This document shows, one piece after another, positions 1 through 64,000 of a stretch of DNA of 64,000 nucleotides. The notes beneath the pieces are model-generated. The model worked only from the letters and a program-made list of their open reading frames with translations. It was not told the DNA's origin and made no database searches. Positions within the stretch are counted from its first letter, which is position 1. Each line of letters starts with the position of its first letter. Source of the stretch: Nitrososphaerota archaeon (GTDB taxonomy: Archaea; Thermoproteota; EX4484-205; JAAOZP01); NCBI GenBank assembly GCA_011605725.1, contig JAAOZP010000011.1:1-64000 (forward strand). The letters run 5' to 3'. The position numbers and the translations under genes are program-made.

Positions 1-2373
1 CGCCAGTAGGACTATTATGATTAAAGCCATGGCGGCAATAATGATTAGCCAGGGAGTTTCCCGGACTGCTTCAACTGTTTCCTCCCTGCTTACCGTAAGG
101 CTGCCTGTTAAACCGTTAACATCTATGCTGCGCGTCCCCTCGCTTGCCGGCGTGTACGTGAAGCTTACCGTGGTAGACTGGCCTGGTCCTAAAGAACCCT
201 TTTTAGTGTCTACAACCTGGTTGTCAACCTTAAGCGTAACCTCGTAGTTGCCAGACTCCCCACCAGTATTCCTGACGGTTACCGAGATGGTTGAAGACTG
301 GCCGACTTTAACAGAACTCGGGCTTATACTTAAGCCACTAACCTCGAAGCTAGCTGGTTGAACAACCGTTAACACAGCGTCGGTGCTTTCCGAAGAGGAA
401 TAGGTTAGGTCCCCGGTGAAGAATGCTTTAAGGCTCCACGTGCCCTCCTTATCTAACCGGAGGCTCGTGCTGAAAGCGCCTTCTGAAGTCGTTAAAACTG
501 TCTTGCTGAGAACAGTGTTATTCGGGCAAGTTATCCTTATCAGGATTTGCCTTCCGCTTAAAGGCGGGTCGATGGATCCGGAGACGGTGGCTTCCCCGTT
601 GACCATGACTGTTTCCGGGTTGACGGATAGTGTAAGCCTAGTCTGGGTTTTTGCTGTTGCAATCAGGCTCTGAACCTCGGAGGCTAAGACGGAGCTGCCT
701 GTTAGCCCGATATGCTTGAAGCGGATGATTCCATCCTGGTCGATGATGAACAGGGTTGGAAGAGTTGAAACACCGTATAGGGTGGTTGACACGTGTTTCG
801 CATCCGTGTCTCTAAGCATGGGCCAGTCTATCCCATAATCGGCTCTAAACTGTTTCAACCTATCTACAGTATCGTAGTTCGGGTCTCCCGTTATCGAGGC
901 GATTATCAGGCTTGTTGGAAACAGCTTTTTAAGCTCTTTAAGATTTGCAACCTCGTTTTTACACGGGCCGCACCATGTTGCAAAGAAGTCTAGGAGCACT
1001 ATTTTCCCCCTGCACGCGGAGAGTGTAAAACTTTTCCCGTCAATATCTGTCAACGTGAAGTCGGGAGCAGATTCTCCTTCAGTCGACTGAGCCTCTATCA
1101 CTACTTCGCCTAGAACATCGTTCTTCCCCGTCACCAGCCTTACGGTTATTCTCTCCCTAAAGCTTCCAGTTTTTGGCGTGGACAAGGTGAAGAGTATTGT
1201 TTGAACATCAGTATTGTTAAACCAGATGGTTCTGCATGAGGATGATGCTTTCCACCCTTGAGACGGTGAAGTCCAGTTTAACAGTAGATATTGGTTTCCA
1301 CCTGATTCCACCACAAGCGGCAGGCATAGGAATTCACTGTTTACTGCTTCAACCCTGACTGATTGAGCTTTCTGAGGGACAGATAGTATGCTCCAAGTAG
1401 CCTCGTGAAGCTCGTGAAAACTGCTTGCACGTGCTACACCGAGCTGCTGCGTGCGCTCTCTCGCTACTGGTCCCAAAATAGTTATGTGCTGAGGCATTAG
1501 AAAAGTCTCTGGCACCAAGTCTCCGGTCGGCATCCAGTATGAGCTCTCATACTCGACCCACTGGTTCTCAGGGTAAAGAACCGCTATCCAAGCGTGGCCT
1601 GCCGCTGACTCAGGCCTGTCGGCGACGAAACCGCTGCATGGGCTCGACGGTATTCCTGCTGCTCTAAGCAGGGCCACAGCCAAGTTGGCAAAGTTTACGC
1701 AGTTACCGACTCTATTCTTGAGAGTGCTCACAGCGTCAGGTCCAAAAGCTCCGCCAGCCGGACAGCCGTAACGTATGTTCATCTGCACCCAGTTTAAGAT
1801 TCTTACGGCAGCATCCATCTCGCACAGTGAGCCTGCTGTTAGTTCTTGCGCTAAGCTTCTGATGGCGGGGTCATCAGCCTGGATTAACGCTTCCGGCTTA
1901 AGAAACGGCAATATGTCTACTGAAAAAAGCATGGGGTTTACTGGAAACGGTGCAGTCGTATGGTAGGGGCCGTATTTAACTCTGTTCGCCACCTGCGCGG
2001 TTCTTCTAGCAACTACTGTGGAGGGTGCGTTAATCCAGGAAAGCTCTACGTAAGAAGAATCCGGCTCCCTATACTGTTTTCTACTGGATTCAGGGTGGCT
2101 AGTGGTTATTTGCTCGGACAGTATTTGCTGGTAATACCCGTACTCGTTTATCTCTGGAAGGTTCCGCATGTATATTGTTACTGTCCCATTGTTTTCTCTG
2201 GTTGCGTTGACAGAATAACTGTATTCAATAATCTGGATAAAATCTCCCTCTAAAAAATATATGGCGGGTTTACTTCCTGGTTCAGCAAGCACGGGCGTGT
2301 TTACAGACAGTAGGTTAATGCAGGTAAGGAGTATTAAGATGATGATCAGAACATGGGCTTTTCGTCTAATCAT
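1..2373 (-). CDS. Membrane-anchored multidomain surface protein: signal peptide, transglutaminase-like domain, TlpA/redoxin (WCGPC) domain, Ig-like/CARDB domains, C-terminal TM; 3' end runs off the window
   Basis: Not in the ORF track (open at the window edge). Manual translation from ATG 2373 gives MIRRKAHVLIIILILL..., GNCVNFANLAVALLRAAGIP...GHAW...WVEYE, LLDFFATWCGPC, VKVGQSSTISVTVRNTGGESG and ETPWLIIIAAMALIIIVLLA. Confidence 0.85.
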   Translation of the reverse strand, partial: MIRRKAHVLIIILILLTCINLLSVNTPVLAEPGSKPAIYFLEGDFIQIIEYSYSVNATRENNGTVTIYMRNLPEINEYGYYQQILSEQITTSHPESSRKQYREPDSSYVELSWINAPSTVVARRTAQVANRVKYGPYHTTAPFPVNPMLFSVDILPFLKPEALIQADDPAIRSLAQELTAGSLCEMDAAVRILNWVQMNIRYGCPAGGAFGPDAVSTLKNRVGNCVNFANLAVALLRAAGIPSSPCSGFVADRPESAAGHAWIAVLYPENQWVEYESSYWMPTGDLVPETFLMPQHITILGPVARERTQQLGVARASSFHELHEATWSILSVPQKAQSVRVEAVNSEFLCLPLVVESGGNQYLLLNWTSPSQGWKASSSCRTIWFNNTDVQTILFTLSTPKTGSFRERITVRLVTGKNDVLGEVVIEAQSTEGESAPDFTLTDIDGKSFTLSACRGKIVLLDFFATWCGPCKNEVANLKELKKLFPTSLIIASITGDPNYDTVDRLKQFRADYGIDWPMLRDTDAKHVSTTLYGVSTLPTLFIIDQDGIIRFKHIGLTGSSVLASEVQSLIATAKTQTRLTLSVNPETVMVNGEATVSGSIDPPLSGRQILIRITCPNNTVLSKTVLTTSEGAFSTSLRLDKEGTWSLKAFFTGDLTYSSSESTDAVLTVVQPASFEVSGLSISPSSVKVGQSSTISVTVRNTGGESGNYEVTLKVDNQVVDTKKGSLGPGQSTTVSFTYTPASEGTRSIDVNGLTGSLTVSREETVEAVRETPWLIIIAAMALIIIVLLA

Positions 2374-2544
2374 CTTTCAATTATTGTCGGATGCGGTATT
2401 TAAGTATTGCTTGTGACTGACTCTTCCTCTAGGCAGCTTTCCCCTAGTCGCGTTTAACACCTTGGGTAAAATAGCATGCTAACTATTCCATTTTTGAATA
2501 TGAAGCTATTTCTTAATTTCCACTCGTTACAGAAGGTGGAAACG

Positions 2545-3879
2545 TTATTTCGCGAATTTTCTTAACGGGTCTGTTTCCACGTACTTTATCAGGATTAGCA
2601 GGCAGGGTATTAACGTTACTGAGGACACGGGGCCCCATAGCAACAGCCCCATGGAGTAAGCCTGTCCAGGGGCTGGCGGCAGGTCTGCAAGAAGGCCGGA
2701 TACGTAGCGTGCTAAGGCTTGCAGTATGTTCAGCGGCACGCTGACTAGGCCGACGTAGCTGCCTGCGCGAGCCTCTCTCTTAGACAACTCGTCTTCCTGC
2801 GCCATGTCTGCTGTAACAGGGTTCGGCAAGAGGTACCAGCCTGAAATCCCTGCTCCGACGAATGTGACGAACAGGACTGCTTGAACCAGCCTGGGAACAG
2901 GGCTTAGAACCGGCTGGCCGAAGACTAGCGTTAAAGGTAGGAAAACAACTAGAATCATGAGGGACGTTACTAGTGGCTTCTTCTTCCCGGTTTTCCTAGC
3001 TATCCTTGCCCAGACGAAGAATAGCACTATGGTTAACAGGAGCATGAGGCCTCCTGCCAACATATACTCGACGTCGCCTAGGCCCAGAACTCTTTGCAAA
3101 TAGCTTATAACTAGGCTTGCGAGAACAGCTGTTGGAATAGACATCGCTCCCTGGAGGGCAAGCCACGCCCGGTAGTTCCTGTTGCTCCAAAGTATGGAGA
3201 GCTCTCTCCGAACACTGGGTTTAGGAATCGGTTTCTCCTCCTCCCTTATCTTTAAGACGGCCGGCATGTACAATACTATTTCAAAGACGGCTAGAGCCAG
3301 CAGTATCCCTAGGAAGGCTGGAGAACCTGTTTTCAGGAGTGTTGGAAGCAGGAAGCCGACGGGTATTCCGACGACTTGCGCCATCATGCTGAAAATGTTC
3401 TGGTATGCTGAGACTGTAACTCGATCCTCGGGGCCGACTATTTCCGCGAGCCACGCCATGTAGGGCGTGCTTAGAAGCCCGTAGCTCATGTTCGCAAGGC
3501 TGATGAAAAAAGTCGCGTACGTGAACAACAGTGTTTCATCCGTAACCGGTATGAAGTAGCTCGGCATGAATATCATGATGGTTGAAAACGCTAGAAGCAG
3601 GCTTCCTGCTAGAACATACTGTCTGCGTCTACCCCATTTTTTTGACACAGTTATGTCGCTCAGGTAGCCGAAGTACCAGCCGAAAAAGGCTATGACGAGT
3701 TTTCCGATGGCGAATGCTACGCCGGTTAGAAAACCACTAAGCTTCAGAAAATCCCAGTAGAACCAGAATGTTGCAAGATCTATAAGGGACAAGAGGGTTG
3801 AGGAGCCGAGTCTCCCCATGGCGTATATTAGCATTCCCCTCCTGGTTAGCAACGATGCTTCACCTGAAATATGCTGCAT
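2545..3879 (-). CDS. MFS transporter, GPH/MelB-like (glycoside:cation symporter) family
   Basis: About 12 TM; GYLSD...WGRRR loop; PYMAWLAEI; GKKKP; DMAQEDE...REARAGSY. Confidence 0.85.
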   Translation of the reverse strand: MQHISGEASLLTRRGMLIYAMGRLGSSTLLSLIDLATFWFYWDFLKLSGFLTGVAFAIGKLVIAFFGWYFGYLSDITVSKKWGRRRQYVLAGSLLLAFSTIMIFMPSYFIPVTDETLLFTYATFFISLANMSYGLLSTPYMAWLAEIVGPEDRVTVSAYQNIFSMMAQVVGIPVGFLLPTLLKTGSPAFLGILLALAVFEIVLYMPAVLKIREEEKPIPKPSVRRELSILWSNRNYRAWLALQGAMSIPTAVLASLVISYLQRVLGLGDVEYMLAGGLMLLLTIVLFFVWARIARKTGKKKPLVTSLMILVVFLPLTLVFGQPVLSPVPRLVQAVLFVTFVGAGISGWYLLPNPVTADMAQEDELSKREARAGSYVGLVSVPLNILQALARYVSGLLADLPPAPGQAYSMGLLLWGPVSSVTLIPCLLILIKYVETDPLRKFAK

Positions 3880-4096
3880 AATAAGTATATAACGTTTTCA
3901 AAAACTGGCTTCTCAAAACCTGTTGCGAGCTGGATGGACATAATTTTTAACCAGCCTCCTCGGCAAGCCTGATTTGGCAATGTCATGATTGTTGAAGGCA
4001 GGGGTAACGTATCCTTTAGAAAGGACTTTTCGAAATCACGTTTTGCGAGCCACTTTTAAATACTGTCGACACTCCTTCAACCCGGTGGGTGGAAAA

Positions 4097-4723
4097 ATGA
4101 GGATTGAGCCGAGGAAAACCGTGGAAATAGATGTTTTAGAGGAAGACCTTTTCGTCGGGGCTTATTCAACCATTAAGGCTAAGACTGGTGAAGCAATCAT
4201 CGTGAAGGGAAACGTGGAGTTTGAAAGGGATTGCAATATTCTTTCCAGCCTACGTGCTTACAGTATTAGCCTTGAAAACGGTGGGAAGATTAATGTTCAG
4301 GGTGATCTTATCGTGGAGAAATCAGTCAGGCTTGAGGATGGTGAGCTGCTGGTGAGTGGAAGGCTTGAAGCCGAAGACGTGGATGTGGGGAAACTGGTTA
4401 AGGCGGGTAATGGTTTGAAATGCAGGAGTATAAGTGTCGGGGGAGGTTTAGAATCAGGGGGCGACGTGGATGCTGAAAACATAAGCGTTGGCGGAACAAT
4501 GTCTGTTCAGGGGAATGTGAAGGGGAGTAGGCTTGGTGTAGGGGGCACGCTGACTGTTAAGGGTTTAACGGAGCTTGAGAAGCTTGACGTTGGAGGCGTA
4601 GCGAGGATCAACGGGGGGATAATAATGGATATAAATGTTGGGGGAGTTTTTGAATCGGCTGGAAAACTGGTTTTCGAGAGGCTGAACGTGGGAGGGGTTG
4701 CGAGGCTGAAGGTGGTGGATTAG
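4097..4723 (+). CDS. Bactofilin-like / polymer-forming cytoskeletal beta-helix repeat protein
   Basis: About 17-aa repeats (xVGGxLxVxGxV); start placed at ATG 4097 after GGTGG. Confidence 0.65.
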   Translation: MRIEPRKTVEIDVLEEDLFVGAYSTIKAKTGEAIIVKGNVEFERDCNILSSLRAYSISLENGGKINVQGDLIVEKSVRLEDGELLVSGRLEAEDVDVGKLVKAGNGLKCRSISVGGGLESGGDVDAENISVGGTMSVQGNVKGSRLGVGGTLTVKGLTELEKLDVGGVARINGGIIMDINVGGVFESAGKLVFERLNVGGVARLKVVD

Positions 4724-4724
4724 G

Positions 4725-5321
4725 ATGGGTATAAAGGGGACGCATGTTTCAGTCGGCGGTGTTCTGAATGTTGACGGAAGCATGGAGGTTGACGAAGTAA
4801 GGGTTGGAGGAACAGTCGAGGTTAAAGGCTTCTTTAAGGCAAAGAAAGTATCGGTTGGCGGAAGGCTGAAAGTGGATGAGAATGCTTCAGTGGAGGACAG
4901 GCTGGAAGTAGGTGGGGTTGTGAAGATAGGTGGAGAGTTGAAAGCCGGCATGGTTGAAGCAGGAGGAGCTTTAGAGGCTGATGCCTGTTTCGCCGACGGC
5001 GTTAAGGTTGGTGGAAAAGTGGAGACTAGGAGGGGTTGCAGGTCTAAAACTTTTGAAATAGGGAGGAAGGGCAGAGTCATAGGCCCTGTTGTCGCCGAGT
5101 ACGTGAAAATAGGTCGTGACGCTAGTGTTGAGGATGTTTACGCCGGTCGGCTCGAGCTCTTGGAAAACTCTTCAGCCCGCAACGTTTACGCTAGGGAAGC
5201 TTATTTGAAACATGGTTGCAGGGTTTCCGGTGAACTCCTGTATGTTGAGAAGCTGGAGCTTGAACGCTTGACGCAGATTAACTCTAGGAAAGTGGAGAAG
5301 CTTCCTGAGCCTCCCGTCTAA
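4725..5321 (+). CDS. Second bactofilin-like beta-helix repeat protein (tandem paralog)
   Basis: Same VGG repeats; starts 1 nt after the previous stop. Confidence 0.65.
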   Translation: MGIKGTHVSVGGVLNVDGSMEVDEVRVGGTVEVKGFFKAKKVSVGGRLKVDENASVEDRLEVGGVVKIGGELKAGMVEAGGALEADACFADGVKVGGKVETRRGCRSKTFEIGRKGRVIGPVVAEYVKIGRDASVEDVYAGRLELLENSSARNVYAREAYLKHGCRVSGELLYVEKLELERLTQINSRKVEKLPEPPV

Positions 5322-5370
5322 GGGTCTACTCTAAATCTTTATAGTTGAGCCTAGAGGTAGGGAGAGACAC

Positions 5371-5652
5371 ATGGGTAAGGCGAAGAGGCATAGGCTTCAG
5401 CTGTACGCGGATATTCTCAGGACGTTGAAGGTTCATGGGGAAGGGTGTGGAATAACAAGGTTATCATACGGGGCCAACATGCCTCTCGACAGGGTTAAGA
5501 AACTTGTTGGAGAACTGGCTTCACACGGGTTGATAGCTAAAAGCACTGATGACCCGAGAATATTCGTCTTAACAGCAAGGGGAATGGAGTTTCTAGATGC
5601 TTTCGACAAGCTTGCAATCTTTCTTGAAGAGTCTTCACAGTCTTCTTTTTAA
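5371..5652 (+). CDS. Winged-helix transcriptional regulator (archaeal HTH_45-like)
   Basis: KRHRLQLYADIL...ITRLSYGANM...LTARGMEFL pattern. Confidence 0.8.
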   Translation: MGKAKRHRLQLYADILRTLKVHGEGCGITRLSYGANMPLDRVKKLVGELASHGLIAKSTDDPRIFVLTARGMEFLDAFDKLAIFLEESSQSSF

Positions 5653-5740
5653 ACATGGTGTCGACTCCGTTTTTTGATTACGCTCCTCCAGCAAAACGTA
5701 TTTAAGCATCATTATTAGTCAATTCAAGGAGCAGGGTGGA

Positions 5741-7075
5741 ATGGTCGCGTTTACAGACGAGATGAGGACTGCAGAGAAGCTTATACGCGAATGGAAGGGG
5801 AAGCAATACTTCTTCGGAGAAAACGTGCTGGATAAAGTTGGAAGCCTTGCAGAGGAATATGGTGATAATGCTCTAATAGTGGCTTCAAGCTCTAATCTTT
5901 GGATCCGAAAACCGCTGGCAAGGGTTTCCGATTCCCTTGGTCAACACGGGGTTAAGCATGACGTGGTCCTGGGTTCCAGGCCTAACTCCCCCCTAGCAGA
6001 CCTTTACAGGATTGCCTACCATGCTGCACTATACAGGCCTAAGAGCATTATTGCGCTGGGAGGAGGCAGCACCATAGACGCTGTTAAGGCTGCAAGCATC
6101 TTAGCCTCCTACTCTCCTTCTGAAGTGAGCCGCATACTGGGCGTCAGCTGGGATAAGGCTTGCACGATAGAGCCCTATTTCGGCACAGGCGTTGTCACCC
6201 GGATGATGAGGGCAACAGGCAGGGATATCATACCGATTATTGCAGTGCAAACCGCTTCAGGCTCCGCTTCACACTTAACCAAGTACTCGAACATAACTGA
6301 TCCTGCAGCCGGGCAGAAGAAGCTGATCGTCGACGATGCTATAGTTCCGAAAAAAGCTGTTTTCGACTATCTTCTGACACTCGGTGCGCCAAGAGATCTC
6401 ACTGTTGACGGTGCTCTCGACGGCATTTCCCACATCTGGGAAGTATTCATGGGGGCAACCGGTAAAGAATACTACAGCAGGGTGAAAGAGATCGCTCAGG
6501 TTGGGATAAGGCTCATAGTTAACAGCCTTAGGCCAGCAGTAGAGAGTAACGATTTGAAGGCTAGAATTGCGCTCGGGCTTGGGACTGACCTCGGAGGATA
6601 CGCTATAATGATAGGTGGAACCAGCGGTCCTCATCTCGGCAGTTTCTCGCTGGTCGACATCCTGACGCACGGCAGGGCCTGTGCAATTCTCAATCCTTAT
6701 TACACGGTGTTCTTTGCCGACCAGATACAGGATCAACTTGCAACCATTGCTCCAATACTTAGGGATGCAGGCCTCATAACTGAGGATCCGAGTGTTCTCA
6801 GCGGCAGGAAGCTGGCTGAAACTGTGGCTAAGGGTTTCCTTTTTCTCTACAGGTCCCTTGGGGTTCCGGCAACGCTGGAGGAGGCGGGTGCTTCAAGGCT
6901 TCATTTGGAACGGATGATGCTTGCAGCAAAAGACCCGCAGCTGAGGATGAAGCTTCTTAACATGCCGGTGCCGTTAGACCCTGAAAAAGGAGACATAGAG
7001 AGATATATGAAGGGAATACTGGAGGCAGCTTTTACTGGAGACCTCAGCCTAATCAACAGCATGAGGTCCCACTAG
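5741..7075 (+). CDS. Iron-containing alcohol dehydrogenase family protein
   Basis: GGGSTIDAVK, TASGSAS, DGISH, H..G and HG metal ligands. Confidence 0.85.
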   Translation: MVAFTDEMRTAEKLIREWKGKQYFFGENVLDKVGSLAEEYGDNALIVASSSNLWIRKPLARVSDSLGQHGVKHDVVLGSRPNSPLADLYRIAYHAALYRPKSIIALGGGSTIDAVKAASILASYSPSEVSRILGVSWDKACTIEPYFGTGVVTRMMRATGRDIIPIIAVQTASGSASHLTKYSNITDPAAGQKKLIVDDAIVPKKAVFDYLLTLGAPRDLTVDGALDGISHIWEVFMGATGKEYYSRVKEIAQVGIRLIVNSLRPAVESNDLKARIALGLGTDLGGYAIMIGGTSGPHLGSFSLVDILTHGRACAILNPYYTVFFADQIQDQLATIAPILRDAGLITEDPSVLSGRKLAETVAKGFLFLYRSLGVPATLEEAGASRLHLERMMLAAKDPQLRMKLLNMPVPLDPEKGDIERYMKGILEAAFTGDLSLINSMRSH

Positions 7076-7123
7076 TGTTAAGCAGATAAACCGTCGGGTA
7101 CTGACTTTTCCACGGGGTGAAAC

Positions 7124-8206
7124 ATGCGTACAGTAACGCTTAATAATGTTTCAAACATGCTTTTCACTGTGGAGACAGAGTTTGCAAAAATACCGGTGAT
7201 CGACTGTCACATGCATGTAACGAGCATCCGGGACGTCGACAACGTTCTTGAAATAGTTTCTGAAGCGGGTTTCCACAGAGCATCCCTCTTAAGCATCATA
7301 GATGATAAGAGGGTTAATTTTAATCCTGAAGTTTTGCTTCTAAAGGCTTTGCACTCAGAAATGTTCTACGCTTTCGGAAGCCTTGACTACTCTTTTATTT
7401 TCACAGGAAGCCAGCTTCAACAGCTTCGCGAACAGGTGGACAGGCTTCTAAGCATCGGGTTTGACGGGGTTAAGATGGTTGAGGGGAAACCTGTTTACAG
7501 GAAACTGTTGAAAATCAGGTTTGACGATCCTTTCTACGAGGATTATTTTGCACGCCTCGAGGAGACCGGGTTTCCATTGCTTTTTCACGTCGCCGACCCT
7601 GAGGAATTCTGGGATCCGGAGAAAGTCCCTGTTTGGGCTAAGGCTCAAGGCTGGTTTTACGATCAGACTTATCCTTCGAAAGAACAGTTCTACAAGGAGG
7701 TTGAAACCGTCTTGGATAAGCATCCCCGTTTAAAAGTGGTATTCGCGCATTTTTATTTCCTCTCCGCAAACATGGAGGCGGCTTCAAGCTTCCTGGAGAA
7801 ACATAGGAATGCGCATCTCGACCTAACTCCAGGAATAGAGATGTATCGTAATTTCTCGATGGAGAAAGAGGCTTGGCGAGAATTTTTCGTAAAATACGGG
7901 GATAGGATTCTTTTCGGCACCGATATTTTCGGCGGCGAGAGGATTGAAAGTGCTTTAGCCAAGGTTCAGCTAGTCAGGGGTTTTCTGGAAACAGATGAAG
8001 GGTTAAATCTGCCGAGACACACGTTGGAGAAAATATATTGTTCGAATTTCCAGAGAATCGTGGGCCCTAAGCCGAGAAGACTCAGTTTCAACCTTGTTGT
8101 AGAAGAGTGTGAAAGACTAGCTTTGGAGGAGGCGCGTCTAAGCTCGCAGCCTTTGGAAGAAACAGTTGCCAGGCTTGTTGCTGGAAAAATAAGGAGCCTA
8201 AGCTAA
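7124..8206 (+). CDS. Amidohydrolase family 2 protein (true start may be 7157 or 7169)
   Basis: IDCHMH, FHVADP, VFAHF, ILFGTD. Confidence 0.85.
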   Translation: MRTVTLNNVSNMLFTVETEFAKIPVIDCHMHVTSIRDVDNVLEIVSEAGFHRASLLSIIDDKRVNFNPEVLLLKALHSEMFYAFGSLDYSFIFTGSQLQQLREQVDRLLSIGFDGVKMVEGKPVYRKLLKIRFDDPFYEDYFARLEETGFPLLFHVADPEEFWDPEKVPVWAKAQGWFYDQTYPSKEQFYKEVETVLDKHPRLKVVFAHFYFLSANMEAASSFLEKHRNAHLDLTPGIEMYRNFSMEKEAWREFFVKYGDRILFGTDIFGGERIESALAKVQLVRGFLETDEGLNLPRHTLEKIYCSNFQRIVGPKPRRLSFNLVVEECERLALEEARLSSQPLEETVARLVAGKIRSLS

Positions 8207-8355
8207 CCCTGTGTTTCTTTCAGAAGGTTCAACTGGGAAGCATTATCCGTCTTCAAACTGTTACGTCGACAGGGCGGTAGAGTAGTGTGCACTAAGCTTG
8301 CACAGTGCTTTCTAAAGCCAAGGTTAATATTTCGGCGTAACGTCTACTTCAAGAG

Positions 8356-9243
8356 TTGGAGAAGCCTCGCGTAAGGCAGGTTTCGGCGTTCGTCCCGAGT
8401 TTCCTAGTGTGCAAAATCGCAGAGTCCCTAAGCGTTACACCTGGTTTCGAGCAGACCAAGGTAACCAGCAGGCATGAGGCGGTAAGAGGAAGATTAAGGG
8501 GTAAGACGGTCATAATATACCGTTCCGGCAGTGTTGTCTACGATGAGACTCTTAAAGAGGTCAAGAGTATTCTGGAGGAGATTCTGTATGAGCATTACAA
8601 GAGGGAAGGCACGGTTGTTGGATCCGACGAGGCGGGGAAGGGCGAGGCCCTCGGCCCTCTTGTCGTAGCTGCTACCGCCTTGACTCCTAGGCAGGCTGCA
8701 CATCTTAAGTCGATAGGCATCGCGGACAGTAAGCTTATTCCGGAGACTAGGATCCGTATACTCGCCAGGGAGATTAAACGGGCTTCACTCGGATACAGCG
8801 TCTTAATAATTGCTCCTTTCAGGCTTAACCAGATGTTTATGAGGAAACGGGAATATGGAAACCTGAACGACATACTGGCAAGGGCTCATCGTCAAGTTTT
8901 AGAAAGGGTTGTTTCGAAGATTGCTGAGAAACCCTCGCAAATAGTTGTCGACAAGTTTGACTCAAGCAGAAGTGGGGAGAGAATAAGGCTTATCCAAGAC
9001 GCTTTTCCCGGCTTGAAAGTTCAAGCTGTTGAAAAAGGAGAGGTTTTCCCAGCGGTAGCGGCAGCCAGCATACTGGCTAGGAACAGCTATTTAAAATGGA
9101 TACGTAAAAACGTCGATAAGGAAATACTTAGAAGGGTTAGGAACGGTGATTTCAGCTTTTTGAATGAAAAAAATGCGAAGCCTTTCTACTATTTTAAGAC
9201 ATGCTACCTTACCAGGTTTCTGAATCCGCGTGGAGGAAAGTAA
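8356..9243 (+). CDS. rnhC: Type 2 ribonuclease H with an N-terminal extension, RNase HIII-like
   Basis: GSDEAGKGEALGPLVVA, DSK, VVDKF, AVAAASILAR. The N-terminal ~80 aa with IIYRSGSVVY resembles the TBP-like domain of HIII. Confidence 0.7.
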   Translation: MEKPRVRQVSAFVPSFLVCKIAESLSVTPGFEQTKVTSRHEAVRGRLRGKTVIIYRSGSVVYDETLKEVKSILEEILYEHYKREGTVVGSDEAGKGEALGPLVVAATALTPRQAAHLKSIGIADSKLIPETRIRILAREIKRASLGYSVLIIAPFRLNQMFMRKREYGNLNDILARAHRQVLERVVSKIAEKPSQIVVDKFDSSRSGERIRLIQDAFPGLKVQAVEKGEVFPAVAAASILARNSYLKWIRKNVDKEILRRVRNGDFSFLNEKNAKPFYYFKTCYLTRFLNPRGGK

Positions 9244-9284
9244 CATCCGTGGATATAAGCGTTAAAGCATATATTACTTTTGTT

Positions 9285-9299
9285 TAAACCATGGGTTTA
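9285..9299. promoter_or_regulatory. Inverted repeat TAAACC-ATG-GGTTTA, candidate operator upstream of the transporter operon
   Basis: Perfect 6-3-6 inverted repeat in an AT-rich intergenic region, upstream of TATA-like TTTAAATA (~9349). Confidence 0.35.
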
Positions 9300-9387
9300 T
9301 ATGCCAAATTTAAGCATACTATATCAACATAGTTTATGTGTTAAAAACTTTAAATACTGCTGTAACAACTTACTAAACGGTGAGAAA

Positions 9388-11436
9388 ATGAGGGAGTCCG
9401 CAGCTAAAGTTGTTTTAGAGAAAGGACTTACTGTGAAAAGTCTAGCGCTCATCCTCATATATACCTTTCTATTCGTACCGGTAAACGCCTACGCTAACCA
9501 GATAGCCGGAGGCTCTGCAATGATAGGGTCTCCACTGGGAGTCTTATTCTTAGTCTCACTAGCTGGTCTTTTCGCAAAGGTCTTGAGGCTTACGCCTCAG
9601 GAGGCTGCAACATTCTGGGCGGCTGTAGCGATAGGAGCCGGAGGCTCCTTCTGGATAATGTATTGGGGACGTTTTGAGGCGATGATCGGCTTTGTCTACA
9701 GGTTTCCAGAATCAGCCTATCTGAGGACAGTTATTCCAAGCTTCGTTGTCCCAACAAACACAGCCGTATTGGACGCCATGTGGTCGGGCGGCGCTGCTAT
9801 GAATCTCGGAGTATGGCTTGGCCCAATAATATTCTTCATGCTGGGCGCGATCGCCTGGGCGTTCACAGGCCTGTTTCTAGCAGGAATCATCGGAAAACAA
9901 ATGCTGGAAGTCGAGAAGCTTCCATTCCCAGTCGGTATGATCGTGGGTTATGATGTAAACTTCATCACTAAGTATGAGGATTCGCAGCGTCCGAAGCTGT
10001 TCAGCTGGGCTAGGGGTAAATACATCTGGATCGGGTTTATAATCGGTGTAATCGTATTTGTACCAACAGTTATAGTTGCAGACTGGTTCCCAGACTTCTG
10101 GCCGTCTCTCGGAATCTCGCTTCCCTACCCAACCCAGTTCAGCCTTGGAGGATGGTTGAACACTGTTCTCGCAGGCTTAAGGGCGTGGGCGCCTGTTGAC
10201 ACGGGCCTATTCTTCCTTCCAACCACAGTTGTCTACGCTTACCTTGCTCCTCTCGACCTTACGTTAACCGTGTGGGTGCTGTTCTTCATCTTCAAGTGGA
10301 TATGGCCCATAATTGGATATGGCACAGGCATCATACCTGCTGGAAAAGATTACATGAACATGCAGGCATGGGGAGGTCCAAACCTATACTGGATTATGGG
10401 TGACGGCAGCGGAATATGGTATGGAATAGCGTTATACTGGATTGTTGCAAACCGCAAGGTTATTGTAAATAGCCTTAAGTCTGCCTTGAAGACTTCCTCA
10501 GGCTCTGAAACAGGCTATCCCTCCGACAGGCTGCTCTGGGCTGGCCTAGGCGTTTCATTCCTACTCATAGTGTTAACAAACCTTGCAATCTGCGTGCCCG
10601 TAGCGATGGCGGTGATCGTCGCGATAATATTCGTCTTAGCTCAAATAGCTTGGGCAAGGGCGATGGGTGAAGGCTATATTGCTCAAGTCTCCGGTCCAAG
10701 ACCATGGTATTCGACGATACATCAGGTTGCTGACTTTGGTTTAGCAACCGGGATGTTTCCCTCACCGTCTGGGACAACTGATAGGTTTGACGTTGGAGCA
10801 TACATGACGGGGTATGTGAGCAACCTGTATTTCGGTGTGATCTACCAGTCGTCTAACAGGGCAGCAGACGTTTTAAACTATTTCCGTGTGGCTCAGATGA
10901 CGAATACCTCATACTGGGACATAATTAAAGCAGTCGCCATAACAGTCATAGTAGGGTATTTCCTGGGAGTCCTGTTTACAACGGCTTCGCTTCACGCGAA
11001 GGGCGGTGCGAACATAGCGGGTTACGCGTTCAGCCCAAGCTTCTTCACAAACATGAGGGGGTACGCGCTAGTCGGCTCCGTGAACCCGACGGAGAGTTCG
11101 AGAGCATTAGGAGGGCCGGCTGGATACTATGCGCATTTCATAGTGGGCATCATCATAGCTTTCATACTGTACTATCTTAGGGCTAGATACACATGGTTCT
11201 TCATCAATCCTGTTGGAGTCGTACTAGCTCCAATAGCTTTCTTCGCCCTCAACGCATTCCTAGGATGGTTACTCAAATACTTAACTTTGAAGATAGGTGG
11301 AACAAAGGTTTACGAAGAGGTGGCGATACCGTTCTGCGTCGGCTGGATGCTTTCAATAGCACTCCTGCTAGGATTCCTAGACCCCATCGGAATATTCGTA
11401 ATGCGAGGAAGCCAGTTTAAGCTTGGGGGCTTCTAA
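9388..11436 (+). CDS. Polytopic membrane protein, OPT-like / DUF6785-DUF6784 putative transporter subunit
   Basis: About 16-17 TM; VEKLPFP motif; WFFINPVG; WLLKYLTLKIGG..YE..IPFCVG; GGTGA RBS before ATG 9388. Confidence 0.75.
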   Translation: MRESAAKVVLEKGLTVKSLALILIYTFLFVPVNAYANQIAGGSAMIGSPLGVLFLVSLAGLFAKVLRLTPQEAATFWAAVAIGAGGSFWIMYWGRFEAMIGFVYRFPESAYLRTVIPSFVVPTNTAVLDAMWSGGAAMNLGVWLGPIIFFMLGAIAWAFTGLFLAGIIGKQMLEVEKLPFPVGMIVGYDVNFITKYEDSQRPKLFSWARGKYIWIGFIIGVIVFVPTVIVADWFPDFWPSLGISLPYPTQFSLGGWLNTVLAGLRAWAPVDTGLFFLPTTVVYAYLAPLDLTLTVWVLFFIFKWIWPIIGYGTGIIPAGKDYMNMQAWGGPNLYWIMGDGSGIWYGIALYWIVANRKVIVNSLKSALKTSSGSETGYPSDRLLWAGLGVSFLLIVLTNLAICVPVAMAVIVAIIFVLAQIAWARAMGEGYIAQVSGPRPWYSTIHQVADFGLATGMFPSPSGTTDRFDVGAYMTGYVSNLYFGVIYQSSNRAADVLNYFRVAQMTNTSYWDIIKAVAITVIVGYFLGVLFTTASLHAKGGANIAGYAFSPSFFTNMRGYALVGSVNPTESSRALGGPAGYYAHFIVGIIIAFILYYLRARYTWFFINPVGVVLAPIAFFALNAFLGWLLKYLTLKIGGTKVYEEVAIPFCVGWMLSIALLLGFLDPIGIFVMRGSQFKLGGF

Positions 11437-11480
11437 ACCCCTACCACACCGCTTTTTTTCAAAAATCGTGGTGAGTCAGG

Positions 11481-14400
11481 ATGAGTGTAACGATGACGAG
11501 AGTATCCGGTAAAGGGAGTCGGCTTTACTTAGCCCTATTACTCGTCTTTTCCATAAGTCTGTTTTCCCACTATAGTTTAACCAAACACGTCTATGGTCAG
11601 CGGGAAATGAATACTGCCACGCTTTACGAGTACATGAAGCTGATGGATTTTGAAAACATTAGGCGGCACGTGTATTTTTTCTCTTCTCTAAACACGAGGG
11701 TCGTCGGGACGGAAGGGTTTTATAAGGCTGCTGAATACGTGGCGAACGAATTTTCAAAATACGGTTTAGAACCTGGGCCGGACGGCTACTATCATTTTTA
11801 CAATCATTCAGCGACTGTTGAGAATACGGCTGAGCTTTCAGTAATCGACAATCCTACGATTAGCATAAGGCTACTCACCGTCTGGCCTAATCTTGTCCTC
11901 ACCAGTAAAACACCGCCTGGTGGGATCGAGGGTGAACTCTTATACGTAGGTGGCAACGGGGATCTTGAAGATTTCGATGGAAAGGATGTGGCTGGTAAAA
12001 TCGTCGTCATGAGTTATGGCACAGGGTCAAACTGGCTGAACGCGGCAAAACTGGGTGCAAAAGCAGTAATATTCCTGCCTTCATCCGCTCCCGTTGCGGA
12101 GAGCTCCCTGAGCAAGTTTACAACCACACCCCTCTATTTCCCGAGATACTATGCGCCTGATAACGCGTCCCTACTGGGGGAGCTTGCGAGAAAGGGTTCT
12201 GCTGTTCGAATCATGAGCAACATGCATTGGGAGATTATTCGTGGAATCAATATCCTTGGGATCGTGGAGGGACGTAGGAAGGATGAGATAATAATTGTTT
12301 CATCGCATTTCGACTCTTGGACGGCTGTGCCTGGACTTGCGCCAGGTGCAGACGAATCCTGCGGTATTTCCACGCTTTTGGAAATGGCAAGGGTCATGGC
12401 TGAGCTTGCTAAAGAAGGTCATTCTCCTGAGAGAACCGTCTGGTTCGTCGCCCTCTCCGGACATTGGCAGCAACTAGACGGTGCTAGGAACTTTGTGATG
12501 GATTATCTTTTCGACGGAAGGTCGGGTCGAGACTGGCCGTACACAACTCCAAGCCAATACAGGGTTTACGCGTGGATTGGACTCGACTTGTCTACTGGCT
12601 CCAATACGCTGGGCATACTGTTCTTCAGCTACATGTATAGGCCTCTCAACCTTATGGGTATATACAGTGGAAGAGGATCCGCGTTAGTGCAGTTGCTGAG
12701 GGCGGAGCAGCAGAAGAATTTAAAGAGCATTTTGAACGCTATGGCCAGCGTTTCACCAGAGTATTCGAACTATAGAGTCCTGTTTGGAGACGATGATATA
12801 GGGAAGAGCACACCAACCACCGGGTTCTACTACTCTTCAGGAGGAGAAGTTCAAGGAGGAATCAGTTACGTTCCCTACAGGGATTATTTGGAGTCTGAGC
12901 CAGCAATGATTGCCGGTACGCCTGCGTTAACCCTAAGAACCGTGTGCGACTACAGGTCTACATGGTGGACTTTACGAGACACTTTTGAAAAAGTTGATTT
13001 CAACAACCTGAGGCCCCAAGCTCTGTTTGCTTTCGGAATGATCTGGATAATTCTGAACGTTGATTCATTAGGGATAGACTACGAGACATATGCTACGCCA
13101 AGAGAACACTATACTGTTGCTGGAACATATACTGGGCCAGGTATGTCAGCCCTTAGAGGAAGCCTCCAAGTATATAATGAGTTTACAGACCGCTTTACAG
13201 ACTATCAGCCTAATGGGACAGGCCTCGTGGTCGTGGTAAACCAGCCGTTCGACCCAAGAAGTTATATAATAACTGTGGTTGACAGGGGTGGAAAGTTCCT
13301 GATAAAGGGGTTGGGCTCACCCTCACTGTACTACGGGTATGCAGGCATGGCTGGACCGAGTTACCAGTTTAACGCGTTCGTCATCGATAATGTTACTGGG
13401 AAAATCAACCTTGTATCAATGAGCGGTGTTCACACCGCGGGTTTATTCGTCATGGGCGGATTATCGTTTGTAGGCGTTCCCGCGGTTTACAGGGCTGGGG
13501 AACCGTTTAAGATACCTGTCTATAAGCCGGCGATAATCACTATTTTCGATGCTTTCAGCCCGTATCTTCTTTCACCCTCATATGTTGACCCGGTCACAGG
13601 AGACCCTAAGGACCCTGTGATAGATGCGACAAGCGTAGTCATATCCTCGCCCACACGGTTCTATCCTGGTCTTGCTTCCATAAGTCCCCCAATCAACCCG
13701 CTCACCGGGGCTGAGCACGAATCCTACTGGAGCTGGGAGAATCCTTACTCGAGCGTTTGGGTTGAATACGTCACGCCTAACGTGAAGGTTGGGCTTAGGC
13801 TGCAGAGCACTCAATGGGGGGTTCGACTCGGACTACTGACTAACAGCAGTGAACTCAATCTGGAAGGGGTCGGATTCACACTTAAGGAGGGCGAGGAGCT
13901 AAGGCTTTCTGCACTGAATATTGCCTCCGACCTCTTCGCTATGAATGAGGCGAGGATAAAGAGGCTGGAGCCATATGGAATTTTAGATCCAAACATTCTT
14001 AATCTGCATCAGCTCAGCAACCAGTTGCTGGAGGAGGCAAGGATTAGTTTACAGAATAAGCAATACAGCAAATATCAAACCCTTATCTACAGGGTCTGGA
14101 TGATGGAGGTAAATGTTTACAACAATTTGCTATCTATAATTTATGACGTTGGGTTTGTAACCGTCTTCTTCGCTGCCCTCCTCCTGCCTTTTGCCTATTT
14201 CTTAGGAAGAATGCTTTACAGCGGCACTGGAATAAAGGCTGTTGCAGTAACAATTTTAATCTTCTGCCTAGCATATATTGCCTTCAGTATTCTTCATCCC
14301 GGGATGAGTATTACTTCGAGCCCCACCACTATAGTGCTTGGCTTCGCGGTAGTCATACTCTTACTTCCAATATTTGCGATTTTCTCCGGTGAACTGTCTG

Positions 14401-16274
14401 TAGCTCTCGGGGAGTTAAGGAAAAAACTAGTTGGTGCACACGAGGAGGAAGTGTCCAGAGTGTCTCAAGCGTTTTTATCCATATCGATGGGTATTGGAAA
14501 CCTTAAGAAAAGATCTTTCAGAACCATACTTACTTCAATTACCCTAATAATATTCACCGCTTCCTTAACGTCGCTCGCATCCATGACCACCTTGAGAATC
14601 ATACAGTACACCCCCCTGCCGGGGCCTGTTGTTGAAGGTAGGAACATTCCGCCTGTTGCATTATACGATGGAATACAGATTAAACAGATAGGGTTTAACG
14701 CGTTGTCGAAAGAACTTTTGAATGTTGTGAAAGAAGCGATGGGCCCCGGAGCACTTGTCGACTATCAAGTCTGGTACTATCCCAATTTCTTCACAAGCAT
14801 TTCCGATGAAAGAACTTTTATAGTGTTGAGTAGTAACGGTACCGCCTCATACGTGTTCAACGCGTTTCTAGGCTTGTCTTCGGAAAGACTGTTGAAACTC
14901 TACGGTATTGATGCATTCATCCGAGGAGGATTATTAACTGCTGGTTCAGGTCAAACCGGAAGCGGGATTCCAGAGGTTATTCCAGTATTGATTCCTAAAA
15001 CAGCCGCTAGAAAGCTTAATTACGACTTGGGAGATGGTTTCACAGCTTTCGGTCTCCGCTTCATCGTGACCGGTGTGTTTGATGATGAAAGCCTGAATAA
15101 TGCACGCACGCTAGTTGACCTTGATCAAGATATTCCAACACCCATAGACTTATTGATGCCTATGGTTGGATTAGAGCAATTGGCTGCGTTAGGGTCTCCC
15201 TCCCGCTTGAAGAAGACGGATTGGGATAAAATCATGATTCTGCCGGCCGACGTGGCTGCGAATCTAGGTGGAGAAATAAGGGTGATGACTGTGACGTTTA
15301 AAAACGAATCGGATTTTGAAAAAGCAGTTTCTACGGAAAACGAGAACACTTTAGGGAGGCTTGTCGACGTGTATAATCTAGAGGTTGTAATAGGGAGAAA
15401 AGGGGAGGGAGTTAGCCTCATGAGTAGGCGCAACCAGATTACAATATCTGGCCTAAATCTGTTTATAGTGCCCCTAATAATGATGATGCTTGCAGTGTTT
15501 AACACATTGCTGACGAACATTTACGAGAGGACTAGAGAGGTCAAGATACTTAGTGCTGTCGGCGTGTCTCCGAGCAGCGTTACGTTCATGTTCATAGCGG
15601 AGGCCATGACTTTCGCCTTCGTATCCTCGTTTACAGGATACATCATAGGAATAGGGTTGATAAAGCTGTTCTCCTCGATACCTGGGTTTTTGCAAGCAGG
15701 TTTCACTCCAAACTACTCCGCAGGCATCGTCGTAGTGGCGATAGCGCTCCTAATGATGGCGACTCTAATAGCCTCCGTCTATCCTGCTCTTAAAGCAGGA
15801 ACATTAGTCACACCTTCACTGGAGAGGAAATGGAAGATCCCGACTAAGCCGTTGGGTGGAACATGGGAAATACCCTTACCCTTCTCAGCCAGCGGGCCGG
15901 AGGAGGCTCTCGCCGTCCTAAGGTTCGTGAAAGAGTATTTGGATGCAAATGCCCTTGAAAGAGCAGGAACGATGTTTGCAACAAAATCCAGCGAGTTACA
16001 GAAGATTTCCGATAAAGAATGGGTTTTGAAAAGCTTTGTCAGCCTTGCCCCGTTTGAAACAGGTATGGCTCAGACAGCTGAGCTTAGGGTTTCTCCAGAT
16101 GAGCAGGGAAGAATCATGTTCACCCTTAGGCTTGAACATAAGGGTGGACCGCTTGAAAGATGGTTCACGTCTGCAAGAGAATACGCTGGCCTAATAAGGA
16201 AACAGCTCCTACTCTGGCGAGGTCTTGTACCCGGTGAGAGGGCGAAGTACTTTGTGAAGCCCCAGGAGGTGTAA
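11481..16274 (+). CDS. 1597-aa fusion: signal/TM, PA domain plus M28 peptidase-like fold (degenerate), large extracellular region, FtsX/MacB-type permease
   Basis: TRVVGTEG..KAAEY, GKIVV..AAKLGAKAVI, SSHFDS, PGADESCG; GNLKKRSFRTILT; ERTREVKILSAVG...IAEA; YPALKA. Confidence 0.8.
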   Translation: MSVTMTRVSGKGSRLYLALLLVFSISLFSHYSLTKHVYGQREMNTATLYEYMKLMDFENIRRHVYFFSSLNTRVVGTEGFYKAAEYVANEFSKYGLEPGPDGYYHFYNHSATVENTAELSVIDNPTISIRLLTVWPNLVLTSKTPPGGIEGELLYVGGNGDLEDFDGKDVAGKIVVMSYGTGSNWLNAAKLGAKAVIFLPSSAPVAESSLSKFTTTPLYFPRYYAPDNASLLGELARKGSAVRIMSNMHWEIIRGINILGIVEGRRKDEIIIVSSHFDSWTAVPGLAPGADESCGISTLLEMARVMAELAKEGHSPERTVWFVALSGHWQQLDGARNFVMDYLFDGRSGRDWPYTTPSQYRVYAWIGLDLSTGSNTLGILFFSYMYRPLNLMGIYSGRGSALVQLLRAEQQKNLKSILNAMASVSPEYSNYRVLFGDDDIGKSTPTTGFYYSSGGEVQGGISYVPYRDYLESEPAMIAGTPALTLRTVCDYRSTWWTLRDTFEKVDFNNLRPQALFAFGMIWIILNVDSLGIDYETYATPREHYTVAGTYTGPGMSALRGSLQVYNEFTDRFTDYQPNGTGLVVVVNQPFDPRSYIITVVDRGGKFLIKGLGSPSLYYGYAGMAGPSYQFNAFVIDNVTGKINLVSMSGVHTAGLFVMGGLSFVGVPAVYRAGEPFKIPVYKPAIITIFDAFSPYLLSPSYVDPVTGDPKDPVIDATSVVISSPTRFYPGLASISPPINPLTGAEHESYWSWENPYSSVWVEYVTPNVKVGLRLQSTQWGVRLGLLTNSSELNLEGVGFTLKEGEELRLSALNIASDLFAMNEARIKRLEPYGILDPNILNLHQLSNQLLEEARISLQNKQYSKYQTLIYRVWMMEVNVYNNLLSIIYDVGFVTVFFAALLLPFAYFLGRMLYSGTGIKAVAVTILIFCLAYIAFSILHPGMSITSSPTTIVLGFAVVILLLPIFAIFSGELSVALGELRKKLVGAHEEEVSRVSQAFLSISMGIGNLKKRSFRTILTSITLIIFTASLTSLASMTTLRIIQYTPLPGPVVEGRNIPPVALYDGIQIKQIGFNALSKELLNVVKEAMGPGALVDYQVWYYPNFFTSISDERTFIVLSSNGTASYVFNAFLGLSSERLLKLYGIDAFIRGGLLTAGSGQTGSGIPEVIPVLIPKTAARKLNYDLGDGFTAFGLRFIVTGVFDDESLNNARTLVDLDQDIPTPIDLLMPMVGLEQLAALGSPSRLKKTDWDKIMILPADVAANLGGEIRVMTVTFKNESDFEKAVSTENENTLGRLVDVYNLEVVIGRKGEGVSLMSRRNQITISGLNLFIVPLIMMMLAVFNTLLTNIYERTREVKILSAVGVSPSSVTFMFIAEAMTFAFVSSFTGYIIGIGLIKLFSSIPGFLQAGFTPNYSAGIVVVAIALLMMATLIASVYPALKAGTLVTPSLERKWKIPTKPLGGTWEIPLPFSASGPEEALAVLRFVKEYLDANALERAGTMFATKSSELQKISDKEWVLKSFVSLAPFETGMAQTAELRVSPDEQGRIMFTLRLEHKGGPLERWFTSAREYAGLIRKQLLLWRGLVPGERAKYFVKPQEV

Positions 16275-16279
16275 GTCTC

Positions 16280-18223
16280 GTGATGACAGAATTAAAGAAA
16301 GAGGAAGTGATGACGAGCCGAGCCTTATTACTTATCATTTTCAGCTTATTAGTTATCACGCCGATCAACATTTTTACTTCCTACAGTATAGGTAACACTC
16401 TTAGCGGAAGCCTTTTAACACTACTATTGCTGTATGAGATTGGAAGGTTAACAGGAAAACCTATTTCAAAATCTGAGGCATTCTTGGTTTACTTCCTGGT
16501 TGCATACTTAACTAGCTCGCTGACCCCGGGGCTACTATTGTTCTGGAATTGGCCTATTCAGACATCGTTCAACGTTAATTTTCCCTTATGGAAATCGCTC
16601 GGGATCAGCAGCTATGCTAGTCGATTCTGGTGGTATGCTCCATCCATAGCTTATGATCCTAACGCTCCTAGAATAATAGGGCTCGAATGGCTTCCGAACA
16701 TAATGCTACAACTCTTTAATTACGCGTTAACGCTAATGATCTGGATATCCACATCCTTTATAATAGCAGCGCTCTATGCGAGAAAGGAGGAGAGAATGCC
16801 TTTCCCCGTTGCTCGAGTTCAGATAGAGACCATTATCGGCCTCGCTGAGCCTGAGCCGCTTAGAAAAAGAATACTTTCAATTTTCACCGTCGCCGGATTG
16901 CTATGGGGACTCATCATCTACGGTTTCCCAATAATTTCATACGCGTTCCTCGGAATCAGCATAGAGCCGGGCGCGATGCTTTTCCGCGACCTTACTAAGG
17001 TTGTGCAACAACGTCTCCCAGGCGCCGCTTTTGCAATCGCAATAGACTTGTCAACTATAATGGCGGGCTGGGTGATGCCCTCTAAAGTCGTCATCAGCGC
17101 TTTCGCCTCATCCTTTCTTTTCTTCGTCCTTGGGAACACGCTTGCACTGAGACTGCCCTGGGACTACTTTAAACTATGGCAAAACGACTATCATTATGGC
17201 CTTGATATCTTGAAGACCTATCAGTATTCGTATGCCGACGTCTGGTTCAGCCCGTTCATAGGAATAACCATCGCGGCAGGAACAATCCCGTTCGCATTGT
17301 ATGCGAAAAAGTATTATCGTGGCTTGAAAAGCCTTGTGAAAAGTGCTTCAGAAGCCAGGGCGGCAGGGGAAATCCCGTTAAGCTGGATACTTCTAATGTA
17401 TGTCAGTGCCACAGCATTATCTATTCTTGTGAATAAGCTCCTCATACTGCCTAATTTCCCACTCTGGCCCTATTTGGCTTACGCAGCATTCGGGTTTCTG
17501 ATGGCTATGCTGTTCGGCTGGGGTGTTGCAGAAACTGGTTTCGGAGGACCCGGGATAACTGACGTGGATAAGGTTCTCATATGGGTTTCTGGATACAAGG
17601 ATCTTGATGTTTTTCTCGGAGGATTTCCACCTCTAACGCCGGGCGGAGCACCGTCTGTTCTAGTCAACAATTGGATTGTCGGCGAAGCATGTGGCGTTAA
17701 GCCCATAACCTACATTAAGTGGATACTCCTGCTAACCCCCATAGGTCTTCTCATGACCTATGTTTACACGAATATTATCTGGTCTATCGCCCCTATTCCA
17801 TCCAACCTGTTCTACTCTCCAAGCATCAGCTGGCCGGTTGACGCTTTAAAGTGGACGTTTTGGCCTAGCCTAATTACTGGAAAGCTTCCGTATTCGGGCA
17901 CAATAAACCTCGACCTTAATGTTGTACTTGTCTCATTCATCGTTTCCGGAGCCTTCTACGTTGTAGCAGAATTCTTCAAGCTGCCGTTCTCTTTCATAGG
18001 CTTCGTAATAGGTGCTTCACCCACTTTTTACATTTCTTCATCATTTTCATGGCTGCTGGGAATGTTAATCGGCAAGATTGCCGAAAGAAGGCTTGGAAAG
18101 GAGTTTTGGGAGAGATACAAGGTGACGATGGCCGCTGGATTCGGCATAGGGACTGGTCTAATGGCCGGTTTCTCGATCGCACTCCTAATGATAAAAACAT
18201 CTATCTTCGCAAGCCCGTATTAG
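16280..18223 (+). CDS. OPT-like polytopic membrane protein, paralog of 9388-11436
   Basis: T.RA N-terminal motif; EERMPFPVA; WSIAPIPS; about 16 TM. Confidence 0.75.
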   Translation: MMTELKKEEVMTSRALLLIIFSLLVITPINIFTSYSIGNTLSGSLLTLLLLYEIGRLTGKPISKSEAFLVYFLVAYLTSSLTPGLLLFWNWPIQTSFNVNFPLWKSLGISSYASRFWWYAPSIAYDPNAPRIIGLEWLPNIMLQLFNYALTLMIWISTSFIIAALYARKEERMPFPVARVQIETIIGLAEPEPLRKRILSIFTVAGLLWGLIIYGFPIISYAFLGISIEPGAMLFRDLTKVVQQRLPGAAFAIAIDLSTIMAGWVMPSKVVISAFASSFLFFVLGNTLALRLPWDYFKLWQNDYHYGLDILKTYQYSYADVWFSPFIGITIAAGTIPFALYAKKYYRGLKSLVKSASEARAAGEIPLSWILLMYVSATALSILVNKLLILPNFPLWPYLAYAAFGFLMAMLFGWGVAETGFGGPGITDVDKVLIWVSGYKDLDVFLGGFPPLTPGGAPSVLVNNWIVGEACGVKPITYIKWILLLTPIGLLMTYVYTNIIWSIAPIPSNLFYSPSISWPVDALKWTFWPSLITGKLPYSGTINLDLNVVLVSFIVSGAFYVVAEFFKLPFSFIGFVIGASPTFYISSSFSWLLGMLIGKIAERRLGKEFWERYKVTMAAGFGIGTGLMAGFSIALLMIKTSIFASPY

Positions 18224-18237
18224 GAGGGAGATGCTGA

Positions 18238-19257
18238 GTGTTTGTGAAATCGATCTGGATGCATCCGGCAGATTTAGACGAGTCAAGAGACCGTTTGAAA
18301 CAAGTATTCTCAAAACTAGCTAAACACGGGTTCTCTAAGGTTTTCCTGTTTGTAAAGAACAGCGATGGCACTGTCATCTTCAGAACTAGGAACCCAGAGA
18401 TCCGTTCTACTATGTTCAGCACGGGTGAAGACATTCTTAAGAATGCGATTATGGTTGCGCATGATTTAAACGTGGAAGTTCACCCTACTTTCGTAGTTTT
18501 CTGCGAAGGCAATTGGAAAGGATGGGGAATGCCTTCTGAGCCAGGGGTATGGCTTTCGAAAAACCCGAGTCTAGTGCAATACGACAGGAAGGGAATACCG
18601 ATAATGAGATGGGCGGATCCTGCTAAGACGGAAGTTAGGAGACACGAGGCAGAGTTAATGCTTGAAGTTGTGAAAAACTATGATGTGGATGGGATCCAGC
18701 TGGATTATATAAGGTATCCTGAGGAAGCCGAGGGTTGCTTCTGCGATCATTGCAGGAAAACTTTTAGAGAACTGCATGGAATTGACCCTAAAGACATAAC
18801 TCAGCCTGATCAAAACATGAGCAAATGGGTTCAATGGAGGGCTCTGAACATCACTAGTTTCGTCGAGGAGCTTAGACTTGAATTGAGACGGGAGAAAGCG
18901 AGTGTCAAGCTTTCAGCCGCAGTCTTTAAAGACTATCCCAGATGCCTAGTCACGGTTGCTCAAGACTGGCCCTTGTGGGTTAAGAAAGGGTTTTTAGATT
19001 TCATCTGTCCAATGACTTACGAGTATGACTCTAAAGTAGCCAGGTATCTTGCTAGGAATCACAGAGCTGCTGTCGGTGGCGGAGCAACCATATATGAAGG
19101 TGTTGGGAAGAAATCCAGCCAATCCATCCTGTCCTCTGTTGAAGTTCTTGAACAGGCAGAGATTTTTAAGGAGGAAGGGGCTAATGGAATTACAATATTT
19201 GCCTACTCCTCCCTAACTGACGATGATCTTAATACTCTTGATAAATTAGGAGACTGA
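18238..19257 (+). CDS. Glycoside hydrolase-like 10 (GHL10/DUF187, YddW/DigH-like TIM barrel)
   Basis: AHDLNVEVH, ADPA..EVR, NYDVDGIQLDYIRYP, LSAAVF, QDWPLW...DFICPMTY. Confidence 0.85.
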   Translation: MFVKSIWMHPADLDESRDRLKQVFSKLAKHGFSKVFLFVKNSDGTVIFRTRNPEIRSTMFSTGEDILKNAIMVAHDLNVEVHPTFVVFCEGNWKGWGMPSEPGVWLSKNPSLVQYDRKGIPIMRWADPAKTEVRRHEAELMLEVVKNYDVDGIQLDYIRYPEEAEGCFCDHCRKTFRELHGIDPKDITQPDQNMSKWVQWRALNITSFVEELRLELRREKASVKLSAAVFKDYPRCLVTVAQDWPLWVKKGFLDFICPMTYEYDSKVARYLARNHRAAVGGGATIYEGVGKKSSQSILSSVEVLEQAEIFKEEGANGITIFAYSSLTDDDLNTLDKLGD

Positions 19258-19453
19258 TTCATTCTTACTCTATAGGCATATTCCACTTAAGAATCCTACT
19301 GCTGGCAAAAAGCTCGTCAGCGCGCGAGAATCAGTCCTATTAAAAGTCGAAAACAGGAGCCTCATATCATTGCTAGAACACTCTAAAGCTCCTTATTAGG
19401 AGGAGAATGTTTCAAAGCAAGGATTAAATACTCTTCTTTCATTCGCGAAAGCG

Positions 19454-19717
19454 ATGGAAGACAAGCTCGTGCTTTGCATACTAATCGTCTTCTTCACGCT
19501 GCCCGTCATTCTAAATGCTTTTATAAAGCTTGAGGATGTTCCAAGCCGATTAACGGTTACTCTGAAAGAAATAACCGTGAAGGTTCCGGGCTTAGAATCT
19601 GCCTACCACTGGGTGAAAAAACTCACGGCTGAAGGATACCTTGTTGAGCTCCTCCCCATAAATGAGCCAGGATATCTATATGAAATACATGGAATAAAGT
19701 ATATTTTTCAGCAATAA
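19454..19717 (+). CDS. Small hypothetical protein with N-terminal TM/signal
   Basis: TATA (TTAAATA ~19424) about 25 nt upstream; hydrophobic N-terminus. Confidence 0.55.
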   Translation: MEDKLVLCILIVFFTLPVILNAFIKLEDVPSRLTVTLKEITVKVPGLESAYHWVKKLTAEGYLVELLPINEPGYLYEIHGIKYIFQQ

Positions 19718-20112
19718 TAACAGGGTGGATTCACATATGTTCAAACACAGTCTTCAAAAAGCTAGCGCACGCATAGTTGGCTGAATACATGTTAGACAAG
19801 TATGTTGAACCCCCAAGGTTAAGAATTGGTCAAAGATTCCTCACCATAAATACTCCGGGTATTCATCAAGCTCTTCAAAGGCGAGAGGCTTTTGAAGGAG
19901 GACGAAGAGGCTGAGAAGAAATTGAGGAATATGGACTGGAATCTCATTAAGCGCGCTAGCAGCATGAGAGATAATGTCTCCTTTTTAGAAGAATTAGATT
20001 TTTGAAATCGCATAATCGTCCTTTTTGCACCTTAATCTTTAGAGGAGCCTAAAATTTTGAAGCCGGATGCGGTAGAAAAGTTAAAATTCCTCCGCGAGGT
20101 CTTCACATTGGC

Positions 20113-20817
20113 TTGACTGAGCTACTCTATATGGATGATTCGTATTTGAAGGAGTTCGAAGCCAGGGTTGTTGAAGTCTCGGGAGACAGTGTAGTGCTTG
20201 ACAAGACGGCATTTCACCCTAGGGGAGGAGGTCTTCCAGAAGACACCGGGGCTCTTATTAAAGAAGGGAGGAAAGTAAAAGTCGTTCAGGTATCAAGCGA
20301 AGGGGGAAGGGTCCTGCATTCCGCGCCAGGTCACGGGTTTAGCGTGGGCGATACTGTCAAAGGTGTCCTGGATTGGGAGAGAAGATACCTAATCATGAGG
20401 ATGCACACAGGTATTCACGCTTTAGCATCGGTTTTCAATAAGAGGGCTGGGGCCCTGATAACTGGGAACCAGGTTAACGTGGATAAGTCTAGGCTCGACC
20501 TGAACCTTGAGAAGATGGATAGGGCCCTGATAGATGATGTTTTCCGTGAAACTAACACGGAGCTCGCATCAGGAAGGACGGTTAAGATATACTATCTTCC
20601 AAGAGAAGAGGCCCTTAAGATACCTGGGATAGTTAAGCTGGCCGAGGCAGCGCCGCCCAGTGTTGAAAGGCTCAGGATAGTTGAGATAGAGGGGCTGGAT
20701 ATTCAGGCTGACGGCGGGCCTCACGTAGCTAACACAAAGGAAGTTGGGGAGCTAGTCCTCTTAAAAGTCGAAAACAAGGGGAGGAACAATAGGAGAGTTT
20801 ACTTCACGCTTAAATAA
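20113..20817 (+). CDS. alaXM: Alanyl-tRNA editing protein AlaX-M
   Basis: LLYMDDSYLKEFEA, FHPRGGG..D.G, RMHTGIH, QADGGPHV. Confidence 0.92.
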   Translation: MTELLYMDDSYLKEFEARVVEVSGDSVVLDKTAFHPRGGGLPEDTGALIKEGRKVKVVQVSSEGGRVLHSAPGHGFSVGDTVKGVLDWERRYLIMRMHTGIHALASVFNKRAGALITGNQVNVDKSRLDLNLEKMDRALIDDVFRETNTELASGRTVKIYYLPREEALKIPGIVKLAEAAPPSVERLRIVEIEGLDIQADGGPHVANTKEVGELVLLKVENKGRNNRRVYFTLK

Positions 20818-20941
20818 CTGTATAGCGTGCACTGGAAAAACAAAAAATCTTTTGAATGTCCAACAGTTAAGGCAAGTTTAACCTGATTTCAACCTACTTG
20901 CAGATACTAATCAAAAATGGGGAAAATAAGGGAGGTTTTAT

Positions 20942-21925
20942 TTACATGCAAGGAAGCCCATAGCTATAGTAAAAGTTTACATTGCCCCAATGATTCTCTC
21001 CACCCCAGCAATCGTGACCCACTTGGGCAGTATTTTCAAAATTCACTGAGAGGAAAGGAGGCACGTAGTAAAGAAGAGCAGATGCTCTACCTCTCGCCTC
21101 CACATAACAGGCAGTTGTATGTTGCCCTGAAACTTCTTTATTTAACCAGCATGTCGTCCAAAGTGGAAAGTGAACTTGATGAGAAGTATATGCATAAACC
21201 CAAATTTCAACCCCATAGTTCCAGTAAAAATCTCCTGCTGCAGTCACCGAATATATCAAATTAGAGCCTAGATAAGCGGATGTCGTAGTCCAATCATAAG
21301 TATGGTAGATGGTTCCTTCTACGTAAGTTATAGAATTTATTTGAATCGGGATTTCATAGTAAGTTGCTTCTCCCTTTACTTCGTAATGAATTTTCTCATT
21401 GGTTGTATCATTGTAGGACTTTGAATAAAACGTCCTTAGGATAAAAATGCCTACTTGAGTCGTTTTTTCTAAAACATCTATCTTACCTTTGGATAGCTTC
21501 CAAGAAACCTCAAGATAATGGTTAGGTTTGTCCGTTGAAAAAATTGTTATATAATAGTTCTCTATAACTTCAAATGTAGCAACCTCTTCAAAGGGAAACA
21601 TTCTCTTCAAGATCTCTTTACTTTGAGGCTCTATCTCCACTCTTTTATAAGGAAAACTTTTTGGAATTCTGTTAAATTTATTTATGAATGCTTGAGTTGT
21701 ATTGATTACTTCCGGCATATTATTTTGTGGAAACTCAATTCTAAAACTTACGTTCGTGTTCATACAGGAAGGACAAAAGGGGCCGAGCCTGCTGCTTATC
21801 CCCATCGAGAATGGAATAGTGCTAATTGTAAGAAAACTAATGCATCCAATAGTTAGGAAGATCAGGAAAGACCCATATGAAATTATCTGATCCCAGAACC
21901 TTGGATTCTTTACTCCCTCTTTCAT
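20942..21925 (-). CDS. Hypothetical exported / membrane-anchored protein (AT-rich, aromatic-rich beta C-terminus)
   Basis: Long open frame; TM near the N-terminus; start placed at ATG 21925, uncertain. Confidence 0.6.
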   Translation of the reverse strand: MKEGVKNPRFWDQIISYGSFLIFLTIGCISFLTISTIPFSMGISSRLGPFCPSCMNTNVSFRIEFPQNNMPEVINTTQAFINKFNRIPKSFPYKRVEIEPQSKEILKRMFPFEEVATFEVIENYYITIFSTDKPNHYLEVSWKLSKGKIDVLEKTTQVGIFILRTFYSKSYNDTTNEKIHYEVKGEATYYEIPIQINSITYVEGTIYHTYDWTTTSAYLGSNLIYSVTAAGDFYWNYGVEIWVYAYTSHQVHFPLWTTCWLNKEVSGQHTTACYVEARGRASALLYYVPPFLSVNFENTAQVGHDCWGGENHWGNVNFYYSYGLPCM

Positions 21926-21958
21926 AAACCAATGTAGTTGCCAACTTAATATAAGTTT

Positions 21959-22146
21959 TGCGCGCGCTTTTTTACGAATATAATTTATTGGGCACACGCT
22001 GATATACTTCATGGAAATGGTAAGATATTAGCACGCGTCAGTGTAGGTAAGGCATATAATTTATCAGGTAAGCTATAGATATAGCAGATATTAATGGTAA
22101 ATACGTTAGCGCGTGCTTACAAATATAAATTATCGAACGCGTGCTG
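21959..22146. repeat. Cluster of five AGC(RY)n motif copies in mixed orientation
   Basis: TGCGCGCGCT (21959), GGCACACGCTG (21991), TAGCACGCGT (22029), TAGCGCGTGCT (22107), AACGCGTGCTG (22136). Confidence 0.6.
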
Positions 22147-22207
22147 TGATATCTACAACGAGCTATAAAGCAAGGTTTTAATACTACTTTAAAACTAGTT
22201 TTTATTA

Positions 22208-22479
22208 ATGACCGAGAAAATTACTTCCCTGAAACTCGATTCAGAGCTTTGGAGGAGGGTGAAACTACTTGCGATAAAAGGGGGGTTACTCTTAAAAGTT
22301 TAATTGAAGAATTGCTTGCCCTTGAGGTTTAGGGAGAAGAATTTTTCGAAGGCGAAATGCGAGTTTCAAAGGAACTGTTAGCAGCTTTGGAAGAAAGGAG
22401 GAAGAAAGGAAGAGTACCTTTTGTCATCAAATCGAAGAAAAGCGCTATTGAACTTGTAAGAGAAGGAAGGGGAGAATGA
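22208..22479 (+). pseudogene. RHH-type antitoxin pseudogene
   Basis: MTEKITSLKLDSELWRRVKLLAIK, then a frameshift in a G run, then VTLKSLIEELL..., an in-frame TAG, and ...SAIELVREGRGE*. Confidence 0.7.
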
Positions 22480-22486
22480 AAGTAAG

Positions 22487-23001
22487 TTGGATACTCCTAG
22501 CTACTACGTTGACACCGGCCTCATAATAGCCAGTATAAACCGTTGGACGAACTGTATGAGGATTCTAACGCGTTTTTTGAAAGCAACTTTAACTTCGTAA
22601 TATCCCCGATTACACTCGTTGAATTATATTGCGTTCTCTCAAGATTGAGAAATGAGCTTGACATTCCGTTTAAAGCAGAACCTTTAATGGATACACTGGT
22701 AACATTCATAATAAAAGACTGTAGGCTTAAGTTATTATCAAAAAGTTACTGCATAAAAAGGGATTTCGCTGGATATGCTTGTAGAATTAGTTTGGAGCAC
22801 TACGTTGCAACTAAGCTGGCAGGCTCATTATGCCTTAGAACACTGGATATGCTCCACCTGTCTTATGCGTGGATTCTGAAGAAAACATCCGGCATAAATC
22901 TATTCGCCACTGGAGACGAAGAAATACTTCAAAAAGCAGAGAGCATAAGAAAAAGCCTTGGTATCAAAGTTTATCATCCGAAACAAGCAGTGCGAGCCTA
23001 A
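22487..23001 (+). pseudogene. PIN-domain (VapC) toxin, frameshifted near the N-terminus
   Basis: YYVDTGLII is in a different frame from ...YKPLDELY...ISPITLVEL...LRTLDMLHL...FATGD. Confidence 0.75.
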
Positions 23002-23275
23002 AAATATGCTATACTTGGAAAAGGACAAGATATTTAACACCGTCATCATTTCCAATTCGCTTCAAATCCCATAGGCTTCCTCAACTACCTTCTATACTGT
23101 TCTTATTCCCCTTCATCTCATTTTAGCGTGCGCGGAATAACGATCTTTAACCATCGAGATTCATCAAACCCTGTTTGAGGAAGAGGATAGATAACCATAA
23201 AACGGAGCAGAGACTCTACCTGCTGCCCCCATGTAACAGGGTGGAGATATCAAGAGTAAATACATTATTAGCCGG

Positions 23276-23449
23276 CTACAACGCAAGTAAGGTTTTACTT
23301 TTTCCGACTTGCCGCGTCACTAGGTCAACTTCAAGCCAAGGCTTAGAAAGCCTTGTAAGCCAAATATGCTCTCATCTTCTTTAGCGAAAGCCAGGATTGT
23401 AAGTGCTTCCTCCCCCTTCATATTTTACGAGAACATGCCCTACATCTCT
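23276..23449 (-). pseudogene. C-terminal remnant of a clan AA (AF_0612-like) aspartyl protease
   Basis: With two frameshifts it reads RDVGHVLVKYEG-EEALTILAFAKEDESIFG...SLG-EVDLVTRQVGK..LLAL*; it begins exactly at the TAGCGCGCG motif (23450). Confidence 0.55.
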
Positions 23450-23580
23450 TAGCGCGCGAAGCAAAATGCTGACAAAATACAATTTTGAAGAGGATATAAA
23501 AAGCTTCTACAAAAATGGAGAACAAGTATAGTACGGTAACGCATTCAAGATGCTAAATCAGCTTTTGCAGTACTACAGTA

Positions 23581-23685
23581 TCAAGCCAGAGAATCCTTCG
23601 ACCATCTACTCCAATTGCTCCATTGTGTGTCTTTATTTTTTAGAGGTATTATTCTTGGTTTTTCTAATCGCTTCTCTTGTTTCAT
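23581..23685 (-). CDS. Putative RiPP precursor peptide, 34 aa: MKQEKRLEKPRIIPLKNKDTQWSNWSRWSKDSLA
   Basis: Manual translation; GGTGA RBS (23691-23695) 5 nt before ATG; KPxxxxL-type leader; core of three W-S-x triplets; divergent from the RRE and rSAM genes. Confidence 0.8.
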   Translation of the reverse strand: MKQEKRLEKPRIIPLKNKDTQWSNWSRWSKDSLA

Positions 23686-23823
23686 TTCTATCACCGTTGT
23701 TTTTCCTTTTGGAAAACTTTTAAATCTTTACTTCAGATTTTTTTAAAAAAAATAAAGAAATGTGTACTAGCTTTACTTTTCAGCAAAATATTTAAGACAC
23801 CACACTATGGATTTTTAAACGTA

Positions 23824-24195
23824 TTGGAAAATAAATATATCGGATTATGCCAAAGAAAGAAAGTATCGCTTTCCAAAAAGTCAAGAATTATGCTTAGTCC
23901 TGAGTATACTTTAAGGCTTGAATATTTCGGGGGACTATTATATAATAGGATCACACATGACCTATTCGCCCTTAATGAAAGTGCTGCTGATATGCTTTTT
24001 CTTACCCAATATTCTTTATCAATAGAAGAAATTACTGAAGCATTGAGCAAAGGTGTAAATGAAGGGAAGGATTCGGCAAGCTCAATCATCGAGTTTTTGG
24101 ATTCTCTGTGGATAGCCGGAGTTATAAGGAAAAGTGAGAAGCATGGAAACTTAAATAGGGCTTTAAGTATATTAGGAAAGGTCAGAAACTTGTGA
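23824..24195 (+). CDS. PqqD-family RiPP recognition element (RRE), MftB/PqqD-like (start TTG 23824 or ATG 23890)
   Basis: LSPEYTLRLEYFGGLLYN...FALNESAADML...SIEEITEAL...IIEFLDSLWIAGVI; GTGA overlap with the rSAM gene. Confidence 0.8.
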   Translation: MENKYIGLCQRKKVSLSKKSRIMLSPEYTLRLEYFGGLLYNRITHDLFALNESAADMLFLTQYSLSIEEITEALSKGVNEGKDSASSIIEFLDSLWIAGVIRKSEKHGNLNRALSILGKVRNL

Positions 24196-25265
24196 ATAGC
24201 CTTAGCTATTTATCAGCTCCGATAGAAGCATTTATTCACTTAACATGGAGTTGTAATATGAGATGTGGTTTCTGTTTTGTAAATGCACCACGAAAACTTT
24301 TACGTAGTCAGTTAGCTTTGCATGAGATAAAAAGAACTATAGATGAATTAGCTGGGATGGGTGTACTGGAGCTGACTATAACAGGTGGTGATCCGCTTTT
24401 AAGCCCCATGTTTATTGAAGTAGCTGAGTATGCAAAAGAGAAAGGACTTATAGTAAACGCTACTATAAATAGTTTGCTTATTAATGAAAATGTAGTAAAC
24501 GAGTTGATAGAAAATCACATCAATGTGCAAGTTCCTTTACATGGTCCAGCCCGTGAACTTCATGATGAATTAACTAACACTCCTGGATCTTTTGATAAAA
24601 CATTAAATGCTATTACACTTTTAGTTAAAGCAGGAGTTAACGTGACGGTTGCAACAACTTTACAGAGAGCAAATAAAGATGTAATTCTTAATATGGTACC
24701 ATTGATTAAATCGCTAGGAGTGAATTTATGGAATATTACGGAGCTGAAACCTGTCGGAAGGGCAAATTTTTCAATGACAATCCCTCTTTATGAACGTCTG
24801 GGACTCCTTAAGGAATTAGAGGAGGAAGCAAAGAAGTATGGTATTCGAATAACAGCCGAGAGAGCATTTTGGTTTATTAATGAGTGTTTTAAAGATTTAC
24901 GCCACATTCTTACCACTGAAGAAGGCCATAAACTTTTTACTCGATGTGGTGCAAGAGTTGGACGATATACTGAAATTACACCTGACGGATTTGTTTATCC
25001 CTGTGATTTGTCACTCGGTCTCGGGTCTAATGAATTCATTGCAGGAGATTTACGCGGACAAACATTCAAAGAGATATGGCACTCATCACCTCTTCTTAGG
25101 AAGATCAGGAGTATTAGAAAAGAGGATATGCATGGAAAATGTAGAGAATGCCATTATTTTGACATCTGCGGAGGAAAATGCAGAGTCTTGGCGTATAAGT
25201 ATTATGGCGATCTTTATGCTAGCGCGCGCGCTTTCATTTCATACTCCAAAGTCTGCAAACCGTAA
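24192..25265 (+). CDS. Radical SAM/SPASM peptide maturase (PqqE/MftC-like superfamily); C-terminal tail apparently replaced
   Basis: CNMRCGFC; TGGDPLL; SPASM CGA...ITPDGFVYPC and CRECHYFDICGGKCR...GDLYAS. Confidence 0.92.
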   Translation: MNSLSYLSAPIEAFIHLTWSCNMRCGFCFVNAPRKLLRSQLALHEIKRTIDELAGMGVLELTITGGDPLLSPMFIEVAEYAKEKGLIVNATINSLLINENVVNELIENHINVQVPLHGPARELHDELTNTPGSFDKTLNAITLLVKAGVNVTVATTLQRANKDVILNMVPLIKSLGVNLWNITELKPVGRANFSMTIPLYERLGLLKELEEEAKKYGIRITAERAFWFINECFKDLRHILTTEEGHKLFTRCGARVGRYTEITPDGFVYPCDLSLGLGSNEFIAGDLRGQTFKEIWHSSPLLRKIRSIRKEDMHGKCRECHYFDICGGKCRVLAYKYYGDLYASARAFISYSKVCKP

Positions 25266-25605
25266 GGAAGACTACATCGTATCACTTAAGATAGTTGGGC
25301 ATGAACTCCTTCATATGTATCTGGACTTAGAGTTCCTCAGAAAAACCTTCTTAACTATTAGTCCTGGTATGTATCTTGTGGAACCTAGCAATAGGTTAGT
25401 GGAGATAGAAGAAGCTATAGCGGAGGCCGTTTCCAGTATTATAGTAAAAAATATATTGGGTAATGGAGCAGTAGCTATATTAAGCCTATCAAAATATGCT
25501 CGTAGCTATAATTCACATGTCCTAAATGAAGTCATCAGCTTAGAAAAGGTACCTCGAAAGTTCTTATCTATGTTAGTAAAAAACAGGGATGTTACGCCTT
25601 GCTGA
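25230..25605 (+). pseudogene. C-terminal part of an HExxH (gluzincin-like) metallopeptidase, probably 5'-truncated
   Basis: VGHELLH...IEEAIAE; the stop overlaps the MFS start. The upstream part of track ORF 24880-25605 is an alternate frame inside the rSAM gene. Confidence 0.6.
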
Positions 25606-26813
25606 TCTCTAGACTAAGAGAATCTGCTTACTTTGCTCTGTTCAAGTGTCACAACGTCAGGACCCTTATAATAGCGGATTTTATAGAAACCCTTGCAGTA
25701 GCCTGTCTCTTTGGTTACTATCTAAAAATGTTGATGTATGATATGGGTGGTGCTGAACTCCTGGGCATCTATTCGACGCTCAGTAACACGCTCTTATGGT
25801 TTACTCCTATGCTGGGAGGAACGTTCAGCGATGCTTTCGGAAGGAAGAAAATGATTCTGGCCTGCGTACTGTTCGGCGTTTTAGACCTAGTGATGCTCGC
25901 CGCCATCCGCTTTCACACAGCTAAAGTGATTCTGGCACTGCTCCTCCAAGCATCGTTCATTATTGCTAGTCCGGCTAGAGCGGCGTTGCTCAGTGAATCC
26001 GTTCCGCCGGAACATGTTGGCAGAGCTTTCTCACTCCAACTTTTCATCGAAAACATTTCATCTATGGTGAGCTACATGGTGTTCGGCTACATATTATCAA
26101 CTGCGGATGTGTATATGGCGTTCATTGCTTCAGGCCTACTCTTTTCTACTTCTCTAATCCTATACATGTATACTCATGAAACGTTAAAACGGAAGATGAC
26201 TCAGCCAAACTTTTTCTCTGCCCTACTAAAAACATTTATTAAAGGTATTAAGTTTGTCGGTAAACGAGCTCACCTACTTCTCCTCTTAGTATACTTTGCA
26301 TTTGATGGCTTCACGAGCTCTATAGCAGCTCCTTTCACTCCTGCGTTCCTGGGAGAGACGCTTTTCCTCAGTACCATGGAAATATCCATGCTCTACACAA
26401 TCTGTGGCATTGCAGTAATTATTGGTGTTCTCCTTATTGGTATTGTGGTTGATAAATTGAGGAAGAGCCTGATACTACTTATCACTAAGGATGCCTTTGC
26501 TTTCCCGCTTCTTCTGGCATTCGCGTTAGCTCCCCCGTTAATGGCGGCGGCATCGATGGTCGCTTTAGCCTTTATCGAACAATTTAGCATAGGAGTGAAC
26601 CGATACGTGGTTGAAAAGACTGAGTCGGAGCACAGGAGCTTGGTATTTGGGCTTATAAACACCGTGAAACAAATATCTGGAATACCGGGTCCTCTGATGG
26701 GGATCCTCCTATGGAAAATCTCTCCTCGCATCGTCTTCGTAACTCCTGCCGTAACTATACCGCTGGGCATCATAATACTACTCATGGCGCTTAGGCTTGA
26801 TAAAACGTCCTAG
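25599..26813 (+). CDS. MFS transporter (DHA-like exporter), probable RiPP export/immunity
   Basis: GGTFSDAFGRKK motif A; ALLSESVPPEHVGRAFS; about 12 TM; coupled to the upstream ORF. Confidence 0.85.
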   Translation: MLISRLRESAYFALFKCHNVRTLIIADFIETLAVACLFGYYLKMLMYDMGGAELLGIYSTLSNTLLWFTPMLGGTFSDAFGRKKMILACVLFGVLDLVMLAAIRFHTAKVILALLLQASFIIASPARAALLSESVPPEHVGRAFSLQLFIENISSMVSYMVFGYILSTADVYMAFIASGLLFSTSLILYMYTHETLKRKMTQPNFFSALLKTFIKGIKFVGKRAHLLLLLVYFAFDGFTSSIAAPFTPAFLGETLFLSTMEISMLYTICGIAVIIGVLLIGIVVDKLRKSLILLITKDAFAFPLLLAFALAPPLMAAASMVALAFIEQFSIGVNRYVVEKTESEHRSLVFGLINTVKQISGIPGPLMGILLWKISPRIVFVTPAVTIPLGIIILLMALRLDKTS

Positions 26814-26950
26814 ACCTTAATCTGAGGAATCGTTACAACGCCATTACACGATAACTGGAAGATGAGCTTCAACCTCACCACTCTTGTTCCAATAAGTCTT
26901 CATCTGCAACCGGCATGCTTAAATAATGCTGCATTGAAAAAGCTATTAGC

Positions 26951-27127
26951 GTGATCAAGCCTGAGACTGCACGTGGAATGGCTGCTCTCGCCAGGTTGAG
27001 GAACCTCATCGTGCACAGGTACTGGCTGGTTAATGACTCAAGGATCTATCGGGAGGCTAAAGCCTCCGGTATGCGGCTGATTAGCAAATTCGTTGAGGAG
27101 GTGAGGGAGTACGTCGAGAGAGGTTAA
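26951..27127 (+). pseudogene. HEPN (DUF86) toxin, C-terminal half only
   Basis: VIKPETARGMAALARLRNLIVHRYW...REYVERG* with the RNxxxH motif; the fragment begins at TAGCGTG (26947). Confidence 0.75.
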
Positions 27128-27560
27128 GTACTATGAGGCGGGGTCACAGGAGAAGGAAGAGGCGCTAGAAAAGCTCCGTGAGTATCTTTCGCGGCATGGA
27201 GAAGTTCTTGTGGCTGTGGTTTACGGAGGCTTTACGCGGAGGAATTTCTTCAGAGACATGGATGTGGCAATTTATACAGGCGGCCTGGTTGAGGACCCGC
27301 TTAGCCTGGAGAGCGACCTTTGCATCGAGCTCTCAAAAGTGCTCCGTATCCCTGTTGACACCAGAGTTGTGGATGACGCTCCGCCATGGTTTAAGCTTAA
27401 AGTACTGACGAGCGGCATGGTGGTATATGAGAGGAAGCCTGGGGCTTCAACGTTGCTTCTAAAGGAAGCCGTTGGGATCTGCAAGATCTGGCAATTAAAC
27501 TTGCAACTAACCCGTAAGTCAACGCGATGCATAGGCTTACCCACGTATAGCGCGCGCTAA
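27111..27560 (+). pseudogene. Minimal nucleotidyltransferase (MNT) antitoxin, degraded
   Basis: VVYGGFTRRNFFRDMDVAIY...PVDTRVVDDAP. Expected start after the GGAGGTGA RBS is ACG. Probable 1-nt deletion near 27475 (GDLQDLAIKL is out of frame). Confidence 0.7.
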
Positions 27561-27640
27561 ACAGGCCATAGGGAGGTTCTGTCGGCCCACTCTTTTTTCA
27601 CCTTAGAAAGACATTTAAAAGCCGGGGAGCATCGAAAAAC

Positions 27641-28093
27641 ATGAGTAAAGCAGTTGAGTTTAGAAGAGTCGTCCAAGTCGGGATTGTTGTCAGAAGCATT
27701 GAGAGAAGCATAAGTGTTTGGGAGAATCTTCTTGGCCTAAAGGCTTCAAACATAGTTGAAACCGAGCCGCATGAGAAGACTGGCATGAAGTATAGGGGTA
27801 AGGCTGCGGAGGGAAGAGCCAAACTAGCATTCCTACAGCTTGAAAACATAACGATAGAGCTGATAGAGCCTGTTGGAGGGCCAAGCACATGGAGAGAATT
27901 TTTAGAAAAGCATGGTGAAGGGATTCATCATATTGCTTTCAACGTGAGCGATATGGAATCGGTTAAGAGTAATCTTAGGAAAATGGGCATAGGTATAGAG
28001 CAGGAGGGAGGTTTCACAGGAGGCTCGTACGCCTACACGGATCCGAAGAGTCCGCTGGGAATCATAATAGAGCTTCTCACGCATCACTCTTAG
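27641..28093 (+). CDS. VOC/glyoxalase family protein (methylmalonyl-CoA epimerase-like)
   Basis: QVGIVV, IELIEP, FLEKHGEGIHHIAF, IIEL. Confidence 0.85.
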   Translation: MSKAVEFRRVVQVGIVVRSIERSISVWENLLGLKASNIVETEPHEKTGMKYRGKAAEGRAKLAFLQLENITIELIEPVGGPSTWREFLEKHGEGIHHIAFNVSDMESVKSNLRKMGIGIEQEGGFTGGSYAYTDPKSPLGIIIELLTHHS

Positions 28094-28156
28094 CTTCCTG
28101 AAAACCGGCAATGAGGGTCGCAATATTTATATATGGTCTACGCATTATAAAACGGA

Positions 28157-31100
28157 TTGAGCGAAAAACATAGCGTCACTATCCTGTTTTTCCTGATCGC
28201 TCTGGGCTTCAACCTTACTACTGTTCTGGCGCAGTTAACCATCAAACCCGATACGCTTCCGAACGCCGCTGTAGGACAGTTCTACAGTGTTCAGCTCTAT
28301 ACTGAACCGAAAAGAACAGTGGACAATTGGGAAATCTCTTCAGGAAGCCTACCGCCGGGCTTAACGCTGAGCAAGCAGGACGTTTATAACGCGGTCATTT
28401 CAGGAACACCCTCCAGCGTAGGCACATACCAGTTCACCGTGAAGGCTAGGATAACAGTTCTCGGCCAGCCTCAGCCGATATATATTTATAAAGACTACAC
28501 GATTAACGTGGAAGGACTCGCCATATCTCCAGACTCCCTCCCAGAGGCGACTGAAAACTCCTCCTACGGTGCAACAATACAGGTTACGGGCGGTACTCCG
28601 CCATACAGCTGGGATGTCACGGGCTTGTCGACTGAACGCACCAACCTAACTTGGCAGGTCATAGGCTGCTGCCCCGTGGGAAGAACAGACAGGATAAGCA
28701 TATATGGGAAGCCGTTGATCGGAAGCCACGGGGAATACTCAGTTGAAGTCAGGGTAAGGGACAACAAGGGGCTTACAGCCTCGAAAACATACACTTTAAG
28801 AATAAAAGAGGTTCCGTGGACATATAGCGTCACGGTTAGACGTTTAACTGATGAGGGGGAAGAGTCAAGAGCAGTGGTGTATTTAGACGATATCGTCTTG
28901 GGACGTGCACGCGGGATTGAAAAGAGCCTGTTCGAAGTCACGGTTAGATGCACATCGGGAGTGGGGAGCAGGACTTTTAGCGTAGCTCCCTGCTTCGTAA
29001 CAGCAGAAGGAGGCACCTCTATAGATATTCCCGGGGTAACTCTATCTCCGGAGTCGCGCTTTTGCACGGGTGTTGTTAACAGCAGCAAGGATCTCGTGTG
29101 CAGAATCGTTGTTGTGATTGATATGGGATATCCTTATCTCAGCGAGGAGCGCGATTTCATGCTTAGAATCACTACAGATTGTGAGGATCCAACACCTGCA
29201 GGACCTGCAGGAAGGGATGTTAGGATTGTTACGGTTAGCTTTAAGGGGATAAGCCCGGATATAACGGTTTCGGCGATCCCGGTTCAAGTTTTAATTGATG
29301 ACTCTATACCGCTTGTAGAAGGCAAGTCTACCATCTTCAAAATCGATGTGGAAGCCAGATGCAGCAGAACGCCCAAGACCAGAGGCATGTATGTTAACGT
29401 GTCTCTCGCCCTGCCAGTACTCGAATGGGATTTGGAACTGTATGACGGTACTGATGGCACGTTCTCTTTTGTTAAAGACAAATTCGTGTACCTAACCTTT
29501 GACGGCAGCAGTCGCGCCCACGCTACCTTATATCTCCCCGAGGTACATTCTATTGTAGGTACTGGTTGGCTTACAGGCGACCCAGTGGTAGGTAGAGATT
29601 TTTCAGGTAGATATTTAACAGCCAGCTTCCCGAAATCAACGCCAAGACCGCGCTATGTTTCCGCATATCCCCGGGGCTATCCGAGAGAAGGGGGTACAGT
29701 GAGTTATATTGTCAGGGTAGAAACCATGATAGGGACAAGTGCTTTTCAATGGGTTGCAACGGTTGTGCGGACAACCACCACTAAGCCCCTAAGAATAATG
29801 TTTGCGGCTTGCGGGTACCCTTTCGCTGTGACAGAGAGTGTTGATTTCGACACCTATGTGCGCGAGTATGGTGCGAGCCATGGTATAAGGTCGTATTCGG
29901 AACTTTATGCAAGGTACCTCATACCTACTGCACGTGAGATGATCGAGTATCTTCAAGCAATTTTTCCAACATCAGAAAACGGTATACATTACCAGATTCT
30001 TATCGGTGTAGATGACATCTTTTGGCCCTGCCGCGAAAGTGACTTATGGGACCCCTCTTATTGCCGGCTCAGCGCTACCGCGTATGAACCTGATTGCGTG
30101 CGTTGTTTCCTGACGGAAATTTTATGGAATGTAGCTGATGGTTGTGAATGCGACTTATTAGTAGACCTTTTGATACCCGGGTGTTATGCCCCCATGCTAC
30201 ATGGGAGCCGTTATAACGTGGATGATCCTGGAGATGCGTTCTCTCCAGGATTCATTGCTTTTATATGTCCAAGATACTGGGGAACATGCTATGAGTGCCT
30301 CCTCCCGCGCGAGGAATATAGCTCGAAAGTTACGATAGACTTTGCAAAAAAGGCTTACCACGCATTAACAAATGGGTTCGGAATAGTATCTGCTCAAGAA
30401 GGATATTGGGTTAACAAAGGTATGCCTATTGAGCGAGAAAACTATTGGGGAGGAGGAAACTATGAGTGGATAACACCTGATGGATACAGAGCCCTGATAG
30501 ACTTTTTTGTCACGCGTAGGAGCACGGACCCAATGGCAATGCGCATAAGCGGGATTATTTATCCAAATGAAACTGGAGGATTAGAAACTGGACGATTAAA
30601 ACCTATCAAAATGCGTAACGCTACTTGGGTTGCATCTCCAGGCCTACCGGGAAACTATTCGATAGTATTGCTGGACTCGAAAGACATCGAGCTTTCGAGG
30701 TTTGGGATAAACCCCATATCCCTAGGAGGAATACATGTCTTTAGGCTCTATGTGCCTTTCAGCGAGAATATCCGTGCCGTGGAGCTCAGGGATTCTGAGA
30801 ACAGGATTCTGGATAAGATAATTGCCTCAGCCAACAAGCCTCAGGTGAAAGTCCTCACCCCTAAGCCTGGGGAAATAGTTTCAAGCCTGAAGAGTAACTT
30901 CACGATATCTTGGGAGGGCAGTGATGCTGACGGGGACAAGTTGTACTATACTGTTTTAATAAGTCCAGACGGTGGAGAAAGCTGGCAGCCCGTTAGTCCT
31001 TATTTCGATATAATCAAGAGCTCTGTCAAGCCTGACCCTCGTTTCTACAATGCTTCTGAAAACTACATAATTAAAATTATTGTTTCAGACGGCTTCCACA

Positions 31101-31483
31101 ATAGTGAAAACGTCTCCGGCGTCTTCACAATAGGCCCCTACGTTCAGCTGAAGGTTGAATCGCCATACGGAGATACTAAGGGCTCAGGCTGGTACATGGT
31201 TAACGAGACAGCTACGTTCAGCGTTGCGCCGACGCAGGTTAAGATGAGTGGTCTCCTAGGGCTCCTAGGTGGCTATTATGAGTTTGCCGGATGGTCAGGG
31301 GACTCTTCTTCAACCAGCCCATCCTCAACCATAATGATGAATAATGATAAAACTGTTGTCGCAGTGTTCAAGCCGAATTACACAATGCCCATATTATGCT
31401 TGGCGATAGTGGTGGTGATTACTCTGCTTGTCCTAACGATCATCCTGAGAAGGAGAAAGCAAAGGCTTCCTCCACCACCTTAA
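28157..31483 (+). CDS. Large cell-surface protein: signal peptide, putative Ig (He_PIG) repeats, Cys-rich central region, B-repeat-like domain, C-terminal TM + RRRK + poly-Pro
   Basis: LPNAAVGQFYS...GSLPPGLTL...ISGTP...FTV; WEGSDADGDKLYY; GSGWY...FAGWSGD. Confidence 0.8.
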   Translation: MSEKHSVTILFFLIALGFNLTTVLAQLTIKPDTLPNAAVGQFYSVQLYTEPKRTVDNWEISSGSLPPGLTLSKQDVYNAVISGTPSSVGTYQFTVKARITVLGQPQPIYIYKDYTINVEGLAISPDSLPEATENSSYGATIQVTGGTPPYSWDVTGLSTERTNLTWQVIGCCPVGRTDRISIYGKPLIGSHGEYSVEVRVRDNKGLTASKTYTLRIKEVPWTYSVTVRRLTDEGEESRAVVYLDDIVLGRARGIEKSLFEVTVRCTSGVGSRTFSVAPCFVTAEGGTSIDIPGVTLSPESRFCTGVVNSSKDLVCRIVVVIDMGYPYLSEERDFMLRITTDCEDPTPAGPAGRDVRIVTVSFKGISPDITVSAIPVQVLIDDSIPLVEGKSTIFKIDVEARCSRTPKTRGMYVNVSLALPVLEWDLELYDGTDGTFSFVKDKFVYLTFDGSSRAHATLYLPEVHSIVGTGWLTGDPVVGRDFSGRYLTASFPKSTPRPRYVSAYPRGYPREGGTVSYIVRVETMIGTSAFQWVATVVRTTTTKPLRIMFAACGYPFAVTESVDFDTYVREYGASHGIRSYSELYARYLIPTAREMIEYLQAIFPTSENGIHYQILIGVDDIFWPCRESDLWDPSYCRLSATAYEPDCVRCFLTEILWNVADGCECDLLVDLLIPGCYAPMLHGSRYNVDDPGDAFSPGFIAFICPRYWGTCYECLLPREEYSSKVTIDFAKKAYHALTNGFGIVSAQEGYWVNKGMPIERENYWGGGNYEWITPDGYRALIDFFVTRRSTDPMAMRISGIIYPNETGGLETGRLKPIKMRNATWVASPGLPGNYSIVLLDSKDIELSRFGINPISLGGIHVFRLYVPFSENIRAVELRDSENRILDKIIASANKPQVKVLTPKPGEIVSSLKSNFTISWEGSDADGDKLYYTVLISPDGGESWQPVSPYFDIIKSSVKPDPRFYNASENYIIKIIVSDGFHNSENVSGVFTIGPYVQLKVESPYGDTKGSGWYMVNETATFSVAPTQVKMSGLLGLLGGYYEFAGWSGDSSSTSPSSTIMMNNDKTVVAVFKPNYTMPILCLAIVVVITLLVLTIILRRRKQRLPPPP

Positions 31484-31564
31484 TTTTTCCTTTACAACCA
31501 GCAAGCGTAAGACTATTTACATAACTACATTTTTTAACCGAGCAAAATGTTTTTATAGCCGAGT

Positions 31565-31828
31565 ATGGTATACATGGTATCGGTTACCGTCTCAGTAAAG
31601 GTTCGCAAAGAGCTCATGGAGCTAGCCGATAAGATGGTTAAGTATGGCCTCGCGAAAAGCAGGTCGCATGCTTTCAACATAATGATTGAAAAAGGGCTCA
31701 GCAAGGTTGTCGAGGAGGTTGAATTCTGGGACTCCGCCCACGAAAAGGCTGAGGAGCTGAAGAAAACGAATTTTAAGATTAGGCATGGTCGTCTCAAAGA
31801 GCTGCTCGAGGAAGACAGGGCTAGATGA
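31565..31828 (+). CDS. RHH-type antitoxin (VapB-like)
   Basis: VTVSVKVRKEL...SRSHAFN; ATGA overlap with the PIN gene. Confidence 0.75.
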   Translation: MVYMVSVTVSVKVRKELMELADKMVKYGLAKSRSHAFNIMIEKGLSKVVEEVEFWDSAHEKAEELKKTNFKIRHGRLKELLEEDRAR

Positions 31829-32235
31829 TTTACTTAGACACGAACATCATTATCTCTTATGTTGACGAGTTGGATTCAAAGCACGGAGATGCAAAAAGCC
31901 TTCTCAGCAAGCTTGAAGGCAATAGGGCTGTAAGTAGGCTTACGCTGGCGGAATTAGCCTCGGTTTTCTCCAGAGCTGGTTTAGATAGCCCTATGGCTTT
32001 AGCTCTTTATTCAATCGAACAATCTGGGGCTAAAGTTGTAGACGTAGATTTTAGCGACATAATAATTAAAGCTCTGAAGCTGGCTGGAGAGCTTAGGCTT
32101 AGAACCCTGGATTTGTTTCACCCGGTAATCGGCGCTGAAATCCGTGCGGAAATTTTTGCAACATTTGATGAAAATATCATTAACAAGTCAGAAGACATCC
32201 ATAGATTGCTGAAGGTCAGAATTGTCGGCAAGTAG
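31825..32235 (+). CDS. vapC: PIN-domain toxin (VapC)
   Basis: IYLDTN, LTLAEL, LRTLD, FATFD. Confidence 0.85.
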   Translation: MIYLDTNIIISYVDELDSKHGDAKSLLSKLEGNRAVSRLTLAELASVFSRAGLDSPMALALYSIEQSGAKVVDVDFSDIIIKALKLAGELRLRTLDLFHPVIGAEIRAEIFATFDENIINKSEDIHRLLKVRIVGK

Positions 32236-32334
32236 CTTTTTAAACCCCTCAGGAAAAGCCAAAAGATTAGAACGATATTCGTTTTGAAGGACCCTAGAAA
32301 GCTTAAAATCCTCCAGTTAAGATAGTATTCAGAG

Positions 32335-34674
32335 TTGAGGCTGAAGCTCTGGCTTCTAGATTTAAACGTGGATCTCTTTTCTGGCAGAGATGCTGTTTTC
32401 CTCTGGGGTGTTTCAGACGCTGGAAGAAGAGTTTTACTTGTTGATGACGAGGTTGAAAACTTTTTCTTCCTAAAGCCTTCGAACAATGTTGACCCGGAAG
32501 AGGCAGTTAAGGAGACCATTCCCGAGGGTAGGCGCTACGGTGTCACCAGGATGGAGGTCTGCTCCAAAAGGGTTCTCGGAAAGCCTGTCCAGGTGGTTAA
32601 AGTATACGTGGACAGGTCTGAAAATGTTGAGAGGGCTGTTGGAAAGCTGGAGAAGCTTAAACTTTTCGAAAAAGCTTACGAAGGAGACATCAGGCTCTCG
32701 ACAAGGTATCTTCTTGAGAAGAACATCACGCCGTCCTCCTGGCTTGAAGCAGAGGTTGAAAGAGACGAGTCCCTCCCATCACTACCCAATGTTGAAACCT
32801 TCAGGGTTAAAACAGTTAAACCATTGGAGGATGAGAAGGTTCCTGAGCTCCGCGTGATGGCTGTGCATTTTCTTAAAGTGGGTGAAAAAGGGTCTCCTAA
32901 GCCAGAGCATGATCCTATCGTTGCAATATCTACCTATGACGGGAAGATGTTGAGACAGTTTAAGTACGACGTGAAAACAGACAAGCATCTTATAGAGGAT
33001 TTTCTTAATCATGTTAAAGCTTTAGATCCAGATATTATAGTAGGGTACGGTATAACTGAGGACTGGAGTTATTTGGCAGAGAGGTGCAAGAGGGTTGATG
33101 TTCCGCTAGAGGTTGGACGAAACTATGCTAAGCCCCATACAAGCGTTTTCGGGCATGTCTCGGTAACAGGGAGGATTAACATGGATCTTTTCCATAATGC
33201 GCGTGAAAATCCGCAGTTGACGGAGTATACGTTGGACGAGTATGCTCAGTCGCTGGGTTTAAGCGTTGAATACAGAATTCCTGAGCATAAATACCCTGAG
33301 TATCTTAATTCTTCAGATGTGGACAGGCTTTTCAAACAATCAGAGGAATATGCGAAACTGGTATACAGGATTTGGATGATGCTGGGCGATTTTGCGATTC
33401 AGCTTTCCCAGATAACCGGCCTGCCGATGGACCATGTTTTCACAGCCTCCCCCGGCCACAGGGCTGAGGCATACTTGATCAGAGAAGCCTATTCTCTAGG
33501 GGAATTAATTCCTCAAAGGATTGAGAAACCGTATGTTCCTTATGTGGGGGGCCTAGTTTTACAGCCTCAGGAAGGGGTTTACGAGAATGTTAGCGTTATA
33601 GATTTCTCATCCATGTACCCTAACCTCATGTTGAAATATAATATTTCACCTGACACTTATGTTCCTGAGGGCGAGGAATGCAGGGATTGCTTCGTCTCAC
33701 CCGAGTCTAAGCACAGGTTTAGGAAGGACTATAGAGGAGTGTACGCAAGCATGCTTCAGAAACTCCTGGATGCTAGGAGGAGTGTGAGGAAGAGGCTTGA
33801 AAACGTTAAGGAGGGAAGTGTTGAGCACCGGGTTCTTGATGCTAGGCAGAAAGCCCTGAAGATACTTGCGAACACGCTTTACGGCTACGCCGGCTGGGTC
33901 GGTGCACGCTGGTATCTTAGGGAGGTTGCTGAATCCGTTGCAGAGTGGGGGAGGCATACGATTAGAATGGCAATTGAGAAAGCTAGGGAAATGGGGTTGA
34001 AGATAATATACGGGGATACTGACAGCATTTTTGTCACGGATGGTGAGAAGCTGAAGAATCTGGTAGGCTGGATTGAAAGCGAGCTTGGAATGGAGGCACG
34101 GGTTGATAAGAAATATAGTAGAATACTCTTTACTGAGGCGAAGAAAAGGTATGGCGGTCTTCTGGAGGATGATGGTCTCGAAGTTGTAGGCTTAGAGGTT
34201 GTCAGGGGGGACTGGGCGGAAATAGCTAAGGAGACTCAGCTGGGTGTTCTTAAAACAATGCTTGAAACACGGGATGTTAGCAAGGCAGTATCTTACGTGA
34301 GAAACATTATAGCGGAGGCGAGAAGCGGAAGGGTTGAGATGGAGAAGATGATCATATGGAAGAGGATGACTAAGCCTCCGGAGGCTTACGAGGTCAGGGC
34401 GCCCCATGTGTTGGCTGCGCTGGAGCTTTCCAAGAGAGGCTGGAGGATAGACGTGGGCGATAAGGTTGGCTACATTGTTACAAGAGGGTCTTCGAAAATA
34501 GGTGAGAGGGCCAGGCCCTACCAGCTGGTTGAGAAGAAGGATATCGACTATGAGTACTATGTTAGGAACCAGATAGTTCCGGCAGCAATGAGAATTTTAA
34601 AAGTTTTTGGAGTGGATGAGCAGACTCTGTTGCAGGAGCCTAAAAAGGGGCTTATGGCGTTCGGAACAGGCTGA
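32335..34674 (+). CDS. polB: Family B DNA polymerase (PolB3-like) with degenerate 3'-5' exonuclease motifs
   Basis: DFSSMYP, KILANTLYGY, YGDTDS, KKRYGG, GLEVVRGDW; PIP-like C-terminus. Confidence 0.93.
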   Translation: MRLKLWLLDLNVDLFSGRDAVFLWGVSDAGRRVLLVDDEVENFFFLKPSNNVDPEEAVKETIPEGRRYGVTRMEVCSKRVLGKPVQVVKVYVDRSENVERAVGKLEKLKLFEKAYEGDIRLSTRYLLEKNITPSSWLEAEVERDESLPSLPNVETFRVKTVKPLEDEKVPELRVMAVHFLKVGEKGSPKPEHDPIVAISTYDGKMLRQFKYDVKTDKHLIEDFLNHVKALDPDIIVGYGITEDWSYLAERCKRVDVPLEVGRNYAKPHTSVFGHVSVTGRINMDLFHNARENPQLTEYTLDEYAQSLGLSVEYRIPEHKYPEYLNSSDVDRLFKQSEEYAKLVYRIWMMLGDFAIQLSQITGLPMDHVFTASPGHRAEAYLIREAYSLGELIPQRIEKPYVPYVGGLVLQPQEGVYENVSVIDFSSMYPNLMLKYNISPDTYVPEGEECRDCFVSPESKHRFRKDYRGVYASMLQKLLDARRSVRKRLENVKEGSVEHRVLDARQKALKILANTLYGYAGWVGARWYLREVAESVAEWGRHTIRMAIEKAREMGLKIIYGDTDSIFVTDGEKLKNLVGWIESELGMEARVDKKYSRILFTEAKKRYGGLLEDDGLEVVGLEVVRGDWAEIAKETQLGVLKTMLETRDVSKAVSYVRNIIAEARSGRVEMEKMIIWKRMTKPPEAYEVRAPHVLAALELSKRGWRIDVGDKVGYIVTRGSSKIGERARPYQLVEKKDIDYEYYVRNQIVPAAMRILKVFGVDEQTLLQEPKKGLMAFGTG

Positions 34675-34678
34675 AAAA

Positions 34679-35158
34679 ATGCTTGGAAGGGGGTGTTTGC
34701 TCAGGGATGCTAGGGAGACTGATTTAGAGGCAGTAATGAGGATTGAGAAGGCTTCTTTTCCAAGGTACCCGTACCCCATGAGTGTTTTCACAATTCTGTT
34801 GAAGCAATACCCAAGATATTTCTTGGTGGCTGAATGCTCTGGGAGTGTTTCAGGGTATGTTTGCGGAAGTATTGCTGGGGAAAATCTTGGAAGAGTAGTG
34901 TCCATTGCTGTAGAGCCAAGGTTGAGGAGAAAAGGTGTGGGTAGAATGCTTATGCTTGGGCTTGAATCTAGGTTTAGGGCAGACGGTGTTAAAGCTATCC
35001 GTTTAGAAGTGGGTGTTGATAACGAGTCTGCGATCCGGCTCTACGAGTCTTTAGGCTACAGGCCTATGGGATTGCGAAGAAGATATTATCCGAACGGGTG
35101 TGACGCCCTCGTGATGGTTAAGCGTTTAGAGAGGGACGTGGCTGACAACACTACCTAG
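34679..35158 (+). CDS. rimI: RimI/Ard1-like GNAT N-acetyltransferase
   Basis: IEKASF, SIAVEPRLRRKGVG, LEV..DNESAIRLYESLGY, YYPNGCDA. Confidence 0.8.
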   Translation: MLGRGCLLRDARETDLEAVMRIEKASFPRYPYPMSVFTILLKQYPRYFLVAECSGSVSGYVCGSIAGENLGRVVSIAVEPRLRRKGVGRMLMLGLESRFRADGVKAIRLEVGVDNESAIRLYESLGYRPMGLRRRYYPNGCDALVMVKRLERDVADNTT

Positions 35159-35193
35159 GTAAGGTTTATAATATTATTCTGCGGAGTTCAACT

Positions 35194-35592
35194 ATGGCAG
35201 GCAGGATTGTTAGGACATCAATCTCGCTGCCTAGGGATCTGATAAAGGAGCTGGACTACTTCGTGGATTCAATTGGTTCCGACAGGTCTAAGGTTTTCCA
35301 ACAGGCGATAAGGAATTTCTTAAGCATTCCACATAAGGAGGAAGATAGGGTTGCGGGCTTGTTGATGATAGTTTACAGTCACAGGATGCACGGGTTGGAG
35401 GAGGAGATAACGGATATTCAACACGGCTTCATAAACCTTATTGTTTCAGACATTCATATTCATCTTGATGAGGAAAAATGCATGTTAGCGATTTTCGTTA
35501 AGGGGATGTTCAAAGATGTTCAAAGCCTTATGAGGAAGATTGTTGGGAAGAGAGGAGTATTAATGATTAAGGAGTCGTTTGTTAAACTCTAG
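35194..35592 (+). CDS. nikR: Nickel-responsive regulator NikR (RHH + metal-binding domain)
   Basis: RTSISLP...RSKVFQQAIR; QH...HIHL...C ligands. Confidence 0.85.
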   Translation: MAGRIVRTSISLPRDLIKELDYFVDSIGSDRSKVFQQAIRNFLSIPHKEEDRVAGLLMIVYSHRMHGLEEEITDIQHGFINLIVSDIHIHLDEEKCMLAIFVKGMFKDVQSLMRKIVGKRGVLMIKESFVKL

Positions 35593-35600
35593 TTTTAAAC

Positions 35601-36593
35601 CTATTCTGGAAAAACCAGTATTCCCATGATGGATGAGAGGAATAAGGAGTAGAGCATCAGCAGGTAGAATCCTTCTCTCCAGCTGAGGCCTCCCCTGTGC
35701 ATGAGATACCACAGCAGTATGTTTGCGAGAATAGAAAATGTAACCAGGTCTGAGAAAACCTTGATGTTCAGCCTAACGGGGGAGAGTAAGAGTGTTATGC
35801 CCAATATGAGCGTAATGTTTGTGAAGCAGCTTCCTATGACGTCGCCAAAGGCAAGGCTAACGTGTTCCTTCAACATCGCCTGAATGTCAAGGGAGAGCTC
35901 TGGAAAACTGGTTCCCACCGCGATTATGGTGGCAGATATTACGTATGGCGACACTCCCATCAGGAGCGCTATCTTGACTGTTGAGTCGACGAGGAAGTCT
36001 GCGCTCACTACAACTCCAATTATGCCTAGGAAAGCCATGGCTGTGTAAACTATTAGACTCCTCTTTTTACTTTCTGCTTCAACAGGTTCTCCAGACTCTT
36101 CTAACTGTAATTCCCTTCTGGTGATTATCTTGTATGTTTGGTAAGCGTAGATGGATACGAGTAGCAGCCCGACGATCCGGCTTGCAGGAAGAAAGCTGAT
36201 TAAAAGAATAGGGATTATTGAGGCTGTGAAGATTCCAAGGTAAAGAGTGTCGAGTTCTTCGGGTTTAAACTTAATCACATTAAGCTTTTTCGACCTCCGT
36301 TTCAAAGTGTAGAGGATGAGTCCAAGTCCTATTATTAGGCAGATGTTTGCAATGTTAGAACCTAGAACATTGCCGATGGATACGGCTGCTTCTCCGGATG
36401 TCGCTGAGAACAAGGCTACTGCGAGCTCCGGAAGGCTGGTGGATGTCGCCACGAACGTGAAGCCTATTCGAGATTTTCCCAACCCTGTTGCTTCAGAGAG
36501 CTTCACAGCATTTTTAATTGCTATTTCGCTGCTTGCAAGCAGGGCTGCTAGAGAAATAACCATCGTTATCAATGGCTCTATAAGCTCATTCAT
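35601..36593 (-). CDS. Na+/Ca2+ antiporter (YrbG/CaCA family)
   Basis: TSLPEL...GNVLGSNIAN and GTSFPEL...GDVIGS alpha repeats. Confidence 0.9.
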   Translation of the reverse strand: MNELIEPLITMVISLAALLASSEIAIKNAVKLSEATGLGKSRIGFTFVATSTSLPELAVALFSATSGEAAVSIGNVLGSNIANICLIIGLGLILYTLKRRSKKLNVIKFKPEELDTLYLGIFTASIIPILLISFLPASRIVGLLLVSIYAYQTYKIITRRELQLEESGEPVEAESKKRSLIVYTAMAFLGIIGVVVSADFLVDSTVKIALLMGVSPYVISATIIAVGTSFPELSLDIQAMLKEHVSLAFGDVIGSCFTNITLILGITLLLSPVRLNIKVFSDLVTFSILANILLWYLMHRGGLSWREGFYLLMLYSLFLSSIMGILVFPE

Positions 36594-36653
36594 AGGGTCG
36601 ATGTTCAACACATGCCTATAAAAAGTTTTCCAGATCCCTCAATTAACTTGGCC

Positions 36654-37652
36654 CTAATCCCAGAGGATTACTACTCCGAGCGCTCTCGTCCTGTCCTTTA
36701 AGAGCTGCTTGTAGATTTCCGGAGTATTCGCATAGGGCACCCTGTGAGTCACCAGTCTGGAAACATCCAGCTCCCTGCTGCGGAGCATGTCGAAGAAGAG
36801 CTCCACGTGCCTCCTCCTGCTCCACGGATTGTTCAGGGTTTCGACAGGCGGGTGTGAAGAGTTGTGCGCACCTATTATGGTGAAGCTTGGCGCGTTGCAA
36901 TAATCATGAAGATCTATATAAGTAGGTCCTCTTGGGCTGCTTAAGACGACGAATCTCCCGAGTTTTCTTAAGCATTTAAACTCCTCGACAATCAGGTTCT
37001 GGTTTCCAGTAACCTCAAAAACAATATCCGCCATCCTCCCCTTAGTCAGCTTCTCAACCTCTGAAGCAACATCCTGCTTCAACGGGTTTATCCTAACAAT
37101 ATTCTCAGGAAGGTATTCAAGCCTATTATCAGACACGTCGACGACGATAACCGGCATTGCGCCCGCCATCTTGCAAATCCTCGCTGTCAACTGGCCAAGT
37201 ATCCCGGCGCCGTAGATCACGACGGATTCTCCGAATGAAAGCTGGCTTCTCCTAACGCCGTTCATAACGATCTCCGCTATCGTGAAGAAGGATGCTTCCT
37301 CTTCGGAGACACCTTGGGGTACGAGCATAACATCCTTCTGAGAGGCTGAAACATACATGGCATGGGGGGAGTATGAGGCTACGGTTTTTCCTATTAGGCT
37401 CCTGTCAGCATCAGGACCCGTGTCGACAACCATGCCTATGTTGTCATATCCCGGGACAAACGGGTATTTCCCGTAGCCCGCCCAATACGACTGGGGAGGG
37501 AATTCTCCGCTTAAGATAGTAAGCTCGGTTCCTATGCTGATCAGGCTCCGCTTAGTTTTTATGAGAACCTCGTCTCCCTTGATGTCAGGCACCTCCTTGT
37601 CTTCGACGATAACGCTTTTAGGCTTCTGAAACACGACTGTCGGATTCTTCAA
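36654..37652 (-). CDS. Zn-binding (MDR) alcohol dehydrogenase family protein
   Basis: SLISIGTEL, YPFVPGY, GAGILG; start TTG 37652 after GGTGA. Confidence 0.85.
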   Translation of the reverse strand: MKNPTVVFQKPKSVIVEDKEVPDIKGDEVLIKTKRSLISIGTELTILSGEFPPQSYWAGYGKYPFVPGYDNIGMVVDTGPDADRSLIGKTVASYSPHAMYVSASQKDVMLVPQGVSEEEASFFTIAEIVMNGVRRSQLSFGESVVIYGAGILGQLTARICKMAGAMPVIVVDVSDNRLEYLPENIVRINPLKQDVASEVEKLTKGRMADIVFEVTGNQNLIVEEFKCLRKLGRFVVLSSPRGPTYIDLHDYCNAPSFTIIGAHNSSHPPVETLNNPWSRRRHVELFFDMLRSRELDVSRLVTHRVPYANTPEIYKQLLKDRTRALGVVILWD

Positions 37653-37749
37653 CCCTGTTTCACCACTCTTCTCTTGCAGATATCTTTTTCGCTCTACTTT
37701 GCGAAAAATACGGTGAAACCTTATAAACCTGTTATAGTGTCGCTTCCCC

Positions 37750-39273
37750 ATGGCTCGAACGCTAGACGAGATAATCCTGCCCGACGAGTTCAGAGATATT
37801 TACGACGAGGAAGACGGGTTGAAGAAGTTCAGGCTTTTCATAGGAGGGAAATGGGTTAAGCCTAGGAACGGGCGATACTTCAGTGTTAAATCGCCTTCAA
37901 CAAGGAGGGTTTTAGCGGAGGCGCCGCTGGGAAGCAGGGACGAGGCCCTGGAAGCCATTTCTGAAGCGGATTCATCGAGAAGCAGAATAAGGAATCTTGC
38001 AGCAATAGACAGGATAGAGATACTGGAGGCAGCGTCGAGACTAATAGCGAAGTACGAGGACTACTTGGTCAGCATCCTGGTGTCCGAGGCCGGTAAACCC
38101 CTAGTGTACGCGAAGGCTGAGGTTAATGCTGCTATGGAGAGGATGAGGCTCACGCTGGAGGAGGCTAGAAAGATCTATGGGGAATATATTCCGGGAGACT
38201 GGGTTAAAGACACTAAGAACAAGTTTGCAATAGTTTTAAGGGAGCCGGTGGGAATCGTCGCCGCCATCACGCCTTTCAACTATCCTCTTTTCTCCCCTAT
38301 TGCGAAGATTGCGCCTGCACTCGTCTCTGGGAACAGTGTTGTTCACAAGCCTGCTAGCGATACTCCGGTGACTGGGCTTTTTCTCGCTAAGATTCTGCAG
38401 GCCGCCGGGCTTCCCGACGGTGTTTTAAACGTTGTAACTGGGCCTGGGGGTGAGGTTGGAGATGTTTTTGTTTCAGACCCGAGGGTGAAGGCTGTGAGCT
38501 TCACTGGAAGCACCGAGATTGGTTCAAAGATCCCTGCTAAAGCAGGCTTGAAAAAGCTTCATCTAGAGCTAGGTGGAAAGGCTGCTGCAATAGTGCTTAA
38601 GGATGCAGACCTAGATTTGGCTGCGGAGAAGATTACGTTAGGGGTTGTGAAGAACTCCGGCCAGCGGTGCGACGCTATAAGCCGGGCTTTAGTAGTTAAA
38701 GAGGTTGCCGATGAGCTTGTTGGGAAACTGGAGGAGAGGTTTAGAAACATCAGGTTCGGCTATCCTTGGGAGGAGGGTGTTCAAGTAGGGCCGTTGATAA
38801 ACGAAAAGGCTTTGAACCATGTTGCAAGCCTTGTGGAAGACGCTGTCAGTAAGAGAGCCCTCCTGCTAGTGGGAGGGAAAAACCATGGTTTAATATATGA
38901 GCCGACTCTTCTCGACCACGTTCCGCTTGAAGCAAGGATTGCTTGGGAGGAAACGTTCGGCCCAGTCCTGCCTGTGATAAGGGTTAGAGACGAGTATGAG
39001 GCTGTAGAGGTCTCTAATAGGTCCAACCTCGGGTTGGACTCCGCGGTTTTCACGAACTCTCTATACAGCATGTGGAGAATTGCTAAGACTCTGCAAGTTG
39101 GCACGGTTAGTGTTAACGATGCTCCTGCACACGGTGTTGGAAACTTCCCGTTTGGAGGCGTGAAGGATTCAGGAATAGGGAGAGAGGGGCTTGGATACAG
39201 TATTGATGAACTGACGGTAATAAAAACGGTTTCCGTGAACATTGCACCATCCGGACTCTGGAAGGGAAGATAG
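37750..39273 (+). CDS. gapN: Non-phosphorylating glyceraldehyde-3-phosphate dehydrogenase (ALDH family)
   Basis: ITPFNYP, FTGS, LELGGK, SGQRCDAI, EETFGP, HGVGNFPFGG, resembling archaeal GAPN. Confidence 0.8.
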   Translation: MARTLDEIILPDEFRDIYDEEDGLKKFRLFIGGKWVKPRNGRYFSVKSPSTRRVLAEAPLGSRDEALEAISEADSSRSRIRNLAAIDRIEILEAASRLIAKYEDYLVSILVSEAGKPLVYAKAEVNAAMERMRLTLEEARKIYGEYIPGDWVKDTKNKFAIVLREPVGIVAAITPFNYPLFSPIAKIAPALVSGNSVVHKPASDTPVTGLFLAKILQAAGLPDGVLNVVTGPGGEVGDVFVSDPRVKAVSFTGSTEIGSKIPAKAGLKKLHLELGGKAAAIVLKDADLDLAAEKITLGVVKNSGQRCDAISRALVVKEVADELVGKLEERFRNIRFGYPWEEGVQVGPLINEKALNHVASLVEDAVSKRALLLVGGKNHGLIYEPTLLDHVPLEARIAWEETFGPVLPVIRVRDEYEAVEVSNRSNLGLDSAVFTNSLYSMWRIAKTLQVGTVSVNDAPAHGVGNFPFGGVKDSGIGREGLGYSIDELTVIKTVSVNIAPSGLWKGR

Positions 39274-39320
39274 CTCTAAAAAGCCTAAAAATTAATATTG
39301 TGAAGAATCATTTTAGAAGC

Positions 39321-40289
39321 ATGGTTTCAGAAGGGGTGAGAAAGATCCTTGGTCTGGTTTACGGGAGGGAGCTGCTATCCTATGATTTCGGTCCAAGACA
39401 TGTTATGAATTCAGCTAGGCTGGAATCTTTCTTCAAAGCCCTGGAGTCATCCGGGTTGGTTTCAGACAGCCGTGTTCTTTTACTTAAGCCTAGGATGGCA
39501 ACTTTTGAGGAGATAGCCCTATATCATGACGAGAGGTATATTGAATTCGTGAAGCAGATGTCTGTTGAGGGCAAGGGTCTGCTGGACCATGGTGATACTC
39601 CTGCTTTCCCAGGTGTTTTCGAAGCTGCTTCCCTCGTGGTTGGTTCAACGCTTGAAGCACTGGACGCGGTCATGAAAGGGGACGTTTTATACTCTATGAA
39701 CCCGATGGGGGGGTTACACCACGCTAGGCGCGGCAGGGCTGCCGGGTTCTGCGTTTTTAATGACGTGGGCGTTTTAATCGAGAAAGCCAGAAGAAAATAT
39801 GGTGTTAGAAAAATACTTTACGTTGACCTTGATGCTCACCATGGTGACGGAGTTATGTACGATTATTATTATGATCCGAACCTGTTCATCGTTGATTTTC
39901 ACGAGGACGGGAGGTATCTTTACCCGGGAACCGGTTTCGAGGGGGAGACTGGCGGCGGGGAGGCTGCGGGGACTAAGCTTAACCTTCCTTTAAAACCCTG
40001 GGCGACTGACCGGGATTTCGAGGATAAAATGGAGAATGCTAAACGGTTCATGTCTAAAACTTCCTTTGAATTGATGGTTTTTCAAGCGGGTGCTGACAGT
40101 ATCGCCGGCGATCCGATTACGCATTTGAAGCTAACCGCCCATGCCCATCTTCAAATTGTTTCATTCCTTAAAGAACTGTCTGGTAAATCAAACGTTTGCC
40201 CGCTGGTCGTGCTGGGCGGCGGAGGTTATAATCCGGCTAACACTGCAGAAGTCTGGCTTAAGATAGTTAACGCCCTGGTAAAACAGTAG
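39321..40289 (+). CDS. acuC: AcuC / histone-deacetylase family protein
   Basis: GDTPAF, GGLHHA...GFC, DLDAHHGDG, QAGAD, GGGGY. Confidence 0.85.
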   Translation: MVSEGVRKILGLVYGRELLSYDFGPRHVMNSARLESFFKALESSGLVSDSRVLLLKPRMATFEEIALYHDERYIEFVKQMSVEGKGLLDHGDTPAFPGVFEAASLVVGSTLEALDAVMKGDVLYSMNPMGGLHHARRGRAAGFCVFNDVGVLIEKARRKYGVRKILYVDLDAHHGDGVMYDYYYDPNLFIVDFHEDGRYLYPGTGFEGETGGGEAAGTKLNLPLKPWATDRDFEDKMENAKRFMSKTSFELMVFQAGADSIAGDPITHLKLTAHAHLQIVSFLKELSGKSNVCPLVVLGGGGYNPANTAEVWLKIVNALVKQ

Positions 40290-40351
40290 CGTGTTAAACA
40301 CTTTCCAGGGAAAATGAATTGTTAAATTCGTGGAGCAACCGGGATGGCTGA

Positions 40352-41257
40352 ATGAGGATCGCAATCTTAACGGAGCTTCTTGCAGTATTCCTCTGGGCTC
40401 TGGGAAACATATTCGTAGCATATTTAAGCATGTTCTTCGACAATTACACGCAGAATTTTTTCAGGTTTATTTCGGCCAGCATGGTACTGCTGTTTTTATC
40501 GCTGCTCTTAAAAAAGGAAGATTATTTAAACTCCTTAAGAAGACTGAACACGCTTTCAATCCCTATTGCAACCGTCTTCGCATTTCAGGTATTAATTGTT
40601 TACGGGATAGCTTTTACAACGCCAACAGTAGCAACGTTGGTAACACGACTCAGCATTGTCTTCGTCGACATACTTGCCTTCTATCTATTCCCAGAGGAGA
40701 AGACGATGTTTTCGAAAAAGGGTTTCATAATGGGCACTGTAATGTCTTTCATAGGGGTTTCAGGAGTTATCTTAACGGGTGCAGGTTTTTCTCCGCCTGG
40801 AGAAATGTTTATAGCGGGCGTCGTCTTCTTATTGTTAGCCTCAATACTCTGGGCTGTCTACACGGTTTCCATCAGGATTGTTCTCAGAGATTTAGACCCG
40901 CTTTCAGCAACAACCAACATATTCCTGTTCTCCGGAATAATGTACCTTCCCTTCTCAATTTTAACTGGAGGAGTATACATGGTTTTAAAAGCAGAGCCGG
41001 TTGTGAACCTGGTGCTAGTGGTCTCAGGAGTTCTCGCAATAGGCTTAGCCAACTTTCTCAACTATTATGCTATTCAGAAGTTGGGTGCATCTCTGCCCGC
41101 AAACCTTCAAATCCTCCTCCCGGTTTTCACTGGTGTAATGTCCGTCATAGTGTTTAATGAAGAAATGCATCCCGTTAAAATCTTCTTCTCAGCCTTAACC
41201 TTAATCGGATGCTGGATGCTGGTTAGAGCTTCAGAGCAACTTTTTTCAAGAAACTAA
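40352..41257 (+). CDS. DMT/EamA family transporter
   Basis: 10 TM in two EamA repeats. Confidence 0.85.
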   Translation: MRIAILTELLAVFLWALGNIFVAYLSMFFDNYTQNFFRFISASMVLLFLSLLLKKEDYLNSLRRLNTLSIPIATVFAFQVLIVYGIAFTTPTVATLVTRLSIVFVDILAFYLFPEEKTMFSKKGFIMGTVMSFIGVSGVILTGAGFSPPGEMFIAGVVFLLLASILWAVYTVSIRIVLRDLDPLSATTNIFLFSGIMYLPFSILTGGVYMVLKAEPVVNLVLVVSGVLAIGLANFLNYYAIQKLGASLPANLQILLPVFTGVMSVIVFNEEMHPVKIFFSALTLIGCWMLVRASEQLFSRN

Positions 41258-41353
41258 ATGCCCCCCCAAATCTATACATCTTGTCTAACCTCTTAACAGG
41301 CTAGGGTTGTTCAAATAGAAAGCTTTATCCATGGGATGTAACCAGGCTGATGC

Positions 41354-42664
41354 ATGAGCTGTAGGGATGAGCTTGTGAGACTGCTTTCAAACCTGCTGAA
41401 AATAGACACTAGTAATCCACCTGGGAACGAGAGTAATGCAGCCGGCTTCCTGAAAGACTGGCTTTCACAGAGAGGTGTTGAATCCGAAATATTAGAGTTT
41501 GAGAAAGGGAGGGGTAACTTGTTTTCCAGGATAAAGGGTTCCGGCGAAGGGCCGTCACTACTCCTGCTTTCACATACTGATGTTGTTCCAGCCGACTCGG
41601 CTAGGTGGAGGGTTCCTCCTTTCTCAGGTGCTGTTAAAGACGGGTATATATGGGGAAGGGGGGCACTAGACATGAAGAGCATGGTTGCTGTTGAAACCAT
41701 GGTTTTCAGTGAAATGGTGGATAAAGATTTGAAGGGAGACCTTGTTCTTCTAGCGACCGCTGATGAGGAGAAGGGGGGATCGGGAATTGTAAAAATGCTG
41801 GAGAAAGCCGGTGAAAAGATTATTGCCAACTATGTTATAAACGAGGGCGGGGGAGAAGGAATACTCACTAAGAACGGATGGCTGTTCGACATTCAGACGG
41901 CTGAAAGAGGAGTCTTCTGGTATCGTGTTCAAACAAAGGGTTCTCCTGCACACGGCTCAGTACCGGGGCTTGGCGTAAACGCTATAGACAGGATGCGACC
42001 CCTGCTGAACAGGGTTTCAGAATTCAAAGGGGCTTGCGAAAAGGTTAACCCGTCTTGGAAATACGTTGAATCCCTGCTGAAAATGATGGGGCTCGTAACC
42101 GAGCGGGAAGATATCAGTAATGTTGAAATCCTTCTGAATAAGCTGGCGGAGGTCGATAAAGGTTTGGGAGAGTCTGCTAAAGCAATGCTTCAAGTTACGA
42201 TGACGCCCACGATGATTCAAGGGGGTGTTAAGGAGAACGTTGTCCCATACGAGTGTAAACTAACAGTTGACTGCAGAGTCCCCCCTGGATACTCTGGTGA
42301 GCGTGTGAAAAGCATGATTATGGATTTGTTCCATGGTCTTGAATACGAGCTGGAATTCATACAGGAGTCGGAGCCAACCGTCTCCCCTGTTGACACACCC
42401 TTATACAGGGTGATTGAAAACTCTCTTTTGAAACAGGTTCCCGGAGCCAGGCTTGAACCTACTACTAAAACGGGTGGGACTGATTCAAGATACTTCAGGA
42501 GGATGGGAATACCTGCATACGGCTTTCAGCCTCTAATGGTTGAGGGAAACTATTATGAATGGTCAAGAATGGTACATGGAGACAATGAAAGAATTTCGAT
42601 AGAAAACCTGTTATTCTGCTACAGGGTGTTGAAACAAGTAGTGGAATCATTCATGCTGAAGTAG
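41354..42664 (+). CDS. M20/M25/M40 family metallo-hydrolase
   Basis: SHTDVVP, GRGALDMKS, DEE, NEGG, GGTD, HG.NE. Confidence 0.9.
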   Translation: MSCRDELVRLLSNLLKIDTSNPPGNESNAAGFLKDWLSQRGVESEILEFEKGRGNLFSRIKGSGEGPSLLLLSHTDVVPADSARWRVPPFSGAVKDGYIWGRGALDMKSMVAVETMVFSEMVDKDLKGDLVLLATADEEKGGSGIVKMLEKAGEKIIANYVINEGGGEGILTKNGWLFDIQTAERGVFWYRVQTKGSPAHGSVPGLGVNAIDRMRPLLNRVSEFKGACEKVNPSWKYVESLLKMMGLVTEREDISNVEILLNKLAEVDKGLGESAKAMLQVTMTPTMIQGGVKENVVPYECKLTVDCRVPPGYSGERVKSMIMDLFHGLEYELEFIQESEPTVSPVDTPLYRVIENSLLKQVPGARLEPTTKTGGTDSRYFRRMGIPAYGFQPLMVEGNYYEWSRMVHGDNERISIENLLFCYRVLKQVVESFMLK

Positions 42665-42738
42665 AGTTAGCTTACACACGTTAGGAAGCATGTTGACTAG
42701 AGCCATTAAAGTATTTAAAAAAAGGTGGAATATTTGGT

Positions 42739-43122
42739 TTAAATGTATTGTTTACAGTTGTAGCAATAGTATCTCTTATACTGCGGTATCCATGTTCCAG
42801 GCTTGCCGCACTTAGGGCAGAGCGGTATCGAGGGTTGAGCCGCAGGAGCTGCTACGGCTGGAGCTTGCTGTGCAGCAGGCGCAGCGGTCACAGCAACCTG
42901 GGGGATTTCAATCTTCTTAGAAAGCAGGATTATGTCTCCAACAGTCTTCACGTCGCCCCATTCTATCTCAACCATGCTGCCGGCTTTCGTCGAAATATAC
43001 AGTGTTATGCCTCCCTGGCCTGGAACAAGCCCTATTTCCTTAACCGTCCCTACGAAAAGGCAATCAGGATCATAAACCTGCATGCCTATCAGTTTCGACT
43101 GAGGAATTCCTTTCCCACTCAT
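42739..43122 (-). CDS. PRC-barrel protein with Ala/Pro linker and C-terminal zinc ribbon
   Basis: LIGMQVYD...VGTV...I.W.DV..VGDIIL; CPKC...CYNC. Confidence 0.8.
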   Translation of the reverse strand: MSGKGIPQSKLIGMQVYDPDCLFVGTVKEIGLVPGQGGITLYISTKAGSMVEIEWGDVKTVGDIILLSKKIEIPQVAVTAAPAAQQAPAVAAPAAQPSIPLCPKCGKPGTWIPQYKRYYCYNCKQYI

Positions 43123-43315
43123 TGCTGATGAGAAACACTATAGGGTTATATATTAACTTTCATGTTTTTCATCCTGATAAGATTTTTCAACAAATAATGC
43201 GGAGAGAAGCGTCCTCGTTAACACTGTGAATCGTTTCTCAGCCGCAAACATGTTCTTCTCCTCATTTTCCTGCAGAAACTTTGAAAAGAAAGGTTAGGAG
43301 CACGAGTGTTTATCA

Positions 43316-44548
43316 TTAAGGCTTGCTAAGCTCATCCGCGTTCCTCTTAACCTTTTCGAACGCGGCTATTATATCGTCCATATCCTCCTTAGAGCCGAGA
43401 AGAACGTTTTGAGGAAGCCATAAGCCTTCGGTGTAACAAGCCTTCTCAGCCACAGGCAGGCTCAGCCCAGAGTAATCCATGGACCTGCCGTGATACGGGC
43501 AGGACAATGGGCATTTTCTGAAATATTCGAGATATGGCTCCTTATAGAGCGGCCTCGAGTATCCTACGCTTACAGGTATTCCTTCAGCCTTCATCGCTTC
43601 GGCGAAAACAGCCTTAGAAACGCCTCCGAAGGCTTCAGGATCATATCTGAATATGTAGAGGTGCCAAGCATGCCTAGTGATTCTCTCATCATTCTTCAGA
43701 GGCTTCAAACCATCTATTTTAGAAAGCTTGCTGTTGAGATAGCTAGCGTTCTCCATGCGTCTCACAGTATGCTCATCCAGTCTTTCAAGCTGAACCAGCA
43801 GTATTGCGGCTTGAAACTCAGTCATGCGATAGTTGACTCCAGGGAGATAATGCTCGTACCATGCTCCCTGCGGGAGGCGGCCGCAGTTATGCAGGCTCCA
43901 GGCTTTAACATACAGCTCCTCGTTGCTTGTCACTGTTATCCCTCCCTCTCCGCTAGTAATGTTCTTGCTAGACTGAAAGCTGAAGCATCCGAAGTCTCCG
44001 AAGCTTCCTGTTCTCCTCCCCCTCCATTCTGCACCCCAGGCTTGACACGCGTCCTCAACAACACGCAAATCATGCTTCTCAGCTATTCTCATAATCTCAT
44101 CCATGTTGGCCGGCCTCCCTCCGATGTGGACAGGAAGTATTGCTTTCGTTTTTTCAGTAATAGCTTCCTCTATTCGCCTCGGGTCAATATTGAAAGTATC
44201 GGGCTCAATATCGACGAAGACAGGTACCGCGTTAACGTAAAGTATTGCGGTGGCCGTAGCCATGAAAGTATAGGGTGTGGTTATAACCTCGCTTCCAAAA
44301 CCCACTCCACATGCCCGGAGAGATATTTCAAGCGCGGTCGTGCCGCTCGTTACTGCAACACCATACTTAGCGTGTTGGTATGCTGCAAACTTTTCCTCAA
44401 GCTGCTTAACGTATTGTCCGCCTATGCCCCACACGCCGCTTTCCAAAACTTTTTTCAAAGCTTCAAGCTCTCTGTTGTCGAAGACAGGCCACTTTGGGAA
44501 AGGTTTGCCTCTAACCGGCTTGCCACCTTTTAAAGCTAGTTGAACCAT
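43316..44548 (-). CDS. DegT/DnrJ/EryC1/StrS PLP-dependent aminotransferase
   Basis: SGTTAL, EDACQAWG, FSFQSSKNITSGEGG, NYRM. Confidence 0.92.
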   Translation of the reverse strand: MVQLALKGGKPVRGKPFPKWPVFDNRELEALKKVLESGVWGIGGQYVKQLEEKFAAYQHAKYGVAVTSGTTALEISLRACGVGFGSEVITTPYTFMATATAILYVNAVPVFVDIEPDTFNIDPRRIEEAITEKTKAILPVHIGGRPANMDEIMRIAEKHDLRVVEDACQAWGAEWRGRRTGSFGDFGCFSFQSSKNITSGEGGITVTSNEELYVKAWSLHNCGRLPQGAWYEHYLPGVNYRMTEFQAAILLVQLERLDEHTVRRMENASYLNSKLSKIDGLKPLKNDERITRHAWHLYIFRYDPEAFGGVSKAVFAEAMKAEGIPVSVGYSRPLYKEPYLEYFRKCPLSCPYHGRSMDYSGLSLPVAEKACYTEGLWLPQNVLLGSKEDMDDIIAAFEKVKRNADELSKP

Positions 44549-44768
44549 GTTTCCAACCCTATTCTTGCAGTATAAAAATGTATCTTGGGAAAACGATTAA
44601 CCCCCATTAGGCAACAGTGCTGCAAGACTCTTGCTTCCAAGCTTACGGTAGGGAAGAGCTGAAGCGTGCATCCAGTTTGCAGTTTTAAAAAGGTCTTTAC
44701 CAGCCGGATGGTTTCAGTTGAATCTTACCGTTTAGCGGTGCGTGCTGATGCTTCCTATTTAAATCTGG

Positions 44769-47252
44769 CTAGACGCCTAGAACATAGTTTAAGACGAGCA
44801 GTGTAACATTATAGGTGGCATGCAAAGCTATTGGACACCACAACCTGTAGCCGCGTTTCCTGAAAACGTATCCAAGTATGATTCCGACTAGGAAAGCCGG
44901 GAGGAATTGCCAAGGATTCAGGTGGAAGGCCCCGAAAAAGATGGAGGACAATACTATTCCCCATCTGCTCCCTAGGCTTGACTCGAAGCCCTGCTGTATA
45001 AACCCCCTGAACAAAGCTTCCTCGCAGGGTGCGACAATGAGTATCGTGACTAGGGACAGTTTGACTAGCTCTGTGAATGAAGATGGTGAAAACATTTGGA
45101 AAAGCCCTTCAAACCATTGTGGAACCGGTATGAGGGTTTCGATGATCATCCCGGCAGAAACCCCTGTTAAAACAGTTAAGGGCAGAGCAAGCAATGCCGT
45201 TTTATATTCCTGCATGGCGCTTCGCGAGTCTAGCCCAAGGAAGCTTAAACTTATCTTCCTGCCAACCATGTAGAGAAGCACGGGAATCATCATCGCAACC
45301 TCCCCTACGATGAGCAGCGTCAAATTATCAATACTCATGCCTGTGGAAAGAGAGAATATTAGAAACGGTGTTTCTAAGACAGCTGGGAGAAACATGGCTA
45401 TGATGAGAATCAGCAAGGATTGGGATGCTTTCCAAGGCACGTTGCAAGGGGCTTGCTGCAAGAATTCTCCGTCATCCTGTTTTGCCGTCTTCCTTTGAAA
45501 AAAGATGGATGCTGCAAGCACTATGCTTGTTAAAACTGCTAAAGGTGGGGCATATGCCTTTCCCTCCCAGTCAGACTGGCTGGGGAAGAACCCGATTAAG
45601 CTTACAACCATGAGTATTGATGAAGCGAGTGTTAAAAAATTCAGCAAGTAGTTCCAATAATTCGTGCGGTGTTGCATCTGGGGTTTCAGAAACGGTTTTG
45701 TGAGAGGTCTCTCAACAGGAGCCCTGCCGAAGAACGTCTCCGATTTTGCAAGCGTGTACTTGGATAATAGGAAGGCGATCAGGCTCGTATAGGAAACCAG
45801 TGTGAAGATTATCATGGGCGGCGGTGTGTCCGCGATGCTGATCGTGGTTCTTGCAATTATTGTAGGCATTGAGAGGAATACTGCTCCGAACAACGGTATG
45901 AAAACGTATAGCAGTGCGCTGAGGGAAAGCGCGTTGGAAGGCTTGTTCAAAACTAGTGCTGTAGCTACTGAAAGTATGGATGAGAAGAGCGTAACAGACA
46001 ACAGGAGCAGGAAATCCAGCACTAGGAAAGGTGTTCCAGCTAAAAGAATGTTGAAAATACTGTAGAAGATGAGGGCGAAGCTGAAGGTCGCTATGAAATA
46101 TGCTATGAGCATGCCCTTTACATATCTCCGGAACCCTTTTTCAGAGACTGCTACTGTCCAAAGTGTTTCACGCTCCATTATCCCCCAGTTTATCGAGAAG
46201 ATCGCTGGGATTAGGGGTGTGTAGAGTATACTGAAGGTTAAGGCTGCCAGTGCGAAGAATCTGAACTGCCTAACCAGAACCGGGAAGCTTAAGTTTGCAA
46301 TCGTAGCGATTGCGAAAAGCATCATGGCTGTGAAAAGACTGCCGTCTCTCAACACTCTTAAAAGGTTAAGCTTAACGACTAAAGCCATCGGCTTCTCATT
46401 CATATTAGGCGAAAGTATCTGTGTAAACATCCTTGGCGCCCACTTAAGTATTCTACGGTTGCTTGAAGGCATCTCCATTAACGCTGTCGTGAGAAGAGGA
46501 GTAACGTTAGGAATAAAATTGATCCTCATCACGGCGAAGTAGGAGCTGATTATCAAAACAATGTAGACTAACAGTACAGAGGTTTCTAGGTTTCCCAGAG
46601 AGTCTAAGGAGTACTTGGCCAGTAAGGTTGAGGGATAAGGCAAGTCGGAGTAGTTCACTCCGAGCCCGATGGCCATGCTTAAAAGAGGCATGAAAAGTAT
46701 TAGAAGGATAACCCATCCTGCTGCCTCGACTTCAACATTCTTCAAAATACTCTTAAGAACTCCCAGTATCTGGGCTATTGTTGAAGAAAGGAGGAGCATG
46801 ATTTCATATGACAGAAAGACTGTTGGAAGAAAATCTAGGCGTGGATGCAGCATTACAGCCATGAAGGAAACAAGTGGCGGCGTGACGGCGAAGTTTAGGA
46901 AGAAGAATTGGAAAAGCAGGTCTGCGACAAGGTATGTCGACGGCTTAACGGGAGATGTTAAAACGAAATCTATTTCTGGCTCAAGCGCTGTTATCCCGCC
47001 TTTCAGGCCTAGGAAAACACCCATGGCTATCACGCTTGAAAAAGTTATGGATACTATGTTGGTAAGTTCCTTCTCACTCATCTCGGAGAAACCGTAGAAC
47101 CCTCTTATGAAAAACCCGCTGAAGAAGGATGAGAACACTATGATGAAGTAAAACACGATTGTTGAAAACTTTACTGAAAAGCTTCTCCTCAATGGCCCGT
47201 AATACTGGAGAAGCTTGAAAACGAATATTTGCAGTATTCTAGAGTGTTCCAC
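44769..47252 (-). CDS. ABC exporter permease fused to a C-terminal CPBP/Abi (CAAX protease) domain
   Basis: Multi-TM N-terminal part (EIDFVLTSP); C-terminal EEALFRG, FGAFH, HATYN. Confidence 0.75.
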   Translation of the reverse strand: MEHSRILQIFVFKLLQYYGPLRRSFSVKFSTIVFYFIIVFSSFFSGFFIRGFYGFSEMSEKELTNIVSITFSSVIAMGVFLGLKGGITALEPEIDFVLTSPVKPSTYLVADLLFQFFFLNFAVTPPLVSFMAVMLHPRLDFLPTVFLSYEIMLLLSSTIAQILGVLKSILKNVEVEAAGWVILLILFMPLLSMAIGLGVNYSDLPYPSTLLAKYSLDSLGNLETSVLLVYIVLIISSYFAVMRINFIPNVTPLLTTALMEMPSSNRRILKWAPRMFTQILSPNMNEKPMALVVKLNLLRVLRDGSLFTAMMLFAIATIANLSFPVLVRQFRFFALAALTFSILYTPLIPAIFSINWGIMERETLWTVAVSEKGFRRYVKGMLIAYFIATFSFALIFYSIFNILLAGTPFLVLDFLLLLSVTLFSSILSVATALVLNKPSNALSLSALLYVFIPLFGAVFLSMPTIIARTTISIADTPPPMIIFTLVSYTSLIAFLLSKYTLAKSETFFGRAPVERPLTKPFLKPQMQHRTNYWNYLLNFLTLASSILMVVSLIGFFPSQSDWEGKAYAPPLAVLTSIVLAASIFFQRKTAKQDDGEFLQQAPCNVPWKASQSLLILIIAMFLPAVLETPFLIFSLSTGMSIDNLTLLIVGEVAMMIPVLLYMVGRKISLSFLGLDSRSAMQEYKTALLALPLTVLTGVSAGMIIETLIPVPQWFEGLFQMFSPSSFTELVKLSLVTILIVAPCEEALFRGFIQQGFESSLGSRWGIVLSSIFFGAFHLNPWQFLPAFLVGIILGYVFRKRGYRLWCPIALHATYNVTLLVLNYVLGV

Positions 47253-48021
47253 CCTCTGTTCCCCCGACTATTCTGAAGAAGGCTTCCTCCAGCGTGCCCG
47301 AGGATTCCAGTCCTGCGATTTTCTTAAGCCCATCTATAGAGCCTTCAGCTATGCTTCTACCCTTGTGTATTATTGTGGCGTTGGTGCAGAATCTTTCAGC
47401 CATGTCAAGCATATGCGTGCACACGAGCGCTGCCCCACCCTTGCTAACAATATCTCTAACAAGGCTTTTCACAAGCCGCTGGCCCTCCGGATCCAGCCCT
47501 ATGAAAGGCTCATCCATTATTATCAGCTTAGGCTGGTGAATGAATACTGTTGCTAAAGCGAGCCTCTGCTTCAAGCCTTTTGAGAGCTCGAGGATAAACC
47601 TGTTTTCACAATCGTTAAGCTCAAACATGCTTAGGAACTCCTGGACCCTTCTCCTGGTCTCCTCCCCGGGTTCAACCCCCCTGATTCTCGCGACATACCC
47701 TAGAAACTCCCTGGGGGTAAGGTAGTCTGGGAGGGACGGGGCTTCAGGCAAGTATCCGATGAGCCTTTTGAAGCCTTCGCCGCTTTTAACATCCATACCC
47801 ATAACCATTATCCTCCCCCTGTCAGGCTTGAGAAGGCCGACTACGCATTTCACAGTGGTCGTCTTACCGGCTCCGTTTGGACCTATTAAGCCGTGAATAC
47901 TTCCCGAGTTAACCTTCATGAATAAACCTGCTACGCCGACTGTCTCTCCATAGCTCTTCCAGAGGTCCTCAATATTCAGCAGAACCGTGTTCCCTGAGCA
48001 TTCGTCACGCGTCTGCAGCAA
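47239..48021 (-). CDS. ABC transporter ATP-binding protein
   Basis: GPNGAGKTT, LSKG, IMDEP, TH. Confidence 0.92.
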   Translation of the reverse strand: MLQTRDECSGNTVLLNIEDLWKSYGETVGVAGLFMKVNSGSIHGLIGPNGAGKTTTVKCVVGLLKPDRGRIMVMGMDVKSGEGFKRLIGYLPEAPSLPDYLTPREFLGYVARIRGVEPGEETRRRVQEFLSMFELNDCENRFILELSKGLKQRLALATVFIHQPKLIIMDEPFIGLDPEGQRLVKSLVRDIVSKGGAALVCTHMLDMAERFCTNATIIHKGRSIAEGSIDGLKKIAGLESSGTLEEAFFRIVGGTEGGTL

Positions 48022-48341
48022 GACTTAAGTTCTTAGAGAAGAGTAGAATTTTTAAGTTTTTAACAATCCGGTGAAAGACATTCGGGAACATTTAGCTTGG
48101 ACAAATACTGTGCTTCCCTACGTAGGGTGGAAGTATTCTTTAAACCATGTTTATTCATGTCAATAATACTTTTAACCATGGTGTTCGTGAATCAGAAAGC
48201 AGGTTCGCGTCTAATTGTTCCCGTATTTATTTTGAAAATTATGGTTCGAATAGGATGTGCGTAGAGTGTAGAAGCCAGTTTTATCTAATTATTTGGAAAA
48301 GACTTATATACTTATCTTTTAAGATTTTAGAGTGAAATAAA

Positions 48342-48746
48342 ATGGCTACGTCAACAGATGCGAGAAACTTTGCGAACTACTCGTACCTGGCTCTCCTAAT
48401 CCTAGGAGCACTTATGGCTTTAGCGGGTCTCTGGAACATAGTAAGTTTCATAACGTTACTAGGATATTGGGGATTCTACTTCTTCGGCGGCTTAATAATA
48501 TGGGGAATAGTTTTACTTGCATTGGGAGGATTCGGGGTTTTCACAGCTTTCACAGTCTGGAAGCCGAAGATCGTTGACGCTATAGACCAGGGAAGATACG
48601 AGGATGCATACAGGGTTGCTTCAAACCCTGTTCAATTGATAATCGGGCTCATATGTGGGGGCGTTATTCCTGCGATACTGCTTTTCCTGACACAGCAGAA
48701 GCTTGCTGAGATAGTGAGACCACCTCCACCTCCTCCACCATCCTAG
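48342..48746 (+). CDS. Small membrane protein with C-terminal poly-Pro
   Basis: 3-4 TM; ends RPPPPPPPS. Confidence 0.7.
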   Translation: MATSTDARNFANYSYLALLILGALMALAGLWNIVSFITLLGYWGFYFFGGLIIWGIVLLALGGFGVFTAFTVWKPKIVDAIDQGRYEDAYRVASNPVQLIIGLICGGVIPAILLFLTQQKLAEIVRPPPPPPPS

Positions 48747-48785
48747 GGATCATCAACAAATATTTTTTCCTGAATCAAAACTTCC

Positions 48786-50042
48786 TTACATGAGGTATGG
48801 TAGAATTATCAATCCTAGGATAAGACCTAATATTGCAAGGCTCACCATGTAAACCATTTTGTCAATGGCTTTAACGCTAATCCTGTCTCTAAGTTTACTT
48901 CTGCAGAACAGTTTTAGAACCACTCCCCCATCCATAGGATACAGGGGGAGAGCGTTGAATATACCAAGGTTCAAGTTTATGAACCAGGTCCAGAAGAGAA
49001 GGTTCACCGGGTAATGATAATACTCGCCTAGAAGAGTCGACACGTAGTACTCTTGAAGAAGACTTGAGAAAGGAATTGTCTCGTAAACCCATGGGAACGG
49101 AACAGTAGGGATCATAAGGTATGTTACAAAACCTTCAACAGGGGACCGTGTTAAGGCTAGAGAGTAGTTCTCAAGAACATCTTTAAGCGGAACCAGGTTA
49201 AGTATTCCACTGGAACTAAGGTTTTTCCCCAGGAAAGTATAGTTGGAAAAACCGTTACGCAGAACCATGAAAGTTATGTTTTCACCCTTCTGGTAAGCGT
49301 TTCTAACGGCTTCAGCGAAACTATTCCAATCGGGGGTTGACTCGCCGTTTACACCTATTATTATGTCGCCGGCCCTCATTCCTTTCTGGTAGGCTGAACC
49401 GTTGGTGGAGAGCCCAGTTATGAGAATCCCGTTAGCAACCGGCTTTAAAGTAAGCATTAAAAGTATGAAGACGGCTAGCGCAGCTAAGGCTGCGATCACA
49501 TTGGAAACAGGACCTGAGGACAGTATTCTTCCCGCTTTCCCAAGACCAGCGTCTTCAAGCTGTTTCTCATCAATCTCTGCGAAAGCACCGATAGGGATTA
49601 TCAGGAGCATGATTATTCCTGTAGACTTAACACTCATGCCGTTAGCCCTAGCCTGAATTCCATGGGAATACTCATGTATCACCATGGCTATGAATAACGC
49701 TACCCAGCCGTAGAAAAAAGGCAGATACGGGTTTACACCTGGAAGAAGTATGTTGGCTGCTGGCCCAAGCTCTCTTAAAACCCTGCTTACATTAGGGTTG
49801 CTCAGCATGTTGTTTACCGCGTTAAGCAGCAAGTAAACCATTATCGCACCTAGGAAGGGCATTACCACTAGAGAGATGAGACCCATTTTCCTAGAGAATC
49901 TCGTTCCCCCGAGCCTATCCATCAGTGTTAATCCGATTCTCGTCTTAACTAGGATAAATGGAAACTGGACTTCAACCATGCTCGGCAGACGTATGCGCAT
50001 ACAACGATGTTTTCCAACGAAGGGTCTTTTTAAGCTTGACAC
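48786..50042 (-). CDS. Site-2 protease (M50) with PDZ domain (start uncertain)
   Basis: HEYSH, GAFAE, GPVSN, NALPLYPMDGG. Confidence 0.9.
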   Translation of the reverse strand: MSSLKRPFVGKHRCMRIRLPSMVEVQFPFILVKTRIGLTLMDRLGGTRFSRKMGLISLVVMPFLGAIMVYLLLNAVNNMLSNPNVSRVLRELGPAANILLPGVNPYLPFFYGWVALFIAMVIHEYSHGIQARANGMSVKSTGIIMLLIIPIGAFAEIDEKQLEDAGLGKAGRILSSGPVSNVIAALAALAVFILLMLTLKPVANGILITGLSTNGSAYQKGMRAGDIIIGVNGESTPDWNSFAEAVRNAYQKGENITFMVLRNGFSNYTFLGKNLSSSGILNLVPLKDVLENYSLALTRSPVEGFVTYLMIPTVPFPWVYETIPFSSLLQEYYVSTLLGEYYHYPVNLLFWTWFINLNLGIFNALPLYPMDGGVVLKLFCRSKLRDRISVKAIDKMVYMVSLAILGLILGLIILPYLM

Positions 50043-50107
50043 TCCCCTGGGTGGATTGAAGCAGCTGGAAACACTTAAGCTTAAACCATGCGTGCAACTA
50101 TTTTCTG

Positions 50108-50635
50108 CTACTGTTTAAAACCGTTGAAGGAAACTATTTCACTCAGAGGCTTCCTTGAGCCGGGTTCCCTGAACTCTTCGCTAGCAGGGTACCCGAGTGG
50201 AGTTATAGCGACAACATTATATTCCTCAGGTATTCCAAGAACCTCCTTAACCTTCGCGTTGTCGAAGGAGCCTATCCAGCATGTTCCAAGCCCCTCAGCC
50301 CTGGCTGCGAGAATAAGATGCGTGAAGGCTATTGAAACATCTACAAGCATGCTCATAGAACCCATGTACCCGCCCCTGTTCCACCCGATGTCGCGTCCAC
50401 ACGCAACAATAACCACTGGAGCCTCAGCTATAAAACCCTGGTTTCCGCAAGCAGGCACAAGCCTCTTCTTCAACCCTTCATCCTTCACCACTATAAACCT
50501 CCAGGGCTGACGGTTTGAGCCAGAGGGCGCTATTCTAGCAGTATCCAGAACCCTGTTTAACACATCGTCCGGTATAGGGTCAGGCTTGTAAGACCTTATG
50601 CTTCTCCTGGTTCTCACCACCTCGTAGAAATCCAT
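50108..50635 (-). CDS. Nitroreductase family protein
   Basis: RRSIRSY, APSGSNRQPW, GLGTCWIG. Confidence 0.9.
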   Translation of the reverse strand: MDFYEVVRTRRSIRSYKPDPIPDDVLNRVLDTARIAPSGSNRQPWRFIVVKDEGLKKRLVPACGNQGFIAEAPVVIVACGRDIGWNRGGYMGSMSMLVDVSIAFTHLILAARAEGLGTCWIGSFDNAKVKEVLGIPEEYNVVAITPLGYPASEEFREPGSRKPLSEIVSFNGFKQ

Positions 50636-50719
50636 CTTCTCCACCAACCTGCCTTCGCAAAGGATGAATAAAAGTTTTAGCAACATGTCTAAAGGAATTA
50701 AAAAGAAAAGGGGTACTTA

Positions 50720-52141
50720 TTATCTGGGTGGAGGCGGCGGAGGCGGGGGTGGTGGAAACTCTGCTTTAGGCTTTCTCCTTAAAAGCAGCAGCACCAGGAC
50801 TATTAAGACCACTGCTACGATAGCTCCTATCATCACGAGCCAAGGAGTTTCTGAGGCTGCTCCACTCTCCTTGCTAGCAGTCAGGCTTCCAGTTAAGCCG
50901 TTCACGTCAATATTATACGTTCCCTCACTAGTCGGCGTGTATGCGAAGCTCACAGTAGTCGACTGGCCTGAGTCCAGAGTACCCCTCTTGGTTTCGACAG
51001 CCTGATTGTTAACCTTCAGCGTGACCTCGTACGTTCCGGATTCGCCGCCAGTGTTCTTAACCGTGACGGAGATTGTTGAAGACTGGCCGACTTTAACTGA
51101 GCCCGGGTCTACGCTTAGACTGCTAACCTCGAACCTTGCCGGCAGAGTTGTCGAAACAGTTATACTAACTGTTTTATCACCGATCCTCACGGTATACGAG
51201 CCGTCTGCAGCAAAGGATAATTCATGGCTTAGACTCTTGCTCTCACCCGGTTTCAGAACTATCAGCCAACTTTTCTCAATTTTCCCGCCTACACTTAAGG
51301 TAAGGTTGTGAGTGCCAATGGCGTTCCCCGTGTTAGAAGCAGTGATAGTTATAGTGAGTTTCTCACCCGGCTTTAGCTGCGTCTTGTCAAACCGGGCGTC
51401 AATCAATATGTTCGGCCGTGGCTGAGGGTTAACCAGGTCAACTGATAAAAGCTCTATCTTATCCCATTCCTTAGTATCGAGCGTTTCAAAGTAGATTTTA
51501 ACTATAAGGGTGCCGAAGCTGACGGGGGCGAACCACCATTCTGCAACGCCACGGTATGATTCCGGTGCGTTCACATATCCTTCCCACCTGTATTTGTAGA
51601 CTAGAAGCTGGCTTGAACCGTATGTTTCTATTCCTGATCCCAGGTAAATCAGTCTTCCATACCCTAGCTCCTCATAGCTGTATACCGTAGTGAAGTTCCA
51701 TGCTTCGCTCCACGCGCCTACCCATGCAACCCAAACATACAGCATTATGTTGCCATACATCTCAGCGTATTGACCAGTGTAGGTTTCCTCATCAACCATA
51801 ACCTGTAGGCATTTTCCAGTCGATTTAGAGATCCACAGGAGCATTGTCTCACTAGCCTTCCCCTCCTCCTCATATTCCCATTCAACCTTCCAAGTATTCT
51901 CCCCGCTGACCGTCTCCTCTCCAAGGACTCGGAAGCCTATGGCTCCAACAGTTCCCTTTTCATCCGAGAAGCGATACTTGGCTGATTTAACGTTGTTCAA
52001 CAGGATTGCCACCCTCTCATACTCGGATTCCTGAGCATAAGACACTATTGGTCGGTTTCCAGTTGGCGTCAGCATTATCAGAAGGATTAGACAGAACGCG
52101 GCATGTATCTGAATATTCCAACCACGTGATTTTCTTATCAT
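50720..52141 (-). CDS. Surface protein with two CARDB domains, C-terminal TM and poly-Pro tail
   Basis: Signal peptide; ASNTGNAIG...LKPGES; VTVKNTGGESG; LRRKPK...PPPPPPPPPR. Confidence 0.8.
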   Translation of the reverse strand: MIRKSRGWNIQIHAAFCLILLIMLTPTGNRPIVSYAQESEYERVAILLNNVKSAKYRFSDEKGTVGAIGFRVLGEETVSGENTWKVEWEYEEEGKASETMLLWISKSTGKCLQVMVDEETYTGQYAEMYGNIMLYVWVAWVGAWSEAWNFTTVYSYEELGYGRLIYLGSGIETYGSSQLLVYKYRWEGYVNAPESYRGVAEWWFAPVSFGTLIVKIYFETLDTKEWDKIELLSVDLVNPQPRPNILIDARFDKTQLKPGEKLTITITASNTGNAIGTHNLTLSVGGKIEKSWLIVLKPGESKSLSHELSFAADGSYTVRIGDKTVSITVSTTLPARFEVSSLSVDPGSVKVGQSSTISVTVKNTGGESGTYEVTLKVNNQAVETKRGTLDSGQSTTVSFAYTPTSEGTYNIDVNGLTGSLTASKESGAASETPWLVMIGAIVAVVLIVLVLLLLRRKPKAEFPPPPPPPPPPR

Positions 52142-52248
52142 TTTAAGTATAGTGCGCGTGCCTCCATATAAATGTTGTTCTCAATATGCCTATGTCCGGT
52201 GGAAATATGTCTTAAAACTGCGTAAACATTTTAAATACTTGAAAAACA

Positions 52249-52860
52249 TTAGTCGGAATGTTTAAGGCATGTTCTGCTTACGGGACAGGCTTCACAGGCT
52301 TTTCTCTTACAATATTCCAAGTTTAGCTTGACGAGTTGGGACTCTACTTCTCTAATCCTCTTTACCCCGAGTCTCCGCGCGGTTTCAACGGCAAGTTTAG
52401 AAGGCTCAGGATCCGCTTTACTCCAGATTCCTCTCAGCTCCCTGAGAAAAATATTAACCCCCGCCGGGCCGACCCCCCGGAAACCCGCTAACAGTTCCTC
52501 CAGCTGTCTAGATGATTTGGCTCTATTATGAACCTCATCTATGCTTCCGAATTCTTCCAAAAGCTTTTTCGAAACATCCAGAAGGTTCGTGGCGGTTGAG
52601 AAATCGTACCTGACGTATCCTCCTGAGTCGAGAACCTCCACCAGCCTATCCCATCCTGCGTTGAGTACTGCCTCCGGAGTTACGAGACCCTCTTCCTGAA
52701 GCCTTTTGAAAGTCTTCTTAGCAATTTTCGACGATATTCTTTTAGCGAATAGTATTGAGGCTAGAAACCATTTGAAACGGTCCTCAGGCTTGTTCAAATC
52801 CAAGCCTAGCTCTTCAGAGTATGTTTTAATTTTCCTCAGCCTTCTGATCGTAGTATTCAC
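52249..52860 (-). CDS. HhH-GPD / endonuclease III-related protein with C-terminal Cys cluster
   Basis: KWFLASIL, GYVRYD, GFRGVGP, C-x4-C-x2-C-x5-C. Confidence 0.75.
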   Translation of the reverse strand: MNTTIRRLRKIKTYSEELGLDLNKPEDRFKWFLASILFAKRISSKIAKKTFKRLQEEGLVTPEAVLNAGWDRLVEVLDSGGYVRYDFSTATNLLDVSKKLLEEFGSIDEVHNRAKSSRQLEELLAGFRGVGPAGVNIFLRELRGIWSKADPEPSKLAVETARRLGVKRIREVESQLVKLNLEYCKRKACEACPVSRTCLKHSD

Positions 52861-52939
52861 GTGAAAACAGTAGCATCAGAGTTTAAAGGTTTACTGCCGC
52901 TTAGAAACTTGACCTGCTTGAAGCAGGTTTAAAAGCCTT

Positions 52940-53743
52940 CTAGAGCAGACTTAAAATGTTTTTCAAATACTCAACATCCTTCCGGGTTTGCTTCAGGATC
53001 TCGGCCAGCGGTGAGTCGTATTCACTGTGTACAGATACTGGGCCATTGAAACCCGTTTTCCCAAGTATTTCGAAAACCTTTCTCCACGGGACCAGTCCTT
53101 CCCCAAGCGGGACTGTTCTCACACGCCATTCTCCTTCTTCTCTAAACCAGCCGTAATCCTTTACAGAAACAATTCTTATCTTTCTACTTAAAATATCCAT
53201 GCCCATTAGCCATCCTGCTAAGCCTCCCTCCACAGCCATGTGGCCAGGGTCAACATAGGCGCCAACGAGATCTGGGTTAAACCCTTTCAGAATCAGCCAT
53301 ACGACTGTTGGCTCTGCAGACATGAACATGCCTGAATGAATATGCACTGCGGAAGTCACCCGGTACTTCCTACTCAACTCCTGAATCTTTCTAAGCTCCA
53401 CACGTATTTCCGCCACTTGCCTCCGCAGAAAGCCGAAGCCCCTGTACTGCCAATAGCCTAGCTTCAAGTATTTCACCCCGTTTTCGGAAGCAGCCTTGAA
53501 AACATCCTCAGCATAAGGCTGGTTGACGCTAGTTATTTCAGTCGTTATCATCGGCACCTTCAAGCCTTCTGACTCGAATACTCCAACAGCCCAGGGAAGT
53601 TTTTCCTCGGCCTCATAGGGCTTTATGTAGCCGTTAGACCTGACTGTAAGGTCCACGCCTTCAAAACCTGTTTCTGCAGCTATTTCTGCGAACTCTTTTA
53701 AGGAGAGGGCTTGAAACATTTTTGAAAACAACACTAGTTGCAT
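52940..53743 (-). CDS. Sugar phosphate isomerase/epimerase (xylose-isomerase-like TIM barrel)
   Basis: GFEGVDLTVR, HIHSG, DPGH, VKD, PLGEG, HSEY. Confidence 0.85.
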   Translation of the reverse strand: MQLVLFSKMFQALSLKEFAEIAAETGFEGVDLTVRSNGYIKPYEAEEKLPWAVGVFESEGLKVPMITTEITSVNQPYAEDVFKAASENGVKYLKLGYWQYRGFGFLRRQVAEIRVELRKIQELSRKYRVTSAVHIHSGMFMSAEPTVVWLILKGFNPDLVGAYVDPGHMAVEGGLAGWLMGMDILSRKIRIVSVKDYGWFREEGEWRVRTVPLGEGLVPWRKVFEILGKTGFNGPVSVHSEYDSPLAEILKQTRKDVEYLKNILSLL

Positions 53744-53766
53744 AATTGCTCCCCTCCCTTTAAAAG

Positions 53767-55122
53767 CTAAAAACCAAGGCCTATTGTCTGGTTAAGACAC
53801 CCGGTCCTTATTTTCCCCTGTCTAACTTCAAATATTTCGGGAAACCTTTCCTGAACCTCTTTAAAGGCGGAAGGCAGGTATTGCCTAGCATTATACTCGA
53901 CTCCAAGTATCGGGTTTGTCCTCGCAGCGAATCCCGCGGAGTGGACGAGTGACAACCCTGGGCACGTCAGGTCCTGTATGCTGTAAGGTACTCCAAGCTC
54001 CTCTGCCTTAGACACAAGGAGGAGAATCGAGCTGTGACACTTGCATGTTTTCAAAGCTACTCCGGACCAGCCTAGCCTCATGGCTAGGTCGAAACTCTCC
54101 AAGTCAGTAACGCTCTCGTCCGCTAAAACAGGCTTAACCTCAGCCACCTTCCTCATGTTAAACATGTGTGACGCTAGGTCTCTGCTAACTGGTTGCTCAA
54201 CGTAAAGGATTTTCTCAAATGCTTCAGGAGCTGCTTTCCTCGTTTTCAACAGGTATTCTAAAACAGCTTCTGGAGACGGGTGCATCTCGTTAGAATCGAC
54301 AGACAAGTAAAAATTCCTCACGCCTTTCTTTCCCAGCGTTTCCGCAACGGTTTCAGCCACGTCTTTAGTTCTTTTCACATCCCATTCTACGTCGCTGCCT
54401 TTAAGCTTGATTTTGAAACAAAAAACTCCCTCCTTCTCGATCCATTCCTCTAAACTCGCCGGCAAACCGTCAGACTCATCAGGATCTTCTTCACTCCTCA
54501 GCTTATCCAGACCACCGACCAAGTGGAATACCGGAATTTCTGAGGAATATTCTGGCTTAATGTAGTCAGCTATATACTTGCCTTTGAATCTTTCCCCAAG
54601 GTAGAAACTCAGGTCGTGGTCAACGTATTTAGGCCCATACCCGTCATAACTACATATTTTATTAACCTTTCCGAACCCGTCGTGCATTGAAGCATCTATC
54701 GGGGAGACTGCTACTAAAGAGGCTAGTATGGGGAGCTCCTCTTTAAGCCTCAGCTCTGAGGAAACTCTTCTCGTAATCCTGGGTATTTCATCCTCGTACT
54801 TTACAAACCAATCTATGGGATGCATGTATCTATTCCCCGCCTCTTCCACCAGAAGTTTCCCATAGCGTTCTGCAACAAGCTTCATGGCTTCAAGCTTATT
54901 CTCATGGCTCTCCACGTGGCTTGGAAACGCCCATTCGCACGCAAGCGGCATGGAACCCAAGCCTTCAGCCTTCTCTCCATTCCTATTTTTCACGACGGTG
55001 GTGACGAGAAGCGAGGTAGACTCCTCCACCACGACGCTCCCGAATTTCAAAGGGGTTCTCAGCCTGAAGCTCCTGTATTCAAAATCGATTTCAACCGGGC
55101 GGATGTCGGAATCCTTACTCAT
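53767..55122 (-). CDS. Enolase-superfamily (mandelate racemase/MLE-like) enzyme
   Basis: FKIKLKG, VDSNE, VEQP, ADES, LKTCK. Confidence 0.85.
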   Translation of the reverse strand: MSKDSDIRPVEIDFEYRSFRLRTPLKFGSVVVEESTSLLVTTVVKNRNGEKAEGLGSMPLACEWAFPSHVESHENKLEAMKLVAERYGKLLVEEAGNRYMHPIDWFVKYEDEIPRITRRVSSELRLKEELPILASLVAVSPIDASMHDGFGKVNKICSYDGYGPKYVDHDLSFYLGERFKGKYIADYIKPEYSSEIPVFHLVGGLDKLRSEEDPDESDGLPASLEEWIEKEGVFCFKIKLKGSDVEWDVKRTKDVAETVAETLGKKGVRNFYLSVDSNEMHPSPEAVLEYLLKTRKAAPEAFEKILYVEQPVSRDLASHMFNMRKVAEVKPVLADESVTDLESFDLAMRLGWSGVALKTCKCHSSILLLVSKAEELGVPYSIQDLTCPGLSLVHSAGFAARTNPILGVEYNARQYLPSAFKEVQERFPEIFEVRQGKIRTGCLNQTIGLGF

Positions 55123-55188
55123 GATTCACACGTAGGCTCCTCGTTGTCTTTAAGCCTTTTCCTCATCAAACAGTAATCTGTTGAAAGT

Positions 55189-56133
55189 CTATGGCTGTTT
55201 TCTCAATGCTGCTTCTCTAGCCGCAGAAGCCCGCTTGAAATATTCTTCCCTTGTTTCCAACCCGAACTCCTCAATAATGTTGCTCACAGTAATCCCTCCG
55301 GCTTCTGAAGACATTAGGAATACTGCCTCCGGTCTAGACACTTCGAAACTGACTTTAGAACCGTATTTTTCCTTAATCATGTCGATTTTTTCAAAATTAT
55401 AGTCTAAGTGTAGAACATCATAATCAAGGTTTATGGTGCAGCATATAACCGGCTGATAGCTGCTTGAAACAGTCAGAATCCTGCCCAGAGGGTTTACAAT
55501 CATGCTTCCCTCATCGTCCGCTATCGAGGACACCATGTAGACACCGTTGTTGAAAGCCCATATTCTCAACTGTAATCCTCCAGGATACATTGAGGGGAAG
55601 AACACGGCTTTAACCCTGTTTCTCGCCAAACCCTTGATGACGTCTTCAAAATTTAGGTCGAAACATATCGCTACTCCGATTCTTCCGAACTCTAGTTCAA
55701 ACGGCTTAGGCTCAAACCCGGGCTTAACACCGGCCTCAATCTCCCATATTGTGGGGTGAACCTTGTCATAGATTCCAACATACTCCCCATCCCTACTTAT
55801 CAAAACTGCAGAATTGTAAACCTTATCACCATCCCTCCTCATGGTTGGGAAAATCGTATAGACTCTATTCTCCTTAGCGAAGGAAGCTATCTTATTAGAA
55901 ATGGTTCCTGGGATTTCCTCTGCTTTCTCCACCATTTCTTGCATGCTTAACCCTAGAAATGGCGAGCATTCAGGGAGACAAATTATGTCGGGCTCGTCTA
56001 AAAGTGCTTTCCTAAGGAGGAACAGTATTTCCTTCACATTGTTCTCTATTGTTTCATCAACCGTCGCTCTCCTGGCTCCCTTAAAAGATACTGAAGCTAC
56101 TCGCATATGCTTCATGTTTTTCACCGGTTTCAC
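55189..56133 (-). CDS. Carbon-nitrogen hydrolase (nitrilase superfamily)
   Basis: CLPE, YDKVH, ICFD (E-K-C triad). Confidence 0.88.
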   Translation of the reverse strand: MKPVKNMKHMRVASVSFKGARRATVDETIENNVKEILFLLRKALLDEPDIICLPECSPFLGLSMQEMVEKAEEIPGTISNKIASFAKENRVYTIFPTMRRDGDKVYNSAVLISRDGEYVGIYDKVHPTIWEIEAGVKPGFEPKPFELEFGRIGVAICFDLNFEDVIKGLARNRVKAVFFPSMYPGGLQLRIWAFNNGVYMVSSIADDEGSMIVNPLGRILTVSSSYQPVICCTINLDYDVLHLDYNFEKIDMIKEKYGSKVSFEVSRPEAVFLMSSEAGGITVSNIIEEFGLETREEYFKRASAAREAALRKQP

Positions 56134-56178
56134 TTCAATATCATACTTAAATATTGCTTAAGGTGAAAACACGGGGTC

Positions 56179-57201
56179 ATGAGCCTCAGCGGTAAGCGGG
56201 TGAGAGTCCTGATTACAATACCTGCAGAGCTCTACAGCAGGATTTCGAGAGCCGGAGACGAGGAGAAGCTTAGGTCTTTCGCAGAATGCGTCTTTAACCC
56301 GTTTAATAGGAATCTTAATGAGGATGAGCTTTCCGAGCTAATTGTTGACGTAGATGGGTGCATCACAAGCTGGGGTTCTCCAAGGTTCACTGAAAAAGTT
56401 TTGAACAACGCGAACAGGCTTAAAATCATAGGTCATGCTGCTGGAAGCGTTAAACCCTATGTGACGGAACAAGTTTTCAAGAGAGGGATAATTGTTGTTA
56501 ATGCTGCTTCGACAATAGCTAAGCCGGTGGCAGAGTTTACCATAGCCATGATACTGAACTGTTTAAGAGGGATACCGAAATATGTTGAGGCAATGAGGAT
56601 GAGGAACTGGGTTCACAGGGAGCAGAGAGGCTTTACGACTTATGATTTGAATGGGAAGACGATAGGAATAATAGGATTTGGTGCGGTGGCTAAGGAACTG
56701 GTTAAACTGCTTAAACCGTTTGAAGTTAGCATAATGGTTTACGATCCTTACGCTGAGCCGAGCCAAGTGGCTTCTTACGGAGCGAGAAAGGTTGGTTTGA
56801 ACGAGCTGCTCAAGTGTTCAGACGTGGTGACTCTGCATGCTGCTTTAACCCCGGAGACTCATCACATGATCGGCGAGAAAGAGCTTAGACTCATGAAGCC
56901 CGCAGCATACTTGATAAATACTTCTAGAGGCGCGCTTATAGACGAGAACGCCCTGGTTAAGGCTTTAAGGGAGAAATGGATAGCTGGAGCAGCGCTGGAT
57001 GTTTTTGAACAGGAGCCTTTAGAGAGTAACAGCCCCCTTTACGATTTGGAGAACGTTTTTCTTACGCCCCATGTAGCGGGCGGGTCTGATGAAAGGATGA
57101 GACAGTTGTTCGGCACAGTTGTCGAAGATTTTAAAAGATTCTTTTCAGGAGAGAAGCCTATTAACGAGGTGCCGTATGAAAAGCTTAAAATTCTCGCTTA
57201 A
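56179..57201 (+). CDS. D-2-hydroxyacid dehydrogenase family protein
   Basis: HAAGSVK, GFGAVA, INTSRG, LDVFEQEP, TPHVAG. Confidence 0.9.
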   Translation: MSLSGKRVRVLITIPAELYSRISRAGDEEKLRSFAECVFNPFNRNLNEDELSELIVDVDGCITSWGSPRFTEKVLNNANRLKIIGHAAGSVKPYVTEQVFKRGIIVVNAASTIAKPVAEFTIAMILNCLRGIPKYVEAMRMRNWVHREQRGFTTYDLNGKTIGIIGFGAVAKELVKLLKPFEVSIMVYDPYAEPSQVASYGARKVGLNELLKCSDVVTLHAALTPETHHMIGEKELRLMKPAAYLINTSRGALIDENALVKALREKWIAGAALDVFEQEPLESNSPLYDLENVFLTPHVAGGSDERMRQLFGTVVEDFKRFFSGEKPINEVPYEKLKILA

Positions 57202-57321
57202 GTTTTCGAAAAACATTAGTTAAAGCATTGAGTGTTTTTCCTTCGTTTTAACAAGCCCATGTTTCTCGTTGAAAAATAAACACTTAAATAAGAAATCCGG
57301 ATAAGCCATTTTAAACCGTTA

Positions 57322-58005
57322 ATGAGAAAAGGGTTGGAAGCGGAGGACATTGCGGTATCAATCTTGGAGAAGCTTGGCTACATGGTTTTAGAAAAAAGGA
57401 AGCCTATAGTTGTTGGGGGAGTGAAGATTGCAGAGATAGATCTTATTGCGAGAGACCAAGGAGGAGAAGTTTTAGCAGTTGAGGTTAAGTCTGGAAAAGC
57501 CTCAGTCACTGATGTTAGGCAGGTCTTCAGCAACGCTAAGCTTTTAAAAGTTAAACCGCTCCTAATATGCAAAGGGTTTTCAGACGCTTCGGCAGCTAGC
57601 CTTGCCAGCGAGCTGGGTGTCAGATACATTCTTCTTCCAGAGTATTACCTTTTCACGTTTGAAGATTTTAAAGAGGTTTCGAGGGAGATTGTGTATGATC
57701 TGTTGACGATGTACTTGTCGCTGGACCTTGAGGAAATCAGCAGCGAGGAAGAGAGGATAGTTGAGGCTATTGCTAGTTCGAACAGTTTTTCAGAAGCATC
57801 TTCGAAGCTTAACACTTCAGAGGAGGAGCTTGGTAAAAAAATTTCTAATACGAGTGTTTTCAGGACTGGGGGTAAACAGGGGTTTAACCAGCTTAAGCTT
57901 AGAGCCTTACTTGTTAAAAACAGGCTTGACAGCAAGAAGCGGATTGAAAACATTGAGCGTAAACTAGACGGCTTGGAAAAGAAAATAGAGAGCTTAAAAA
58001 AATAA
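57322..58005 (+). CDS. PD-(D/E)xK nuclease (YraN/RecB-like archaeal family) with C-terminal coiled coil
   Basis: AEDIA..LEKLGY, EIDLIA, VEVKSG. Confidence 0.75.
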   Translation: MRKGLEAEDIAVSILEKLGYMVLEKRKPIVVGGVKIAEIDLIARDQGGEVLAVEVKSGKASVTDVRQVFSNAKLLKVKPLLICKGFSDASAASLASELGVRYILLPEYYLFTFEDFKEVSREIVYDLLTMYLSLDLEEISSEEERIVEAIASSNSFSEASSKLNTSEEELGKKISNTSVFRTGGKQGFNQLKLRALLVKNRLDSKKRIENIERKLDGLEKKIESLKK

Positions 58006-58021
58006 AATGAGGATTCCTCTC

Positions 58022-58696
58022 CTATAGCTTACGGTGGCAGAACCACCAATCGAAACACTCGAACTCGCCTGTCCTTGCTTTTTCAAGACGGTTCCTCGCC
58101 GTTTCCAAATCCTTGGCTGGCGGTATTATAACATGGTCCTTAATCAGCTCGTTGTTCGGCCAGTTGGCAGGCATCGCAACACCGTTTCTGTCGGATATCT
58201 GCATGGCTTCCACGACCCTTAAAATCTCATCCATGTTTCTACCTAGCTCCTGAGGATAATAGAGGATTATGCGTATCTTTCCCTTATCGTCAACCACGAA
58301 TACTGCTCTAACCGTGTTAGTCCCCTTTCCAGGATGGATGAGTCCTAGCTTTTCTGCAACCTCACCTGTGTCCGCGATTATGGGGAACTTTATTTCGACA
58401 CCAAGCTTCTCCTTTATCCACTCTATCCATTTCATGTGTGAGAAAACCTGGTCGACGCTGAGCCCGATTAACTCGCAGTTCAACGATTTAAACTTGTCAT
58501 ATCTTTTCTGAAAGGCTACGAATTCAGTTGTGCATACCGGGGTGAAATCTGCAGGATGGCTGAACAACACGAACCATTTTCCGGCGAAAGCCTTTGGAAG
58601 CTCTATGACCCCGTGAGTAGTCTGTACCTTCATCTCTGGAAAGTCTTCTCCGAGTAGGGGTATTCCTTTCCTTCCAGTATTTTCTGATTTTTCCAT
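58022..58696 (-). CDS. Peroxiredoxin (Prx6/archaeal type)
   Basis: [14 protein letters not shown]; GRN..E; C-terminal CFDWWFC. Confidence 0.93.
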
Positions 58697-58750
58697 CTTT
58701 GCCTCGTCCCCTTTTCAGATTTTTAAGAATGGTAAGATTTATAAACATTT

Positions 58751-58767
58751 GGTTTGATTTTCGAACC
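58751..58767. promoter_or_regulatory. Lrp-type operator candidate GGTTTGATTTTCGAACC
   Basis: Imperfect palindrome (GGTT...AACC) with an AT-rich centre, directly before the Lrp start codon in the divergent promoter. Confidence 0.5.
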
Positions 58768-59184
58768 ATGGATGGGATAAATTACGGCATACTTGAAATG
58801 CTGAGGAGAAACGCAAGAACCCCTAAAACTAGGCTTGCACGGCACTTCGGTATAACTGAAACTGCAATAAGGAAGAGGATAAGGAAGTTGGAAGCAGAGA
58901 GAATCATAATTGGTTACCGTGCGATTATCGACTATAAGAGAGTAAACATGGTTTGTTCATTTACTGGAATCGATGTAAAGCCAGAATACTTAATGAGTGT
59001 GATGAGAAGTCTTAGAAACCTTAAGGTAGCGTCCCTCTTCTTAACTTCTGGAGATCACGATCTGGTTGCGGAAATAGTTTGCAAAGATATGGGTGAACTA
59101 GAAAAAATTCATGAACAGATTTTACGCTACGAGGGTGTTGAAAGAATTTGTCCCGCAATAGTTAATGAAGTCGTTGAATTGTAA
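58768..59184 (+). CDS. Lrp/AsnC family transcriptional regulator
   Basis: ILEMLRRNARTP...ETAIRKRIRKL; SGDHDL. Confidence 0.9.
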   Translation: MDGINYGILEMLRRNARTPKTRLARHFGITETAIRKRIRKLEAERIIIGYRAIIDYKRVNMVCSFTGIDVKPEYLMSVMRSLRNLKVASLFLTSGDHDLVAEIVCKDMGELEKIHEQILRYEGVERICPAIVNEVVEL

Positions 59185-59271
59185 ATATTTCAACTGTCTT
59201 ATACGGGATCAAATAAAAGCGACCCGCATGTTTTCACATTATCAGTACGTATTAAGGCATCTATAGGCTTA

Positions 59272-60243
59272 CTATATGCTCTTTGAAACCTGTCTCTCAA
59301 CTTTCTTCAAAACTTTGCTTGGAAGAACCATTCCGAGCTCTCTGAAAACGATCATTAACGCGCCTACGGTGGGGGAGTATGCCGGTTTTTTAACATTAAT
59401 CCTAACGCGTTTTTGCGAAAGATGCTTCAAGATGCTTCCGGCTAATATGTTCGAGTGATTCGAAAACATGCCGCCAACAAAGTAAACATTCAGCTCTTCA
59501 TCAGGATTTAGCTTCATCCTTCTAATTACAGCCAGCATGCCTCTCGAAAGAGACTCTGCCGCATCCTCAATTATGCTTCGAGCAACCCTGTCGCCCTTCT
59601 CAGCCTCCCTTCTCACAATCTTCGCGAAAAGCGCTATGCGTTCCCGCCTCATATCGTAGATACGTCTAGCCAGCTTCTCCATGCTTTCTGCTTTGAAGAA
59701 ACGCTTTGCCTCATCCTCAAGGCTTGTTTTCTCTCCTCTTCCATCGTAAGACTGAAACGCTGCCCTAAGACCCTCGATTGAAACAGGATAGGCTCCCCCC
59801 TCATCGTCCAGCATGTAGCCCCATCCTCCGGCTTTGAAGAACGATCCGTCTGAGACGCCCAGCACTACGGATCCTGTTCCAGCTATGACCACGACACCCT
59901 GCTTTTCAAACCCTAGGCAGGCCGCTGCAGCGGCTTCAACATCGCTTTTAATCATGATTCTCCTGGCTTTTATCTTTCCATGGAACAGTTTTGCAAGCCT
60001 TCCGCCCGCGGTCCAGGCTCCTGAAAGGCACAGGGCCACTGCTTCAGCCTCGTCATGCCCAAGCTTCCCTAATGCTCTGTTAAACGCATCCCTCACTGAG
60101 AACAGGGTTTTCTCGGGGCCTGCTGAAAGAATGTTCGAGGGTCCGGATTTGCACGCAGCTATACGCCAGCTGCCGGTTTCAACGGCAACGCACCTGGTTG
60201 TGCTCGCACCCCCGTCAACACCTGCAACAACTATACGTTTCAA
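59272..60243 (-). CDS. BadF/BadG-type N-acetylglucosamine/N-acetylmuramic acid kinase (MurK-like)
   Basis: GVDGGASTT, IAGTGS, GGWGYMLDDEGG. Confidence 0.85.
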   Translation of the reverse strand: MKRIVVAGVDGGASTTRCVAVETGSWRIAACKSGPSNILSAGPEKTLFSVRDAFNRALGKLGHDEAEAVALCLSGAWTAGGRLAKLFHGKIKARRIMIKSDVEAAAAACLGFEKQGVVVIAGTGSVVLGVSDGSFFKAGGWGYMLDDEGGAYPVSIEGLRAAFQSYDGRGEKTSLEDEAKRFFKAESMEKLARRIYDMRRERIALFAKIVRREAEKGDRVARSIIEDAAESLSRGMLAVIRRMKLNPDEELNVYFVGGMFSNHSNILAGSILKHLSQKRVRINVKKPAYSPTVGALMIVFRELGMVLPSKVLKKVERQVSKSI

Positions 60244-61388
60244 TCGTAGAGGAGAATCTTCCTTATTCTCGCTTTAAACCTTTTTTGCTCTTCCCTGAGC
60301 CTTAAAACTATTTCCTCAATCCTCGCCCCGCCTAAAATGCTTCTCCTAGTCTCACTGTCGCCTAGCAACCTGTCCATCTTTTCATGCTCAACCATAAACT
60401 CCTTGGAGTGGACTTCTAAAACGGATTGAACCACGTGCACCGCAACCTTGAAAGGCCTGACTCTCTTCGGGTCCACCACAACCAGGTGGACACCCCTGCA
60501 AACCTCGCCCCTATGCTTCGAAGAGAAGGGGATAAACCTGGTTTCCATGGGGCGACACTCTTTTCCAAGCCTCTTTTTCAAAATTGAAACAAGCTCCGCT
60601 GACTTGAGCCATGGGGCGCCGAAGACTTCGAAAGGCTTGTAGGTCCCCCTGCCTTCAGAAAGGTTTGTGGCTTCAAGCAGAACCATTCCCGAGTATAGTA
60701 ATGCGGTGGTTGGAGTTGGTATTGCGGGCGAGGGATGTATCCAGGGTAGGCCTGTTTCAGGATGATGCATCATCCTGCTCCATCCGGACATGGTTACCAC
60801 CTTAGGAGGCTTCAAATTCTTCTCGGAAGCGTAGAGAAGACCAAGCTCGCCAGGAGTCAAACCGTATCTGAGGGGAAGATAGTATGGTCCGACGAACGAT
60901 TCCAAACCCTTCTTTAACACTGGGCCCTCGACGGTAACTCCTCCTACTGGATTAGGCCTGTCGAGAATCATGAAGTCAACATCCTTCGCAGACGCCTCTT
61001 CCAAACAGTTCAGCATGGTTGATATGTAGGTGTAGGTTCTACACCCAACGTCTTGAATATCGTAAATGATTATGTCTAAGCCCTCAAGCATTTCCACGCT
61101 TGGCCTCCTCTGAGCGCCGTATAGGCTTTGGACCCTAACTCCTTTCAGAGGAAGTATTTCAGATTCCACCGGCTCACCGGCGCCGTAAGCCCCCCACAGC
61201 CCGTGTTCAGGCGTAAAGATGGTTTTAATCCGAATCCTCTTTCCAAGAAGCTGTAGGTAAGAAGGATCAAGGCTTCCAGTTACTGAAGTATGGTTTATGA
61301 TGAGCCCCACGTTTAGTCCACGCAGCTTTTCAACCAGCTTTTCACTATCTAGAAGAACATCAAGCCCCGGCTTAACCCTGCTTGCCAA
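60240..61388 (-). CDS. namZ: Exo-beta-N-acetylmuramidase NamZ (DUF1343)
   Basis: NHTS, PEHG, SLYG, DIQDVGCRTYTY, LDRPNP, TPGEL, SEGRGT. Confidence 0.9.
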   Translation of the reverse strand: MASRVKPGLDVLLDSEKLVEKLRGLNVGLIINHTSVTGSLDPSYLQLLGKRIRIKTIFTPEHGLWGAYGAGEPVESEILPLKGVRVQSLYGAQRRPSVEMLEGLDIIIYDIQDVGCRTYTYISTMLNCLEEASAKDVDFMILDRPNPVGGVTVEGPVLKKGLESFVGPYYLPLRYGLTPGELGLLYASEKNLKPPKVVTMSGWSRMMHHPETGLPWIHPSPAIPTPTTALLYSGMVLLEATNLSEGRGTYKPFEVFGAPWLKSAELVSILKKRLGKECRPMETRFIPFSSKHRGEVCRGVHLVVVDPKRVRPFKVAVHVVQSVLEVHSKEFMVEHEKMDRLLGDSETRRSILGGARIEEIVLRLREEQKRFKARIRKILLYD

Positions 61389-61389
61389 A

Positions 61390-62112
61390 CTACTCGCCCA
61401 GGAGGCTTTTCCTCCTTACTCTTTTAACACCCCAGTCTCCGAGCGTCATGAATGCTTCCGCGTATTGAAAGCCGACTTCAAGTCCTCTAATCCTTTTCAA
61501 GCAGGAATAGTAATCCACATAGTTAAACCCACTATACTTTCCAGAGGTAAAATCATACGTCTTAATTAAATCCACGTATTTTTCGAAAACACTGCTAACA
61601 TCTACATACACCTCCGGTTGAAAGCCCTGCGGGTCCTCCCAGTTCTCAGGATAGTAAAGCTCAGCCAGCCTGCTGTTCTTCCCCTCAGCCCTCTGCTCCC
61701 CGGTGAAGCGTTCGAAAGCCTGAATGGCGAGAAGATGACATGCAAGATGGTCAGGATGATAGCTTCCCTTCCAATGTATCAGGACTGCATCAGGCTTGAA
61801 CTCTAAAAGGCTTCTGTACATTTTCAGCTTGACTTCCTCAGCATCATAGGGCACGCCTTCCACACACCCTAGGAAACACACTTCAGCATTCAGCTTTCTT
61901 GCCGCTTCTAAAGCCTGTTTAACCCTTGTTTCAGCATACTCTTCAACCGAGACCCCCGGCGGCCTGGCCCATTTGCCTGACGGCTTGAACATGTGGAGTA
62001 TGAGACACCTCCCGCCTTCTTCAGCATTCCTCAGAATTGTTCCACCAGCTGTGATTTCAACATCTCCTGTGTGCGCGCTGAACGCGAGTATTTTAACACC
62101 CATTGCGGTCAC
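61390..62112 (-). CDS. PIG-L/LmbE family deacetylase
   Basis: SAHTGDVE, HPDH, ENWED, F.P..YVDV, YAEAF. Confidence 0.85.
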   Translation of the reverse strand: MTAMGVKILAFSAHTGDVEITAGGTILRNAEEGGRCLILHMFKPSGKWARPPGVSVEEYAETRVKQALEAARKLNAEVCFLGCVEGVPYDAEEVKLKMYRSLLEFKPDAVLIHWKGSYHPDHLACHLLAIQAFERFTGEQRAEGKNSRLAELYYPENWEDPQGFQPEVYVDVSSVFEKYVDLIKTYDFTSGKYSGFNYVDYYSCLKRIRGLEVGFQYAEAFMTLGDWGVKRVRRKSLLGE

Positions 62113-63029
62113 TCTCCTCCGATGCTCTTGGCGAAAACTGCGAATCTGCGGGTTTCAGACATTCCGTTCCTAATGTAGAAACTATAGTTTCTCCCACCGC
62201 CCCATGCAAGCCAAGCGTTTTTACCTCCGAGAGACTGAATTAGCCTTAAACACCTGTGAAACAGGACTGTCCCAACCCCCTTGTTCCTATGCTCCTCCGC
62301 GACTCCAAACGGGCCGAAATGCTCTATTAAGCCATCAGTCGCTATTTGACAGTAGCCAACTATCTCCCCGTTGCGTAAAGCCAGTGTAAACCAGTCGAGA
62401 CACCGAGGATATCTCTCCATAGTCCTCCTAGCGTCCTCATACCACCATGGGAACCTGGCTTTAAGAAAGAGGAGAAGCTCCAAAACATGTTCATCGTCAA
62501 GCTGCTGGAACGAATACCCTTCTGCCGTAAGCTTTTTCTCAAGTTCTAAAACCTCTCTTGGAGTAGTATACCCCATGAGCGACATGCTCATTGAAACAGA
62601 CTCCCTGTTTAACTCGCTGTAACCATTCTTAGTGAAAAAGCCTATAGCCCTAGAGTAAGCCTTAACGTCAACCCCGGGAACAAGGTATCTCGGGCCGCCT
62701 GAGAAGACTATTCGCCTGATTCCTTTCTTACTTAGTTTCTCCTCAATGGTTGCAAGCATTCTAGATCCGATTCCCCTGCGTCTGAAACCCTGTTTTACAC
62801 CAAGTATGTTGATGTAGCCTGTTTCACCCCTCGTCACGGAGTAAATGAATCCAACAACCTCTCCCTCGAGCTCGGAAACAATGCATAGCTCAGGATCATA
62901 ATTCTCTTGCAGGAGAACCCTGTACCTGAAGGATTCTTCGTTAAGCCTGTCTAGAGGCATTGCGTCATTGATGATTTCCAGAACAGGCTTGAGATCCCTG
63001 CCTTTAAAACTTCTTTCCTCCAGGTTCAA
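62109..63029 (-). CDS. Tandem GNAT N-acetyltransferase (GlmA-like amino-sugar acetyltransferase by context)
   Basis: Two acetyl-CoA motifs, RRRGIG and RNKGVG; YLVPGVD; HFGPFGV. Confidence 0.8.
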   Translation of the reverse strand: MNLEERSFKGRDLKPVLEIINDAMPLDRLNEESFRYRVLLQENYDPELCIVSELEGEVVGFIYSVTRGETGYINILGVKQGFRRRGIGSRMLATIEEKLSKKGIRRIVFSGGPRYLVPGVDVKAYSRAIGFFTKNGYSELNRESVSMSMSLMGYTTPREVLELEKKLTAEGYSFQQLDDEHVLELLLFLKARFPWWYEDARRTMERYPRCLDWFTLALRNGEIVGYCQIATDGLIEHFGPFGVAEEHRNKGVGTVLFHRCLRLIQSLGGKNAWLAWGGGRNYSFYIRNGMSETRRFAVFAKSIGGE

Positions 63030-63112
63030 CGAAAAACTTGTTCAGAATGGAGACATATAAGTGTTTCTTTCAAGCTTAAGATTTATCATCAAGCGGGTTA
63101 ACAGATAGCGGG

Positions 63113-64000
63113 TTGAAGACTGCCTCAAGACTGGAGAGGATAGACGCCGAGTTTGAAAAACTGTTAACGGAGCATAGGAATCCTAGTACGGTTAAAATCG
63201 ACAGGGTTAGTATACCTGAGGCTTTGAAAATGATAAACAGGGAGGATAAGAAAGTAGCGAAGGCTGTTGAACTCGAGATACCGAAGATAGCGAAGGCTGT
63301 TGAAACAGTTGTCAAAGCATTCAAGAAGGGTGGTAGACTGATATATGTGGGTGCAGGCACGAGCGGCAGAATAGGGGTTATAGATGCTGCCGAATGTCCA
63401 CCTACCTTCGGCACAAGTCCAAGAATGGTTCAGGCGCTGATAGCTGGTGGAAGAAGAGCAATGTTTAGAGCTGTTGAGGGTGCGGAGGACGATATGAAGG
63501 CAGGTGTTAAAGATGTTAAGCGTCTGAGGGTTTCTGAGAGAGATGTTGTCATAGGTTTGAGCGCCTCAGGCAGGGCTCCCTATGTGGCTGGTGCTCTTAA
63601 AGAGGCTAGGCGGAGGGGCGCTGGAACAATCGTTGTTGCAACAGTACCAAACCCTCGAATAGGGCAGTACGCTGACATAGTGATAACGCCCATAGTGGGG
63701 CCAGAGGCGATAGCTGGATCCACGAGAATGAAGGCCGGTACTGCGGAGAAAATGGTGCTAAACATGATTTCAACAGTATCCATGGTGAGAATCGGAAAGG
63801 TGTATACGAACCTGATGATAGACATTAAGCCTTTAAGCGTGAAGCTTAGGTCACGAGCCAGGAGGCTACTGCGTTTCTTTTCAGGAGTGTCGAGCGAGGA
63901 AGCTGAGGAAATATACAGGAGGAGCAAGTATGATTTGAAGGTTGCCCTAGTAATGGCTTTAGCAAGGGTTGGGGCCCGCGAGGCTAGAAGAGCTTTGAAG
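63113..64000 (+). CDS. murQ: N-acetylmuramic acid 6-phosphate etherase (3' end outside the window)
   Basis: Not in the track. From TTG 63113: TEHRNP...GAGTSGRIGVIDAAECPPTFG...EGAEDD...ASGRAPYV...GPEAIAGSTRMKAGTAEKMVLNM. Confidence 0.93.
   Translation, partial: MKTASRLERIDAEFEKLLTEHRNPSTVKIDRVSIPEALKMINREDKKVAKAVELEIPKIAKAVETVVKAFKKGGRLIYVGAGTSGRIGVIDAAECPPTFGTSPRMVQALIAGGRRAMFRAVEGAEDDMKAGVKDVKRLRVSERDVVIGLSASGRAPYVAGALKEARRRGAGTIVVATVPNPRIGQYADIVITPIVGPEAIAGSTRMKAGTAEKMVLNMISTVSMVRIGKVYTNLMIDIKPLSVKLRSRARRLLRFFSGVSSEEAEEIYRRSKYDLKVALVMALARVGAREARRALK

Follow-up and report, generated by a model that had tools for sequence, protein, structure and literature searches.

Short alternating GC tracts as patches newly written at broken and rejoined DNA in a hot-spring archaeon, with a primase-like enzyme that copies a small RNA as the probable writer

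The window, a stretch of 64,000 nucleotides, belongs to the genome of a hot-spring archaeon (G000), a 20-contig metagenome-assembled genome of 93% completeness. Between two backbone genes, one AlaX-like and one glyoxalase-like, it reads as a patchwork of approximately ten unrelated DNA pieces with copies of a short G/C motif as the seams. The features are listed from left to right in window coordinates.

19319..19327, joint tract AGCGCGCGA, 60 bp past a GHL10-like gene; left edge of the mosaic, spanned by contigs of four independent assemblies
19328..19762, + strand, fragment B, containing an 87-aa ORF (19454-19717)
19763..19775, decayed joint tract TAGCGCACGCATA separating fragment B from fragment C
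19950..19958, joint tract AGCGCGCTA, synteny breakpoint
20113..20817, + strand, AlaX-like gene (tRNA_SAD, Pfam), conserved backbone gene left of the island
20823..20832, decayed joint tract TAGCGTGCAC, left border of the island
21960..21967, tract GCGCGCGC inserted into a T-run
21992-21999, 22031-22038, 22107-22116 and 22137-22144, four decayed tracts, putative joints, bracketing three TATA-like snippets
23124..23134, joint tract TAGCGTGCGCG
23450..23459, joint tract TAGCGCGCGA
24192..25219, + strand, Radical SAM/SPASM (rSAM) gene (PF04055 and PF13186), 3' end lost at the joint, where its frame enters the GC tract
25220..25232, deletion scar TA(GC)5T
25233..25605, + strand, HExxH protein fragment with 80 or more N-terminal codons missing
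25599..26813, + strand, MFS transporter gene (Pfam), intact in the window
26947..26958, + strand, start region of the HEPN gene, not a scar
27548..27559, perfect joint palindrome TAGCGCGCGCTA, right border of the island, next to the backbone glyoxalase-like gene

All 14 strings that the original prediction had listed as motif copies were present at their positions, and 13 of them were true members, being either alternating G/C tracts or variants differing by one or two transitions. The copy at 26947 (TTAGCGTGATC) was rejected. It is the start of the HEPN gene, at which an ordinary microhomology deletion removed approximately 240 bp between GCGTGAT(T/C)AA direct repeats; both repeats are present in G002, and the full gene in G002 and in runs X1/X2. 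The variant copies depart from (GC)n through CpG to TpG/CpA changes, and judged from these sequences the copies decay by CpG transitions after being written. The predicted clustering was confirmed, as six of the ten strict (GC)>=3 tracts of the window fall within this 8.2 kb (binomial p = 6e-4). The motif is also in excess genome-wide, where its consensus is TA(GC)4TA and the tracts range from (GC)3 to (GC)5 or more. There are 229 (GC)4 sites (GCGCGCGC) in 2.23 Mb against approximately 17 predicted from base composition, and the top over-represented 8-mer, AGCGCGCG, occurs 359 times against 242 expected from a maximal-order Markov model. Between 66 and 78% of the motif sites are intergenic; for the TAGCGCGC half-sites the share is 78%, with 13% of the genome classed as intergenic from crude ORF calls.

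Comparison with other genomes bore out the proposal that the motif tags both borders of the island as well as the places where cassettes were added, truncated or lost. Motif copies were found at 17 of 99 homology-block ends, compared with 2.8% of random intergenic positions (p = 3e-9), and matched the ends of homology to the base. The events are one-ended: the opposite end point lies in arbitrary sequence. The tract at 19319..19327 is a putative joint, assigned from the pattern of the others. The right edge of tract TAGCGCACGCATA, at 19775, is the onset of homology to G006:C99:6426-6549; the homologue of fragment B lies 6 kb off on the same contig, approximately 500 bp upstream of a 172-aa/rSAM cassette and not adjoining fragment C. 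From 19950 on, the window is 94% homologous to G002 with unrelated left flanks, the same join reading AGCGCGCGC in G002; loose ends were seen at 19951 and 19960 in X3 and X5. At the left border the homology to G016 and G008 stops at 20816 and 20805, respectively, where other DNA continues; in both genomes the glyoxalase-like gene follows 1.1-1.6 kb after the AlaX-like gene. The four decayed tracts between 21992 and 22144 are also present in G002 with additional transitions, and 22168 is a recurrent breakpoint (G016, G007, X1, X5). The segment 23124-26634 is missing in G002, whose join, CCGCGCGGG, enters the middle of the MFS gene and keeps its last ~180 bp; X3 and X5 carry a G002-like allele. 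Run X5 departs from the window right after 23450. The label 'aspartyl-protease remnant' given to 23136-23449 was not upheld, as a Pfam search of this segment gave no match. The palindrome at 27548 is conserved in G002 and is followed there straight away by 117 extra bp.

The alleles that had not undergone the events were motif-free. The predicted junction at 25220 proved to be a scar at which the rSAM gene, cut short at its 3' end, is fused to a HExxH gene without its 5' part. The intact HExxH gene of G015 (G015:C80, open frame of 207 aa, 64% identity from query residue 118 onward) aligns from 25232 onward and has GATATTCGTATTTCATTC, with no GC tract, where the window has (GC)5. The independent assemblies X1, X2 and X3 have 329 letters in place of 25221-25231. 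At 21960, where the window reads TTTT-GCGCGCGC-TTTTTT, G002 has an unbroken T8, so that the window contains an 8-bp insert and two extra T. In X3 and X5, GCGCGCGC stands in for bases 21913-22079, and in X1, X2 and X3 a new GCGCGC replaces 23263-23467. The strain deletions 21091/25484, 23262/23468 and 21912/22080 were all sealed by GCGCGC(GC), and their end points are motif-free in the window. Similar events were found elsewhere: at G000:C7:191785 CGCGCGC lies between duplicated CTTT(T)AAT, which is single in G002; at G000:C1:25848 CGCGTGC stands against 457 bp of vapC kept in G002; and an MFS deletion in G016 was sealed by GCGTGCTA, the gene being intact in G008. Each joint gained 6-12 new bases with a varying number of GC units, and the tracts replaced arbitrary genes over 107 bp to 4.4 kb. 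Because the unbroken parent alleles lack the motif, the tract is filler added at the joint and not a pre-existing att- or HIP1-like target; on these allele comparisons we consider it very likely that the tracts arose de novo as joint filler.

A candidate for the enzyme making this filler is encoded outside the window. A gene for a PriS-like archaeo-eukaryotic primase (AEP) is located at G000:C7:378918-379796, immediately downstream of genes for a RadA paralog and Dpo4. Its product matches PF01896 with 31.5 bits (curated cut-off 26.8), the primase small subunit being its only Pfam match, and its profile matches the PriS chains 9f28, 1g71 and 1v33 with E values of 4e-10 to 1.5e-9. The catalytic motifs (DxD, SGxxGxH and a later D) are complete: D124, D126, S174, G175, G178, H180 and D232 are invariant down to 31% identity (alignment A2). 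An AEP homologue or remnant was found in 8 of 10 relatives with the exact 12-mer and in 0 of 21 without it, the relatives being non-independent samples. In G009 and G010 (89-92% complete), which have a few exact 12-mers, the AEP was not found.

The AEP stop codon is followed by a predicted structured RNA with a single-stranded GCGCUA, half of the palindrome, 5' of a conserved stem-loop; the UA following GCGC in the RNA corresponds to the TA flank of the scar. The 9-bp stem had compensatory changes at 9 of 9 pairs; 96% of cells were paired, and covariation scored 0.55 where shuffles gave 0.17, all in an alignment which was fitted to the structure model and so favours the structure. In 24 lineages the stem sequences were 24 different ones, and in all of them the template region was single-stranded 5' of the stem. 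No Rfam family matched the RNA, and no RNA run contained the locus. All that stands behind the full-length AEP gene of G000 and G002 is an RNA remnant that does not fold. An intact copy is present at G000:C12 (~18860-18930), where it follows a second, decayed module, so that action in trans would be required of the RNA. The G000 template contains only (GC)2 compared with (GC)4 in the commonest scar, and the template of G006 is GGGCUA.

In distant metagenomic homologues the tracts shift together with the RNA template of their contig: GCGCUA accompanies (GC)n tracts, while (AGCT)n tracts belong to the template UAGCUAGCUA and (TGCA)n tracts to UGCAUGCA. On contig L160, which has the template UAGCUAGCUA, AGCTAGCT occurs nine times in 13.4 kb, the template's own copy included, against 0.2 expected (p = 1e-12); leaving the template aside, the contig carries nine dispersed (AGCT)n tracts. 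Contig L164 has the template UGCAUGCA and (TGCA)3-4 tracts (p = 3e-10). On contigs with GCGC-type templates, GCGCGCGC is the leading palindromic 8-mer. Three further contigs (L154, L156 and L161) encode an AEP and an RNA with other templates and carry no matching tracts.

These comparisons suggest that the motif copies are short patches newly written at broken and rejoined DNA, the writer probably being a primase-like enzyme that copies a small RNA. After a break, the two ends would be joined via a newly synthesised self-complementary tract, ideally TA(GC)nTA. The PriS-like AEP would copy the 5'-GCGCUA-3' template of the RNA and thus add a tail, 5'-TA(GC)n-3', to each 3' end. Such tails are self-complementary, so that pairing would be possible between any two ends carrying them; the paired tails would be filled in and ligated, leaving TA(GC)nTA behind, which would afterwards erode by CpG transitions. 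The outcome could be a deletion, the capture of a fragment or a simple re-sealing. We also lean towards the broader view that some uncultured archaea, in Brockarchaeota and Bathyarchaeia-like lineages, have a two-part end-joining machine, a primase-fold polymerase with its own 3' RNA, writing lineage-specific self-complementary tails, (GC)n, (AGCT)n or (TGCA)n, on any 3' end. A literature search found no publication describing such DNA joining.

The question bears on how most archaea rejoin double-strand breaks without Ku. Hundreds of joints are preserved in the genome, every one closed with a fixed self-pairing patch, and the candidate enzyme-RNA pair gives a falsifiable prediction: an altered template should alter the patch. 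If the proposal is true, this would be the first RNA-templated DNA polymerase on a primase (AEP) fold and a functional parallel to telomerase that arose independently. Any two DNA ends would be joinable, which would account for mosaic accessory islands and gene scraps. The system would be a driver of deletions, gene captures and the growth of islands. Its datable scars throughout the genome would serve as a natural marker to date and count rearrangements, and it might provide a thermostable tool for sequence-tagged end joining.

Filler could also be made de novo without RNA, by terminal transferase activity or slippage of PriSL or another polymerase, with heat favouring self-pairing GC repeats, the link of the AEP-RNA pair to the scars being indirect. 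We regard this as unlikely. Archaeal PriSL does have terminal-transferase activity and mediates microhomology end joining (PMC12019639), the G000 template is shorter than the usual scar, and the full-length AEP gene has no intact RNA next to it. However, the scar follows the RNA template in unrelated lineages (AGCT in L160, TGCA in L164), its TA flank matches the RNA, and PriS is present in all motif-free relatives.

Very improbable, in our opinion, is that the tracts are footprints of mobile elements, either excision scars of a TA-targeting cut-and-paste element or REP/MITE-like repeats. The TA flanks look like a TA target duplication, and two simple insertions have flanking duplications, of 2 bp and 7-8 bp; the duplication length is not fixed, and across the genome direct repeats do not flank the tracts more often than in shuffles (11 observed against 13.7). 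Replacement of arbitrary genes by tracts also argues against such elements, as does the lack of sequence conservation past 12 bp around the motif. REP/REPIN sequences are imperfect hairpin repeats of 20-40 nt associated with the RAYT Y1 HUH transposase. They share with the motif a genome-wide over-representation of a short GC-rich palindrome but are longer hairpins, and the Y1 HUH transposase profile (PF01797) was not found in the genus.

The original prediction took the motif for a pre-existing preferred site of recombination or integration, analogous to att or HIP1 sites; as a site (att-, attC- or HIP1-like) at which a recombinase or integrase shuffles cassettes, it can hardly be correct. 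It would fit the motif copies at both island borders and at cassette junctions, and some joins bear the motif in both compared genomes (19950, 27548). Parent alleles lack the site, however (G015, the G002 T-run, X1-X3, and the window itself at 21091, 25484 and 23262), the events are one-ended, and instead of a conservative exchange bases are gained in tracts of variable length. The suggested co-occurrence with a GCGC methyltransferase or HUH transposase gained no support from the two families profiled across the relatives, C5 methyltransferases (PF00145) and HUH Y1 transposases: neither was found in any motif-bearing genome. Cyanobacterial HIP1 (GCGATCGC) is likewise an over-represented GC-rich palindrome, but it occurs near once per kb, whether the DNA is coding or not, and has no link with indel joints; it is approximately ten times denser than the largely intergenic motif described here.

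It is scarcely credible that the motif is a selected signal (a site for a transcription factor or chromatin protein, part of a terminator, or Z-DNA) lying in long, indel-prone intergenic regions. Its strongly intergenic location and the copies near 22000 flanking TATA-like boxes would agree with this. Against it, the motif shows no preference for the promoter or terminator side or for a type of intergenic region, copies lie within broken reading frames (25220) and decay by transitions instead of being conserved, and the base-exact match to homology ends far exceeds that of random intergenic positions. Assembly or binning artefacts, conceivable in a genome binned from a metagenome, are practically dismissed because four independent metagenome assemblies span the joins, the contigs being 35-66 kb long and stemming from separate samples and studies, several joins are common to G002, and assemblers are not misled by a repeat as short as 12 bp.

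The proposed RNA-templated joining would resemble telomerase acting at internal breaks, but on a primase fold. Telomerase consists of TERT and the telomerase RNA and also adds repeats de novo at internal breaks. Common to both would be a polymerase working with its own structured RNA, a short template by a conserved helix, a fixed short addition to 3' ends (predicted here) and a product following the template across lineages. In contrast, telomerase is a reverse transcriptase that caps a linear end with long arrays, whereas the candidate has an AEP/PriS fold and its self-complementary 6-12 bp tracts would join two ends of a circular prokaryotic chromosome. As the only Pfam match of the AEP is the primase small subunit, the likeness to telomerase or DRT10 would be one of working and not of family.

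The bacterial defence systems DRT10, DRT2 and DRT3 combine a reverse transcriptase with a non-coding RNA (bioRxiv 10.1101/2025.10.16.682844; PMC12039810; 10.64898/2026.05.04.722794). They too are prokaryotic polymerases encoded beside their own non-coding RNA, which templates short repeat DNA. They belong to the RT family, are protein-primed and serve phage defence, with no report of their products as filler at chromosomal joints, whereas the enzyme here is an AEP with products fixed in the genome at joints.

Ku-LigD NHEJ includes an AEP polymerase domain. In Saccharolobus, PriSL(X) mediates microhomology end joining (PMC12019639). In both, as proposed here, an AEP-family enzyme acts at double-strand breaks, with extension of the ends and annealing by short complementarity. 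Ku (PF02735) was not found in G000 (93% complete), and whereas those pathways use available microhomology or a few untemplated bases, the joints described here contain a fixed, lineage-specific, self-pairing filler.

All 14 strings listed in the original prediction (19318-27559) were present, and 13 of them were true tracts, consisting of alternating G/C or of (GC)n altered solely by transitions of CpG to TpG/CpA. The one at 26947 did not belong to the family. Of the ten strict tracts in the window, (GC)n with n at least 3, six were located within this stretch (p = 6e-4), whose G+C content was 37-44% as compared with 46-50% in the surroundings. The motif occurs throughout the source genome G000 (2.23 Mb, 20 contigs, 93% complete), where the frequency count identified AGCGCGCG as the top over-represented 8-mer. 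A sequence logo of 359 copies gave the consensus T-A-(GC)4-T-A with no conserved bases beyond it, and a MITE-like element was therefore ruled out. The extended scar GCGCGCTAAAAAC was found 3 times against approximately 0.45 expected, which is weakly significant. The TAGCGCGC half-sites were 78% intergenic in a genome containing 13% intergenic DNA (crude ORF calling), and the G000 sites favoured neither promoter nor terminator sides, nor any one type of intergenic region. The exact 12-mer was present in 28 copies in G000, and some congeneric species carried 35, 26, 14, 11 and 9 copies; several further members of the genus, each at least 91% complete, had zero copies. The 3' flank of GCGCGC in the genome G031, AT in place of TA, was discounted, since an equal AT bias was seen in G032, which has no enrichment. 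At 21968-22165 decayed GC tracts lie on both sides of each of three TATA-box-like snippets of approximately 20 bp (ATATAA(A)TTAT), an arrangement resembling the repeated pasting of a single short promoter fragment.

The related genome G002 is collinear with the window contig (81-95% identity), and the homology blocks stop exactly at the motif. The suspected enrichment at synteny breakpoints was confirmed over 313 kb of G002: GCGCGC or CGCGCG was located in G000 within 10 bp of 17 out of 99 block ends (p = 3e-9), as compared with 0.6% of random and 2.8% of random intergenic positions. At 19950 both genomes carry a tract and the left flanks are unrelated. The segment 23124-26634 is missing from G002, where the join at 23123/23124 reads CCGCGCGGG and continues in the middle of an MFS gene. 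At 27559 the palindrome is followed immediately in G002 by 117 bp absent from the window. The loss at 26947 is an ordinary microhomology deletion adjoining scar-type joints: the window HEPN gene lacks approximately 240 bp between two GCGTGAT(T/C)AA direct repeats, both of which are present in G002.

Window 26947-27127: HEPN gene deletion; the full gene is present in G002 and in the independent metagenome assemblies X1/X2

All window joins are spanned by contigs (35 kb and 66 kb) assembled from independent samples, indicating that the joins are real and not assembler artefacts. The pieces between the tracts have other neighbours in the archaeal genomes G006, G016 and G008, and to judge from these arrangements the island is a mosaic assembled between the AlaX-like and glyoxalase-like backbone genes. 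A nucleotide-level search of the rest of G000 detected no paralogues of the island. The aspartyl-protease remnant proposed earlier had no Pfam support. The vapB/vapC copy (22190-23001) lacks single bases after 22275 and 22532 relative to all four independent assemblies, and is either frameshifted or contains consensus errors. The segment 23677-26813, coding for a 172-aa ORF, a radical SAM/SPASM protein, an HExxH protein and an MFS transporter, resembles a cassette for the maturation and export of a peptide; in the window it is half destroyed, and it is deleted differently in G006 and G002.

Judged by every case for which an unbroken allele was available, the tracts are very probably new sequence. 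At 25220 the intact HExxH gene of G015, a genome that lacks both the motif and the candidate enzyme, reads GATATTCGTATTTCATTC in place of the (GC)5 of the window, with nucleotide homology from 25232. In three independent metagenome assemblies 329 letters replace the tract at this site. At 21960 the T8 of G002 corresponds to TTTT-GCGCGCGC-TTTTTT in the window. At G000:C7:191785 CGCGCGC lies between duplicated CTTT(T)AAT, which is single-copy in G002, and at G000:C1:25848 CGCGTGC links the end of vapB to the final ten codons of vapC, where G002 retains 457 bp. The MFS gene is intact between the AlaX-like and glyoxalase-like genes in G008, and G016 lacks approximately 1 kb, with GCGTGCTA at the join. 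Deletions in strains of the same population (21091-25484, 23262-23468 and 21912-22080) were sealed by GCGCGC or GCGCGCGC, and the window has no such tract at 21091, 25484, 23262, 21912 or 22080. The parent alleles (G015, G002 and the strain assemblies) thus contradict the earlier view of the motif as a pre-existing recombination or integration site. Direct repeats flanking the tracts were not in genome-wide excess (11 observed, 13.7 in shuffles); target-like duplications are occasional and not a general rule.

The candidate writer of the tracts is an archaeo-eukaryotic primase (AEP), the second AEP gene of G000 (C7:378918-379796). It gave a weak match to PF01896 and was not detected by the PF09250 (Prim-Pol) profile; its catalytic motifs are invariant and its profile matches PriS structures. 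Homologues or fragments were found in G000, G002, G016, G007, G006, G012 and G008 (fragments only) and G023 (31% identity), and in none of 21 relatives without the exact 12-mer. In G000 the gene is part of the following block.

G000:C7:376638-379796: Dpo4, RadA paralog and AEP, one repair-gene block

In the Brockarchaeota clade AEP directly follows the RadA paralog, with the Dpo4 gene slightly upstream. The paralog shares 50% identity with the housekeeping RadA (G000:C11:75612-76538) and is confined to genomes with full-length AEP. It adjoins AEP solely in this clade: in the distant metagenomic contigs L154, L160, L165 and L185 AEP has other neighbours, and the paralog was therefore dropped from the minimal module.

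Ten bases 3' of the AEP stop codon there is a conserved element, CAUG(A/C)GCGCUAAAAAC followed by a 9-bp stem with a GNRA hairpin, which had no match in Rfam. G000 has one intact copy (C12), behind radA2 and AEP gene scraps; the full-length AEP gene on C7 is followed solely by a non-folding remnant, and use of the RNA would be in trans. No RNA was recognisable 3' of the G023 homologue. Metagenomic AEP homologues (37-50% identity) share the architecture, with 24 different stem sequences. MAFFT and RNAalifold applied to 24 diverse RNAs yielded no structure because the stem columns were misaligned, and a model-based alignment was used instead. In this alignment, which is fitted to the model and thus favours the structure, compensatory changes occurred at 9 of 9 stem pairs, and the covariation score was 0.55 as compared with 0.17 in shuffles and 0.08-0.15 with slid partners. 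Besides an upstream CUGA (ACCCUGAG), the RNAs of contigs L152-L190 contain two C-box-like (R)UGAUGA elements; all of these are possible k-turn sites for L7Ae.

The single-stranded GCGCUA of the RNA would template a DNA tail 5'-TAGCGC-3', which is the exact half of TAGCGC|GCGCTA, TA flank included. Palindromic 8-mers were counted without bias in each contig. In L160 (template UAGCUAGCUA) AGCTAGCT occurred 9 times in 13.4 kb, the template's own copy included, against 0.2 expected (p = 1e-12), and nine TAGCTAGCTA-type tracts were dispersed outside the template. L164 (template UGCAUGCA) contained (TGCA)3-4 tracts (p = 3e-10). In eight contigs with GCGC-type templates the top palindromic 8-mer was GCGCGCGC, with up to 19 copies per 20 kb. 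No template-matching tracts were found in L154, L156 and L161. The G000 template has (GC)2 and the scars have (GC)4; the G006 template is GGGCUA. All three template classes are self-complementary, which fits a mechanism in which tailed DNA ends would pair with each other. Two scars (G000:C7:96698 and G000:C11:28798) continue as GCGCGCTAAAAACACC, matching the remnant 3' of the full-length AEP gene and not the intact C12 RNA. In L166, whose RNA template region is AAUGCAACGCAUAAAG, (TGCA)n and (GC)n tracts occur together (340-352, 5518-5526, 3134-5271).

Less probably, the tracts are filler synthesised by PriSL independently of any RNA, which would leave the template-scar covariation unexplained. 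PriSL end joining employs the same enzyme fold as AEP but writes no fixed sequence. Ku was not found in G000 (93% complete). A regulatory signal does not account for the base-exact coincidence of tracts with joints, or for copies inside broken frames. Site-specific recombination, HIP1-like (as originally suggested) and REP/RAYT models all failed their own defining tests.

The proposed writing of tracts by AEP and its RNA would share with telomerase and with the bacterial DRT10, DRT2 and DRT3 systems a polymerase having its own template RNA; unlike AEP, these are reverse transcriptases with other roles. In the literature we found no description of the tracts or of the AEP-RNA pair, and no paper joining Brockarchaeota, primases and GC palindromes. 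An RNA scrap at G000:C4:116984-117093 (GCTAAAAACAGGGCTGCC) ends at a GTGCGCAC tract, suggesting that the system's own RNA gene was hit by the same joining process.

Follow-up and report, generated by a model that had tools for sequence, protein, structure and literature searches.

Gene organization of the locus

Within the 64,000-nt window, the stretch of contig JAAOZP010000011.1 that was analysed, positions 23581–26813 hold a short precursor gene and, divergent from it, the sequences of a RiPP recognition element (RRE), a radical SAM (rSAM)-SPASM enzyme, an HExxH protein and an MFS transporter. The precursor gene (23581–23685, minus strand) is intact. It encodes 34 amino acids from an ATG that is preceded, 5 nt upstream, by the Shine-Dalgarno sequence GGTGA (23691–23695, minus strand). 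The translation comprises a 21-residue leader containing LEKPRIIPL, a core at residues 22–30 whose codons (23596–23622, minus strand) specify the three Trp triplets WSN-WSR-WSK, and the 4-residue tail DSLA. In coordinates, translation and divergent orientation, these features agree with the preliminary description of this DNA. The same peptide sequence is found in L017 and L036. The pattern W-x-x-W-x-x-W occurs in 16 of the 81,246 short stop-to-stop segments of the 2.2-Mb genome (0.007 per kb), and the 34-aa ORF is the only one of these 16 that fits the strict W-small-x pattern. The Trp-triplet ORF is therefore not regarded as a product of chance. Scanning of the locus for promoters and terminators gave chance-level results with models of bacterial type in an archaeal host, and no convincing repeats were found to flank the cluster.

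The plus strand begins with the N-terminal, PqqD-like RRE part of the maturase (23824–24195), which has weak PqqD, MftB and WgkC matches and is terminated by a frameshift. The radical SAM and SPASM part follows (24192–25265); it is native up to 25220 and then continues into a foreign tail of 14 residues. The next reading frame (25232–25605, plus strand) is the C-terminal remnant of a protein of about 220 aa with an HExxH...EExxAE arrangement and a predicted gluzincin fold; HELLH lies at 25300–25314 and the start codon is deleted. The MFS transporter of 404 aa (25599–26813, plus strand; PF07690, E 3e-37) is intact.

Two lesions account for this layout. In the first, one T is missing at 24189–24190 (plus strand), which splits the RRE from the rSAM domain. 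The extra T after 24189 is present in all four sequencing runs compared, from four studies, as well as in L017 and L036. Other assemblies of the same species encode a single RRE-rSAM-SPASM protein of 482 aa (P0006), and the RRE is likewise fused in every full-length homologue; five full-length fused forms are on record, and the split forms come only from the window's contig. The RRE first described as standalone is thus one domain of a fused enzyme, separated here by a 1-nt frameshift. In the second lesion, the 11 nt A(GC)5 (25221–25231) stand in place of 329 nt found in all four runs and in L017. The missing DNA coded for the last 16 residues of the rSAM enzyme, among them the SPASM Cys that is final and invariant in the family; it also held the start of the HExxH protein and about 97 residues at its N-terminus, so that the intact, compact run of genes originally proposed does not exist in this copy. 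A 241-aa ORF at 24880–25605 was considered as a genuine gene and rejected as an artefact of the two lesions. The 1-nt loss at 24189 may be due to an assembly error; as the sole cause of the damage, such an error is made unlikely by the 329-nt loss with its inserted (GC)5. The window copy is a pseudo-operon, most likely what is left of a small RiPP pathway of archaea, and since both the enzyme and the peptidase are broken in this genome, no product is expected from it.

The maturase family and its hosts

Sequence and profile searches place the maturase in a small group that stands well above background and whose members are 32–79% identical to one another. The hosts include Candidatus Brockarchaeota (the window's genus) and two cultured Thermococcus, T. 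celericrescens, whose enzyme is WP_058938963.1, and T. sp. M36; the DNA of the window is also present in hot-spring and sediment metagenomes. The family was found in 3 of 97 Thermococcaceae genomes, and within the host's class the HExxH protein traces it to 3 of 26 genomes. In no other of the 401 sampled genomes of the phylum was it found at the family level. In two trees, both from quick searches, the family forms one clade of 11 (SH-aLRT 97 and 93), separate from WgkB, from MftC and from AhbD/TIGR04053-like proteins, with an unresolved backbone. The placement matters, as grouping with MftC or with the heme-related enzymes had been named beforehand as the outcome that would speak against a new RiPP system. 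An HExxH gene lies downstream in eight loci and is missing in three Thermococcaceae loci, and an MFS or ABC transporter is encoded downstream in every locus whose contig extends far enough. No mftDEF-like, client or heme genes were seen in the family loci examined.

The intact members carry the CxxxCxxC motif and the cysteines of the SPASM auxiliary clusters. The full SPASM Cys set is invariant among eight aligned members, including C375 and C394 of the Aux I region. The maturase scores under every curated family cut-off seen. The top whole-protein models are AhbD, TIGR04053 and MftC, with AhbD highest (176 bits against a cut-off of 500) and MftC at 146 of 265; lower scores were obtained for WgkB (135.5 of 650), NirJ (131 of 515), DynA (91 of 450) and StrB (87 of 500). 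For the SPASM part, WgkB is the best NCBIfam match, yet a second rSAM protein of the window genome matches the WgkB model at least as well. The XyeB model TIGR04496 had no match at the locus at E <= 1, and the GrrM, FxsB and AmcB models are not among the 25 best models listed, the weakest of which scores 68 bits. The RRE gives weak PqqD-family matches below the cut-offs, with Pfam PF05402 on P0008, P0013 and P0018, and resembles MftB weakly.

The predicted structure of the maturase (pLDDT 81) finds its closest solved counterpart in SuiB, over the full length, at E 6e-22 and TM 0.73. No characterised enzyme closer than about 30% identity was found. Since the nearest characterised enzymes are only about 30% identical and the backbone of the tree is unresolved, their chemistry is not transferable. 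A model of the enzyme-precursor complex, of the kind suggested for the RRE and leader in the preliminary description, lends the pairing weak support. Its score of 0.56 exceeds that of the best control (0.02) and its contacts agree to at least 53%; on the other side, the partner pLDDT is 44, and the range up to 0.60 holds only 7 of 80 solved complexes together with both of the mismatched pairs that passed. RRE-leader complexes are already among the solved structures.

The HExxH protein has no Pfam or NCBIfam match. Among six aligned HExxH proteins, H135, E136, H139, E171, E172 and E176 are invariant. The predicted structure (pLDDT 86) has its best fold match in an F3 aminopeptidase of the M1 type (Z 8.5, rmsd 4.0 Å over 160 residues), and nearly all of the top 50 fold matches are zinc-peptidase folds, the best Z of 8.5 being middling; Foldseek returned no match at E <= 0.001. 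The alpha-ketoglutarate-dependent HExxH hydroxylases of the TIGR04267 type gave no family-model match and are not in the listed fold matches. From HExxH with a downstream Glu on a modelled zincin fold, the accessory protein is predicted to be a gluzincin metallopeptidase. M1 proteases are known to remove RiPP leaders (PMC10885120).

Conservation of the Trp-triplet precursor

A scan for short ORFs beside the rSAM homologs, on which the initial proposal had been made to depend, yields a peptide of 30–50 aa with three in-register Trp residues near its end for 11 of the 13 family enzymes with upstream DNA. Of the remaining two, one has a two-Trp peptide ending W-G-V-W-V, in which the second Trp has no third residue (L046), and one, a member of the clade, has no such peptide nearby (P0017). 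The homologous ORFs are unannotated; each of the 11 pairs a leader of the E[KE]P type with three W-small-X triplets and ends in a short tail. Control loci of other rSAM proteins gave 2 matches in about 49, neither with a leader and tail. The precursor ORF is divergent in the window's genus only and co-directional elsewhere. Codon comparison of two precursors was uninformative, as their divergence is too great to show selection.

Among nine distinct precursors, Trp is invariant at core positions 1, 4 and 7. The second position of each triplet is G, S, A or T throughout. At the third, N, E, R, K, V, L and I occur but neither Gly nor Ala, and a side-chain C-H is therefore always available. Besides that of the window, the distinct cores include WSN-WGK-WSK, WAL-WSV-WGK, WGI-WGV-WGK, WSE-WGR-WGK and WGV-WGV-WGV. 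Lys is the last core residue in seven of the nine, and two cores contain no Lys (L022 and L038). In most leaders, P-L comes after (L/F)E(K/E)P. As read from these alignments, the family motif is (W-G/S-X)3, often without Lys. Because position 2 varies among four small residues and position 3 is free, the W-S-K of the window copy, once likened to the ring of darobactin, is not a family feature. The retention of the Trp-triplet precursor with its homologues, together with the position of the maturase outside the MftC and AhbD/TIGR04053 groups, upholds the proposal of an archaeal radical-SAM RiPP system.

Comparison with known systems

The tryglysin/WGK systems (WgkABCD; NF050035, NF050069; PMC8092268, PMC9389541) also combine a short precursor, an RRE, an rSAM-SPASM enzyme and a transporter, and W-G-K ends most of the archaeal cores. 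In the archaeal family, however, the RRE is fused, three Trp triplets replace the single C-terminal W-G-K, and Lys is dispensable. The archaeal loci add a gluzincin gene, lack Rgg/SHP, and their enzymes fall outside the WgkB clade. The best-scoring plasmid relative belongs to Bacillus cereus and is a genuine WgkB/WgkC cluster; the precursor there, 19 aa long, carries FEKP and ends SVWGKH. Its FEKP leader and SVWGK end resemble the Thermococcus peptides, the most telling similarity to any known system; common descent is nevertheless only a lead, since the enzymes are 29% identical and do not group. A special kinship to WgkB, suggested by the model matches, was likewise set aside in view of the score of the other rSAM protein and the tree.

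The report on WprB (SSN cluster C11; PMC11851443) describes a twitch domain without Aux I cysteines, a separate chaperone, WprC, and precursor motifs 18 residues apart. Within the WprB cluster it also notes six enzymes from archaea whose precursors have a single WxR/K. Both systems have three Trp-x-x motifs in one precursor, a WgkB-like sequence space and archaeal members, and the present family may overlap the six archaeal C11 sequences. In contrast to Wpr as described there, it has a complete SPASM Cys set, a fused RRE and contiguous triplets.

Triceptides (3-CyFE: XyeB, GrrM/OscB, FxsB; PMC11499958) share repeated aromatic-X-X motifs in the precursor, anaerobic rSAM-SPASM chemistry, and a peptidase and transporter nearby. 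The enzyme is not of the XyeB-type triceptide lineage, as no XyeB match occurs at the locus. Neither GrrM nor FxsB is among the 25 best models listed, and the nearest solved structure is SuiB. Streptide synthases (SuiB/StrB; PDB 5V1T; TIGR04080) have the same fused RRE-rSAM-SPASM architecture and are the best match by structure and by PDB sequence. SuiB makes a Trp-Lys C-C ring, but the archaeal peptides have no KxxxW motif, and the enzymes are 22% identical, with the StrB score noted above. Darobactin (DarE) and dynobactin (DynA, NF041298) have Trp-anchored rings, and W-S-K appears in the window copy. The Trp residues of darobactin are two apart, compared with three in the archaeal family, and the DynA model is far from its cut-off. 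Mycofactocin (MftABC) represents a related branch of the rSAM-SPASM superfamily with a faintly similar RRE. The archaeal family differs from it in lacking an MftA-type C-terminus and mftDEF and in forming a separate clade with a sub-threshold MftC score. Taken together, we infer that the family functions like the rSAM cyclophane RiPPs while falling short on the markers examined for every one of the named families.

Proposed pathway and alternatives

Our analysis favors, with a probability of roughly 0.55, an archaeal RiPP pathway in which an rSAM enzyme forms Trp-anchored rings and the peptide is trimmed and exported, the copy in the window being decayed. Trp-anchored rings of some kind are quite probable, and it is about an even chance that they are three contiguous three-residue rings. 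In intact copies, the precursor is presumably translated, as suggested by its ribosome-binding site and conservation, and the E[KE]P..P[LV] leader would bind the fused RRE. The rSAM-SPASM enzyme would then take a hydrogen from an sp3 carbon and couple that carbon to the Trp indole, a step inferred from established rSAM cyclophane chemistry (PMC11499958, PMC11851443, PMC9389541). Coupling within each W-small-X triplet could give up to three adjacent three-residue cyclophanes, at -2 Da each. Judging from gene content, the gluzincin protein, where encoded, would cut off the leader and/or the tail, and the MFS or ABC transporter would export a rigid nonapeptide, probably an antagonist or signal. 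The absence of the peptidase from three Thermococcaceae loci argues against this scheme.

Alternatively, the exact i, i+3, i+6 register of the Trp residues would fit Trp-to-Trp links equally well. Each Trp ring would be bonded to the C-beta of the next Trp, and the last Trp optionally to the residue at +2, giving four-residue rings in a fused bi- or tricycle. The first ring of dynobactin is of this four-residue Trp type. Such a ladder, to which we assign about half the weight of three separate rings, would explain why Trp spacing is constant in all nine distinct precursors when position 3 ranges from K, R, E and N to V, L and I; the two-Trp peptide of L046 also suits it, and DarE makes fused Trp-Trp-Lys rings (PMC10288494). 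On the other hand, every three-Trp peptide retains a complete third triplet, with Lys as its final residue in seven of nine, and repeated aromatic-X-X motifs are the ring units of characterised systems (PMC11499958, PMC11851443).

It is improbable that a double Trp-Lys link (-4 Da), as in tryglysin, forms in the last W-G/S-K only, with the other Trp residues serving recognition or activity. The prevalence of W-[GS]-K ends, the leader and end motifs common to the Bacillus WGK precursor and the top NCBIfam match of the SPASM part to WgkB would suit it, but the Lys-free cores, the WgkB score of 135 against 650, at least equalled by another rSAM of the genome, and the position outside the WgkB group tell against it. 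Modification without rings, be it to a cofactor derived from the peptide (mycofactocin/PQQ-like) or by epimerisation or decarboxylation, is more doubtful still: AhbD, TIGR04053 and MftC are the best whole-protein models and the RRE is faintly MftB-like, but all scores are far under the cut-offs, the clade is separate from MftC, the loci hold no mftDEF-like or client genes, and an exporter is present wherever the contig reaches. That the short ORF lies only by chance beside a heme-synthesis enzyme (AhbD/NirJ-like) is very improbable, as the top rank of AhbD falls far short of its cut-off, no heme genes lie in the loci, and the ORF recurs beside the clade in both orientations and in two phyla, whereas the controls have no such ORF.

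The archaeal RiPPs characterised so far are few; lanthipeptides are the only ones named in PMC12144867, and PMC13692751 adds a thioether-forming rSAM. No characterised archaeal Trp cross-linked peptide was found in the literature, and papers on archaeal cyclophanes or Thermococcus RiPPs gave no description of this family, although an unnamed listing in a supplementary table is possible. The Trp-triplet peptides and their rSAM enzyme point to a probable family of peptides stapled by rings in heat-loving archaea, one that no paper found describes. Their chemistry is directly testable, since the family offers nine substrates from nature, its enzymes come from heat-loving hosts, and two of the Thermococcus strains are in culture. 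A catalyst tolerating charged as well as branched aliphatic residues at position 3, in each of three adjoining motifs, would be useful for stapling. There is perhaps one chance in four that a single enzyme of archaeal origin forms a fused Trp-Trp-Trp(-Lys) ladder or rings onto Val, Leu or Ile in a hyperthermophile nonapeptide; this would represent a new cross-link pattern, a carbon-linked archaeal RiPP and a small new leader-peptidase family.

Decay of the cluster among strains

The damage in the window is not an isolated case. In G006, a deletion that keeps the frame begins at rSAM residue 45 and runs through the end of the peptidase, and run X4 has two frameshifts within the MFS gene. In contigs of X2 and X4, position 23099 is joined to 26949 via 170 other letters, and the cluster is absent. 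Decay is common, and the cluster behaves like a variable island. Its patchy presence and repeated decay would fit a role in conflict or signalling in hot-spring and vent communities.

As a separate observation, strain comparison shows (GC)n runs at three separate joints in the cluster region. The genome contains 188 runs of (GC)4 or longer, among them the joint of the second lesion; most are flanked by TA..TA, and GCGCGCGC occurs 229 times in the genome against 35 expected from a fourth-order model. Across the genus, the number of (GC)n runs tracks an additional primase-like gene that lies downstream of dinB and a radA paralog.

Decay of the Island and GC-Repeat Scars

Comparison of strains revealed (GC)4-5 runs at joints of deletions or replacements. 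For instance, an A(GC)5 run at window 25221-25231 stands in place of 329 nt, and GCGCGC links window 23262 to 23468 in sequencing runs X1-X3. A (GC)5 run lies in L017, a relative with the identical precursor, at the position corresponding to window 26949. Such runs number 188 genome-wide, most of them in a TA-(GC)n-TA context, and other dinucleotide repeats are far rarer in the genome. The (GC)n joints look like a signature of non-templated repair.

The whole cluster (window 23099-26949) is missing from contigs in runs X2 and X4, where 170 other letters are found instead. In a relative's genome, G006, an in-frame deletion has produced a fusion (L016:1225-1881) in which the RRE and 45 residues of the rSAM enzyme are followed by the peptidase's final 48 residues; the precursor is intact, and the deletion joint is without (GC)n.

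A candidate for the writer of the (GC)n scars is an extra AEP primase-like protein, encoded downstream of dinB and a radA paralog (G000:C7:378918-379793; L089:3919-4797). Genomes of the genus with this gene or fragments of it contain 118, 88, 70, 33, 32, 18 and 6 copies of AGCGCGCGCT, and those without a match by the query used contain 0 in seven cases, then 3, 3 and 16; the latter genomes are 70-93% complete, and the comparison includes kin, which are not independent.

Flanking Genes

A 356-aa membrane-anchored protein, for which no Pfam or NCBIfam family was matched, is encoded intact on the minus strand of the window (20942-22012) and is frameshifted in L017 and L036, the relatives sharing the precursor. 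The island is also flanked by PIN and HEPN/MNT-like remnants and a VapBC-like pair (window 22543-23001, 26951-27560 and 31565-32235).

Related Clusters in Other Genomes

Near the maturase-clade member P0017 (L044:4940-7829), whose gene is oriented towards another rSAM gene on the opposite strand, the Trp-triplet peptide was not found. The Thermococcaceae cluster (loci L018, L019, L028, L050 and L052) occupies a single site, 3' of a methylthioadenosine phosphorylase-like gene, with an amidohydrolase gene next in most cases; it is present in 3/97 genomes.

An unannotated tryglysin-type cluster with WGKH precursors is present outside streptococci, on three Bacillus plasmids. The Bacillus cereus plasmid NZ_CP135061.1 encodes two identical 19-aa precursors with C-terminal WGKH (L086:2581-2637 and 2885-2941), together with WgkC, a MATE exporter, and WgkB, which scores 717 bits against a cut-off of 650.
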